Positions 1 through 64,000 of a DNA stretch of 64,000 nt are shown in pieces. How positions within the stretch are numbered: the stretch's first letter is position 1; each line of letters begins with the position of its first letter. The notes under the pieces were generated by a model that had not been told where the DNA came from, did no database searches, and saw nothing but the letters and a program-made list of their open reading frames with translations. A program made the translations under genes and the position numbers. Source of the DNA: Raja brachyura (Eukaryota); NCBI GenBank assembly GCA_963514005.1, contig OY740811.1:26474001-26538000 (forward strand). The letters run 5' to 3'.

Positions 1-839
1 CTTATTTCTGAATATCCATTACCTCTAAAAGAAACCATCCAAACTACTCAATTACATCTGCAATACACTTTCAGGTATTATTTTCTATATGCAATTCCCT
101 CAAATCTGTTGATTAGATCCACACTTATAATTCACATCTAGATATCCATTAATCTAGCTACAAACCCATTGAATTCTTCAATTAGATTCCAACTTGCAAC
201 TCTTTCCCAGAATTCCATTAATCTCCCTGCCATAAAATGATAAGACCTAACTCTTCAAAACAACTAGTTCCAGGCAAACTCAATCTGCCTCACGCAGTCA
301 ATACGAGATCACCTCTGCCGTGTGCGTTAGGATGAGTCGACACCGCTCCCACCCACTCTATTTCTCAATTAGATCATCATGCTGGAGTTAGACAGTCAAG
401 AAGATTGCAGGAAGATGAAGAGGACAATAAAATAAAATAAAATTATGTTTTCTAATAAGGTTTCAGAAAATCATTGCACACTGGAAAACCAAATATGAAA
501 AAAACACTCACTAAGCAGTTTCAAAATTAAATTTCCATCACTCATTACAAAACCATTAACCAGTGCAGCAGCAGAACTAACAGGATTCGGTGTGTAAGCA
601 AGGATCGTTAAACACGGGCATGTAAGTGGAGACGTTGCCTCAACGAACCGTTCATGACAGCGGAAAGAAAAGCACAATTTGTCCATCACCTCCACTCGTG
701 GAGATTTGTCCACTCCCTGTGGAGTCAACACAGGAGGCTAGTCAGTCCATAGTATCTGGTGAAAAAAACTAATTCCACAGACCTGCTCTCTTCTGCACTC
801 AGAAGAAATTAAATGACCCAACGGCATGGATGAAACTAA

Positions 840-1800
840 ACAGGATTGCCCTAATAGCATAACTGAGATGTGGTTTAACGGTGACCAAGGTTGGGAACTT
901 AATATTTCATGGTACTTGCCTTTTAGAAAGGGCAGGTAAAATCAAAAAGATAGGGCGCTGTTTTTTGCAGTCAGAAAGACTTGCGGGAGGGAACCAGACA
1001 GTGAAATTAGTGTTGGATTACAGTGACAAAAGGCCAATAATGGGTGGACTCGCCTCCAGGCCTTTAAAAAATGGCAAGGGAGAATAAGCATGAATGAACT
1101 TGGCCCAGAAGAACAGAAAGTAGAATCAAACATGAAGTAACAAGGGACTAAACCAATTGTGGGAATTTACAGGTCCCTGAACAGTAGTTAAACTATAACT
1201 ACACAGGGAATTAATACAGAGATATGATATTTGTAGCAAAGAGATATGATAATCAAGATGACCTATAAATATAGTCATATAGAATGGACCAACCAAATTG
1301 GCAAACATGGCTTGGAGGATGAGTTCAATTATAACAGTGTTTGGAGCAAAATTTCTATTTTAGACTTTGTCTTGTGTGATGGGAGTTAATTAATTATGCC
1401 ACAACAATGGATCATCGAGGGAAAAATGATCACAACATGATAACATTTTGTATTCAATGCAAGAGAGATGCCGTTCAGTCATGAACTAGTTTGTTATTTT
1501 CAAATAAAGGAGTAAAAAAAATAGGTGGAGGGAGATTGAAGAATTAGATTAAAAGATTTTCCACTTGTTAAGCAAATAAATGAAAGATATGTTACATAAG
1601 TCTCAATAACGACACATTCCATTGGGAATTAAAAATTCCACCGGTTCCATCTGGAACCAATTCAGAAGGTGAAGAAACATATAAAAGGAATAGATTCTTA
1701 ATTACATTCTTAATGTTGGCAAGAAGAGTGGTAAGCCTTAGATTTGGGAGAGTGTTAGTAAGCACCAGACATGGCCAAAATAATTGATGAGAAACATGAA
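840..1800 (+). mobile_element. Highly decayed CR1-type LINE ORF2 fragment (endonuclease region)
   Basis: Translates with breaks to ITEMWFNGDQGWELNISWYLPFRKGR, matching the CR1 APE motif ITETWL...GWELNI.GY..FRKDR; many stops and frameshifts follow. Confidence 0.65.
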
Positions 1801-1829
1801 TTAGCAAGAATACATCAAAATATTATAGT

Positions 1830-2940
1830 CATGAAGTAGTATAAGCACAGAAACCGGGCCTTCAGTCCTCCATGTTCCGGCCAACCACCTAATAGCCATT
1901 GTAGAATACCATTTTCCAACACTTGGCCCATAGTTTTCTATGCCCTGGCATTTAAAATCTCACATTCTTAAATGTAAGATCTCAGCCTTCACCATGCACA
2001 TCTATCAGGATTCAATGCCATCTGCCTTTACTCTGCCCATCTTACCAACAATATCATTCTGCATCAATCCTAAGAGCACCCTCATCACCATTGATAACAC
2101 AACTAATTTTCATGCCATCTGCAAATTACCAACCACACCTCAGTTCACATTCAAGTTATGAATGTGTATAATAAACCCCCATCATAAATCCCTGTGGCAC
2201 ACCGTCGACCACGGCCTTGCAATCATAACAAGAACTCTCCACAGCATCACCGTCTCCCATTACCAAGCCAAATTTGGATATGATTTACTAACTTGCTTTT
2301 TGGATTTGTCTCCTGTGTCAGATCTTGTCAAAGGCCTTACTGAAATCCATGCAGACTACCTCCCCGCCGCCATCAATACTTGTTAACTCTGAAAGATTCG
2401 CCAAACTGGACAGACAGGATAAAGCCCTCGGAAATATATGCTCATTACCCTGCTTTTCCAGGTTTTAGTTTCAGATATACAGCATAGAAACAGACCCCTC
2501 AGCCCACTGAATCCACACCGACCATCGATCACTGGTTCACACTAATTCTATGTTGTCTCACTTTTGCTCTATCCTCTCTCTATATATTAGGGGCAATTTT
2601 ACAGCGGCCAGTAAATCTACAAACCCGCGCTTCTTTGGGGTGTGGGAGGAAACTGAAGCATCCAGAGGAAATGCACGCGGTCACAGACAGAACGTGCAAA
2701 CACTACACAGACAGCACCGAGATCAAGTTCCACCCTGGGTCCCTGGCATTGAGAAGCAGCAGCTCCACTCGCTTTGCCACTGTGCCACCCCATGTATAAT
2801 TAATTTATCTCTCAGCATTTTCTTCCAATATTTCCTCAGTACTGACATTAGATTCACAGGCTGATAATTACTTGGCTCATCTATGCAGTTCTTCTCGAAT
2901 AAAAATACCACATTTGCTGCCCTCCAGTCTGGCACCTGAG
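1830..2940 (-). mobile_element. Decayed CR1-type LINE (RT region to 3' end), interrupted by a V-SINE
   Basis: Minus-strand PDWRAANVVFLFEK...NYQPVNLMSV at 2935-2790, MDFSKAFDK near 2350, and a CR1-like 3' tail near 1840. Confidence 0.75.
2463..2791 (-). mobile_element. HE1-type V-SINE
   Basis: Minus strand: tRNA-like head GGGGTGGCACAGTGGC, V-domain TTTGCACGTTCT...TTTCCTCCCACACCCCAAAG, CR1-derived 3' tail ending in CTAAA repeats. Confidence 0.85.
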
Positions 2941-3019
2941 CTCTGAGCTAAAGTTCTCAGTCGGAGCTTGGCCTTCTTCTCCCTTGCCTTTCAACCTGTT
3001 TTGTCATTCAACATAGTCA

Positions 3020-3665
3020 GATTCTTGGGGAGCAAATACGTCTGGGGGTCAGTAAAAGAATACTTTGAAGTGTTTTTTCGTCATATTCTGTATGCATCAC
3101 TCTGAAGGATATTGAAGCCAGAGAATAGAACACCTCATTTTCTGAGATCCACTTTATCAAAGGGGCCCAGACCAAGCCTTGATTGCTCTTTGTTTTAGCC
3201 ACAGAACGTATACAGTCATAATTGCTTCTGTAATAAAACATGAAATGCAAGATATTATTTTAGCAGTCATTTCTCAATACCCATTGGGGACAAGCGAAAG
3301 GCATGAGTTGGAATAGAGATGGCTAAAGAATGGCATAAGGATGATTTTCAAAGCGAGGAAAAGTTTGATAGAACAACTGGAAAAGCTATTCTTTTAAGCA
3401 ATGACCAGAGGTCAATTATTTAAAATGATTGTCATAAAACCTAAAAAGGGAATGCAGAAGATGCTTTCTGTAAATCAGATGACTGTTGGAACAGCCAGTT
3501 GGAAATCTCTTAAACAATTTTGAAGGAAGTTGGGGAACACAAAGGGAATTAGACAAAAAAAAGGTGAATTTGGAATAAAACAAAGGCATAACAAGCCAAA
3601 TCTCTAAGGACCTGGACGTACCAGCACAAATCAATTGGGCTGAATGGCCTGTTGCCATGCTGTAA
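3020..3665 (+). mobile_element. Very old CR1-like 3' fragment
   Basis: Degenerate CR1 3' features ending in GGGCTGAATGGCCTGTTGCCATGCTGTAA. Confidence 0.45.
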
Positions 3666-4054
3666 TCTCAATGTGCAGGGGGAAGGCGATATGCAACAGC
3701 CCACAGTTTATTTTAGAAGCTGATGCTGTAAAACGTTAGTAAAGGTTGAATGTAAATACTTAAAACAGAGGTGGCAACATATCTTTGGAGAGTGGATAAT
3801 GTGTGCATTTACGTTTATATTAAATAAATAATATGACAAATTGTTGTTAAGCATTTCAATTCTGAGCTGCAAAATGAAGAATCAACAGTTTGGACCGGAA
3901 TGAAGGAGAAAGGAAATTGTCGGCTTAAGATGTCCTATCGATGAAGTACCTAATCTCTACCACAAGGTGGCAGAGCAATAGAAAGATGGAGCAAACACGT
4001 CAAAGGCAAGATCAGCACCATGGACAGGGCCTTGATCAGCAAGTCCACGCTGCA

Positions 4055-4245
4055 AGAGACAAAACCACAAGGTGCTGGAGCAACTCAACAGGGCAGGCAG
4101 CATTTCTAGACAACATGGATAGGTGACGTTTGGGGTTGGAATCCTACAGACGCTGCCTATCCATGTTCTCCAGAGATGCTGCCCGACCCACTGAGTTACT
4201 CCAACACTTTGTGGGGGTTTTTTGCAAAGAAGCATCTGCCGTTTT
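4055..4245. repeat. Fold-back (inverted) pair of Penelope terminal-repeat fragments
   Basis: TGCTGGAGCAACTCA...GGCAGCATTTCTAGACAACATGGATAGG followed by its reverse complement CCTATCCATGTTCTCCAGAGATGCTGCC...TGAGTTACTCCAACA. Confidence 0.8.
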
Positions 4246-4454
4246 GTGCCTCGAACACGAATGGGATAAAATTAATATTTCAGTTGTGGACTCCTTTGGG
4301 GCTTGGAGTGGAGACTGCCTGAATGAGGATTCACTGAATGTCACGATTGGCAGGGTGGTGAGATCCAATACATGAAAGAGGCAGGTGAGAGGCTGTAAGT
4401 CTGTGTGGAAGGTGATGAATGAACAGATAAACAGGAGTACGGCATGAACCGAGG

Positions 4455-5210
4455 ATTAAATGCATTTATTTTAATGCAAGAGGCCTGACAGGTAAGGCTG
4501 TCGACCTCATGGCGTGGATAGGTACATGCGACTTGGACATTGTAGCTTCACAGAAACCTGGCTAAAAGAGGGACAGCTTAATGTTCCAGGGCATGGATAT
4601 GACAGGAAACACAGAGGTGGAGGTAAAAAGAAGGGGGGGGCTGTTGCTTCATTGATTAAGGAGAATATCATGGCAGAAGTCATGGCCGAGATGACATTGC
4701 TGATGGTTCGTCCAGTGAGGCCTTATGGGTAGAGCTGGGAAATAGAAAAGGGGATGATCACCTTGCTGAGAGTGTTCTACAGGCCCCCACAGAGTCAATG
4801 GGAATTAGAAGCACGAATATGCCGGGAGATTGCAGGCAGCTGCAAGATTAATAAGGTTGTCACAGTAGGGGACTTTAACTTTCCCAATATAGACTGGGGC
4901 TGTCAGAGTGCCAAGGGCTTAGAATTTGTCAAATGTGTTCAAAAAAGTTTCCTCAGACGATATGTAGAGGGCCCTACATGGGTGGGGGCAGAGCTTGATC
5001 TACTCTTAGGAAATTGGGACGGGCAAGTGGCCGAAGTGTCCATGGGTGAGCCCTTTGGGACCAGCGACCACTGTTCTATTAGCGTTAAAATAGTTCTGGA
5101 TAAAGACAGGGCAGGCCCAGGTAAAACATTCTGAATCGGAGCAAGGCCAACACAGATGGTATTAGACAGGAACTTGCTGAAGCTGATTGGAGTAGGTTGT
5201 TTGTGGACCA
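4455..5210 (+). mobile_element. CR1 LINE ORF2 endonuclease fragment (pseudo)
   Basis: LKCIYFNARGL...TETWLKEGQ...FYRPP...GDFNFPNIDW...LDLLLGN...SDHCSI: APE endonuclease motifs with frameshifts. Confidence 0.9.
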
Positions 5211-5214
5211 AACC

Positions 5215-6390
5215 TGTGACCAGAGAATAAAACAAAGGTCCTTGTCAAAGCCCCTACAATCTCCTCTCTTGCCTCCTTTAATAACCTGAAATAGACCTCA
5301 TCTGGCCGAGGGGACATCCACCATATCATTCTTCAAGAGCCTCAGCACCACTTCCTTTCTTGACCTCAAACTGCCTTCCCATAATTGTATTCTCCACACT
5401 GATCTCGCTTTCCTCCTTGGTGAACACAGGTGCAAAGTACTCATTTAGTAACGTACCTACATCCTCCTACTCCAAGCATCGATTCTCTCCTTTATCTGGT
5501 GGTCCCACCTTCTCCCTGGTCACCCCCTTGTTTTTAATGTAGGTATAAAAAGCTTTGGGATTTTCTTCAACCTGGTTCAATGATGACATTTCATGGCCCC
5601 TTCTAGCCCTTCTAATTGAACGATTGAGGTCTTTCCTACTTGCTCTTAACCCCCTCTGATGCCACTTTCTTAAAACAGACATACACTTCCTGACGGAGTT
5701 TACAACCTCTTTGGTCATCCACCTTACTGAAACATGCCTCCTTATTGAAACGTGCTGATCCTGCACTTTGATCATCTGGCCTTTAGACAACCCCCACGTG
5801 TTGTCTGTGGACTTTCCCCCAATAACAAATAATTGCAATGTACTTTCCTTAGCTCCTGCCTAATGACATTGCAATCTGCGTTGCCCTAATTACCTTCCCA
5901 ACATCTGGACTTGCCCCTATTCCAAGCAATCTTAACACTTAGAGTTGTCATCAACATGCCCAAATTCTTCTTTAATCGACCACAAAACCAGTCACCTGAC
6001 CAAGCTCGTTTCCCAATACAAGATCCAGTATGGTCCCTCCTCGAGTTGGACTATCCACATACTGTTGAAGGAAACATTCTTGGATGCACCCAACAAATTT
6101 TGCCCAATCTAATCCCCTTGTCCAAAGTGAGTCCCAGTCAAGTTAAAGTCACCTGCTACATCAACCCTGTAGTTTAGACATCATTCTGTAATCTTCCAAC
6201 ATATCTGATCCTCTTTCTTCCATTGGCTATTGGGGGGGCCTAATCCCATAAGATAAATTGCCCCTTTCTTATTTTTGAGCTCTACCCATAAATGCCTCAG
6301 TAGACGTACCCTCCAGTATGTCCTCCCTGGTCACCACTGTGACATTCTGCCCGATTAGCAAAGCAACTACGCCTCTTTTAACCCCTCTCT
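5215..6390 (-). mobile_element. CR1 LINE ORF2 fragment (endonuclease C-terminus plus linker)
   Basis: Minus ORF ENPKAFYTYIKNKGVTREKVGP; upstream FLQQYVDSPTRGGTILDLVLGN. Confidence 0.85.
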
Positions 6391-6624
6391 ATCTGGTTGA
6401 AATATTGAAAATCAGGCACTTTGAGCTGCCAGTCGCGTCCCTCTCACAACCAAGAGAAGGAAGTGAAAGAGAATGTATCGGGGAGAAACAAAGTTGCATT
6501 TTCACTACTGTCCTCACAAATATAGACCTTCCCAAGTCCAATGAAAGTATCCGCAGTGCAGAGGGGGCATGCAATTTGTCCACACAACAGTTTGAGAATG
6601 AAATGTGATAATGATTTAATCATT

Positions 6625-6778
6625 TGTTTTCACTGATATTGATGAAGGAGTATTTATCAGTTGGTGATTGCAACAGTGTAAACTGTGTTCATAATCCAAT
6701 ATTGCCAAGGGATATTTTACACCAGCTGAGAAAGCATATTCATATGTTTAATGTCTCATCTGAAAATCAACTTGTTGT
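6625..6778 (-). mobile_element. Ancient DeuSINE/SacSINE-like relic
   Basis: TGCCAAGGGATATTTTACACCAGCTGAGA...GTTTAATGTCTCATCTGAAA resembles the other copies at 22490, 52680 and 58660 and the shark DeuSINE body as I recall it. Confidence 0.5.
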
Positions 6779-7399
6779 AAGTAGAGTGAAATGTGCAGCA
6801 GTTTTCTTGTTCACAGATAGTACAGCTCTGGTCTATGGAGTTCAGGTGGACCCTAAGATCTCCACAAAACCAAACCTTGACCCCTTCAGCCTTGCTGCCT
6901 TTAAATGCCATTCGCTCATTAAGCGAACTGCATGTTCTATGGGTTTTTATTTGTAATAATTCCTTTCGCCACAATACCTTACTCCTATGATGATAACATG
7001 AGCACATCTTTGGGCTCGGAATCCACTCAGGAAATCCAATTAACAATATAATTGTTAATTGGATTTCCTGAGAGGATTCCAAGACCAAAGATGGTCTGTG
7101 CAAATACCTAAACCTAAGTGGAACTGCTGCTTATCATGAGGTTTTTTTTTTAAGAGATGCTTTTATAATGACTCCAGGTCTGTGGGATCCCCCACTGATT
7201 GTGTCCTTGCTAGTACTGGTCCTATATATAGAGATCAAGGGAGATTTGCAGCCCACAACATATGTAGCAACATGGAAAGTTAATTGTACAGTTTTATCTG
7301 TATAATCATGGTTACATCAACATGCATGGATATCGCTTTTTTAGCAATGTAAAATGATAAAATATGCTTTAGAAAAGCATATACCAAATACCAAAACAA

Positions 7400-7427
7400 T
7401 AGGATACTAGGATACTAGGATACTAGG
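7400..7427. repeat. Tandem repeat (TAGGATAC)x3.5
   Basis: Directly visible. Confidence 0.9.
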
Positions 7428-8828
7428 CCACAGGAAAAATATAGTAGACCCAGACTTTGGTCAATGAAGCAGTTTTTAAATAATATCTCAAAATATAGCT
7501 CAAAACAAAAAAAAACTTAAAAAGAAGATTTTTAACTGCCTGGGGATAGGCAGCTGAATATATGATGACCAGTGTATGAAGCCCATGTTCAAAGGCTGAA
7601 TGGGGAAGTGATGAGATCTCATGGAGTTGTAACACAGGGAGAGCTACGTCATCCTTTGTTTCTCATGTTCTTATTTGCTTTATCATAAAAGATGAGATGC
7701 TTCTGAGACAGACTAGAGGGAATTTGCTATTGGTGTGCGAATGTTTCCATGGTGCTGTTATTGGAAAATCCATCATACACCTCTATGCCAAACTTTAATA
7801 ATTCCACACCAATCTTAAATAAGTGTTGTTCACAATAGAATAAATATTGTGTTTGCTTATTCAAATACAGCATAGTTTGGCCCGTTCTCATTGAAAGTCG
7901 ATACCAACACATCTTTGGGCTTGTTAAAGAAATCCAATTAGCAGCATAATTCTGGTCTGTGCAAACACTCTGCAAATACAATGCCTAAACTGGTATAAAT
8001 TGGAAGGTTAAACACAAATATCATCACAAGATATGGTCCTGTCTTTACATCTGCATCCCTCCATTGCTGATTCTCTCCTTCCTTCAATCCACCTTTCCTC
8101 AGTTTCTGTGCCCTTTCAATTCCCATGTTCCTCCTTCCACCCTAATTCCAGCCCTGGGCACTTCTAGCAGCCAACCATTTAATCGTTTCAAAAGCAAGGG
8201 CGCCTTCTACCACTGTCAGACACTGTCAGGAGGTCAGACACCTCCTGAAGACTGCTTCCCAAATGCACATTGACCTGCTTTAGGGCAGATATGTGGTCTT
8301 AATCCTATGGCCTAATCCAAATACATTTACTGTGTTCCACCACCCTACCCACCCAACTACCAATGCCCTCCAACCCCAAAGCTCTTCCAGAATACCTTGA
8401 TGCTGCCTCGTGTCAGATTGCAGCCTCCCAAAGATATGCAGGCAGGTCGGTGGATCCTGATGCACAATTTCCCAGCTAATGGAGACAGGCTCACCCACGA
8501 GACCACCAGCATCTCACTCCGCCACCATCACACACACAGAATCAATGCAATTCACCCAGTAAATGACAACGCAGCAGAGGGAAGGAATACACCTGCCACT
8601 GTCTGAGCAAAGCAAAATTCAAGGGAGGAAGTTTCTTGAATCTCAAATGATGGCTGATGATGAAGTGGAAAGACTCCCACATTGCTCTTTCACACAAACC
8701 ACCATTCAGGAACCCTGGACTCTGAGGCTCATCTGTGTGTACAACTGATGGAGAGGATAACAGATGATGCCACGGCCACTTGTGTTTTAGATTTAACCCT
8801 CAAATATTTTTATTTTTGTTTGGCTCAC

Positions 8829-8916
8829 CAGCATTCTCCATCTTTGAACGCCGTCTCGTAGGAAGTTCAGTGTTCACAACCTTCACCTCAACGAGGGCTA
8901 CCTTTTGGGTAGACAT
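8829..8916 (-). CDS. Candidate first coding exon of an unidentified gene (MSTQKVALVEVKVVNTELPTRRRSKMENA plus one base)
   Basis: AAAATGT start with an in-frame upstream TGA, 88-nt open frame, donor CTG|GTGAGC at 8828, possible acceptor TTGTTTTTTTGTTGTAG| at 9025; CpGs retained. Protein not recognised. Confidence 0.3.
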
Positions 8917-9278
8917 TTTGGACGAATCGGGATATCACCTTGTTTGGCTCTGTGCATGTTTTTAATTATAATTTAAGAATGTAATTAATCCCATCACCTG
9001 CTTCTCTTGTGACAATCTCCAGCGTCTACAACAAAAAAACAAGCCATTTGAACATTGAATCGTTCTTCACATGAACTGCCATGTCTAAGCTCAGTCAACC
9101 GATCGATACATAACCTGAAGTGCAGGGGGTTCTTGGATCTGCAGTTAATTTCAATAAGAATGCACATCTCTTTACAATGTCCATTTCATGCGTGAGATTC
9201 CCATTTTACACATTCGCTGTGTGATCTTTAGTTGCAGTCAGCAGCTTAAAATGTGGAGAACCAACATATTTCTGACCT

Positions 9279-9390
9279 GGCGGGTGAAGAAGGGTCTCGA
9301 CCTGAAACGTCACCTATTCCTGTCAGACCCGCTGAGTTACTCCAGCTTTTTGTGTCTATCTTCAGTTTAAACCAGCATCTGCAGTTCCTT
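9279..9390 (+). mobile_element. Solo Penelope terminal-repeat insertion with hammerhead-like core and 18-bp TSD
   Basis: TGAAGAAGGGTCTCGACCTGAAACGTC...CATCTGCAGTTCCTT, flanked by CCAACATATT(T/C)CTGACCT at 9261 and 9391. Confidence 0.8.
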
Positions 9391-10044
9391 CCAACATATT
9401 CCTGACCTTGTGGCCATGTTCAGTTCATCCTATTCCAAGAAAGCTATAAATTCTTGGCCATTAACTTCGCTCAATATAACTCCCAGCCTCATCCTATCCA
9501 GGGCTACAATTAAAAGACCAGAATTTTAAACTTGGAAATCAGATTAAAAAACTTGTTGGGAACAAAATGTTTCCTTATGCAGAAATGCCTCAAAGTAGAA
9601 AGATGCTTGTGGAAATCAAAGGTCAATCTCGCAGTGAAGCTAATTCCAGGTTTTAAAAGCTTCAAATTTCAAAGAAATAATGAGGGAGGTGATGAGATTA
9701 AGACTAAAATTAAAAGTAAGTTATGTAAATATTATACAAAACCAGAAGATCTGAGCCACTGTTTATAAGGAAGGCAAGTTATGACGTTTATGCTCAACTG
9801 ACAAGTGGCACAGATCTGAAATGCCACAGCCTGCCACTTCTCTCTGATGATATGGATTCCCAGCACTTTGTTTCTAGTGATACAATGCTCCTCACATTTT
9901 TCTGCGAGTAAAAGATCAATATTGAGCTGAAATAGCGAGCTACTCTATAATTTGTTTTGATTACTGTGTAAAGTTATTGGTTGCCACAGGACGGGAAGGC
10001 TATCGCTGCCTTTGAAAGGGTGCAGAAGAAGGAGGGAATGGTGT

Positions 10045-10152
10045 AGGGAGAAACTGCAGATGCTGGTTTACACCGAAGATAGACACAAAATGCTGGAGAC
10101 ACAGTCCGAAGAAGGGTCACAACCCTAAACATCACCTATTCATTCTCCCCAG
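10045..10152. repeat. Penelope terminal-repeat fragments, inverted junction
   Basis: Minus-oriented ACTGCAGATGCTGG...TGCTGGAG joined to plus-oriented CCGAAGAAGGGTC...AAACATCACC. Confidence 0.75.
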
Positions 10153-11124
10153 AGGAAATGGTGTTCTGGATTTTAAGGAGCAAACAACTCAGATTAATTT
10201 TTAACTCAGATTAGTTTTGTATTTACCCCCTATTTGAAGGTAGGCTGTGTCCAGTACCCTGGACAAGTGCAACAACTGCTTGTCGTCTACACTAGCTAAT
10301 TCTTTCAGAAGTGGAGAAGCAGCAATCATATCGGCAGGAATTGCAATATATTTTTGCATAGGGTTGATTTTAATACTGACAAAACCATAATATGCAAAGA
10401 ATTTATTTAAATCAGCTCCTCAGCAAAATTGAATTATGAGGAGTAATTAACTAAATTGGGCACAAATTTGCAAATGAGAAGGTTGAGAAGTTGTTACAGT
10501 TAGGAAATTCTTTCCTTACCCTTTTAATAGACTCAGTAAACCACAGACAGTAATATATTTGATAATTCATTCCCTTTATTACCGCAAATCATTAATCTTA
10601 AATACCCTAACCAACCACACAAAAAGTTGCCCGTTCAGAACCTGCTGTGCACGGATTTAATGAGGTATCGTGAAGGAGGTTTCTCCAAGCCTCTCAGGAT
10701 TTTCAATGCAGCTTACTTTTCTTCTCTCGCTTCGTTAAGTCTGGCAGCGTGCTGGTACCGTTTTGATTTATGTTTCTCTTCCCATTGAATGCTACCCACA
10801 CTTCATATTTTACAAAAAAACTATTTGTTTCAAATAGTTAACCCAGAAGAGATGTGAAGTTTCATTTATACCCCATCTCACACCTGATTGCAACTTGCAC
10901 ACCCTTCTTCTTGGATGATCCTCAGGGATGAAAACAATTTGATTTGTGTTTCGGGGGTGACGGATTAGACTTCTGTGGGACTGGCAGACTCTACCATTGA
11001 TGAGCAAAGGTGCCTCTGGAGAGAGAGAGCGTTCAGGCACTTGTGAGGAATATTTCTTCCACCATTTACATTGTGCTTCTGTGTGTTCCTGATGCTGGAT
11101 CACAGATTGAGAATTCGGTATCCG

Positions 11125-11305
11125 GAAGGAAGGAACTGCAGATGCTGGTTTACACCGAAGATAGACACAAAATGCTGGAGTAGCTCAGCGGGACGGGCAG
11201 CATCTCTGGATATAAGGAATGGGTGATGTTTCGGGACGAGAGGGTCACCCATCCCTTCTCTCCAGAGATGCTGCCTGTCCTGCAGACTTACTCCAGAATT
11301 GTGTC
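11125..11305. repeat. Fold-back Penelope terminal-repeat pair
   Basis: GGCAGCATCTCTGGA..AAGGAATGGGTGA followed by TCACCCATCCCTTCTCTCCAGAGATGCTGCC. Confidence 0.8.
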
Positions 11306-11903
11306 GCAATATTGGGTATCTGGTGTTGGGCAAGCAAAGATTTGGTCTGTCCAACAGAACCAACTAGATGTAGTCAATGCCTGACATGCCATCTGTAGTC
11401 AGTACATTGCAACTGCATTGTTCATCCTTGCAATAGGTAGAGAGGACTTTGTAGAGACAGCATTGATGATATCGCTCCAGTGCTGAGGTGTCAGCTATAC
11501 CCCATCTCAGAGATATTTAGGAAAGTAGGGGTCACTGCTATCTGGTAACCCAAGAATATTACACAAGACCTTCAAATATCCTTTTCTTCAACTGCCCAGA
11601 GGTTGCACCAGGCCACAGCAAGTGACGGTAAGCTTCATCAATGATGTCCATCTTGACTCATGAAGTGATTCAGGGTAATGCCTCCATCCACTCGGTCAAT
11701 TCCCATGCACCTCTTACCACCGACCACTCCGGTGCAAACAATCCTCTGTTAAAAACAATGTTGGCATCTGCCACTCTGATGAAAGTCAGTGCTTCATCAA
11801 TTTCCCTGATCAACAGTTTTATTGAAAGTTCTTTGAGAGTGTGGCAGAGAAACACAGACAATTTCAATCCAATTAAATCAAATCCTTTTCATTATGTAGT
11901 TGT

Positions 11904-12802
11904 GGCACCTATGCAAGGATTTTGTTTGTGGATTTTAGCTCTGCATTCAACACCATTGTGCCAGAGCTACTACACTCCAAACTCTTCCAGTTGACTGTGC
12001 CTGAACCCCTCTGGCAGTGGATCACCAACTTCCTGACAGACAGGAAGCAGCATGTGAGGCTGGGTAAGCACATCTCGGACCCGCTGACCCTCAGCATAGG
12101 AACACCACAAGGCTGCGTACTCCCCCCTCCCCTTTACTCTCTGTACACCAACGGCTGCACCTCCACAGACTCCTCTGTCAAGCTTCTCAAGTTTGCAAAC
12201 AACACAACCCTGATTGGACTGATCTAGGATGGGGAGGAATCTGCCTACAGACAGGAAGTGACACAGCTGGCGTCCTGGTGCCATCGCAACAACCTGGAGC
12301 TCAATGCTCTTAAGACAGTGGAATTGATTGTAGACTTAAGGAAAGCTCCCCCTCCCCTCTCCCACCCACCATCAACAACACCACAGTTACATTTGTGGAG
12401 TAATTTAAGTTCCTTGGAACCATCATCTCCAGGGACCTTAAATGGGAGGACACCATCGACTCCACAGTCAAAAAGGCCCAACAGAGGATGTACTTCCTGC
12501 GGCAGCTGAGAAAACACAAACTCTTTGAAGCACTTCCCTCTGGAAGGCGACTCCGGACTGTCAAAGCCGCCACAGCCAGACATAAAAACAGCTTTTGTCC
12601 ACGAGCAGTAGCTTTACTCAACAGCCAAAAGTCTGTAGCCTCCTTTTGCTCTGGTATTTTATTTCATTCTTCACGTTTAAATTATGTTTTATTTTTAATT
12701 GTCTACTGTATATCGTGTTGTTGCTTGCGAGCAAAGCACCAAGGCACAATCCTTGTATGTATACATATTTGGCTAATGAAATGTATTCAATTCAATTCAA
12801 TT
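11904..12802 (+). mobile_element. Rex1/Babar-clade LINE, 5'-truncated and internally deleted
   Basis: TYARILFVDFSSAFNTI...PQGCVL...KLLKFANNTT (FADD degenerate)...WCHRNNLELNALKTVE; C-terminal LPSGRR; 3' tail (TTCAA)n; deletion near 12520. Confidence 0.9.
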
Positions 12803-13149
12803 AAAACTAAAGAAATGACAAGTAATGTTGCTGCAGCTATGATTGCTATATTCCGGGTTCGAAAGGCTCGAGTCAATATTGATTGTGAGAATCTGTGCAA
12901 CCTTATAGAGCAGCAGAACAAACAGACATAAGCTGCACTCAAGGTGAAGACAAACACAAATCTAATCCAAGGAAATGCTACTTCAATGAATGAACGATCA
13001 ATCAATATTGTCAAGGAAAATGTGGAGGTGGGGGAATGAAGAAGAATTTCCCCAGAACTTCCTTAAGATACTACTGTAAGATCCTTTCCATCAGTCTCAG
13101 AGGTCCAAGCACAGAGCAGCATCAAGCAAGGCTATTTCATCGCACCAAC

Positions 13150-13400
13150 ACTTCTCGGCATTTCTCACCGCATTGCTGCAGCTGACATCCGACAAGCTTC
13201 CTGCTTGGGTGGAGCTCATCTACAGACAAACAGGAACCCATGCACCCTCCGTCGTCTGCATTCCAGAACCAAAGTTGCACTCATGTCAGTCAATGATCCT
13301 TGCACATGCACATGTTCAGAAGCAAGCTACCAGTCCTACTACAAAATACGCAAGCAAATCTGGTACACACAACATTCTCAAGGCAATGGTCCTTCTGAGG
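13150..13400 (+). mobile_element. Decayed RTE-clade LINE RT fragment
   Basis: VELIYRQTG / TLRRLHSRTKV resembles the RTE motif GV.I.YRTDG.LFNLRRL.AKTKV. Confidence 0.6.
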
Positions 13401-13542
13401 ATTAACTTCACCTCTCAGATTTGTGCAGAAGAACTTGGTTATTTGGTCTTATTTTAATCACCTCAACAGTCCCTGTATGAAGAAAAGTAAAAATGCTTTC
13501 AAAGCCAGGGATGTGGTCAGTTTTCTAATGTCCCAGCATCAC

Positions 13543-13672
13543 TGTGCAGGAAAGAACTGCAGATGCTTGCTTAAATCGAAGGTAGACACAAAATGCTGGA
13601 GAATCTCAGCGGGACATGCAGCATCTCTGGAGAGAAGGAATGGGTGACGTTTCACGTCTGAAGAAGGATCTC
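13543..13672 (-). repeat. Penelope terminal-repeat fragment with inverted junction
   Basis: GAACTGCAGATGC...GGGTGACGTTTC followed by plus-oriented GTCTGAAGAAGG. Confidence 0.8.
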
Positions 13673-13831
13673 AGCTTCACTGATCAGCTGCATTCCCCAT
13701 TTATGATTATTATCAATAACTTCTGCTGGAACAAGGGTAAGGAGAAGATTGCTGAACCTCATACATGAATAGGGAAGGCTTGAATACTGTAGAACTGTAG
13801 CACTATAAATAGTCATCAAAGGGGCAGTAGA

Positions 13832-13950
13832 AAAGTAAGTATGTTTATTGGCCAAGTAGTCACATACAAGGAATTTGCCTGGGTGCTCCGCCCACAAGTA
13901 GCAACATGACATACAGTGACAGTTACGAATGACTCGGAAAACACTAAACA
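13832..13950 (-). mobile_element. Rex1-like 3' UTR fragment
   Basis: TTTATTGGCCAAGT..CACATACAAGGAATTTGCCT.GGTGCT is reverse-complementary to the Rex1 3' end at 12730-12780. Confidence 0.65.
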
Positions 13951-16859
13951 AAAGATCACTTCTTGGCTAAATATTTGAGCATTTATCATGAGTCCTAGAG
14001 GTCGTCAACATGTTTAAAAGTCCCCAAAGTGCTTGGGTAAATCAGCAATTCCTTCTAGAATGGGGCAAAATAAATGAAAGCAGCAATGGGAATTAATGTA
14101 AAGGTTATATTTCATTGGGATCATTTTGAGTAGAAGTAAATCCAGAGGTTCTTGATCTATCTAGATTTTGCACAACATTGGCTGGAAGTAAGTTGTTCAT
14201 TGTATATTTTCCTCCATTGAAAGCCAAAGATCTACAAATTCAGTGCACTGACAACCGACATTAATCACACAAAATAACTTTTGTTCCTGTGGTCAATTGG
14301 AAATGTTAATTTAACTGAAGCACTGATGACTTTTATGAAAAACGTTACAATTTTGTGCATCGTGAAATATCATGCGTCGACACGGACTGGTTTAAGACCA
14401 GGATTTCTGTGAATTGCTGATAAAAATAGCTTGTTTGCAAATCAATGGCTCCGTTAATCATTCACTCAGTCATTTAAAGAAAACAATGGTCTTTATTTCA
14501 TGTAGAAGCCCCCTGATGGTTTGCAAGTTGCTTATTAAATTCTGGCAAACAACTCAATCCGTTTAATACTTTCAGCTTTAAACAAAAGAATAAACGGGAC
14601 AAACCTAATGCTTCCACTGGGACATTATTTCTAAATGAGATAATTAGGTCAGCAATTCTGTACAAAGGGAGTAAATGGGGAGTGGTTTGCCTCACTAGTA
14701 CTCCATAGATCGGGAGTGAATAGAGAGTCGCCAGGACAATTGCAATTCTATAGGATAGGAGTGAGTGGGAAAAGACTTTGATCCACTGACTCTCCCCAAC
14801 AGAACGTCTGCGCATTGATTGGAATTCCATATGTTAGGAATGAACAGAAAACAGTCAGGTCAATTGAAATTCAATGCAGCACGAGTAAGTTGAAAGGGTG
14901 CAATTTATTGAGGTTATTGATTGGAATGAAACCCAAAGGCACTTGGCCCATCTGAAACCTGCACAGCATCCATGAATGACAATAGGTTGGGCCATTGGAT
15001 GCTTGCTTACATCTGAAGTCTAACATCATTTTGAAGTATAATGCCACATAAATAAAACATCAGGCAAGGCATAATTTATTCTTTTTTTATTTTCATTTCC
15101 CCGGGTGTGATGTTAAATTTGTGAATTTTTAGCATTTAATTTTCGTGCCAATCTGCAAAAAGGGGACGATTCACAGAACTGCTGTATTCACTACAAAGAC
15201 AGTTCAAGGGGAATACACCTGTATTTTCTGCTGTAGTTTGGTAATTTTTCTGTGAAATATGCTTATCTGGAATAATACCATCCACAACTATTAAAATGGT
15301 TTGAAACCAACCAAGTGTGTCAGCTCATGCGCACCTTAATGCGTTTCTGAAGCACCATTAAAATGGAAATGTCCTCTTAAAAAATGTTAAGTACCAGTTC
15401 ACATTTCCTGTAATGTAGCTGGCTATAACCATCAATTTTGTATTTATGTAGAACAGTCTATTGTTGTGATTTTCCAAGAAGCATCTTTTGGACAGTATTA
15501 AATTATAAATAACCAAATTTACGTTTCTCCACACGACTTTATGTCTTTCATCTGCAGGGTGTCTGAGGCAAACCAGCGCAGATTTTAAATAAGCATCTCG
15601 GCTCCTACCCTTCAGTTTCCTCTCACACCTGAAGTTCTTGTGCGTGACAGAGCGTCTGACATCATAGGAAATGGTTGCTTCCGGTATCACAGCCTGGAGG
15701 CCATTTGACATGCCCGAATCCAAGGAGTTTTGCCAAAGCATTCAATAGTAAATGACGAGGAGCAAAGATAGGAAATTAGAGCCTGACTGACTGGCTTTGT
15801 GTGTAATGATGGTTGTTCAGGATGAATATGCATTCCATGGACGAGTAATCAGCGCACTGGGGTCCATAACTCTACCAAGAGAGAGACAATGCAGTGAGAG
15901 CGTCAGGCCAGCCCCAAGTAGCCAGCAAAGGATTTCCCCCCCCCCCACCCCCAACGTCTTCAGGAGATGAAGGTGAGGCCACGTAATTCAGGCAGCACAG
16001 TTGGAAGGGGATGATCAGCCATGAAGAATTGCTCTGACGAGGGCAAATGATGGCAGATAGAGGCAGCTTCACAATGGGAGAGAGCAAGCGGACGACTGCT
16101 GGAGAGTAAGACGGGTGTATCTGTGCCTCCGTGACTTTATATCTTTGCTTGTGGGCAGGGGAAGAAGGGGAAGAATCAGAGAGCCTTTTCCTGCTGTTGT
16201 GTAATTTGTACTTGTGCACTGCCCCATTGTTTGACTAAAATCACTGCAAGGTGAATGGGAGCAATCTGACCATGTACACACCTACAGTATGAATGCAACA
16301 CTGGCTTGACACTCACCTAATTGCATTCGCTATTAGTCAAAATATGTATTCCCTCTAATCCTATGGTCAGGACTCAAGTAAATTTCTTATAAAGGATTGT
16401 TTTGCGTGACCATTTGCCATAATTGCAAAATACCCCTTAACTTAAATCTAAATTTTGATGATTTTGCTTTAATTGGTAACTTAGCCATTGAGTGCCTCTC
16501 AGCTCCAAGAAGTACTAATAGGTTTATGGAGATTGCAGCATTCTGATTTAATATGCCTCATTTGAAATACAGTAAACTCTTCAACAGAGGGCCTTCTAGA
16601 TGGCACATTTATTCCCTAGAATCAGCTGATAATTTTGTTAGACACGGTTCTCGAAGTAAGGTAGTGAAATGTATTACAGGCTTCAGGAGAGATGCGAGAA
16701 ATTTGGGAGAGGTGCGGAAACAGAAAAAAAATGTTTAACCTACAATTTTGATTCTAAGGTGAAAAAATACCTCCTGAGCCAACCTAATATCATCAATGGT
16801 CCACACCACCCTGCCACACTCTCATCTCGCTACTACTGTTGGGAATGTGCATCACTTGA

Positions 16860-17835
16860 GGACCAGAGCTAAAGGGAGAGATCGGACAGACTCAGACTTT
16901 ATACCTTGTAGTGCAGGAGGCGTATAAAACCATGGGGGAAATAGATAGGGTAAATGCACAGAGTCTGTTACCCAGAATAGGGGAAATCAAGAACCAAGAG
17001 GGCCTAGGTTTATGCTGAGAGGGGAAAGATGTAATAGGAATCTGAGAGGTAACTTTTTTACACACTGAGTATATGGAACAAACTGCCAGAGGACACAGTT
17101 GACCACATTTACAAGACATTTGGATAGGTCCACCAATAGGAAAGGTTTGGAGGGATATCAGCCTAATGTGGGTCGAAGGGAGGAGTGACGATGGGTCATC
17201 TTGGTCAGATGGGCAAATTTGGCCGAAGGGCCCTGTTTCCGTGCTGTATGTCCCTATCAAGCTATGAATCTAAGTAACAGTTGCACAAAATGTTGGTGAA
17301 ACAGAATTTGGAGTATTGTGTGCAGTTCTCATCGCCATGCTAGAAGGTGGATACGATTAAGCTAGGGAGGATGCAGAAAGATTTAGGACAATGTTGAGTT
17401 ACAGTAAGTAATTGGATATGCTGGGACTATTTTCCCTGGAGCGAAAGGGGACTGAAAGGTGATTATATAGTGGTCCATTAAAACATGCAGGGCACTGATA
17501 GAGTAGACTGTTGCAGTCTTTTGCCAAGGCTGGAAATCAGCAACTAGATGGAATAAGTTTAAGGTGAGAGGGGAGTGATTTAAAGGGGATCAGAGGCACA
17601 GGTTTTTTCACACGGACGGGAGTGGGTACAAGGAACGAGGTGCCAAAGAAGACGGTAAGGGCATGTAAAATAACAACATTTTGAAAACATTTAGCTAGGT
17701 ACATGGATAGGTAGGTCGAGAGGGATATGGCCCATATGCAGGTAAATTGGATTAGCCTAGATAGGCATCTTCATCAGCATAGATGAGTTGGGGCGAATGG
17801 TCTGATTCCATGCTGTGTAACTCTATGAATCTATG
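16860..17835 (+). mobile_element. Two tandem CR1-type 3' end fragments
   Basis: Two successive CR1 C-terminal/3'UTR blocks, ending in GGGCCCTGTTTCCGTGCTGTA..CTATGAATCTA (17270) and CCATGCTGTGTAACTCTATGAATCTATGA (17835). Confidence 0.8.
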
Positions 17836-18691
17836 ATTTGGAAAGTTGTAAGAAAAATAATAATTTGTTGTTCCACTGCAATTCTTTGAACTATACGATT
17901 AAACACACTATGACTAAAGTGTGCTTGACATGTGACCTAAACACACAGAAGTATGACAACAACAAACGTGTTTTTATGTACAAAGCACCTTCAAGGTTGC
18001 AAAATTTCCCCAAAGAATTTCACAGGGGCATTATCAAAAATGCAATGCTAATCATACAAAGTGATTAGAATGATCTGTGGAAATGCATTGCATCACAAAC
18101 CATTAACCTTCACAATGCCCACAACATTGCTGAAATGTTTCAAAGCTACCATTGAGGGACATCAGCTAGCATTCAACAAACCAATTGAATATCCCCGAGT
18201 ATTTCTTCCAATTTTATTTCTGTTACACTTTCACAGATCAGTAACTGTATACATCTGAACAAATGATGTATAAATGAGTACCAAAAAAAATCGTGCCAAT
18301 ATAATTCAACATTATGAGTGCTTGGCATCAGTTAACAAACTCAGAGCAAATCCTCAGCAACATTCTGGCACAGCATTACATTCACGGTGGGGTAAATGAT
18401 ATATTGTAAATGTTGAGCAAAGGAATGGGCAACAAAATGGCTCATGGTTCACTTTTTCAAGTGGCGCAGGGAGAAATAATCCTCCTTTGATCATGAGTTT
18501 GAGGTCATTGAGAGCAGTGGATTTAGTTTTAAATCTGATCTGTAAAAGGTCAGCTGGTTATAATCTGTTTAGACATAAATCATGGCTCATCCATTATCAA
18601 TAAGTCAACACCTTCTCCAACAGCGTTATAGACGTAACCTGATCAGGCACACGGCAGCAGTTCAATGAGCTGGTTCACCAACTTCAGTTAC

Positions 18692-18830
18692 GTTTTAGTT
18701 TAGCTTAGTGTCATGTGTACTGAGGTACAGTGAAAAGCTTTTGTTGCGTGCTAACCAGTCAGTGGAAAGATAATACACGAGTACAATCCAGCTATTCACA
18801 GTGCACAGATAGTATAAATGGATACAAAAA
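18692..18830 (-). mobile_element. LINE 3' tail fragment with (CTAAA)n end
   Basis: TTTAGTTTAGCTTAGTGTCATGTGTACTGAGGTACAGTGAAAAGCTTTTG; family uncertain, possibly Rex-like. Confidence 0.5.
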
Positions 18831-20139
18831 TGGATGATCAACAATACGTCCAACCAGTAAATAAGTACATCAAAACACTGGTATATGATTTGATGATCTA
18901 CAATTAGCCTCCATAGTAAGAGATGATGTTTTGTTTTAAATCCTATCCAAATCACTATCCGTTAACACTCTGTTGAGTTGCATGGAGGTTGGGCTCCTCT
19001 TTGCCCTGTATATTTGACAACATCATGACATATACAGTATGTAGGTGTAGTCATGAGGGATATTATATGCTTCAGGTGAGGAGCAAGGTAACTGGGGGCA
19101 GTGGGGAAAAGGAAACTAAACAGTATTTTCTTCCAATAATTGGACTCTAAATTCCGAGTAGCCAGCTGGTTTTCAACCCGTGAGATTCTTAACTATAGGA
19201 TGCTTCGGCTGCCAAGTACAATGAAGCTTTTCTTTATTGAAACTACAATATTATTTTGTAACTCCCTGGTAATCGATGTTAATGAATATCACCATCTTAA
19301 TGGTTAGATTTTTAATCATAATAGAGCAGACTCATGCTGAACAGGCTTTGAGCAACAGAGAATGCTGCCTTGGTGATGCCAGATCCCCAGGCTGAGCCCA
19401 CCAGCCAGGTAGTTGGTATTCTGTTAACTAGAGTTTTTAATCGATTGCATTCGACTGCCGTGATGGGCACAATTCTCCCATTTCTATTTAAATTCTGCCT
19501 CAGTAATGCTGATGCTCTGTGTCAACGACAGCCTTCCGCTATAAATGTGAATTACACATTCCGTGCGTGTTTGACTTTTCAGCTGAATTTTAATACATGA
19601 GCACTGGCAATTTTGCATTAATTCCTTTCCAGATTCGGGCAGTATTTTGCGTTAACAGCTTCTGTCACATTTTATTTGAATAGAGTCACATTGGCTATAA
19701 GCTTGTCCCTTTTCAAATTGATGTTGGTGGGGTTTTGTTCTCCTGTTTGAGCTACTGCAGCAAGGAAGAGAGCAACGGGATGGAGCGGGCCTCAGCCTAA
19801 CCCTAATGCTTGTGATGAGGAGATTGATGTGTCACATGGTCTGCCCCAAAGATTGCACAGAAAAATGATGGGACAATCAGATGGCATCGGCCTGCTGTCC
19901 CTATCCTCTCTCAGAAATTTCAAATGAAAACTCAAAATTAAAATATAAATCCTCAATGGATTTTCAGGGAACCCAACTGCCAAAGCATTGGTGCCAGCTT
20001 TATAGATTAGTCTGTGTTGAGGCAAATATATCCACTGCTCAAAGAGAGGAAAGATTTGTAGAACAAACTGTTCCTGAAGCTCGGTCCCATCTGAATACTT
20101 CCTGTTGAGTTGCCTGTGGCTTTTAAATCTGGCAGCAAA

Positions 20140-20545
20140 ATGTAAGGGATAATCAAGGGCTATTCACCTCAGAGCAGGGAAGTTTTAGATAAGTTCTAAC
20201 ACAGGTCTTCAAAACCATAATGTGTTTTTATAGAGTAAAGAAACAGTCTCCACTGGCAAGAGGGCCATTAACCAGAGGGCACAGATTTAAGGTAATTGGC
20301 AAAAAGAACCAGAACAGAGATGGGCGTTGTTTAATGTAGCTTTTTTATCTGATCTTCAACTCACTGCTTGAAACTTTGGTCAAAGCAGAATCAATAGTAA
20401 CTTTCAAAAGGGAATTGAATACAGGCTTGAAGAGGAAACATTTGCAGGGCTTCAGGGATAGAGAGGGATTAAACACATTTCCTTTCAAATTGTCGACAGA
20501 GGCATGAAAGGCCGATTGATGACCCTCTGTGTTGTATGATTGCAT
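20140..20545 (+). mobile_element. Old CR1-like 3' fragment
   Basis: ACCAGAGGGCACAGATTTAAGGTAATTGGC...ACTTTCAAAAGGGAATTG..., typical CR1 C-terminus (TRGHRFKV). Confidence 0.6.
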
Positions 20546-20840
20546 GAATTGCGCTCTTGAGCCCAGAACTATGCTAATGTCACAACACAACCTTCAATAG
20601 ATAGCAGGGAACCAGATGCCACTGGTGCCAGCTATTGGAAGTGGGAGCTGGGGTGGGGTTAAGACCACAAAATGCTATTAGCCCCTCCCTCCTCTACATT
20701 AACAATGCAGCTGGATCTTTCTGCATGTACCCATCACACGGAAAACAAAACTATCGTGCCCTAAACAATGCAGATTCAGAACATGAGCAAGTCACTGATC
20801 AGACAAAGCATGAAGCAGTTCACAAACAGCTATGCCTATA

Positions 20841-21272
20841 GGGGTTGTCCCACGGCGGCAACCTAATTGGCGAGTTTAGAAGAGTTTAGGAGAGTTAGAA
20901 AAAGTGAAATGTTGAAAACCTCATTCGACTATGTAGAAGACCTCCTTCGACTATGTTGAAGACTATCTACGACTACCTTCGATTACCTACGAATAACATG
21001 CCGACCTACTACGATCTACTTTGACTAACCCTATGAGTAAAAAAAATATCAATTATTTTCCATGGCGACCTTTTTTTACTCGCGGACATTTTTCAGCATG
21101 TTTAAAAAAAACGGCGCGACCTAGCTGAGGCCTCGAGTACGCGGGGACTACTCTCGAGCATGAAGGAGAGTTACAAAGACCTCCTAGGACCTCGTGTCGA
21201 CCATGCTGCGAGTATGAGTCGAGGGCAAACTCTTCTAAACTCGCCAATTAAGTCCCGCAGTGGGACTCGCCG
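20841..21272. mobile_element. Non-autonomous DNA transposon (MITE), PIF/Harbinger-like termini
   Basis: ~45-bp TIRs including 24 bp exact (TAATTGGCGAGTTTAGAAGAGTTT and its reverse complement); ends GGGGTTGTCCCAC...GTGGGAC; no coding capacity. Confidence 0.8.
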
Positions 21273-21339
21273 TGTACATATTGAGCCAGTGCCGCAGAAT
21301 CACCAAGCTATTAAATAATCATTTGTAAGAAGTTAAAGT

Positions 21340-21575
21340 AAAGCCTCTTCAGCTTGCTCAGGTGTATGGAAAAGAATGTTCTCTTGGTGACGTGGACAAT
21401 ATTTAGCCCTCAGGCAACCTCACAAAAACTAGCATACCGGTCAACATGACATTGCTGAATCTGAGATTTAGTTGCCTGCATTGTGACCATTACCACATTT
21501 CAAAGTGCTTTCTTGGCCGTAAAGTTCATTTGAGCATAAAATGCATTGTATTAGTGTAAATATTACTTTCTTTCA
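21340..21575 (+). mobile_element. DeuSINE/SacSINE-like relic
   Basis: GGACAATATTTAGCCCCTCAGGCAACCTCACAAAAAC...CATTTCAAAGTGCTTTCTTGGCCGTAAAG; opposite orientation to the copy at 52680. Confidence 0.5.
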
Positions 21576-22494
21576 TATCAAGAATGAAAACCTGGCCAAG
21601 CAAGTAGAAATAGCAGGGCCGATGAAACTCTTACCAGCAAGGAGTCAGCCCTTCCCAATTGGCAGAGATCGCCTGATAGGTGCAGAGAAGGAGGGAATGG
21701 CTTAACATCAAACATAAGCCTCACTCAATAGGACAAGTTTTGGAAATCCTGAAACTTTTAACTTGGCTCACAAGTTCATGTTCAAGTTCTTGGCTCATAG
21801 ATCTTTTAACTTGGCTCACAAGTGATAAAAAGGGCGAGCTTCTGGTGTGTGTATATATAATGGACAAAGACATAGTCCATATACCAAATGGATTACCTAG
21901 ATCAGTATACCTAGTAATCAACGAGGTACAAGTTATTAATCAAGCTATTTTAGATTTTATATCGTGCAATGAGAAGGGGTTAATTGATAATCTTATCCTG
22001 AAGTAGCCTTTTGAGAAGAAATTTCTGAATATGATTCAATTCTATATCAGGACTGAAAGTGATTTAGGTCAATCTGAACTCAAATTCTAATATCTGCAAA
22101 AGGAGGAGTTGGCCATGGTAGGTTAGCATGCATAGCATGGTCCTAAAATAATGCAATATCTTCCCATTCCTTTTAAACTCTCATCCTTTCGCTATTTAAT
22201 CCCCTGGTGAGGAGGCGAGAGATAGGAAGAATGCATACATATGATAAGCTTGGAAGAAAAACTATGCTGGAAATTGTTCAAAATGGAGATATGCTGAAAC
22301 TGTCCAAGAGCTGTCAGTTATCTGACTGGACCCTTAGAGGACAAGTCACATACGAATAAGAAACAACTTTTTTCCATTAGTGTCATACCATTTATGACAA
22401 GCAATGTCCCAAAATGATTTGCACCTGATCGTCCTTCTGAAGCATCATTCATATTACAGGTAATTTGTGCCCAAGCCTCTGTAAATGGTGATGC

Positions 22495-22698
22495 ACAAGC
22501 TTTTTTAGTAATATTGACAGCGGGATAACTATTTTCCTCCAAAAACAATCACGGGATCTTTGACGTCACCCAGGAGAGCAGCTTAATGGCTTATCTGGAC
22601 CATCAACCTCGAGTTTTTTTACTGAAGTCTTTGGACTGAGACCTGAATCCACAATCATCTTGACTCAGAACAAGAGTTTTAGAAACTGAGCCGTGAGC
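22495..22698 (-). mobile_element. DeuSINE/SacSINE-like relic with tRNA-like head
   Basis: GGGATCTTTGACGTCACC...CCTGAATCCACAATCATCTTGACTCAGA...ACTGAGCCG. Confidence 0.5.
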
Positions 22699-23676
22699 AA
22701 AGTCTATAGCAACTGCTGTGCAAATAGATTATGCTCCTTCGTTTTACTTTGGGTTAAATATATTGCACTGATATATCAGAGCAATTTGTTGAGTTCACAG
22801 CTTGCGGACGGGTTGGGGACAGCTGCTATCTTTCTGTTTGAGCTTTTGGCTGCTTGCATTTCTTGTGTAACGGGTTCCAATAAAGTAGGGAAAACAAGCT
22901 TCTTATTGGTTTTGTGATTTAAAAAAAAATTGCAACAGTGCTGATCCAAAAGGTTGACTGCCATATCTAATTCCGATGAGTCTTTGTAATGAAGCCAAGG
23001 AGTTAATGCGGACAAGACAGTGCAGTGACCACGTTTTGCCACCCGGCAAGTTTCATCAACAGGAATAGATGAAGCATTCATGAATATATTAGTGTCAACT
23101 AGTGCCGGACCATCTATGATACCCAACCTGATCGATAAAGAAACAGGCGGTGTACCAAATGGAATGGAACTCTCCTGTCGTTGCCAATTAGAATGCCAAA
23201 CGCTCAATGGATACGTGACTTGCATGGCCCTGCCAGAAGGGTTTTACATTGTGCTAACATAATTAAATGGCAATGTGAGGCTTTCACTGTAATAATATTT
23301 CCAAAATCCAACTCGACTGGTGTAATTAAAAAGCTTAGTAATTTCAACAGGAATATTTGGGGATCCCTATCCTATTGCATTGGGCTGAAGTTGCAAGTGA
23401 AGGATGTTTGCGGACGGGAAGTGAAGGATTCAACATTACAGAATACTTCCTTTAGAAAAATATTTTTGCTTTCTCAAATACCTTTCTAATCTCATTCCAT
23501 TTACAGCTACAACTCTAGCATCTCCCCGACAGAGGAAAATTGTTCAGGCATTCACAAGGCTGAATAAATCGAATCCAGCCAATCAATACAGCATTAGGCT
23601 AACATGATAAAGTTGGTCATCAACAGAGCTCTCAAGGCACAGCGAGTGTGGGCCAGCAGTAACTTGCCAATCTTTC

Positions 23677-23825
23677 TTCTTCTTCTTCTTCTTCTGGCGT
23701 ATGGCGTGCACAGCCTAAAGTTGTTGGACAACCTGTTCTATTTCATCTTATTTGATTGTGCACGCCGGGTTGATTGCATTTATCGAAACAGGGCGGACCA
23801 CGTGAAGGTTGCAATCTCCCACCCC
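23677..23825 (-). mobile_element. ~150-bp non-autonomous retroposon (Vingi/Ingi-like tail) with HDV-like ribozyme head, copy 1
   Basis: 11-bp TSD GCCAATCTTTC (23666-23676 and 23826-23836); 3' end GCCATACGCC(AGA)n; near-identical second copy at 54975-55114. Confidence 0.85.
23772..23825 (-). ncRNA. Minimal HDV-like (CPEB3-type) ribozyme fold; catalytic C lost in this copy
   Basis: GGGGUGG(P1) GA GAUUGCA(P2) ACC(P3) UUCACGU(L3) GGU(P3') CCGCCCU(P1') GU UUCGA UAAA(J4/2) UGCAAUC(P2'). Confidence 0.8.
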
Positions 23826-24437
23826 GCCAATCTTTCCACCCAGAAGAACAAGTAAAGCAAGCACATGGAACACCACCATCTGTAGATTCCACTCCTATTT
23901 GCATGTCATCATGACTTGGGAATATAGCCAACTCTTTCATTAAAGAAGGTCTAAGTACTGGTTCCAGCATGACAAGCATAACATTGCTACGCTAATTGCA
24001 GAAGTTCAAGCTGGCAGATCATGATTGCCTCCTTTTAGGCTTATGAGGAACAACATTTAACACAGTTGGCGATGAGGATTAGACTTGCACTGCAAATTAT
24101 GTCTGGGCAAATCCAACTGGAAAGTGTATGAGAGCGAAACAAATTTTATTGGTGGGACTGAAAAGTGGATCGAGCTGGAAGACTTTTGTGCAGACCCCGC
24201 AAGGACTCGATGGATCTAAATGGCCTCCTTCTATCCTGTGACCTGTAGGGAATCAATGCTTGCTTTGCCCGTGGCACTTAAGCCCTATAAATGAAAACAA
24301 AATATCTGGGAATTCTATCCTCTCAGCACCATGAGAGAATCTTCATCAACTAGACTGCAATGGTTCAAGCAGACATCTCAAGGACATTGAGGGATCTATC
24401 AATCCAACAAAGAGCCATTAAAAAAATTACAACACAG

Positions 24438-25825
24438 GACAATAGACAATATGTGCAGGAGTAGGCCATTCGGTCCTTCGAGCCAGCACCGCCATTCAAT
24501 GTGATCATGGCTGATCATCCCCAATCAGTAACCCGTTCCTGCCTTCTCCCCATATCCCCTGACTCCGCTATCTTTAAGAGCCCTATCTAGCTCCCTCTTG
24601 AAAGCATCCAGACAAACCTGCCTCCACCACCCTCTGAGGCAGAGAATTCTACAGACTCACAACTCTTTGTGAGAAAAAGTGTTTCCTGGTCTCCGTTCTA
24701 AATGGCATACCCATTATTCTTAAATTGTGGCCCCTGGTTCTGGACTCCCCCAACATCGGGAACATGTTTCCTGTCTCTAGCGTGTCCAAACGCTTAACAA
24801 TTTTAGGTAGACAAAAGTGCTAGAGAAACTCAGCGGGTGCAGCAGCATCTATTGGGCGAAGGAAATAGGCAAAGTTTCAGGCTGAAACCCTTCTTCAGAC
24901 TGATGTAGGGTGGGGAGAAGAAACTATTAGAACAATCATATGTTTTAATAAGATCCTCTCTCATCCTTCTGAACTCCAGAGTGTACAAGCCCAGCTGCTC
25001 CAATCTCTCAGCATATGACAGTCCCTCCATCCCGGGAATTAACCTTGTAAACCTACGCTGCATTCCCTCAATAGCAAGAATGTCCTTCCTCAAATAAGGG
25101 GACCAAAACTGCACACAATACTCCAGGTGTCGTCTCACTAGGGCTCTGTACAACTGCAGAAGGACCACTTTGCTCCTATACTCGACTCCTCTTGTAATAA
25201 AGGCCAACATGCCATTCGCTTTCTTCACTGCCTGCTGTACCTGCATGCTTACTTTCATAGACTGATGAACAAGGACCCCCAGATCCATTGTACTTCCCCT
25301 TTTCCCTACTTGACGCCATTTAGATAGTAATGTGCCTTCCTGTTTTTGCTACCAAAGTGGATAACCTCACATTTATCCACATTAAACATTATCTGCCATG
25401 CATCTGCCCACTCCCCCAACCTGTCCAAGTCACCCTGCATTCTCATAGCATCCTCCCCACAGTTCACACTGCCACCCAGCTTTGTATCATCTGCAAATTT
25501 GCTAATGTTACTTTGAATCCCTTCATCCAAATCATTGATCTATATTGTAAATAGCTGCGGTCCCAGCACCGAGCCTTGAGTCACTGCCTGCCATTCTGAA
25601 AGGGGCCCCTTAATCCCTACTCTTTGTTTCCTGTCTGCCAACCAATTTTCGATCCATGTCAGCGCACTACCCCCAATACCATGTGCCCTAATTTTGCCCA
25701 CTAATCTCCTATGTGGGACCTTATCAAATGCTTTCTGAAAGTCCAGGTACACCACATCCACTGGCTCTCCCTTGTCCATTTTCCTACTTACATCTTCGAA
25801 AAAGTCCAGAAGATTAGTCAAGCAG
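24438..25825 (-). mobile_element. Relatively young 5'-truncated CR1 LINE (RT to 3' tail)
   Basis: SCLTNLLDFFE, YLDFQKAFDKVPHRRL, QGSVLGP, SKFADDTKLGG, HLEYCVQFWSP; tail (TATTGTC)n. Confidence 0.95.
24803..24922 (-). repeat. Penelope terminal-repeat fragment inserted in CR1
   Basis: GGTAGACAAAAGTGCT...AAACCCTTCTTCAGACTGATG interrupts the CR1 frame; AACAAT appears on both sides. Confidence 0.8.
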
Positions 25826-27099
25826 GAGGCAGCCATTCTGCACATCTTGTCCATTCACATCAAAATAAAGAGCTCATTAGACTAATTCCACTTCCCAGCT
25901 CTCAATCTTCAGCCTTGTGGTGAATGGCACTTCAAGGGTTCATCCAATGACCTTGCTTCTGCCTCCACCGTCCTTTCAAGCAGGATTTCCAAACCCCCAT
26001 TACTCGTGGTGTGAAAATAATACTCTCCACTCCATTCTATTGCTTTCAGCAAATATCTTAAACCCAGGTCGTTGTTATTAGCCTCTCTGTTAAAGGAAGC
26101 AGGGCCTTCCTATTGTTTAGGTTTCTCATAATTCTACACAGCTTGACGCATTTTCAATGTTCTAAATAAAACACCACCAGAGCCAATTTCTCCTGATAAT
26201 CACGATTCTCCAGACCAGGGAACATTCTTTTTAACTTTCCTCTGGGCCCCTCACAGTTTTGTATTTATAGTCCATAATAACATGGCCAATAGAACAACAT
26301 GGAGCACAATGCAACCAAAATGTTGCCTTTGTCAATGATGCCTACATCCCACAATGAGAACAATACACTGTCAGCGCAGCTCTGACTACGATTACTGTGA
26401 AGCCACAGACTGCATTCGGCATTGAGCAACAGCTGTAATACAAAGTGCACAGGGACCAGTTACAAGACTAATAGTTACCAGCCCCAAAATAATTGAGATG
26501 AACTGAACCTACTTTCGCCTAGAATATTTTAGCATTGCAATATTTCAACCACTTGACTTTAAAAAAAATCTCGTAATCCTTTCCAATCACTCCCCATCGC
26601 ACTCCCTCTTCATTCCAATTAGTCTTCTTTTCTAACTCAACCAGTTGTGACAAAGGCTCCCTCATCTTTATGATGAACTCATCGCTTTTCCAGACCTGTT
26701 ACATTTCTGCAATATCGACCGTGTCCTCAACATCCGACAAATTCTCTTCAGTACAATGGAATATTTCTTGTTTTTTCACAATGTGGCAGAAAATGGTGTT
26801 TTATTTCCTGCCACTGAGTTCAGGGTGTTGAGCCAACAGGTCGAGGCGTCACGTTCTGAGGGAACTGAGTATCACGCTGAAACTGAGGGAACATTGATCT
26901 GTCAAAGGGTTCATCTTTCAAGCAGGATTTTTAGATGTCCATATATGCTTAAGGCAGTTATAGAAAAACAGGGGAGGTCCTGTAGTCCAGAGCAACATTC
27001 AATCGTCAATGAACACTTCGTTTTCCAGAAAGAACAAACCCTATACTGGGAAATGTGGAGCTACAATTGGGAAAAGATGTGAAGCAAATGAAGTAGTCC

Positions 27100-27520
27100 A
27101 AATAAAATGGACCATCTCCAAGCAAGACAGAGTTTACCCACCTATCAGTGTTAACCAATGGTAATATCATTAACAATGACTTTACTCCATAAACATCTTG
27201 GGGGTCACCAATAACTAGAAACATATCTAGATCATACAGGGCTTATAATAGCAAATGCATCTGCCACAAGTAACTCACACAATGACACCTCAAATCTTTC
27301 CCACCACCTACATGAATCAAATTAGGAGTATGTTTGAAAATCTTGCCTGGATTAGCGCAGCACCAACAATACTCAAGAAACGAGCTTAATTGACATTCCA
27401 TTTGTCATTGCACCAACAGCACACAGTCGCTACAAAGTGCAGCAACAACATATGCACCGCAGTTACTTGCCACGGCTATGGAGGGAGTGCCTCCCACACT
27501 GGACCCTCTCCAGAGCCAGC
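27100..27520 (+). mobile_element. Old CR1-like LINE C-terminal fragment (second family)
   Basis: Degenerate NILGVT...VTH..TPQ...TTY...LAWISAAPTILKK; related pieces at about 23840-24070 (+) and 56900-57290 (-). Confidence 0.55.
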
Positions 27521-29126
27521 ACAACCTTCCTCAGATGTGGCGCCCAGTTTGCAGTTTGTAGTAAAAGCTGGCATTATCGGCAATGACCACATGCCAAGAA
27601 ATGTAATGAATACATGAAAGGTTATGAACCAGAGATCACAAAAAGGGGATGCAAAGAAATACAAAATAAAAAGCAAGAAGGAAGGGTTGGATTGGGTTAA
27701 GGAGAGTGGAGAAGTCAGGACGGTTGATGTCCTGCCCACAGTTGGAAATAAACAGATCCAAAGAGGGGTAGAAGACCAGCAGGCAGAGTCTGTGAGGAGG
27801 AGGAATGTTCACAAGAGAAGGGATCATCACTGGGCGGCGAGGTCTCCTTACCAGAGAAAAAAGACCCATAAGCGGAAGTGCTGAAAGAGTTCCACATTAT
27901 GGCAGGCTGGGAACTCATTGATGTGTGGGCGTAGAGGTACAAAGATAAGGCCTCTGCTGAGGACTGACTGTTCTGCATCAGAAAGAGGGAGGTCGGGGGG
28001 GGGGGGGGGGGGGGAAGATAGTGAACACCTGACATGGATGAGGTCAATGCAGGGAGGCTTGGAGGAGGTACTTTGGGGAGATGAATGGGGGCTCAGAGGG
28101 GAGTGGGGGTGTGAGTGATGGTGTCGGGTTGTGGTGGTGGGAAGTAGGAGATAAGGGGGAAGGGATTAGGGGGAAGGGCAGCAGGGCCGAGTGGTACCAT
28201 TATTAAGTTTCTCTGTTGCAGGGGGGGGGGAGAGCAGTCAAACCCATGAGAGTTAGTCCATGTGACTCCATGGGAGCAGGCAGCATGGAGGTCCCCTTTG
28301 CCTGGACTTGGGGAAAGAGGTGAAGGGGAAAGAGGCGAGGGTTGTTGGAGACAATAGTCCCGGTGGCCGGAATGCAGCTTCATAAAATGAAGCCGGCAAC
28401 AAAAAAGCAACGATGCAAGGATGAATGGGGTGTAGTTAGGATATGGAGGCAACCTCAATCAGCCATTTAAAAAATAGCTGGATAGGTTCTAGAAAGGAAA
28501 ATGGACAGAAAGCTCAGAGAAAAGAGTAGAAAATTGGGAGCAGCAGGATTGTTCTTGCAGACACACGAGATGGGCCAAATGGCCTCTTTCTACACTGTCA
28601 TCTCTGACTACGTACGAGTCTCGCGCCAGACAAGTGAGAACTGACAGGTTTTTTTCCCCCAAGATCTTCGGGATTGAGATGTTGCAGAGGGCTGTGAGGC
28701 CCCATCAGAATAAGCTCCATGACAGTTTTTATAGGAAGCACACTTGTAAACAAGTCAAATGGTGACACATCCACTCCTCTTCTTAATAGGTTGTCAGAAA
28801 ACTACCCGGATTTGGGCCTGGACCTGACAAATGTGACTGAGGAGCTCCTGTTACCATTAGTAGCTACCAGTTCCAGAAATACTTTGTCACATCGAACCAG
28901 AAAAAACTTTTTTTTTAACTTACTGCACCATTTTGACATGATGTAACTATAACCCTGTAAGCCAAGGCACAAACCCCATATCTTTGGACACATGGTTGCT
29001 TGGGAAACTCTACCAACATAGCATGGAGAAGTAAAAGCTTGAAAATCAGGCGATACCAATTTTTTTGGGAAAAAAATGTAAGTTTAAGTGAAACTAGTTT
29101 TGCACACAAGCCTCGCTGTTTAACTT

Positions 29127-29343
29127 GTGCATACAAGGAACTGTAGATGCTGGTTTACAGAGTGCTGGAGTACCTCAGTGGGTCAGGCAACAGCTCTGGA
29201 GAGTATCAATAGGTGGCATTTTGAGTCAGCACCATTCTGGACCCATTTGAAGGGGCCCAACCTGAAATGTCACCTATCCATGCTCTTCAGAGATGCTGCC
29301 TGACCCCACTGAGTTACTCCAGCACGTTGTGTCTTTTCCCCAA
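29127..29343. repeat. Fold-back Penelope terminal-repeat pair with 10-bp flanking duplication
   Basis: Inverted arms; TGTTTAACTT at 29117 and 29344. Confidence 0.75.
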
Positions 29344-29705
29344 TGTTTAACTTTGGGGTCATTCCTCAGACTACCGGATACTGAATAAAGAATCTGTATC
29401 TGAAAAATACAGAATCTGAAAAATGAATTAACGAATGTACATACTGAGTCTCTAATTAGTTAACTTCACAGCTAAAACAAACATTCAAGTATTTTGCAGT
29501 TATCAGTGACAATACAAATAATGATACACAGCGTCATATCCAAGCTCAGAGCCACTGCTGCTCAAGGCCCTGAATGTACTGTCTCTGTGATGTTCTTTAG
29601 AATAGAAGAGGTGGGGTGGGTTACATAAATTGGGATTGTCGGCAAACATTTGGTGTGAGCTGGCTGAAGACTATTCTGGAACACTATGGTGAGAAACATG
29701 GTAAT

Positions 29706-30019
29706 GGCCCCGTCCTACTGTACGAGTTCATTCAAGAGCTCTCCCGAGTCAAAACAAATAAAACTCGTGGTAAGCACGTAGAATGTACGTAGCGGGTACA
29801 TCAGAGCTCGGTGATGTCTTTTAGCGGCTTGTAACGCTAACGGTAAGTACTAGGGAAATGCAGTAAGTTCAGGAAGACTCGTGAAGATTTTTCAACGTGT
29901 TGAAAAATGTCCACGAGAACCCCGAGTACCTACGAGCGGCCATTACCGTAAATCTCCGAGTTCGAATCAGGGCAAACTCGGGAGAACTCTTGAATGAACT
30001 GGTACAGTGGGACAGGACT
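29706..30019. mobile_element. Non-autonomous DNA transposon (MITE), PIF/Harbinger-like termini
   Basis: 44-bp TIRs GGCCCCGTCCTACTGTACGAGTTCATTCAAGAGCTCTCCCGAGT / ACTCGGGAGAACTCTTGAATGAACTGGTACAGTGGGACAGGACT. Confidence 0.85.
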
Positions 30020-30999
30020 TTTAGGTACTGATAAATGGGATGAAATTGAAGAAGACAAAAATAAGTGATTTTTGTCATCCTAAGCTGGTGAACAAAGCAG
30101 ATTACTTGTTGGAGGAAGTCGAGTCTGACTGGGTTGGTGAATGGGAAGGTTATGATTTGTGCTGGGAAGAGGCTTGGGCTGGTGACCTTGAAGATTTCAG
30201 GACAGCAGCTGAAAAGAGTGTTGCTCATTCAGATTTGTTTCAGGGCTGGGTTTCACAATTAACTCAGTACTGTGCAGCTTTACAGAAATCTACATGTTCT
30301 TAATTTAACAGACCAATTAAATATAATTTTAAAATAATTAAATAGCTCAAATGGTTCAATATTTTGATTGGTAGATAACACTGGTTTTCACAGTTTATTT
30401 CCGCAGACGTAGGAAGGTAAGAGAAATGAACACAGAAAAGTAAATTCAAAGTCATTTCTTATTAACTTTTCTTCAAAACATTTCTTTCCTGTCCCCGACA
30501 GTTCTGCCGTCCCCCACTGATGTCATTTAACAATGTTGCACTGAGCTGTTGGAAAGTCAATTGTTTTTGAGCCTTGATGGTTATGAGCAAAGCAGCAGGG
30601 GCAGAACCGAGACATGCACTTCTCCCAGCCATAGCTCTGCACGCCAATCCCAGCCTCGATAATACAGCTGAAATATGGAGCACACTGTGTTGACAATGAC
30701 AGGAGAAAGCTTGGATATTTCATTTGACTGGTCTGCATTGATAGCTAGCTGGTGAAACGTTAACAGAGAAGGAAATAAGTTAACAAATTGGAGAAAACCT
30801 GATTTTGAGGAACTGAATTACAGTTTGGGAAGGCAAAATGGGCAGCAATATTTGCAAATAATAAGGTGAGATAATAGATTGCAGGGAAGCAAGAAGGGGA
30901 ACCGGGCTGATAGGAATTCTCTGAAAGCTGAAGGTTGAATGGTCTTCTTCTATGACATATGGAAATATGAGGAATGAGAAACAAAGAGCATAATTTTAA

Positions 31000-31960
31000 A
31001 CATGTTCGGAATACAGCAAAAATATATTGCGCTAAAATAATTATTCTAAACAATCACAAGGCTCCATGGATGAATAAAGGCACAAGGGCACAACTGAGGG
31101 AAGGAAAAAGAGACATACATTTATATACAGGCAGCAAGGGATGCAAGCCGCAGAATACAAAGGGATTTGGGGAGAATATTAAACCTAGAAACTGAATAAA
31201 ATAGCGAAGTATTTGACAAACGCATTTAAAAAAAAAGGTGGGAGGGGAACCACATTACTAATAATTAAAACATCATGAATAATTTATTGCTTCAGTACAT
31301 ACCTAAAGGATAGAACAGGTGACGCTGATGATGAAATGATGAGAAATTAGTAATAAAATCGATCCATTTTTCAAAAAAAGATATGTTGAATAAACCAGTC
31401 TAATCAAAGAGATCACATCTTAGAAGAATCTCGGGTCGAGATACAGAGGCATTACCACATACACTTAATAGTTTATTAGAAAAACGCGTGGTGTCAGACA
31501 ATTGGCAGATAGCTAATGTAATATCGATATTTAACCAGTCAATTTAACTTGATGTAAGAATAGCTATGGAATCTCTACTAAATGAGAGAGCAGAACATCT
31601 AGAAATGAGAAATGTAAGAATGAATAGTCAGCATGGATTTCAAAAGGGGAAAAACCTTGCCTCGTTGCCCTTATTGGATTTTTTGAGGAGGTGACAGAGG
31701 AAATAGGCATGGGTAAAGCTGTAGATTTAATTTATTTAGATTTTCTAAGGGCTGTTGATAAGATGTCACATAACAGAGAATGAGTAAGGCCAGAGAATGC
31801 AGAGTGAAGAGCAAAGTCACAGAATGGCCAGCTGCAGCACTGGAAGCACTCGGCAGGCAGCTACATCGGATTCAGTGCTGGGACCACCACTATGCAGTTT
31901 ACATTTAGGAAATTTCAAATGATATTGAACTAGGTTTGTAATAATCGGCACAAATTATAA
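31000..31960 (+). mobile_element. Decayed CR1 ORF2 fragment
   Basis: APWMNK, DNWQIANV, SQHGFQKG, IYLDF.RAVDK, GFSAGT remnants. Confidence 0.7.
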
Positions 31961-32026
31961 GAGGACAGTTAAGAAACAGTTAGACAGGATAGATGGATAG
32001 GACAAGGTTGGGAGGGGTATGGACCA

Positions 32027-32476
32027 TCCATTGAAAAGACTGGGCTCATATTCACTGGAGTTTAGAAGGGAGAGGGGAGGATCTTATAGAAACATATAAA
32101 ATTATAAAAGGACGGGACAAGCTGGATGCAGGAAAAATGTTCCCAATGTTGGGTGAGTCCAGAACCAGGGGCCACTGTTTTAGAATAAAGGGGAGGTCAT
32201 TTAAGACTGAGGTGAGAAAAAACTTTTTTTACCCAGAGAGTTGTGAATTTATGGAATTCCCTGCCATAGAGGACAGTGGGGGCCAAATCACTGGATGGAT
32301 TTAAGAGAGAGTTGGATAGAGCTCTAGGGGCTAGTGGAGTCAAGGGATATGGGGAGAAGGCAGGCACGGGTTATTGATAGAGGACGATCAGCTATGATCA
32401 CAATGAATAGCGGTGCTGGCTCGAAGGGCCGAATGGCCTCCTCCTGCACCTATTTTCTATGTTTCTATGTTTCTAA
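32027..32476 (+). mobile_element. Young CR1 3' end nested in an older CR1 3' end (about 31960-32570)
   Basis: Tail (CTATGTTT)n; the flanks rejoin as GGTATGGACCA|AATGTAGGCAAATGG. Confidence 0.85.
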
Positions 32477-33277
32477 ATGTAGGCAAATGGAACCAGTGCA
32501 GCAGGAACATGTTGGTCGGTGTGGGCAAGTTGTGCCGAGGGGCCTGTTCCCACACTGTGTCACTCGATGACATTTGCAAATTCAGAATATTCGAATATGT
32601 AAATACTGGGGTGGTCCAGGGGCCTGAATAGCTTGTTCAGTACCTTTTATTGTTGTGGCCATTCAAGACAGAACGGAAGCAAACAGAGTACTGGAGGTCA
32701 GCATTTGGGTGAGTCACCATTGAATGCATAAATGTTCTGTAATATATTAAACAGAGGGCCTGGACGCACATCATATTCCTCAGGTTTATGATAGCCATAG
32801 CTGGCATAACCAGCACCTTTCATTTTAATAGAGTTCCTGACCTTCACTGTAAACTCGTATTTTGAATTTAAAATAGCTTGATGAGTTTTATATGAAGAAA
32901 AAACAAATCCATTTCAACAGTTTAAAATGTCTCAGATCATCAGAGACATTTAAAAACAGTGAAATAGGCTCGTGGCAATACCAGCTGTCACTGCCGGTGC
33001 CTTGCTGCAGAAGGGGAACATTTTAAGGCCTGGCCCAGGATTGCTCAAAAGGCAGACACGAAACTGATATCTGAAGGGCTTTGTGAGCCACGCAGTCAAG
33101 GAGGACACATTTGCTGCAGGGCCCATAGTGGAGGGGTGCCTGATAAGGCTCAATGTTAAAAGTTACACGCTCTGATACCATTTGGCAAAATGTGTTTGAA
33201 AAGGCTTCACCCAGCTGAAGTGTTTGGTAGACATGTTTCACAATGGGGGGAAATTTGTGTCACTAACTTTCCAAGAA

Positions 33278-34210
33278 GGCTCCTCCAATGGGATCGCACC
33301 ACTAGTCGCATCTTTCCATCTCCACCCCTTTCCTCTTTCTGAGGAGGCCGTTCCCTCCACAACTCCCTGGTTAACTCATCCCATCCCATCCCACCCCCTC
33401 CACAAGTACCTTCCCCTGCAACTGCAAGAGATGCAACACCAGTCCCTATACCTCCTCCCTCAACTCCATCTAGGGATCACGACAGTCCCTTCATGCGAGG
33501 CAGAGGTTCACGATCTCCCGGTTGCCAAACATGTAAACTTCCCTTCCCATTTCCAAATGAACCTTTCTATCCTGGGCATCTTCCACTGTCAGAGTAGGCC
33601 ATATGTAAATTGGAGGAACAGCACCTCATATTTCGTTCCGGCAACTTACGACCCGGCGATATGAATATTGATCGCATTCCGTCTCTCTCCGCCCCCTCCC
33701 CTTCTCTAGTCGTCCTGCCAGTTCCACTGTTCACATTATCGCATCTTTCACAGCCAACAACATATCATTGTGGGCTCCACATTTCCTTGGTCATCGGTGC
33801 CGGCTCAGAGAGCCAGAGAGTTGTGAATTTGTGGAGTTCTCCGCCTCAGCAGGCAGTGGAGGCCAATTCACTGGATGCATTCAAAAGAGAGTTAGTTGGA
33901 GCTCTCATGGCTAGCGAAATCAAGAGATATGGGGAGAAAGCAGGACCTGGGTACTGATTGTGGATGATCAGCCATGATCACATTGAATGGCGGCCCTGGC
34001 TCGAGGTGCCGAATGGCCTAATCCTGCACCTATTGTCTATGTATCTATGGCTCTGACCTGTACTGAACTTTTTTAGACTAGTTTCCTTCACCCCCGTATC
34101 TCAGTCTGAAGAAGAAGGGTTTCGGCTTGAAACATCACCTATTCCTTTTCTCCAGAGATGCTGCCGGACCCGCCGAGCTACTCCAGCATTTTGGGTCTAT
34201 CTACTGGTAT
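33278..34210 (+). mobile_element. Penelope-like element 3' fragment (GIY-YIG end plus terminal repeat)
   Basis: Similar to 50750-51495; LEEQHLIFR motif; ends in CAGTCTGAAGAAG...GAAACATCACC repeat. Confidence 0.85.
33807..34048 (+). mobile_element. CR1 3' end inserted in the Penelope fragment
   Basis: QRVVNLWSS...LDAFKREL; tail CTATTGTCTATGTATCTAT; GGCTC on both sides. Confidence 0.85.
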
Positions 34211-34529
34211 TCAGCAAGAAGCCACTCCATGCAAGGAAAATGGGGGTGTCATTTAACCAGAATTAAACAGGAGAACATCACCAACTACTCACTCATGGAG
34301 AAAGTACCCCTAAAAAAATGCAACATCTGGGCACATTTAGATTAAATTAAACTAAAAAGATTGCTTTTTAGTTTAATTTAATTTAGAGATATCACGCGGA
34401 AACTGGCCCTTCAGCCCACTGAGTCCTTGCCGATCGGAGGTTTTTGTTTGGGGTCTTGCACAGTTCTGAACTAAAAATGACTTTGCAAATAAGAAATTGA
34501 AACCCACTAAGAGTGAAGTTGAACATATA

Positions 34530-34626
34530 GAAGATAGACACAAAAAGCTGGAGTAACTCAGTCGGAAGGGCAGCATCGCTGGAGAGAAGGAATGGGTGGC
34601 GTTTCGGGTCGAGACCCTTCTTCAGA
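34530..34626 (-). repeat. Solo Penelope terminal repeat with hammerhead-like core
   Basis: Minus strand CTGAAGAAGGGTCTCGACCCGAAACGCC; GAACATATA at 34521 and 34625. Confidence 0.8.
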
Positions 34627-35149
34627 ACATATAAATGAGTTCATCCCAGCAGCATGGTTTCTCTGGAGGGAGCTCGGGCACTCATTGCCTACTTGAGCTG
34701 CAGCAACTGCAACGGTTGATTCTAATCACATCAGTCACCGTACAATGCTGGAGCATAATCTAATTCAATTACAAACACAAAATTGGAGGACTAGAAAAAT
34801 TAAAATCTGTCACAGGAAACCTGAATGACGCACTGCCTTCAATGCAATGCCTTTTTACCAATTATAGAAGGAGAAAAGGATTCTGCAATCTCTGAGCTTT
34901 GCTTTCTGCTTGTTGTTTCTGAAGAACTCCATTCTGCTTGTCTTCCTGAATTAAAGTGGAAATGTTGGCAATCTATAATGCACTACTCTGGCTGAAAGGC
35001 AAAAACTGGAAGGGTTATGAATGGTGCCAGTTCTGGCACATCAGCTGATCAACTGACGGTTGACGAGAGATCAGCCTCCATCCGGTGAGATGGTGCTGTG
35101 ATATCACTCAATGTCAATGCCTGGCTGGTGGCTCATTCATCAACACAAT

Positions 35150-35445
35150 TTTTAGTCTATTTTTAGTTCAGATATACAGCACAGAAACAGACCCTTCAGC
35201 CCACAAAGTCCATGCCGACCAGTGATCCCCATTCACTAGCACCATCCTACACACTAGGGGCGATTTACAGTTATACCAAGCCAATTAACCTATAAACATA
35301 TACGTCTTTGGAGTGTGGGAGGAAACCGGAGATCCTGGTGAAACCCCACGCAGGTCACAGGGAGAACATACAAATTCCGTACCGACAGCACCTGTAGTCA
35401 GGATTGAACCCGGGTCTCTGGCGCTGCAACTCTACCTTGCCGCCC
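35150..35445 (-). mobile_element. HE1-type V-SINE
   Basis: Same V-domain and tail as 2463-2791; B-box-like GGGTTCAATCC on the minus strand. Confidence 0.85.
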
Positions 35446-36054
35446 ATATTCAATACTATACAGTAAAACATGCAAAACATGGAAGAGGGGGGGGGGGGGG
35501 GAGGATAGTGTATGAGAATGATGAGTGGGAAGCACGGGTGGAATCCTCTACTATATTGTTCTAGTCATTTAATAGTGTCTTCAAACACTCTCACCATAGC
35601 ACCAGAATCCCTTTAAACCTCTGCCAGAAAACAAATGTATATCATTAACAATCACCGCCTTGTAGCATGCAGAAGAATGATCTTTCATTAATATTTTAAA
35701 TGACATACTGTGCAATGATGGTTCGGTTTGTAAAGAAGATCTGTTAGGTACCAAACAGACCAAATTTTAATGGACTATCAAACCCAAAACTACCTTCCTT
35801 ACAAATTATGTTTCTCACAAGGGGACGGGACACAAGTTGTGTTGATATTGCTTCTTCGAGCATTCATGTATTTTCTATTCAAAGTGTCAATGTTAAAAAC
35901 AATGCCAGTTTATAAACAAAATCCACTCATTAAGTGAAGGTTATCACTGTTGTAAAAGGAATCAGACCTCAATATTGGCTGTGGATCAGAATTACGTGTT
36001 ATCAGACATGAAACTCCTCTTGCATGGAATGCCATGAAGGAGAAGAAGAAAGTC

Positions 36055-36500
36055 AGAATCAAACAGCATGGAAGCAGGCCCTTCGGCCCAACTTGCCTTT
36101 GCTGACCAAGATGCCACATCTACCCGAGTCCCATCTGCCCATCTTTGGCCTAGATACCTCTAAACGTTTCCTACCCTCGTACCTGTCCAAATGTCTTTTG
36201 ACTGTTGTCATAGTAACTGCCCTAACTATCTACTCTGACAGCGCTTTCCATATACCCACCATCCTCTGTGTGAAAAAGTTGCCCCTCAGGTTCCTATTAA
36301 ATCTTTCTTCTCTCACCTTAAACCTATGTCCCCTGGTTCTTGATTCCCCTATTCTGTGTAAAAGACTGCATCTACCCAATCTATTCCCCTCATGATCTAA
36401 AAACACCTATATAAGATCACCCCTCATCCTCCTGCCTCCAAGGAATAATGACCAAGCCTGCCCAACCTCTCCCTATAGCTCAGGCCTTGAAGTCCTTGTA
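36055..36500 (-). mobile_element. CR1 3' end fragment
   Basis: Reverse complement of the 16860-17270 type sequence. Confidence 0.85.
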
Positions 36501-37314
36501 AATCAACTCAGTGATTTTTGCTATTTTGAATTAAGTCTCCCTTAATATTTTTAACTGTTCAATCGTATATAACATGTTTCATGATTAAATCTTGTTTTAG
36601 CTTTCAAAAGTATTACTATTATTTCGTTGTTTCAATATTATATTTATTGCTTTTGAATGTTTCCGAATGTCGGACATTGATAAGCCTTGACAACCGGTCA
36701 AGTAAATGTGAATTAAAGCGCAGTTTATGCAATACTCCTTGGGCTGGGCTTGCCCTGTGATGCCATTATGTTGCACATATTGCACACAGCCCTGATATTG
36801 TCAGGGGATACAATAAAGGTGAGCACAATTCTTTCTGACAAGTCACCACCTGCTGGCCATGATGCACCTTGAAGAATCGTATCTCAATTCACAGCAGCCA
36901 TCTCCACGGTATCACCGTACAAATGCAACTCCTCTTAATTGAGATTTTTAAATGTTCATACTGCAGAGGGAGTTCAAGCCAAAATTATTTGAAAATTTCA
37001 CAAAGAACTGGACCCTCATACACCAGGTTTGAAAGGACATGCGGTTTTGAAGGGCGTGTCTTCTCTGGTAAATTGATTTACTGGGTTAATAAAGAGAAAT
37101 ATGTTGACAGAATTAGTGCCTGGTACAGGAAAAATATATCAGTAGTGTGGATATCAGATTGCAAAATACAGATAGTGGGTGCAACTTTCCGGCATTGATA
37201 AATACAAGGCAGAATAGGAACTGAGGCTCGTCAAATAGACCCCTTTTCCCATTTTCCCTTGTTCTGTAAATTGTCTGATTAACCACTTGTAAGTACAGAA
37301 TCTCAAGAATGTTT

Positions 37315-37520
37315 TTGCGAATCTTTCATTCATTTGTTCTACATCTGTATCATCTTTATCTCTCTATTCCTTTCCCTTGATTTCCAGTCTGAAGAAGGGT
37401 CTCCGCCCGAAACATCACCCATTCGTTCTCTCCAGAGATGCTGCTTGTCCTGCTGAGTTACTCCAGTAATTTGTGTCTATCTCCGGGTTCAAATCAGCAT
37501 CTTCAGTTCCTTCCGACACA
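37315..37520 (+). repeat. Penelope 3' UTR plus terminal repeat
   Basis: CAGTCTGAAGAAGGGTCTCCGCCCGAAACATCACC...; ATCTCAAGAA flanks both sides. Confidence 0.8.
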
Positions 37521-38029
37521 TCTCAAGAACATTGTTCCCCAATGCTTCACAGAAGAGCTAATCAAATAAAATTGACCTAAATTGAAATGAAATAGGTGAT
37601 CAAGTTTGGTCCAACAGGTAGTTTTTAAACATTGGCTTGAAGATCAGAAAGGCAGAAATGTTTCAGCAGTGAGCGGGAAAGAAGAAATATCACTGCTTCT
37701 GGTCAAGGCTGGCTGTAAAAGGCCTCTTAATTGCTCCTGGATGTTTCAGATGAGAGATGCAATTAAATACAGATTCAATTTATTTTTAAATATTAAGATT
37801 AAAATAAAGACAAAATAATTAAAACTATATTAAACACCAACATATAATTAAAAACATAACATCAAATAATTATAACACATCCCTGATGTGAAGCCGAGGG
37901 GTTGGATGCCAAATGCATTCAGCCTTTTTTAATTAGTCACTCCTCCATCGCTCAGCTCAAGGATGGACAACCGAGATGCACTGACATCCGACTTTCAGCA
38001 TCTAATAACAAGGAACTGCAGATGCTGGT

Positions 38030-38622
38030 TTATATGCCTCAAAACGCATTGGCCGGCAGTTCATTCGACTGCAAGAATGATCCCAAACATACTGCTGAAG
38101 CAACTCAAGAATTAGCTTTGAAGCAAAAAAATGGTCAATTCTTCAGTGGCCAAGTCAATCACCCGATCTGAACCCAATTGAGCATGACTTTTATATGATG
38201 AAGAGAAAACTGAAGGGTACTAGCCCCCCAAAACAAGCTTAAGCTAAAGATGGCTGCAATACAGGCCTGGCAGAGCATCACCAGAGAAGACACCCAGTAA
38301 CTGGTGATGTCCATGAATCGCAGACTTCAAGCAGCCATTGCATGCAAAGGATTTGCAACAAAATACTAAACATGACTACTTTCATTTATATGACATTGCT
38401 GTGTCCCATTCATTATGGTGCCCTGAAATGGGGGGACTATGTATAAACACTGCTGTAATCTCTACATGGTGAAACCAAAATGTATAAAAATGGCCTTCAT
38501 TAAAATCTGACAATGTGCACTTTAACCACATGTGATTTTTTCATTAGAAATCTTAAATTGTGGAGTACAGAGGCAAATAAATAAATTATGGGTCTTTGTC
38601 CCATACATTATGGAGGGCACTG
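38030..38622 (+). mobile_element. Tc1-family transposon right half (transposase C-terminus plus IR/DR right TIR)
   Basis: NDPKHTA...WPSQSPDLNPIEH...QAWQSIT...SMNRRLQAAIACKGFATKY*; ends GGAGGGCACTG-TA; inner direct repeat TGTCCCATTCATTATGG near 38402. Confidence 0.92.
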
Positions 38623-38704
38623 TACATTTTCTTTCCGTTAATTAAAGATTTTTAAATGGCAAATGGCAGACTACTGAGATCACAATCAGGCACGGAAATC
38701 GCTG

Positions 38705-39750
38705 TCAAAACATGGGGGGGGGGGACACAATTTCTTGGCATGTGCCCACACATGTGAGGCTTCGGCCGTTGGCCCCGTCTAGTATCTTTGCTGTGGACGG
38801 TAACATCGGGAGCTCACCTGGTTGGTGACCGACTCCAAACTCCAGCAACAGCAGGGTCATCCGTTCCGAATCGTGCGGCTTGAATCGGCCCATTCACGGG
38901 GCCTTCCATCCACCAGCGAGGGCTTCAACATCGGGAGCCTCGATCGCCTCGACACAGCAATTTGACCGCTGGGCGATGGAAGATGAAAAGCCCCACGAAC
39001 GGGCCAATTCAAGCTCCGCTCTATGATCTCCATGACTCTGACTCATTTAAAACCCGACTGTGTGACTTAATGTTTGGAGTTTTAAATAATCCTAACGTCA
39101 GACGGGAGTGGCGCCCCCAGGCAGTGCAGAGAAGCAGCGCTAAATCCAGCTCAACTCTGCCTGTCTCGCCAGGTTAACCTACAGCCCTGCCTGGACTGAC
39201 GGGACACCAGTCCGGAGCCGTGGAGCTAGCGCTGCTTCTCCGCGCTGGCTGTAAACCTGGGCCGTCGTTCCCGTAAGTCCAGGCAGGGCTGTAGGTTAAT
39301 CTGGCGGGACAGGCAGAGTTGAGCTGGATTTAGTGTTGCTTCTCTGTGCTGGCTGTGGGCCTAGGGGCACCGCCCCCGTCTGATTCCCGACGTCTCTGGC
39401 CACCCCCGGGCGTGGGGCACTCGGATGGGGACGGGGATGGTCCAGTGGCGGTTCGGCAGCAATTGCGGCGCCGAAGACCCGGGATCCCATCCTGGCTGCG
39501 GATGAGGCGCAGGTCTGTGTCCAGGGCTGCCAAGATTGTTTTTCGCTTGTGACCGAGGCATGCAATTCAAGCTCCGCTCTATGATCTTTGTTCCACCAGG
39601 ATGTCTCCCTCCTCCAATCACCCCGCCCTATCCTCAGTTCCACCCCCCTACATCCGCCTCTGACCGACACCTCCCTCATCGCGCTGAATCATCATGGTCC
39701 CCCCCTCCCCCGGGATTTCCGCCCCTGATCACACCATTTACTCTTCCATA
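38705..39750. mobile_element. GC/CpG-rich unclassified repeat complex with long hairpin
   Basis: Sharp GC rise; inverted arms 39098-39204 and 39269-39383; 25-bp direct repeat at 39005 and 39563. Confidence 0.55.
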
Positions 39751-40579
39751 AATACCAATCCAAGCACTGCATGCCTTAAAATTGACAACTGATGTAGGAT
39801 TTTCCTAAATGGGAATGATCAATTCTTTTTAATCAACATGACAACTGAGGTTTCATTAATAATGATGTGAATGGCCTTCAATAGGCAGGTTTCAACAGAC
39901 CAAGGCCTTATAATAAGAAGTATAAAAAGTAATTGTTGAACAGGATTTGACGGCTGGAAATAATGAAAAATGGTTTATCTCCGGCTTTAAGAAAACTCAC
40001 AAAAAGCCAATATTTTTTATTGAACTTCTTATAATGTTATTTGATAAACGATTTGACATTTGATTGACTGTCTAATATTCAGGTGTACCCCTCAGCCTTC
40101 TTCACTCCGGGAAAACAAGCTCAGCCTAGAAAATGTCTCCTCCTAATTAATGTCCACCAATTCAGGCAAGATTCTGGTGAATCACCTCTGCATTCTCTTC
40201 AGCACAAGATAGTGTGGTGACCAGAATTATGCGCTGTCCTTCAAGCCTGGCCTAATCAGTGTTTTGTAAATGGTGAGGTATTTTGCAAGGGATCTAAGCC
40301 TGAAGTAAAGGATGGTCAAATCCATTTGCAGAATCTTGCTAATGTAATCGGAACAAGAATCATTCTACACTGGCCAAGTTGTCAAGTCAATTTAATTGAA
40401 ATATGGGGTCAAGGAAAGCGACCCTGCTTCCACCAATCTTTCCACCACTATACACAAGAAGCACTAGAAGCGCAAGTCGCCATTGTATGCAGATGCCGAG
40501 AAGTGTGTTCAGCTCTGGTTGAACAATTTCTAATCTTGTGACGTGGACTTGATAAAAATAATTGAAATATGCACGTATA

Positions 40580-41330
40580 GTAAGTACAGGTACAATTAAA
40601 ATCTTGCTTACTGCCACATCACAGACACATAGACTAAGACAACACACAAAACACAGACATTCTGCAAAACAGTGAAAAAATGACTGCAAGAATAAGACAT
40701 TAGTGCAAAACATAATTAGATAAAAAACAAGTTGATGGTAGTGCATGGGGTGTCAGTGTTCCACTGTTGAAGTCGGATTAGGATTGTGCAGACAAGGACA
40801 AGACCCTAATGGATGTACCAAAGGAGCTGTTCCTGAACCTGGTGGTGTGCAACTTCTATACCCCATGGTAGCAGCGAGAAGATGACATGGCCTGATAGAT
40901 GCTGTGTACTTGAGGCAGCTCCTCGTGTAGATGCATTTGATTGTTGGGAGAACTCTGCCCTTAATGAACTGGGCTGAATCCGCCATTCTATATAGCCTCT
41001 TGCATTCCTGTGCATTGCAATTGCTGTTCTAGGCTATTATGCAAACAGCCAGGATACTTTCTACAATAACAGTCTGTAAAGGTTTGTTAGAGTATTTGTT
41101 GACATGCCCAATCTATTTAGACCTCAGCAAGTAGGGGCGTTGCAAGCCTTCTTCATGTTTTCCATCTTTGTGCCAGGCCCAGGGAAAGGTCATCTGAGAT
41201 GCCAATGTCCAGGAATTTGAAGTTGCTAACTCTCCCCACCACTGACCCACCAATAAAAACTGGTGCAAGGCTCCCGACTTCCCTTTCCTGATGTCAACAT
41301 AAAGTGCCAGATCGGGGATGTTATGAGGAT
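40580..41330 (-). mobile_element. Decayed Rex1-like LINE 3' part
   Basis: Minus-strand LRSK*IGMSTNTLTNLYR...ESILA...AQFIKG..LPTI...RFRNS remnants; Rex-type tail. Confidence 0.65.
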
Positions 41331-44147
41331 GTTCCACTGATACACATGTATCATGTGTATGTTCCACATGTTCCACTGATACACACTGAACGTTACATGA
41401 ACAGGTGGAGTTGTGTTGTATTTTTTAAATCGCAGAGTGCATATCTTTGTCAGGAAAAAAAAAAACAATTAATGCTGTTAAAAAAGGATTAGAAATGGAG
41501 ATGGGGAGTATCACTAGCTTGGATCTGGATTTAAACCACACGCCACAATAACAGTTCATCATCTACACGGCACTTCATTGCAACACATGAGAGGAGCTCA
41601 GTGTTACAGGTACTGACTCTGACTTTCTGTTCAGAAGGATTTTTAAATATGCAGAGGCAAACGCTTAAGGAGAAAATACGTTCTTTTGGTATTTTGGAAT
41701 ATATTGTCCTCAGCCAGAGCCACCAAAAGTAGGCTAACTTTATATTCAAAACATTTGTCTATAATGAAGTGGCTATATTCAAAATGGCTCGCATTTACCC
41801 AATTATCACTGATCACTATCCTTGATTATAATAGGAAGCATTCAGAGGTTTCTGAATGTCACAATAAAATATTTTATAAATGCAATTATTTTTTATTTCC
41901 CTTCATACCTTGTATTACTCCTACAGTGGGCCTTGGATCTGACAAGAGTTGCTTAAAATACAGATGCAGATTTTCCAGGCTTTCCCTGTATAATTTTAGA
42001 CTGCTGAAATCTAAATCCATTACTTACTCCTGTCATTATTTTTGTGCAGAGTTATTCAATTTTACAATGCTAAAACCAAGATCTTCTGCATGAATTAAAC
42101 CAGGTTTCCACTACTCTCATGAGGAGCAGAAAGCCCTCATCCTGACACATAATTTAATATTGTTTAAAAAGACTGAACGTGATATATTTTAACCCATGAT
42201 CATTTCATCATAATCAAGTGAACAGTAACCCAGTGGGAAACCAATTAAATGCTGACATGGTCAAATATTATTAGTGAACTGCTCTAAGTCTGGCTACATG
42301 GAGATCTCCTAGCTGTAAGAAGTACGACTGAAATGAAATGCTTCCTTTATTATGTATGCGTTAAGCTCCCTGCATTAATTTGCACTGAGCCATATCCCTG
42401 AGAATTAACCTTTGCATGGACAATACCACCACATCATTTTATTCACTTACACACCACCGTGAGAAAGGCAGAGATAGACCAAGATTGCGGGAATTTTTTT
42501 AATTGAAAGGACTAACATTGGAGATGGGCTAGATCAAAAATTGGGAAAATCCATATTATCTACCACATGATTAACCACAGTTTTCTGCTGGCTGTAATTA
42601 ATTTGTTGACTGATCATTAGAACAGTGTTCCTCGATTTGTTTATGCAACATCAGCATGTCGACTCAACATTCTTGGGGCCAAGTTGGGATCACCTCTCCC
42701 AACCTCCAAAAACTGTGTCCTGGCTCTATGTTGAGCCATAGTGCGCACATGTTTCTATCGCCATCTCCCATACCCCAGTCACCCTGCTCCTTTCCTTGCT
42801 CGATTCCCATTCTCGAGTCCCACATTTTCCTTTTATCCCCCCTCCTTCCCCTCTCCCCTTCCACCAATATCCTTCCCAATGGGGAATGCAGAAGCAGGTC
42901 AAAATCCAGTATAGCATGAGTTACCGCTCACCATGCTCATTGCAATTATGAATCCATACAATGTTTATGAAAGACAACTTGCTACTTGCAAGTCAAGAGT
43001 AGTCCTTATTAGAACAGTTAGTGCAGGCAAGTTCACTCCTCCATAGAATGGCCCTCTGCGTTCACAGTTCATCGCCACAATAACTATCACACGGGTGGGG
43101 CCAAGACAACCCCTGACCATAAACCTGCAAGAATATAAATAGACATCCTCAGGCCAGAGAGTGAAAACATCAGCCAGGCCCCTGTACCCTGGTTTTCATT
43201 ATCTTTTAACTACCAGTGGAGCAGTGGGTTTGTGTAAAATAAGTGAGGACAAGGTTAAATCTTGCTACAAAAGCAAACAATCGAATTGTATGCTATATCT
43301 CAAAGCTGCGATTTACACATACAGGCATGCCCAGGTGGAAGCCCAGCACAAATCTACTGCAGCACTTTGTAAACCAGCATCTGCAGCTCCCTGTGTCTTC
43401 AAGAATCTGCTACTAAATCACTAGCACCGGTCAGGACCTTTAAGGCACAGTTGTGAAATTAGTAATAAAATCTATGTTGGTTAGATGCATTTGACACATT
43501 TACACATTTTAATTGCATTAATTATACAAGGAGCAGTTTAGTGGGTAAACACCATCATATTAGATATGATTTTTTTCTGCCCAAGGAAATTTAACATCTC
43601 CCTGCTCTTCAAATACTTTTTAGGATCAACATCCGAATTAACAGTTATCCCGTTGAATACAGGAATCTACCAATATTATCCAAATGGAACAACATAACGT
43701 GTGGAAATTGAGATTTCTGAGGGTGCTGACATGTGCATTAAAGTTGTCACAACAATGTTCTGTGCCAGCGAGTAAACAAATCAGTTAGTGGGATGTGGCA
43801 AATGATCTCTACTCAGCAACATAGTAAGGCAATCATAATTCCACGAGAAAAGCATTGGTGTGACTACACTTGGAAAGGTGTTCTACCCACCACAGTATTG
43901 AAATGTTAATTCAACTGTGTAATGGATGCAGAAGAGAGTATTCAGAAGGATTGAAGGGGTGGGGGAACTGGGTGATAAGGACCATTTCCACACTGGAAAA
44001 GAGATATAACATTGTTTTACAATTTGAAAAGGTAACATGAACACACGAGATAGAAGGAGGGTTTCACCGTTCAGCCCGATGTGCTTTCTCCACCACTCAA
44101 TGAGATCAAGGGTGATCTTTTGTATTCCTAACACTTCTCTGGATTAG

Positions 44148-44600
44148 GAACATGGAAAAATAGGTGCAGGAGTAGGCCATTCGGCCCTTTGAACCAGCAC
44201 CACGATTCAATATGATCATGACTGATCAACCAAAATCAGTACCTCGTTCCTGCTTTTTTCCCCATATCCCTTGATTCCGTCAGCAATAAGAGCTAAATCT
44301 ATCTCTCACTTGAAAATATCCAGTGAATTGGTCTCCACTGCCTTCTGTGGCAGAGAATTCCACAGATTCACAATTTTCTGGGTGAAAACGTTTTTCTTCA
44401 TCTCAGTCCTAAATGGCCTATCCCTTATTCTTAAACTGGACTCCCCCAACATCAGGAACATTTTTCCTGCATCTAGCCTGTCCAATCCCTTAAGAATTGT
44501 ATATGTTTCTATGAGATTACCCCTGTATCCTTCGATTCCCTTAATATTTAAAAAGTTATTGATTTCTATCTTGGATGTACTCAGTGTCCAGGTCTCCACA
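44148..44600 (-). mobile_element. CR1 3' end fragments
   Basis: LIETYTILKGLDRLDAGKMF...FTQKIVNLWNSLPQKAVE. Confidence 0.9.
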
Positions 44601-45369
44601 GCACTCGAACAAATACAATCTGGATGTATTTCTGTCAGAGAATAATTCTTTGGGATCCATTTGATAGACATAATGCAACACAAGATACCTCCACCATTGG
44701 GGTAAAAAATAAAATTTGTAGTGTCTTTGAAATGTATTTTGAAAGAAAAATATTAGGGGCAAATACTGCAGCTTATTTGGCCCATGCAACAAAAGATTCA
44801 TTTCCAGCACATTATGCCTTGATCTGTGGAAGACTAATTGATGCAGAATGATTGCTGTGATTATTAAACAGTTCCGTTATTCTGCTATGATGCAACCAAG
44901 GGATGTTGAGGAGGGCCAAATATGTTCTTACCAGCAATCTCTATGTTTCTGTAGACTTGAAATGTTAACTTAGATTCAGTTCACAATAGGGAACCAAATC
45001 CATCTAACTCAGAGATTGCACAGGATATGAATACAAGTTATTTTGCAAAATTCCTTCATGCACTCTGTTAGTTCTTGGTGATGCTGCTGCCTAAAATATT
45101 TATTGATTAAAATATATCCCACGTCATCTCTCTTGCATCTGCTTCAGCATTACAATCCTGTCTTGTTCAATAGAGCGAGAAATAACAGATAAAGCATAAG
45201 CATTTTTCTTTCCAAAGGAGATATCTACATTGAATTTTTGGAATCAGAACTTTCCATCTTCACTTCTGAAATGTAGTTGATAAAATGGCAAGCGATAGTT
45301 GGAACATTCAGAATAACACCAATATTATATCTTTAATGTAGTAACATATATGAAACTCTTCACAATAGC

Positions 45370-45860
45370 ATTTTCATACAAGATTAGTCACTGAATCAAA
45401 TGAAGAAATTGGGGGGAAAAGGACGAGCAAAATATTGATCAAACATGCAGGTTTTAAGCAGTATCTTAAAAAAGGCGGAGATAGAAAAGTGTAGAAATTC
45501 CAGAGGGTCTCAACTGCTGAAAGAATAGCCACCAAATGGTGGAGCAATGAACTTTGAGACTGCACATGAGATTGGAGCTGGAGTTCATAGCTTGGGGGGC
45601 TTGAAGGGATCACAGAGATAGAGAAGAGCCGGCCCACAGTGGGAGGTGAAAATAAGAATGAGAATGTTCAGAATCAGGCCTTTTTAGACTGGAAGCAATG
45701 AAAGTCAGCATGCACTGAAGCGATAAATTGGATTTGCAATTTGGAGATCGGCAACTATGCTTTGGATAAGGTCAAGTTACAGAGGGCACCACAATAGGAT
45801 AGGTATTGTTGAATCTGGAATTAACAAAGAAATGGACAAGGTTTCAGCAGCATGAGGTGA
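45370..45860 (-). mobile_element. Old L2-like LINE 3' fragment
   Basis: GGTTTTAAGCAGTATCTTAAA...AATTCCAGAG...CCACCAAATGGTGGAGC; similar relics at about 7440-7640 and 37540-37680. Confidence 0.5.
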
Positions 45861-46024
45861 GACAGAGTCGAGACTCTGCAGTAAGTAATTTCAGTAAATC
45901 AAATCACTGTTAAAGCTGGATTACTATTGGAATTCAGATAGTCTGCAAAACCCAAAACATGTAGTCAAAGACAGAGGGTTAGAATAAGAAGCATATGTAA
46001 AAGAGCAAAAAAAATAGGAGAAAC

Positions 46025-46310
46025 ACACGTCTGAAGAAGGGTTTCGGCCCGAAACGTTGCCTATTTCCTTCGCTCCATAGATGCTGCCTCACCCACTGAG
46101 TTTCTCCAGCATTTTTGTCTACCTTCGAGTTTCCAGCATCTGCAGTTCCTTCTTGAACAAAAAAATAGGAATGATTATCTGCATCTCAACACTGGTGATT
46201 TTAGATTTTAGGTCTGAAGAAGGGTCTCGACCTGCAAAACGTTGCCTATTTCCTTCGCTCCGTAGATGCTGCCTCACCCGTTGAGTTTCTCCAGCATTTT
46301 TGTCTACCTT
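46025..46310 (+). repeat. Tandem pair of Penelope terminal repeats, each with a hammerhead-like core
   Basis: CTGAAGAAGGGTTTCGGCCCGAAACGTTGCCTATTTCC at about 46031; CTGAAGAAGGGTCTCGACCTGCAAAACGTTGCCTATTTCC at about 46214. Confidence 0.85.
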
Positions 46311-46479
46311 AGAATGTTCAATGTTCATTTGGTTCAGGCATTGTTGCAAAGGGAAGGGGAAACTGTTACAGCCAATGATAAAAAATCATGAAACTTTCAG
46401 GAATATATACCGTTCCCTTATTAATACAATAATGTGAATGAATGCTGAGAGACATAGACTAACAGAATGTAAATTCACA

Positions 46480-47520
46480 CTTAGGAAATTAATGTGTAAG
46501 AGTAACGTACGTATAAGAGAACTGTCTGACAGGCGGGAATAACATAGTTCTCATACAAAAGGCACGTAGTGACTAGTGGGTACCGCAGGGATTGAATCTT
46601 AGACCATGGCTTTTCAGAATATATATTAAGGCTTAGATGAGGGAATTCATGGTAATATCTCCAAGTCTGTGGATGACAGAAAGCTGGATGGGAGCATGAG
46701 CTGCAAGGAAGATCCAATCTGATTTGGACAGGTTTAGTGAGCTGGCAAAATAAGTGTGATATGGATAAATCTGAGGGTCTCCATTTCAGAAGCAACGAGG
46801 AAGGCAGAATATTATCTAAGCATCAATAGACGAGGAACTGGGGAGATACAGTCAGGCCGGGGTCTTGAAGAAAGTAAGGATGCAGATACAGCAAATGTTG
46901 GAAATCTGAACTAAAAGTAATTGAATGTATTTAATGTACAGAAGGTGATGAAGAGATTTTCAACTCAAAATGTAAACTCTGTTCCTTTTCCACAGATACT
47001 GTTTTACCTGTTGCTTTTATCTGCTGCAGCAGGCAGTTAAGATGATAAAAGATAAGTTGCCCTTTATCGATGGACAATTTGGGTACCGGAGCAGGGATGC
47101 CTTGCTGCATGTTAAAGGACTTGTTATTACCACACCTTGAGTATTTTGTGTGCATTTGTTCTCCATTTCCGAGGATGGATGTTCTTCCAATAGAAGAAGA
47201 AGCCAAGGTTTTCAGATGAATTCCTCAGATGGCAGGACTAAGGTATGAAAGGAGATGGGGACAATTATGCTTATATTTATTCTAGTTGAGTAGAAAGAGG
47301 AGGGGACCTCATTAAAAATTATAACAACTGATGGACAGGCTAGGTACAGGAAGACTGTTCCCTGGTGTTATCGACCAAGGATCATTTAGAACAAAAATGC
47401 GGAAAAAGCATGTCACCCACAGAGTAGTAAATGTATAATATTGTCTAGCATGGCAGGCAGCAAATGTCAGATCATTAAGTATATTCAAGGGGACTTGAAT
47501 TATATTTTTCTGTCCACCAA
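46480..47520 (+). mobile_element. Decayed CR1 RT-to-3' fragment with an old Penelope-type insert (about 46875-47025)
   Basis: VTSGYRRD (VTSGVPQG degenerate), PHLEYFV, GDLIK remnants. Confidence 0.65.
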
Positions 47521-47639
47521 TTTAAACCATTTGGCAAAAGGTTTTAAAATGGTGGGAAGGGGAATTCTGCAAATATTATTTCACGGCTCAGCTTCACCCC
47601 AACCCGTTTCCTTTTCCAATTAATATAAACACCTACATG

Positions 47640-48150
47640 GCAAACCCTTCGCTCTGCCCGCCTGAACCAACCTGATCTCCCGGTTGCTGAACACTTTCAT
47701 TCTCCTTCCCATTCCTACACAGACCTTTCTGTCCTAGGTCTCCCCCATTGTCAGAGTGAGGCTAAACACAAATTGGCAGAACAGCATCTCATATTTCACT
47801 TGGGCAGCTTACAGCCAAGATTAATTTCTCTCACTTCAGGTGGTCCTCTCTGAAGGCTCTGAGTTGGTTCCCTCTCTCTCTCCATCCGTCCCCCACCCAA
47901 GTCGCACGAGCTTCTCATTTTCACCTAATAAACAGCTAACAAAGGCCTGTTTCCTTTATCTACCTGACTTCCTTGCACATCTTTCATTCATTGTTCTTAA
48001 TCTCTCCACATCACCATCTATTTCTCTCGTTTCTTTTATTCCTAATCAGTCTGAAGAAGAGTCTCGACCCGAAACATCACCCATTCCTTCTCTCAAGAGA
48101 AGCTGCCTGTCCCGCTGAGTTACTCCAACTTTTTGCTTCTATCTTCTGGC
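47640..48150 (+). mobile_element. Penelope-like element 3' end
   Basis: PDLPVAEHF...KLAEQHLIFHLGSLQP, then the terminal repeat with CTGAAGAAGAGTCTCGACCCGAAACATC. Confidence 0.85.
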
Positions 48151-49228
48151 AAACCTTTAATTTGAATTTAATTTGGGTAAGTGCAGTTTAAACCTCAGAG
48201 TTGACTGACTGTGGTAGCATCCGAGGCCAACTTGCCCATACATTGTCCATCATTGATTGAACACGGTTCCTTGTCTATTTCAAGAACACACAGTCTTTTC
48301 CTTCGCCTAAAATATTCGGTGTCATTTTCCATCTTTCTATTTTCTTTACATGTGTTCTCCTTGTCTTTCGTTATTTGTACTCCAATTTGTCGCGATTACA
48401 AAGCCGCTGAGCATAGTTTGAGAACATTTATGAAATAAAGACGAGTTAATCTTTTTTTCCTTGCAATAAAATGGGGGACTGCATTCGCAAATTTAGGTGC
48501 AAGGCAGTGTCACATGGCAGAGCACACACAAAGTTCAAACTATGCAAGACAAGAGAGGTCAATTGTCAGCTCGATTATCCCCACATTTGATAATCATCCA
48601 GTGACCTCTGCTGCAAATTACATGCCCATAAACATCAGTTGAAGGCACGTTAGAACTGGGCTGTGATGCTTTCAGCAGGTGAAGATCCAATGCTACTCTC
48701 TGCTTAAATGAGACATGGGCACTCCGCCAAGCTATTGGACGAGCTCCTTAGAATCGTAACGAAAATAAAAATGCTGAAATATTCAGCAAGTTGAGCTGCA
48801 TTCTTGAGAAGAGAACAGTTAACATTTCAGGTCAAAGGCCGTTCGTCAGAACTGGGAAGCAAACAAAAAATGTTTGTCAAATTGCAGGGGAGGTGGGGAA
48901 GGGGTGGGATTGGGTCCCAATAGAATAAAATATGGATGATCATTGGGATAATCAGTAAATAAGGCTGGTCAATGAGTGAATGGGAGCTTAATCCCAATGT
49001 CACCCGCATCAGAGACATTTACCCCCTCCAACGTCCCTGCAGTTTAATAAGCTTTTGTCTTCTTCCAGGTTATTAAGAAGCATCTGTGACCTGAAACAGA
49101 TGCAGCCTGACCTGCTGCGTAATGCCAGCATTTTGTTTTATTTTAGATTTCCAGCTCTTTAAAAAAAAATCGGTGAGAACTATATTCCGGGAGCAAAATC
49201 TGAGGAAAAGACAGAGGAGGTGAGAATT

Positions 49229-49564
49229 TTTAAAAATATATATTTTTATTTATTAGAAGCAAGTGTACAAAAATAAAACCAACGGCATATAAAATTGTAC
49301 AGTTATTGTACAGTTACCTTTTAACTTTTTAGCTATAGTTGGAAGAAAGGAAAAGAGAAAAAGCAAGAGAGAGAGAGAAAAAGTGAGATGTGCAAAGATA
49401 CAACCCCGAGACTACCACAGTGGTGTAGCCAAAGAGTGAATAAATGAAAGAAAGAAAAGAGGAATAGAAAAAAAAACATAAAAGGACAAAAAGAGAAAGA
49501 AAATAAAAAAGTGGTGATATACCTGCCTCACATCCTTCCCCACCCACCTCGCCCAACCCAACCC
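49229..49564 (-). mobile_element. 5'-truncated retro-insertion (L1/Tx1-like 3' UTR) with 14-bp TSD
   Basis: AGGAGGTGAGAATT at 49215-49228 and 49565-49578; minus strand is G-rich then T-rich, with AATAAA and an A-rich end. Confidence 0.75.
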
Positions 49565-49987
49565 AGGAGGTGAGAATTGAACGCAACTTATTTTGCAAAT
49601 ACCATGAACAGCCCTATAGCGAGTTTGATCACCGGAATTATTTGGAAACAGTAAGTGGAATAGAAAAAATTAAAACATTTCAGCTAATCCAATCCTGACT
49701 CATCCGCAGGGAGTGATACAATGGCAGACAGATTCAAATCGCATGGTGAAGGAAACTGCAGGAGTGTGGAGAAACAGCTGTGAAGTAGAACACATCGCTC
49801 TACTAAATGGCAAGCACCGAGTTGAATGGGCTGAATGAGCTGCTTCTCCACTGTACAGTTCAATTGTATGGTTACCACAGCAATACCTTGTGACATAAAT
49901 CATTCGTAAAACATTTAATTCGCCCTATTTCACATGCAAAAACTTGCAACAAAAACTGTTCTTCATTATACCTGCGTTTTCAGCCAA

Positions 49988-51495
49988 AACGACATCACTC
50001 CCAGAACAGACTTCCTCGACCGTAGAACAAGCCAATTTCCATCTACTAATACTATCCTCCGCCTGGCAGAGCCGGTCCTTACCCTCAACAACTTCTCCTT
50101 CGCATCCTCCCACTTCCTCCAAATCCAAGGCGTAGCTATGGGCACTCGCATGGGGCCCAGGTATGCCTGCCTCCTTGTTGGGTACGTCGAACAATCACTG
50201 TTCCAGGCGTACACTGGCCCTATCCCCGAACTCTACCTACATTGACGACTGCATCGGGGCTGCCTCCTGCACCCATGCAGAACTCACTGACTTCATCAAC
50301 TTCACGACTAATTTTCATCCTGCACTCAAATTCACTTGGACCATCTCCGACATCTCCCGACAGTTTCTGGATCTCACCGTCTTCATCACAGGAGACAGAC
50401 TATTGACCGACATTTAGTACAAACCTACTGACTCCCATAGCTATCTGGACTACATTTCTTTCCACCCTGCTTCATGTAAAGACTCGTCCCCTACTTCCAA
50501 TTCCTCCGTCTACGCCGCATCTGCGCCCAGGATGAGGTTTTCCAGACTAGATCATCAGAGATGTCCTCATTCTTTAGGAAACAAGAGTTCCCCTCTTCCA
50601 TTATAGATGAGGCTCTCACAAGAATCTCCTCGATATCTCGCAGCTCCGCTCTTGCTCCCCCTCTCCCCATTCGCAACAAGGACAGGTCCCCCTTGTCCTC
50701 TCTCTCCACCCCATCAGACGTCGCATATAATCCTCCAACACTTTCGCCACCTCCAACGAGATCCCACTAGTGGCCACATCTTCCCATCTCCACCCCTTTC
50801 CGCAGAAACCATTCCCTCCACAACTCCCTGGTCAACTCGTCCCTTCCCACCCAAACCACCCCCTCCCCAGGTACTTTCCCTTGCAACTGCAAGAGATGCA
50901 ACACCTGTCCCTTTACCTCCCCCCATCGACTCCATCCAAGGACTCCGACAGTTTTTTCAGGTGAGCAGAGGTCCATTTGCACCTCCTCCAACCTCATCTA
51001 CTGTATCCGCTGTTCCAGGTGTCAACTTCAGTACATCGGCGACACCAAGTGGCGACCCGGCGATCGTTTCGCTGAACACCTCCGCTCAGTCCTGATCTCC
51101 CGGTTGCTCAGCGCTTCAACTCCCCCATTCCCATTCTGACCTTTCTGGCCTGGACCTCCTCCATTGTCAGAGTGAGGCCCAGCGCAAATTGGAGGAACAG
51201 CACCTCATATTTCGCTTGGGTAGCTTACACCCCAGCGGTATGAACATTGATTACTCTAACTTCAAATAGCCCTTGCTTTCCCTCTCTCTCCATCGCCATC
51301 CCCTTCCCAGTTCTCCCACCAGTCTCACTATCTCGGACTGCCTCTGTCTTGCCCACTCTTCTGACATCAGTCTGAAGAGTCTCGACCCGAAATGTCACCC
51401 ATCCCTTCTCTCCAGAGACGCTGCCTGTCCCGCTGAGCTACTCCAGAATTTTGTGTCTACCTTTGATTTAAACCAGCATCTGCAGTTCTTTCCAA
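49988..51495 (+). mobile_element. Penelope-like element, 5'-truncated (RT, GIY-YIG endonuclease, terminal repeat)
   Basis: LTLNNFSF...QIQGVAMGTRMGP...YIDDCIG...FHPALKFTW; NLIYCIRCSRCQLQYIGDTK (GIY-YIG); frameshifted. Confidence 0.95.
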
Positions 51496-52679
51496 TACAG
51501 ACTTCAATTCACTCTCTCTAGCTTCCCCTTAATCCTTTGAAAGTGATCTTCAAAATGGTCCTTCAACCAACAGTTCAGTTAAGAAAAGAAACTCTCTTTG
51601 TCATCTAATAGTTGACTACAAGAAGGAAATATAGAAACTATTTATAACTGTGGGGGATTGGACAGAGGTAACTAACTATCAGCAGGGATTTCATTCTAGT
51701 AATTTAATAGTTCTGCAATAACAGCAATCAGTGCTGAGCATGCAGTATTAATCCCCTCCCATCGAAGAAAATGTGACCTCAGCTAGACTTAATTTCCAAT
51801 TGATGCTCAATGTTAGCAGTGAAATTTTCCATTTGTTTCCAATCTGTGTTTTCAGACTCCATGTTGTGATCTTGAGGTGTGATTTCACGTTTGGAAATTA
51901 CCTAACATCAGTTTAATCTGTCATAATTTTGGCAGCTCTATTCCCCCACTTCTTCCTCACTGCTTTGAACACAAGAATCCTAATTTATATTTCCCAGCAG
52001 TGTCTCCACCCTCCCCCAATCTGGAAACAATGAGGCTTTTTTTAAATCCCGGTTTGATAGCATTAACTGGGTGCATGTGGGATTGACAGCACAGAAGGGC
52101 GGCGTTCAGCTGGAATATGGTTTTAAGGGGCGAGTCACTGTCCAATACTTTGCCAAAATGACTCCTCTTTCAGGAGTCCGTCTCGAGACCCAGCAGGATT
52201 GCATATTCATTCTTCAGTTAAAAACCAAAATAATGTCTGCCCATTTCCCAGCTTTAAACCAAGGATGCCGAGAGCAACAAAACTCGTCGCAATAAAAAAA
52301 ATGTTTAGATTAATAGCATCTGTTAGCATTTGCTGTGCAGCCCTTTAAGCGATGACATTCCAGCTATCATTCCAAGTATTTTTTATTTTAAATGTGATGA
52401 TGATTTCCCCCTCCACCATCTATTTGGCCAATACATCCCTGACTCCCTCCACTGTTTTGGATTTCTTTTTCCTCATCTCCCATTTACTTTTTCGGTCTTA
52501 AACCCTACGCTTTCAAGCTATTGACCTCTCTGCAAAGGGGAATGCTTCCTTTCAGTTTACCCTTTGTGGATGTTGAATAATTTAACTTTAAATCTTTGGA
52601 TTCAAAGATCGTTCAACAAATCCCTCTACAGAACAAGCACTATCTTCATGAGATTCACCTTGGCTCTCTCAGTTTAACA

Positions 52680-53045
52680 TCATTGCATTTGTGTTACATC
52701 TTTCACAACCTCAGGATGTCACTAGACAATCTGTAGCCAGTTGAGTCCGTCTGAAATGTAAATAATCAGTGCACAACAAGCACTGACAAACAGCAATGGA
52801 GAATGCAGGAATAACCTATTTTAGTGATGTCGGTTTGAGGAGTAAATATTGATCAGCCCTTCTTAAAAACTTTTAATTCCACCTAAGGGAATGGTTAAAT
52901 GTATTTGAAAGACAGCTCCACCAAAAGTGTACGCCATCGGTATTGCACTGGAATTGTCAGCTAGATTTGCTTGCTTATGTCTGCAATGTGCAGCTGGAAT
53001 CCATGAAAAGAGAACGCTATCCAATGAACCGCATCGGAGGCCAGT
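52680..53045 (-). mobile_element. DeuSINE/SacSINE-like relic
   Basis: GCACAACAAGCACTGACAAACAGCAATG...TTTAGTGATGTCGGTTTGAGG..AAATATTG...TGCACTGGAATTGTCAGCTAGATT. Confidence 0.55.
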
Positions 53046-54974
53046 CCACATAAAACACAGGATCAGCGGGAACAGACTTACTCAAATCAACACCTAGAGC
53101 AGTCTTGATGCAGTTTTATAATTAAATACTGGCTGGTTATGGGCAAAAGTTCCAAAGGGGTCAGAAGACTGCTGCCGCCAGAAGTTAACTAACAGATCAG
53201 CCACATTCACATTTAAATGCCAAGCAGGCTCAAGGGACCACGCAAGCCTCCTTCTCCTCCTACATTCTTGCTTTTGACACAAATGTGAACTGCATCTTAA
53301 TGTTCGAAGTCCGTAGATGGTGTTGGAGGGAGGAGGCAGGAGAAACACGTCCCCGAGAGCCTATTTGTTCCATTTCTAGTAGAGGTCACTGGATAATGAT
53401 TGGGAACAGGAACGATGCCTGCAGTATTCCTCGCTTTAAACCCAAGATGCTGATCCCCATTCCGACAGCAAAATTCAGATTAATACAATGGTCCAAACTG
53501 TGTACAAAACAGGCTTCAGACACAAACCATCCTGTGAATAAGATTGAGCTATATAATAGACAAATAAATTACTAATAAAGCACATGGACTTTAAAAATGT
53601 GCAGCCAAATGCATAATCGTCCATCCCTGCATTGCCATGTTCCCACCAACATCTGCCTCAGTTAGCTTGTTACCATTAGTTTGTTCCATACCCTCCTGAC
53701 AGAGAACTGATTCTTTTGAAATAAATCACAGAGCAATGTGCTACTGCATTTAGCACAGAAGATGAGGCACATTGCAACGTCTGGTACAGACAATAACAAC
53801 TCAGGGATTCTGAACTTAATTTCAACAGAGCACCCGGCTTGAGGTCAATAACAGGAATCTGAGAACGGACTATCACCTGTTAAAATGTTTGTTTAACTGA
53901 AATAAAAAGAGACAAACATCTCTTTGCAGAGGATAACTTACCTCAGAGGCAAGACCACCAGCAGATGATAGCAAGGAAGATTACGAATTTATCAGGTCCT
54001 GATGACTCCAGTGGTTACAGCAGCCTGTAGTTGAGCCACAGAGACCTGCAGGTTCGAGGTTCAACTTCCAGTGTGCGCTGGGCTAAATCTCAACCAGGGC
54101 AGCAGTAGGCCCACATTAAAAATGGTCTCCCTTGCATTAGGAAAGGGAGAAAATAAAATGAACGTTGCATTTCCTGCTCCCCTGATCATAATCCTGAAAA
54201 ATACCCTTGCATCAGAACAGGAGTGGTCTCAGTATGTGATCACCAAACTTTAACATACTCTCACCAACAATCCACGTACAAACATCAAGAATGGTCACTT
54301 GGAAAAAGGACTGGCATCCAACTTCACACGACAAACAACAAAACAGCAAAAGTAGTGTCTGCAGAAGAAAGGACCAGGGAGGCCCTGGGAGGAAGTTGGG
54401 AGAAAAATTAAATTGTTTAGTTGCTTCGATTGGGTCTCAGTTCAGCAATGCCACATGTCCTTTTGTCCACAAAGAATATGATGGCTTGGGTGACTGATGA
54501 CAAAATAATCTTCACTGAAAAATATCGGTAATATTGATGGGTAACGCTATTAAATTATTCACTCACAGTACACAGAGTGGACTCCTGACTGAAATCCAAT
54601 TAAGCTGTTCTGGGTGGCTCATATCTTGAGGAAAAGTAACTGAGTGATGGCTTGAAATTAATCAAAAAACATATTAACAATATATATCCTGAAAGGAGGT
54701 GTGGGCTGGATTGAGGATGTTTATCACCATTTCAGTTCAGACCCTACAACAGAACTGACAAACAGTTTTTATTACAGAGCAGAAAGTGCCAGATTTGATC
54801 CAATAATAAGAATTTGGACAAAGAAAAGGAGCAAGCAGATGAGGAGAGGCGGCCACATTTGCCAAGTAAATTCGAGTTACCTGGAGAGTGTGTGGCATGG
54901 CATAAGGACTTGGACCACACAAGGAAACTGAGTAGCAGGTGGAGATAGATGTTGCTATCATTATACACCTGGGT

Positions 54975-55114
54975 CTTCCTCTTCTTGCGTGCGGCGTGCA
55001 CAGCCTAAAGTTGCAGGACAACTTGTTCTATTTCATCTTATTTAAGTGTGCACGCCAGGTTGATTGCATTCGTTGAAACAGGGCGGACCACGTGGAGGTT
55101 GCAATCTCCCACCC
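54975..55114 (-). mobile_element. ~150-bp non-autonomous retroposon with HDV-like ribozyme head, copy 2
   Basis: TSD ATACACCTGGGT / GTATACCTGGGT (54963-54974 and 55115-55126); tail GCCGCACGCAAGAAGAGGAAGA; collinear with copy 1. Confidence 0.85.
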
Positions 55115-55115
55115 G
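55062..55115 (-). ncRNA. Minimal HDV-like ribozyme fold retaining J4/2 CGAA
   Basis: (C)GGGUGG GA GAUUGCA ACC UCCACGU GGU CCGCCCU GU UUCAA CGAA UGCAAUC. Confidence 0.8.
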
Positions 55116-58100
55116 TATACCTGGGTATAGACCTATGAACATGTCTTCTGTTCACCGCTTCAGACCAGCAAATGGTGTGGACAAAAATGACACAAAGGGG
55201 AAAAAAGTCACTGAGTTATAGAACATATAACATTGAGATCTCATTGGTCCCAGGGTGTTGTGTTTTGTGAAAGTCACTGAATACACATGGGAACTCACAT
55301 TTTACCTGCACTTTAATATATCTGAATATTTAAGTAGTCGTAACAAGCCTCAATAAATCATTCAAGTCTTGAAAAAGCTCAACTGTCACTATGTTGTTAA
55401 AATACCACTTTTCCGGATGCAAAGGAAAAATGTTGGTGTGATTTAGATCGAAGAGATAAGCATGCAACTGAGAGTGCTGACAGACACGAAAATCCAACAA
55501 AAAGCTGTTAGCAATGCATAAAGATTCAACTGTTCTGGATAAGCTTTCTCTGACTGGGTAGCAATTCTTGAACAGAGTGAGGGGGAGGAGTGAACTAAGG
55601 AAAATAATGCAAAGTACAGGGGTTCAGAGCCTGGCTCACAGCCCCCTCGCAAAGGTACAATCAGGAATTGACAAATGTCAGGTAAAACCCATATTCTACG
55701 AAAGATTAATCAAAAGTCAATGCATATGTTGGGAATGACAGGCTGCCAAAGGTCTTGCCAGCCAGAGGAGCATGTGAAAATTATAGGACATCATGTAACA
55801 TTGAAGTGTTGTGAAATTTTAGGTCAGTGGGGATAAACCAGGCAAGCATTCAGCTACCCTGCATGGCCGATATCCCATTGGCCAATCTCTGTGAGCCAAA
55901 ATGCAGTGAAATATCCTGAGGCAGAGCAGAACCAAGCTACTGGATGTCTATGGTAATCCTGCCAGGCCTTGTGATGGAGCACGTTATTGGGAACAGAAAG
56001 AAACGGAGAAGATGTTTAAAACAGATAGTAACATTTTGCAAAACCTACTCTATGCAGTTCTCAGGATCTGAAATTTACATTTAATTTGCTGTACAGATGG
56101 TAAATTATTTATATGAAAAAACAATGTAGGAGGATTCTGGTTGATGAGAAATCCAAGTGAAAGGCTGAATCTGCAAGTGTAGGCTTGTAACAGGACAAAG
56201 CAGAGGAAGGCGGAGGTGTGATAGATCGACAAGTGGTGATTAGGTAACGTCAAGTACTGCGTCAGAAATGCTAATGTGTAAGGAAGGAAATCCTGAGGGT
56301 GGTGGCGAGTTCCACTGTTTTCAAAGTCAAGAGTTGGGCGAGTTTGAAAAAGAAGTGATGAGTTTTGAATGCAACATAATGTGGATGGAGATAGGGAAAG
56401 AAAGATGAGTTGTGGAATTCACCTTCAATGGGAATGTTTAAGAGAAATACTGATCAGATTGTTCATTTAAATGGTGACATTCATTGAATGCAATGTAACA
56501 TTTCTGGAATGGTTTTAAGCTGAAAAGGAGCAAACTACCCATTTCATTGCTGCCCATTGTTTGGTATAAACTCAGTAGCAGTCTTTCAAGGGTTTTGGAT
56601 TCATTAGGCTGTACAAATCATGCAGTCTGGCATTGTATTCTGCAAATCCCCGAGCCCCTTGGCAATATGAACTCACTTTGCCTCTGCTGTCCTTTCAGCA
56701 CTTGGCAATGACACTGCAGAGCACAATGATATGTCCACAGAAAGTAATAACGAATTATCTTGTGTATCTGACTGCACACACAAAGATACACACACTTAGG
56801 GCACAAGCAAATTCTGCCCCGCTCATTGCCTCAAACTCCCATATATCCAATTTCTTGCAACCTCCCTGATTCCGTTTATTACCCCTCAATTTATTTTTGC
56901 CAGTTTGTAATTTAATCTCTATCACAGTCAATATCATGTTTATGAAGGAATGAGAATACATTTCCAAGAGAGGGTGGTATATGAATTTTAGGTCACAATG
57001 GTCATATGCACCTGACATGTTGCTGATAGAGGTCGACACGCTGGGAGGATTTCACAGAAGCAGCTTTAGCAAGTTTGTGCAGGGCATCTAGGAAACAGTT
57101 AACAAAGCACCGGTGACAGAGGGAGTGACAGTCTAAGGTGGTGGAAGGAGTGTCAATTAAGCTGCTGCATCGTCCCAGACGGTGTTGGGCTTTTTTGGGT
57201 GTTAGATGTACCTGATGAGTGAGCAGGAAATGGCCATGTGTATATTTCTAGACTTTGTGAGGGGGGGTTCAGAATCAAAGGTGCTTCTGTCCAGTGCGAG
57301 ATGCTGACCCAAAGCCCCTATCTCTGGCAAAACATGAGGTGGAACCTTGGTGTGCGTGAACGGGACAACAATCTTCCTCCCTTCGTGGGGAAATCTTTTG
57401 GAAGAGCAAACTGTAGGAGTATTCGGTCTTCATGGGGTGGGTTTCACTATCAAGGTAATCCTGGATAAGTCAATGTCTCATGATACTCCATCTCATTCCA
57501 ATAGAGAACCATTTTGCTTTGATTATTACATCCCAAGCCTGGAAGCTATGAATATAAGATCAAAGAGGATTTTTACTTAAAACTTGAGAAAACCTTCAGC
57601 TGCATTCATTGCAGGTGAAGACATATTGTTTCTCCTACATAACACCAATGCCAGAACAAGAACGGATGCAAATTTCTGGAAAGGTTAAATTGATTAGGGA
57701 AGTGGTGTCCTCGTGCTGACAAAATGCTCGGAGCACGACTTTTTCCATAAGGAACACGTTATTTGGCCAGGCACACAATTATAAGACCTCATGGCAAAAT
57801 CCTTAATCTACAGACAGGCACTGTCAGCTTACATCACAGCCAGGTGAGAGACCACAAGCATGTCCACATCACCTGCGACATGACAGGTACCAAAAACTCT
57901 TAGACTGATTACAGAAACTTATTCAGTTATTTCCATTAGCCGGCTCCTTAACCAATGCTGACCACAGAAATTATCTCTCAAGAAAGTTAATGTTGAATGT
58001 GTCAAGGATGTTGCAAAAACACTTTTCTCAGAGAATGCCTCTCATTCAATCTGATGATTCTCAACCAAGAAAAGTTGCAATGCCCTCTGTGCCAGAGCTA

Positions 58101-58518
58101 TCTTGAACTTTACCATAATGAGCACTTCTGAACAGCCTTTTGGTTTCTTGAAAATAAATCGTTGGGACTGCTTTAATGAGAGTAATCAAGAGATCCTGGA
58201 GCTAATCAACATCAAAAGCAAGGTATTCCTGGATTGGAAAGTCCACCGCACACATGGGGAAAACGAACAGCTCAACAAACATCTGAAGGTTCACAGAGAT
58301 TCAGTCTTCGAATGAAAATAAGCAAGGAGTGCAGGATGACCAGCGACTCAACAACAACCAGGAAGTGCTGCTTTTTTAGTGTCAATGCCATTCACAGCCT
58401 AGACCCCGCATCAATCGGAGCCATGAATGGTTGTGAGCTTTATTTTGTAGCCATTGCAACATTGGCTGGATAAAAAGCATTTCCAAGAATTCCCCAACCG
58501 AGATGCTATATGTGATGA

Positions 58519-58613
58519 CTGAAGAAGGGTTCCGACCCGAAACATCGCCTATTCCTGTCCTCCAGAGATGCTGCCTGACCCACTGAGTTACTCCAGCGTT
58601 TTGTGTCTATCTT
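58519..58613 (+). mobile_element. Solo Penelope terminal-repeat insertion starting at the hammerhead core, 16-bp TSD
   Basis: CTGAAGAAGGGTTCCGACCCGAAACATC...; TGCTAT(A/G)TGTGATGAC at 58504 and 58614. Confidence 0.8.
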
Positions 58614-58659
58614 TGCTATGTGTGATGACCTGGTCCATTCCAGCTGTCATGCCAAACGT

Positions 58660-58900
58660 ACAAGATCATTGTAGTGTTGGAAATATGGTCAATTAATTGT
58701 AAGATCTCACCAGCAACAATAGAGCAATGACCCCACAATCTATTTTAGTTGCACAGGTTGATGGATAAATAATGGCCTGGGGCATTGAAAATAACTATTC
58801 TTCTTCAGTATGAGATCTTCAATATGAGTGGCATGAGATCTTTTACTTCCATCTTAGAGGATGGAAGTAAGTCTCCGTTTAATATTTAATTTGAAAGAAA
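58660..58900 (-). mobile_element. DeuSINE/SacSINE-like relic
   Basis: GGATAAATAATGGCCTGG...GGCATGAGATCTTTTACTTCCATCTTAGAGG...GTTTAATATTTAATTTGAAAGA. Confidence 0.5.
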
Positions 58901-59639
58901 AGTCTTAAAATCTTTCAAATTCCATATGCACAAAGGATAAAACATTTGGATGCAGACATACACAGCCAAGGGATGTCACATGCACACAAAATCAGGCTGC
59001 ACAGAAGGGGGCCTGCGATCCATGGTGCTTGTGCTGGATCTTTGAAAGAGCTATCCAATTAGTCCCACACCCTGCTCCTTCTCCACAGCCATGAAAAAGA
59101 TTCCCTTCAAGTATTTCTTCAATTCCCTTTTGGAAGTTCCTATTAAATCTATTTCTCCTGTTCTTAAAGGCAGTGTGATCCACTGAAGTCACAAAATACA
59201 AAAAGAACTCTCCTCAAGTCCCACTACCCTGGCTCTTCTGTCAATTAACTTAAATCTCCGTCTTCTAGTGCTTTTTGCAAGATGGGAACCTACAACACCA
59301 TGCAGTACAGTAGTCGCAACTGAGGTCTGAAAATTCAATTGCTTTTACATCGCATATGTAGGAGGGCATCCAAAAATGCTGCAACTTAAGGGGTTGCCAA
59401 TAACAAAAAATGGAACATTGTAGATCTTACCACTTGATTGGGAAATGTACACGGTATATATTTGTTCACTTGCTCTAACTTTGTGTTGCCCAGTACTATT
59501 GACCAATAAGACTATATTGAAGCTGTGTCAATATCAATACAAGTCCTTGAATATTACTCAGTGTGGGAAAAAAAATATCAGTCTTGCTTCTGTACCCAAT
59601 TCCTCTTGCTATCAAAGCCAGCATTTACACTTTACCTTC

Positions 59640-60175
59640 CTATCCACCTACTGTACCTGCATGCTTACTTTCATTGACTGGTGTACTAAGACACCCAGTT
59701 CCTTATATCTTACCATTGAACTAACAATCTTCATTAGAGACAAAATGCTGGAGTAACTCAGCGGGACAGGCAGCAGCTCTGGACAGAAGGAATAGGTGAC
59801 GTTTTGGGTTGAGACCCATCTCCAGTCCGAAGAAGGCTCTCGACCCGAAGAGCCTGAAGAAGGGTCTCGACCCAAAACGTCACCCATCCCTTCTATCCAG
59901 AGATGCTGCCTGTCCCGCTGAGTTACTCCGGCATTTTGTGTCTCTCTTCGGTGCAAACCAGCATCTGCAGTTCCTTCCCATAACATAATAATCCGCTTTC
60001 CCCATTTTAACACCAAAGTAGATAATCTTGGATTTATCCACATTAGACTGCCATGCATCTGCCGTGCATTTGGCCACTCACGCAACCAGTCGATATAACT
60101 CTGGAGCCTCCCTGTATCCCTGTCACAGCTCACATTTCCATCGTGCTTTGTGTTGTCCACAAACCTGGAGATATT
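59640..60175 (-). mobile_element. CR1 RT fragment interrupted by a fold-back Penelope repeat (59737-59980)
   Basis: ELGVLVHQSMKVSMQVQ and RLQSYIDWLREW...NVDKSKIIYFG flank the Penelope-derived inverted pair. Confidence 0.85.
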
Positions 60176-62340
60176 ATGGGTAATGTTAAATCAGGAATAT
60201 ATACCGTGAGTAGCTTTTATAGTCGTTGTTTATATACCCTCCAAGCTTGCTCTCATACTCTAGTTTTGTAGGTATTTTCCTTGGATCTGATACTATTTCT
60301 AATTTCACTTGCTAGCTACAATAGAGCTATCCTATCTGTATTATTTTTGTTGCATCCTTAAATGTTTGCCATTACTGATGAACTGTCAACCCCATGTGTA
60401 ACGGTCACTCATCTATTTAAGTCAATCTATCTCAATATATACCTATGATTCAAAGTGTTTTGTAGTGGCCTGGCACCTGGAATGGATTAAACTATAAACT
60501 TGCAGTTATACATCATGTTCAAAGATTCTGTTCGGTTGTTTGTACTGAACAACAAGATGATTTATGTGTTATAAGTACTAAAGAGAGAATTTGAAGGATC
60601 TTGTCCAACTAATTTGTTCAAACTATACTTTGTGAAAGGTTTTGAGACCAGATATTGTTGTGGTTTGTTTAATACATCTTTGGTATTTTAAAGTAGTTCC
60701 AAGTGGGAATAAATCTGTTTTACAGGTCACAGTGCTGTAAACATGGCTGGAGTGGTTGCGTTCGGCATATTTTGAAGTAATAGAACACCAGGCACTGTAA
60801 GACAGTAGGTGTTTGAGCAGAACATGACATTACTCTCTGTGCCATATATTAAATGCTTAAATTTTAGATTAAAGAGAGTGCAGACACCCCTCTTAAAAGT
60901 GTCTTTTTATAGCAAGTACATGCACGAGGGATCGGGAATAAACCAGGAAGGTAAAACGCCGGTGCATGGTTTTGTACCTTTTAGTCAATGTTTGCTTTTC
61001 AAGAACTGTCACTGGTAACATGGAGAATCTCCACCTCTGCATCCAATCTCAGCTCATGCAGCAAAATAAAATATCGACATGGGTTTCGCATCTGCAGTGA
61101 ACTGTGTGAACTGCGGAACTTTATAAAAAACGCTCACAAAGTTTTAGCAATGCCTGTGGCATGGACTCCGCCGGTGGACTCCGATGCTGACGTCATCAAG
61201 CTGAATCCCTCACAGCAGAATTCAAAATACGGTTGCTTCATTTAGCATAAATTGCATGCAATTAATCCCTTTCAAAAAAGCTTTTGGATAGTTTAAAAAA
61301 AAAAGGAAAAATCAATATTTATTTCACTACAAACATCTATAGACTGATAAATAAAGATTGGAACATACACATATGGTTCGGCAGAACTTGAATAATCATA
61401 ATCTAAATAAAATGTTACCTGAAAAATTGCTACATTTGGAAATATTTATCCAAAAATAGTCCTCACACAATAAAAATACTTTTATGTTGCACCTGCACAG
61501 AAATCACATAATTGCCATGACTTTCACAATTTAATGATAGCCAATGCTAGTAACACAATCTGGGCAACAAATATATTGATTCCAACAACATGTTATACTA
61601 AATCTCAGGAGGTACATCCAGAATTGCATCTGTGGAATAATATTCCCCTTCCCAAGCCTGCGATCCTGCAACTTCTCTGGACAAGAATGACAATGAAATG
61701 CCTTTTCAGGTAGCTTGGTGCTGTCATCAGATGCTCATTGAAACTTCCTGAACTCATTTTGGTCCCGACTCCAAATCATGACTGCTGCTGGAAACAATCC
61801 AAATGTAGAGATCATGGAAGGACAATTTGAAATTGGCCATTTAGCAAGCATCACTGAATGTCGAGGCTCAAACGTGAAGGTTAGCTATATTCGAGTGAGA
61901 TACCAGGTAACTTGTACTTGCAAAATCATGCTCAACAAAGAGACAACACCTTCAGGTCAGAAGGGAAGGGAAATAATCGACATAAATTCTGCTCAGGAAA
62001 ACACAGTGGTTTTGTGATGTAAATCTTCCATTGCAGGTTTGGAGAGATAAGATGCACCCATTAACCTTCTGTGTTATTTTAAACTTGCTTACTTGAGCTG
62101 ACAAGACAAGTGAATGGTGGCTGTTATTTTGGCAAGGTGAATGCAAATCTTTTTCTCGAAAGGAAATTACTTCTTTCAATTGAATCTTATTAATCTAAAT
62201 CAGTTGGTCAGACTGGTGTTCAGAATAAATAAGGAGCATGCCTTAATGCTGAAGGATTGCTGGCACCACACTACAGTTCGAAAAATACTGAATTATTTCA
62301 TCAAGAATTAAAGACAGGTTCGAGGGCAGGCAAAATCTCT

Positions 62341-62490
62341 AGGAAGGAACTGCAGATGCTGGTTTACACCAAAGATAGACACAAAATGTTGCCTGAAGAA
62401 GGGTCTCGACCCGAAACGTCACACATTCCTTCTATGCAGAGATGCTGCCAGTCCTGCTGAATTACTCCAGCATTTTGTGCCTATCATCTA
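62341..62490. repeat. Penelope terminal-repeat inverted junction containing an intact hammerhead core
   Basis: Minus-oriented arm, then plus-oriented CTGAAGAAGGGTCTCGACCCGAAACGTC at 62393-62420. Confidence 0.85.
62393..62420 (+). ncRNA. Minimal hammerhead ribozyme core (Penelope type)
   Basis: CUGAAGA-A-[GGGU CUCG ACCC]-GAAA-CG-UC; predicted cleavage after C62420; stem I weak. Confidence 0.6.
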
Positions 62491-63391
62491 TGTTAGTACC
62501 CGTGATGGACCGGGCAATGTCTGCCACTCCCTGGAATCTTCTGCAATCCTAGACATTTAAATTGCTGAACTAGGCCATGATGCAACCAGTCAGTACGATC
62601 TCTTCAATATTAACAGATATGAATGGCAATACAACCCTGGATCTCAGTGTGCTCTCATGATGTCCAAAATTGCATTAAAAAGATATTTGGTAATGAAGTG
62701 CAGTCAATGACATGGAAGACCGCAGAACACCTAATCTAGGGACTGCAGTGTTTTGCAAACAGTAATGGCTGAGGAAATAACGTTGCCCAGTTTTCTGGGA
62801 AGACACCCTCCCCTCCCTTGTTTGTGCTATGGATGCAAAGGAACACCACCTCAGTTACACACTGAAGTGCCAACCTGAAATGGGGATTAAATGGGTCAAA
62901 AGATGATTTAATTGCTCTTAATCTGTGATTCTCAAAATTCAGTGCTACAACGTGAACGAAATTCAGACAATGAATTTCAAAGCTTCCCTTTGACAAGCTT
63001 CCCAAGAACATTATGGTTGACATTCTGCGCCCAGCCACACCATTCCACGTGTTATCTTAGTGCCTCAGGCTGACTTTGTTTCAATATATCAAATAATAAA
63101 ATCACATCAACTGAATACCAACTTCAAAGAGCAAGACATTTGCCCAGTTTAATAAATTAAAACCATCTGCGCATGACCAATACTTCCAACACAGCTTACA
63201 CACACTAAAAGAAAATTACAAATCTGCAAACTCCAGTACTTTACACTGCTATGCCAAATGAATCAAATACTAATGAGGCTGAATAATATCCAGAGTGGGA
63301 TTTTTTTTTAGAATCTCTGCGTAATAAATTTCAGGCTGGAAGCCAGATTGTTAACTTCAATTATCAAGCACAATATCGTTCGCCAAATGAA

Positions 63392-63545
63392 AACACAAAG
63401 TGCTGGAGTAATTCAGCAGATCAGGCAGCATTTCTGGAGAGTACAGATGGTTGACATTTCAGGGAAGGGTCACCTATCCATGTTCTCTGAAGTCATCAAT
63501 CCACGTTCTCCAGAGATGCTGCCTGACCCACTGAGTTACTCATTG
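63392..63545. repeat. Fold-back Penelope terminal-repeat pair
   Basis: GTGCTGGAGTAATTCAGC...CATTTCTGGAGA, then TCTCCAGAGATGCTGCCTGACCCACTGAGTTACTC. Confidence 0.75.
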
Positions 63546-63657
63546 TAAATACTTATGTTTTCACTTGAGTTTGATTAATTTTTAAGTTTTTGAACTTGTC
63601 AGAATGTCTGGAGAGATTGCGGCTGAACTAACTTTCTTCCAATCCTGTTTGCTACAG

Positions 63658-63746
63658 GCAAAACCTGTTCTGCCACCAAAGATTTGGAAACCCTGCTCTT
63701 GGAGGATACCACTGAGGATCTGTTCAAGCACAAACTTGCCATGTAG
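63658..63746 (+). other. Possible 89-nt exon, unidentified
   Basis: Branch-like CTAAC, pyrimidine tract, TACAG| acceptor and TAG|GTGAAT donor; one frame reads KTCSATKDLETLLLEDTTEDLFKHKLAM*, another is fully open. No partner exons found. Confidence 0.2.
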
Positions 63747-64000
63747 GTGAATATTGCCAGAAGATACTGCACCAATGGACTTGAATAGCCATTGGAATCA
63801 CTGGCATTCTGCAAACAAATGCATGTGTTTACTGCTGGTGACCAAAGAATAATGTCTTCCCTTTAGTCTCAATACAAACACACTTAGAAAAAGCGGCAAT
63901 AGTTTGTAGATTAAATTACAATTTAAATAAATCAATACAGCGTATAATCGAGAGCATGTGTCATAGTCGTTGACTCCAGAAATAGTAATAACTCTCATTC

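What the first reader, a model, noticed from the sequence alone, without database searches (positions are those of the whole stretch)
23772..23825. Ribozyme-headed SINE: the first 54 nt fold as a minimal HDV/CPEB3-like double pseudoknot
Seen: the minus strand begins exactly at the TSD boundary and parses as P1 GGGGUGG/CCGCCCU (7 bp with the hallmark G1-U wobble), J1/2 GA, P2 GAUUGCA/UGCAAUC (7 bp), P3 ACC/GGU, L3 UUCACGU, GU, a stub UUCGA in place of P4, and J4/2 UAAA (CGAA in copy 2). Established: this is the HDV-family topology; L3 UUCACGU, the GU after P1 and J4/2 CGAA match the mammalian CPEB3 ribozyme; HDV-like ribozymes cleave 5' of G1 and define the 5' ends of R2, RTE and Ingi/L1Tc retrotransposons. 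Inference: this is a SINE-sized element with no tRNA, 5S or 7SL head that cuts itself out of read-through host transcripts, making a unit-length RNA without a Pol III promoter. I do not know of such a family described from elasmobranchs.
Basis: partly seen in the sequence, partly recalled or inferred. Interest (0 to 1): 0.92.

Follow-up and report, generated by a model that had tools for sequence, protein, structure and literature searches.

The report
Ribozyme-capped miniature of a LINE retrotransposon
This is one copy of a very abundant 130-base jumping element made from the two ends of a longer LINE retrotransposon; its first 54 bases have the shape of an unusually small self-cutting RNA inherited from that parent, though this copy has lost the catalytic base.

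Summary
The HDV-like parse is real (window 23825-23772, minus strand, flush with an 11-bp TSD) and not chance. It is not an independent SINE head. The parent is in the same genome: a ~3.1-kb single-ORF APE-RT LINE without RNase H (Vingi-like). Its first 77 nt and last ~40 nt are the two ends of this element. The element is therefore a short internally deleted element (SIDE), the same kind as NARTc, RIME and R2 SIDEs, with at least 17,500 copies. The fold holds up: the J4/2 C is the family consensus (72 of 76, 50 of 52), a second LINE family here and two metagenome relatives keep the same 17 pairs with 6-8 two-sided changes each, and 37 of 52 TSDs end within 1 nt of G1. Against it: this copy has C-to-T at the catalytic site, copy 2 lacks G1, Rfam scores are below threshold, and cleavage is untested. 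The new part is a P4-less minimal HDV-like head on an animal retrotransposon, intact in hundreds to thousands of copies. Side lead: the published Vingi-2_Gav 5' end nearly matches the CPEB3 ribozyme.

The parts
23826..23836 (-). 5' target-site duplication GAAAGATTGGC, flush with G1
23772..23825 (-). HDV-like ribozyme head, element nt 1-54, no P4; same head as the parent LINE's 5' end
23819..23825 (-). P1 5' strand; G1 at 23825 is the predicted cleavage site
23810..23816 (-). P2 5' strand
23797..23809 (-). P3 with the 7-nt L3 loop UUCACGU
23790..23796 (-). P1 3' strand
23783..23789 (-). J1/4 GU plus 5-nt stub UUCGA in place of P4
23779..23782 (-). J4/2, TAAA in this copy; 23782 is the catalytic-C position, here T (family consensus C)
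23772..23778 (-). P2 3' strand
23749..23771 (-). rest of the LINE 5' UTR piece (element nt 55-77)
23727..23748 (-). 22-nt junction special to the dominant short family; no long match in the LINE, holds two 7-nt inverted pieces of the LINE 3' end
23698..23726 (-). LINE 3' end (last codons, stop, 3' UTR; element nt 100-128); presumed RT recognition site
23677..23697 (-). (AAG)n tail shared with the parent LINE
23666..23676 (-). 3' target-site duplication
54975..55114 (-). second copy in the window: J4/2 CGAA kept, G1 position is C, L3 UCCACGU

Best explanation
The element is a non-autonomous, internally deleted derivative (SIDE) of a Vingi-like LINE. It kept the two cis signals of the parent: the 5' HDV-like ribozyme with a short stretch of 5' UTR, and the 3' end with its (AAG)n tail. 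Proposed cycle: (1) a master copy is transcribed inside a longer Pol II RNA [inferred]; (2) nt 1-54 fold into a P4-less double pseudoknot and cut just 5' of G1, using the J4/2 C and Mg2+ [fold shown by sequence comparison, chemistry inferred from the HDV family]; (3) the parent's APE-RT protein binds the shared 3' end in trans and inserts the RNA by target-primed reverse transcription [shared ends, tails and 8-14-nt TSDs shown; trans use inferred]; (4) copies then decay neutrally, and the flagged copy is a dead one [shown]. The derivation from the LINE is near certain (~0.97); activity of the consensus head is less so (~0.75).
For: Parent: 3 of 70 loci picked on the 3' motif alone continue upstream into an ORF end. 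Long copies L073, L080 and L081 carry element nt ~2-9 to 75-77 directly 5' of the ORF (L079 only nt 39-77), and L079, L080 and L074-L076 end in element nt 100-142. Pfam finds endonuclease, RT and a weak zinc knuckle, no RNase H. All 14 of 14 loci with the LINE-type 5' UTR join to the 3' tail through several different junctions, one being interrupted by another repeat. Fold: against the short element's 17 pairs, family 2 (L086) shows 6 two-sided changes and 0 broken, L149 8 and 0, L152 7 and 1. Each lies at a LINE 5' end just before the ORF. L152 scores 40.8 bits, E 1.3e-6, on Rfam HDV-F-prausnitzii. Catalytic C: 72 of 76 after dropping a 24-match duplicated cluster from the first 100 of 13,821 matches (counted by hand); 50 of 52. 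The common family variants fall at J1/2 nt 8, the second J4/2 base, the stub, and a U-G/U-A swap in P1. 52 of 70 copies start within 4 nt of G1; 37 of 52 TSDs end within 1 nt of it. Precedent: R2 SIDE and NARTco ribozymes cleave in vitro; P4-less HDV-like ribozymes are active.
Against: No cleavage data. Rfam scores for the head are far below threshold, and a pooled scan of 13 short loci gave 0 hits at E<=10. P1.1 is a single C-G pair and P4 is absent, so cleavage may be slow. The nested MFE of the 128-nt RNA pairs nt 2-5 with nt 56-59 in place of P1, a competing fold, though ViennaRNA cannot score the pseudoknot. A uniform 5' end is also what an internal promoter, or simply a 130-nt template, would give. 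The descriptor hit 3 of 36 LINE loci scanned, none of them a long family-1 copy (their heads are clipped or mutated), and 2 of the 5 metagenome loci that reach the N-terminus. The comparison heads were parsed with a descriptor that demands pairing, so the covariation count leans toward the model. Some well-folded SIDER heads were inactive in vitro. The Vingi label rests on architecture and recall, not on a tree.
Confidence: 0.75

Rival explanations
1. Same SIDE origin, but the 5' end is set by an internal Pol II promoter in the first ~77 nt (as Pr77 of L1Tc/NARTc). The P4-less pseudoknot is slow or inactive and serves as a 5' shield or RT-binding fold.
For: The LINE-shared 5' part is 77 nt, longer than the 54-nt fold. 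The first 77 nt of L1Tc/NARTc act as a promoter as well as a ribozyme. P4 is lost and P1.1 is minimal. A competing fold exists.
Against: The catalytic C and the CNRA junction are kept in both short-element subfamilies, in family 2 (17 of 21 with C-N-R-A) and in L149 and L152. The 5' boundary is G1 itself. The two roles are not exclusive.
Confidence: 0.17
2. The dominant family became a true Pol III SINE: it uses the TTCGA stub as a B-box and spread because its new junction removed the T-run of the LINE 5' UTR.
For: The dominant element has no TTTT in nt 1-128, while 11 of 14 minor derivatives have one. 17,504 junction matches (<=1 mismatch) against 126 exact LINE-type junctions (stricter search).
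Against: By eye the stub matches only 5 of 7 positions of the recalled B-box consensus and there is no good A-box. The same stub is in the protein-coding parent. ARAGORN finds no tRNA in the window.
Confidence: 0.05
3. One reading: an independent SINE whose head is a captured ribozyme unrelated to the LINE that moves it.
For: SINE size, TSDs, no tRNA head.
Against: Nt 8-77 are 91-93% identical to the 5' end of the LINE that also supplies the tail.
Confidence: 0.02
4. The pseudoknot parse is chance.
For: Rfam below threshold.
Against: Shuffle control; two-sided changes in three other lineages.
Confidence: 0.01

Closest known systems
NARTc / RIME / NARTco (non-autonomous L1Tc/ingi derivatives, trypanosomes)
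   Same: 5' ~77 nt of the LINE with an HDV-like ribozyme that cuts at +1, a short 3' end of the LINE, dispersed copies (passages of PMC3383444, PMC4035085).
   Different: Here 128 nt plus tail against 263 nt for NARTc; no P4; (AAG)n tail; parent lacks RNase H; animal host; over 17,500 copies.
R2 SIDEs and R2/R1 SIDEs (Drosophila)
   Same: 5' HDV-like ribozyme plus LINE 3' end, unrelated middle, named SIDE because not Pol III. The R2 core in that paper's primers (ACC-TCCTCGT-GGT) parallels ACC-TTCACGT-GGT here (PMC3414825 passages).
   Different: R2 SIDEs sit only in 28S rDNA, at low copy number, with full P4 and long J1/2.
Vingi LINEs and their internally deleted derivatives (Vingi-1_EE derivatives, Vingi-2_Gav)
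   Same: Single-ORF APE-RT without RNase H, ~3.1 kb (Vingi-2_Gav 3128 nt), many internal-deletion derivatives. The Vingi-2_Gav 5' end in the Kojima 2018 supplement has the same L3, GU and CGAA (by eye).
   Different: Vingi is not among the six clades listed as ribozyme-bearing in Kojima 2018. Vingi-2_Gav keeps P4. Clade membership of this LINE was not tested with labelled sequences.
Minimal HDV-like (drz-Mtgn, theta) ribozymes
   Same: No P4, short J1/2, catalytic C first in J4/2 (PMC10879173).
   Different: Reported almost only from gut phages (about 99%), beside tRNAs; that search of human, mouse and protist genomes reported no eukaryotic hit. Here it heads an animal retrotransposon.
Mammalian CPEB3 ribozyme (Rfam RF00622)
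   Same: L3 UUCACGU, J1/4 GU, J4/2 CGAA, 2-nt J1/2.
   Different: Different P1, P2 and P3 sequence, has P4, single-copy intronic; 11.8 bits against gathering score 35.

Membership tests
HDV-like ribozymes | Nested double pseudoknot order P1-P2-P3-L3-P3'-P1'-J1/4-(P4)-J4/2-P2' | tested here: met
   two-sided changes in three other lineages
HDV-like ribozymes | 7-bp P1 starting at G1 (G-U or G-C) | tested here: met
   window copy 1 and family majority; not met in window copy 2
HDV-like ribozymes | Catalytic C first in J4/2 (family level) | tested here: met
   72 of 76, 50 of 52
HDV-like ribozymes | Catalytic C in the flagged copy itself | tested here: not met
   T at 23782
HDV-like ribozymes | P1.1 between L3 and J1/4 | tested here: inconclusive
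   one C-G pair possible, as in the CPEB3 consensus; not probed
HDV-like ribozymes | Mg2+-dependent self-cleavage 5' of G1 | not testable with these tools
   needs an in vitro assay
Rfam HDV_ribozyme / CPEB3 / HDV-F-prausnitzii | Score at or above the gathering threshold | tested here: not met
   20.0/50, 11.8/35, 14.4/44
SIDE (bipartite non-autonomous LINE) | 5' end identical by descent to the LINE's 5' end | tested here: met
   91-93% over nt 8-77
SIDE (bipartite non-autonomous LINE) | 3' end and tail shared with the same LINE; no ORF | tested here: met
SIDE (bipartite non-autonomous LINE) | Amplified as a unit with TSDs | tested here: met
   17,504 junction matches; TSD candidates of 8-14 nt in 50 of 52
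SINE proper (Pol III, small-RNA head) | tRNA, 5S, 7SL or snRNA-derived head with internal Pol III promoter | tested here: not met
   no tRNA; no Rfam small-RNA hit at this site; head is LINE-derived. Polymerase itself not tested.
Vingi clade (parent LINE) | Single ORF, APE + RT, no RNase H, ~3.1 kb | tested here: met
   definition; shared with RTE, so not diagnostic alone
Vingi clade (parent LINE) | RT tree groups it with Vingi rather than RTE or Ingi | not tested
   no labelled Vingi proteins were available from the tools; protein motifs look Vingi-like from recall only

The most novel reading that the evidence does not exclude
A P4-less minimal HDV-like ribozyme, a form reported almost only from gut phages, heads a Vingi-type LINE and its miniature in an animal genome and is still active. 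At least 364 exact copies, and on the order of 3,000 structurally intact ones (9 of 52 scaled to 17,500), would then be self-cutting sites in host transcripts. Vingi-clade 5' ends would be a general source of vertebrate HDV-like ribozymes, the mammalian CPEB3 ribozyme included.
Probability: 0.4. Interest if true: 0.72.

Novelty: new variant of a known kind. Interest (0 to 1): 0.5.

Why it matters
It extends ribozyme-headed SIDEs from rDNA-bound R2 and trypanosome elements to a dispersed family of tens of thousands of copies in a 2.7-Gb animal genome. It supplies a 54-nt natural HDV-like ribozyme candidate with a large natural variant library, and shows the minimal cis parts (5' 77 nt, 3' 40 nt) that a Vingi-type RT needs, which matters to Vingi-based gene writers. 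It makes two questions testable: whether intact copies are avoided in the sense strand of introns, and whether the CPEB3 ribozyme is a domesticated Vingi 5' end.

Tried and rejected
Rfam at window scale and on 13 pooled short loci: no ribozyme hit; on the family-2 head L089: no HDV family among 3 weak hits. Looking for selection on pairs among inserted copies: paired head positions diverge 4.2%, unpaired 4.3%, body 5.9%, so no signal. Source of the 22-nt junction: only 7-9-nt matches in three LINE copies. Sequencing runs: no RNA holder listed on record; the four runs laid were contigs and cannot show RNA ends, strand or level, so they are not used for or against expression. Earlier findings of this scan: three look-ups, nothing. 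PDB has no close relative of the LINE protein; best hit LINE-1 ORF2p. The ESM Atlas gave no clade name. Ruminski 2011 and Kojima 2011 could not be read, and Riccitelli 2014 was seen only as cited; any of these, or Repbase/Dfam entries I cannot search, may already hold this family or a Vingi ribozyme. Host gene context and strand of the window copies were not examined.

Full report
Observation. On the minus strand the element runs from G1 at 23825 to an (AAG)n tail ending at 23677, between two copies of an 11-bp TSD. A descriptor I wrote (7-bp P1 from G, 6-8-bp P2, 3-bp P3, L3 and J4/2 patterns recalled from published HDV descriptors) finds only this site in the window when the catalytic C is not required, against 1 hit in 150 shuffles of 64 kb. 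With the C required it finds nothing in the window or the shuffles. The flagged copy has T at that position (23782). The second copy has the C but lacks G1.

The family. Exact genome-wide counts, each with a reversed-pattern control of 0: 2,643 for a 22-nt 3' motif, 13,821 for a 16-base head motif, 17,504 for the element-specific junction with up to one mismatch, 364 for the whole 54-nt head of L004. I fetched the first 70 of the 100 listed 3'-motif matches (all on contig C1), chosen without regard to the head. 52 start within 4 nt of G1, 15 are truncated, interrupted or rearranged, and 3 are LINE 3' ends. Of the 52, 50 have a TSD candidate of 8-14 nt (some weak), 37 ending within 1 nt of G1. 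9 meet the strict descriptor and 12 a relaxed one. Non-CpG divergence averages 5.1%, CpG 16%. The J4/2 C is present in 50 of 52 and in 72 of 76 of the first 100 head matches after removing 24 from one duplicated cluster (CTAA 35, CGAA 28, CAAA 6, CCAA 2, CTCA 1, TGAA 3, TTAA 1; hand count). Contigs from four runs coded as four organisms also carry the family, with loose ends at G1; these say nothing on expression.

The parent. L046 and L048 share the 3' motif but run upstream into an ORF end. Longer copies encode a zinc-knuckle C-terminus. Its best database relative, P0001 (1019 aa, 59% identical), located near-full-length copies. L080 spans about 3.1 kb from head to tail. L073, L080 and L081 begin with element nt 2-9 to 75-77 and run on through a short UTR into the endonuclease domain; L079 keeps nt 39-77. 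L074-L076, L079 and L080 end in element nt 100-142. Pfam gives endonuclease, RT and a weak zf-RVT, no RNase H. That fits the Vingi definition in a review and the 3128-nt length of Vingi-2_Gav. RTE shares the layout, so the Vingi name also leans on recalled motifs. Of 126 exact matches to the LINE-type 5' UTR I fetched the first 14. All are short elements joined to the 3' tail through at least three different junctions, one interrupted by another repeat and two being neighbours. The LINE throws off miniatures repeatedly, and the window's family is the one that amplified most.

Is the fold real? A second, more distant LINE family here (L086, L089-L108: 21 of the 40 listed matches) starts at its own G1. 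Against the short element's 17 pairs it has 10 the same, 1 one-sided and 6 two-sided changes, none broken, the same P3 and GU, a 40-nt P4 region and J4/2 CAGA in 15 of 21. Two metagenome relatives, L149 and L152, carry descriptor-matching heads just 5' of their ORFs, with 8 and 7 two-sided changes. L152 scores 40.8 bits on an Rfam HDV family. Limits: 3 of 36 LINE loci scanned hit; of five metagenome loci reaching the N-terminus two hit, two show a P1-like pair by eye and one nothing; the parses were made by a descriptor that demands pairing. The head itself draws only HDV-family Rfam hits, all below threshold.

Mechanism. Shown: LINE-derived ends, TSDs, a 5' boundary at G1, a conserved HDV core. 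From established knowledge: HDV-like ribozymes cut 5' of G1 with the J4/2 C, and C-to-U kills them; P4 can be absent; R2 SIDE and NARTco heads cleave in vitro. Inferred: master copies are released from longer Pol II RNA by self-cleavage and copied in trans by the LINE's protein. Open: rate of cleavage with one P1.1 pair and no P4; a competing pairing of nt 2-5 with nt 56-59, which could be an attenuator like the one reported downstream of L1TcRz; an internal promoter in nt 1-77.

What is known. Kojima 2018 (passages; supplement passages) states that RTE, Ingi, Vingi and R2 produce bipartite non-autonomous LINEs and discusses the link to 5' ribozymes. Eickbush 2012 (passages) names them SIDEs. 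Sanchez-Luque 2012 and 2014 (passages) cover NARTc, RIME and SIDERs. Kienbeck 2024 (passages and one section) places minimal ribozymes almost wholly in phages. Also seen as passages: PMC13708176, PMC6326823, PMC10919898, PMC5753468, PMC3391268. Seven library searches listed no paper on this family, on a Vingi ribozyme, or on a P4-less head in an animal retrotransposon. Only listings were seen for most hits, subscription papers and repeat databases are outside the library, and three key papers were not read.

The CPEB3 likeness. The short element shares only the core with CPEB3. But the Vingi-2_Gav 5' end printed matches the Rfam CPEB3 consensus printed at 36 of 38 positions from P1 to J1/4 and 12 of 12 at J4/2-P2' (by eye). 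No listed paper holds CPEB3, ribozyme and Vingi together. It is a lead from two printed sequences, not a result from this window.

Verdict. A real feature, correctly seen, of a known kind (ribozyme-headed SIDE), with a new variant trait (no P4, animal host, very high copy number). The flagged copy is itself most likely dead. Interest 0.5.

Noticed in passing
(outside the window): The Vingi-2_Gav 5' end, and SINE2-1_AMi derived from it, nearly match the mammalian CPEB3 ribozyme consensus (36 of 38 plus 12 of 12 by eye for Vingi-2_Gav). CPEB3's ribozyme may be a domesticated Vingi 5' end.
   Followed up: partly
L086:358-447 and L089-L108: A second LINE family with its own HDV-like head (long P4 region, J4/2 CAGA), at least 40 matches; L096, L099, L104 and L105 look internally deleted as well.
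   Followed up: partly
L062, L071, L084, L147: The head lies inverted and joined to an internal or 3' piece of the LINE, as twin priming would give; in three of the four the inverted piece reaches the A-rich stretch after nt ~68.
   Followed up: no
L041, L129: The ~30 nt between the two P2 arms are inverted in place, bounded by the P2 inverted repeat.
   Followed up: no
window 34625 (-), 37389, 46031, 48051, 58519, 62393 (+): A different abundant repeat (families D1-D9) has a hammerhead-like core, CUGAnGA-stem-GAAAC, in six copies; motif recalled, Rfam gave no hammerhead hit. Possibly Penelope-type LTR pieces.
   Followed up: no
element nt 60-68 and 115-123 (window ~23766-23758 and 23711-23703): A 9-bp inverted repeat pairs the LINE's 5' UTR piece with its 3' UTR piece, so the two ends of the parent RNA may pair too (MFE).
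   Followed up: no
52 full copies: The base before G1 is T in 31 of 52 and usually belongs to the TSD: a target-site preference that also sets the ribozyme's -1 base.
   Followed up: no
window 7008-7090: Long near-perfect hairpin with sub-threshold miRNA-family matches; probably an inverted repeat.
   Followed up: no
G000:C1 14.79-14.95 Mb: 24 heads in alternating orientation within a tandemly duplicated block.
   Followed up: no
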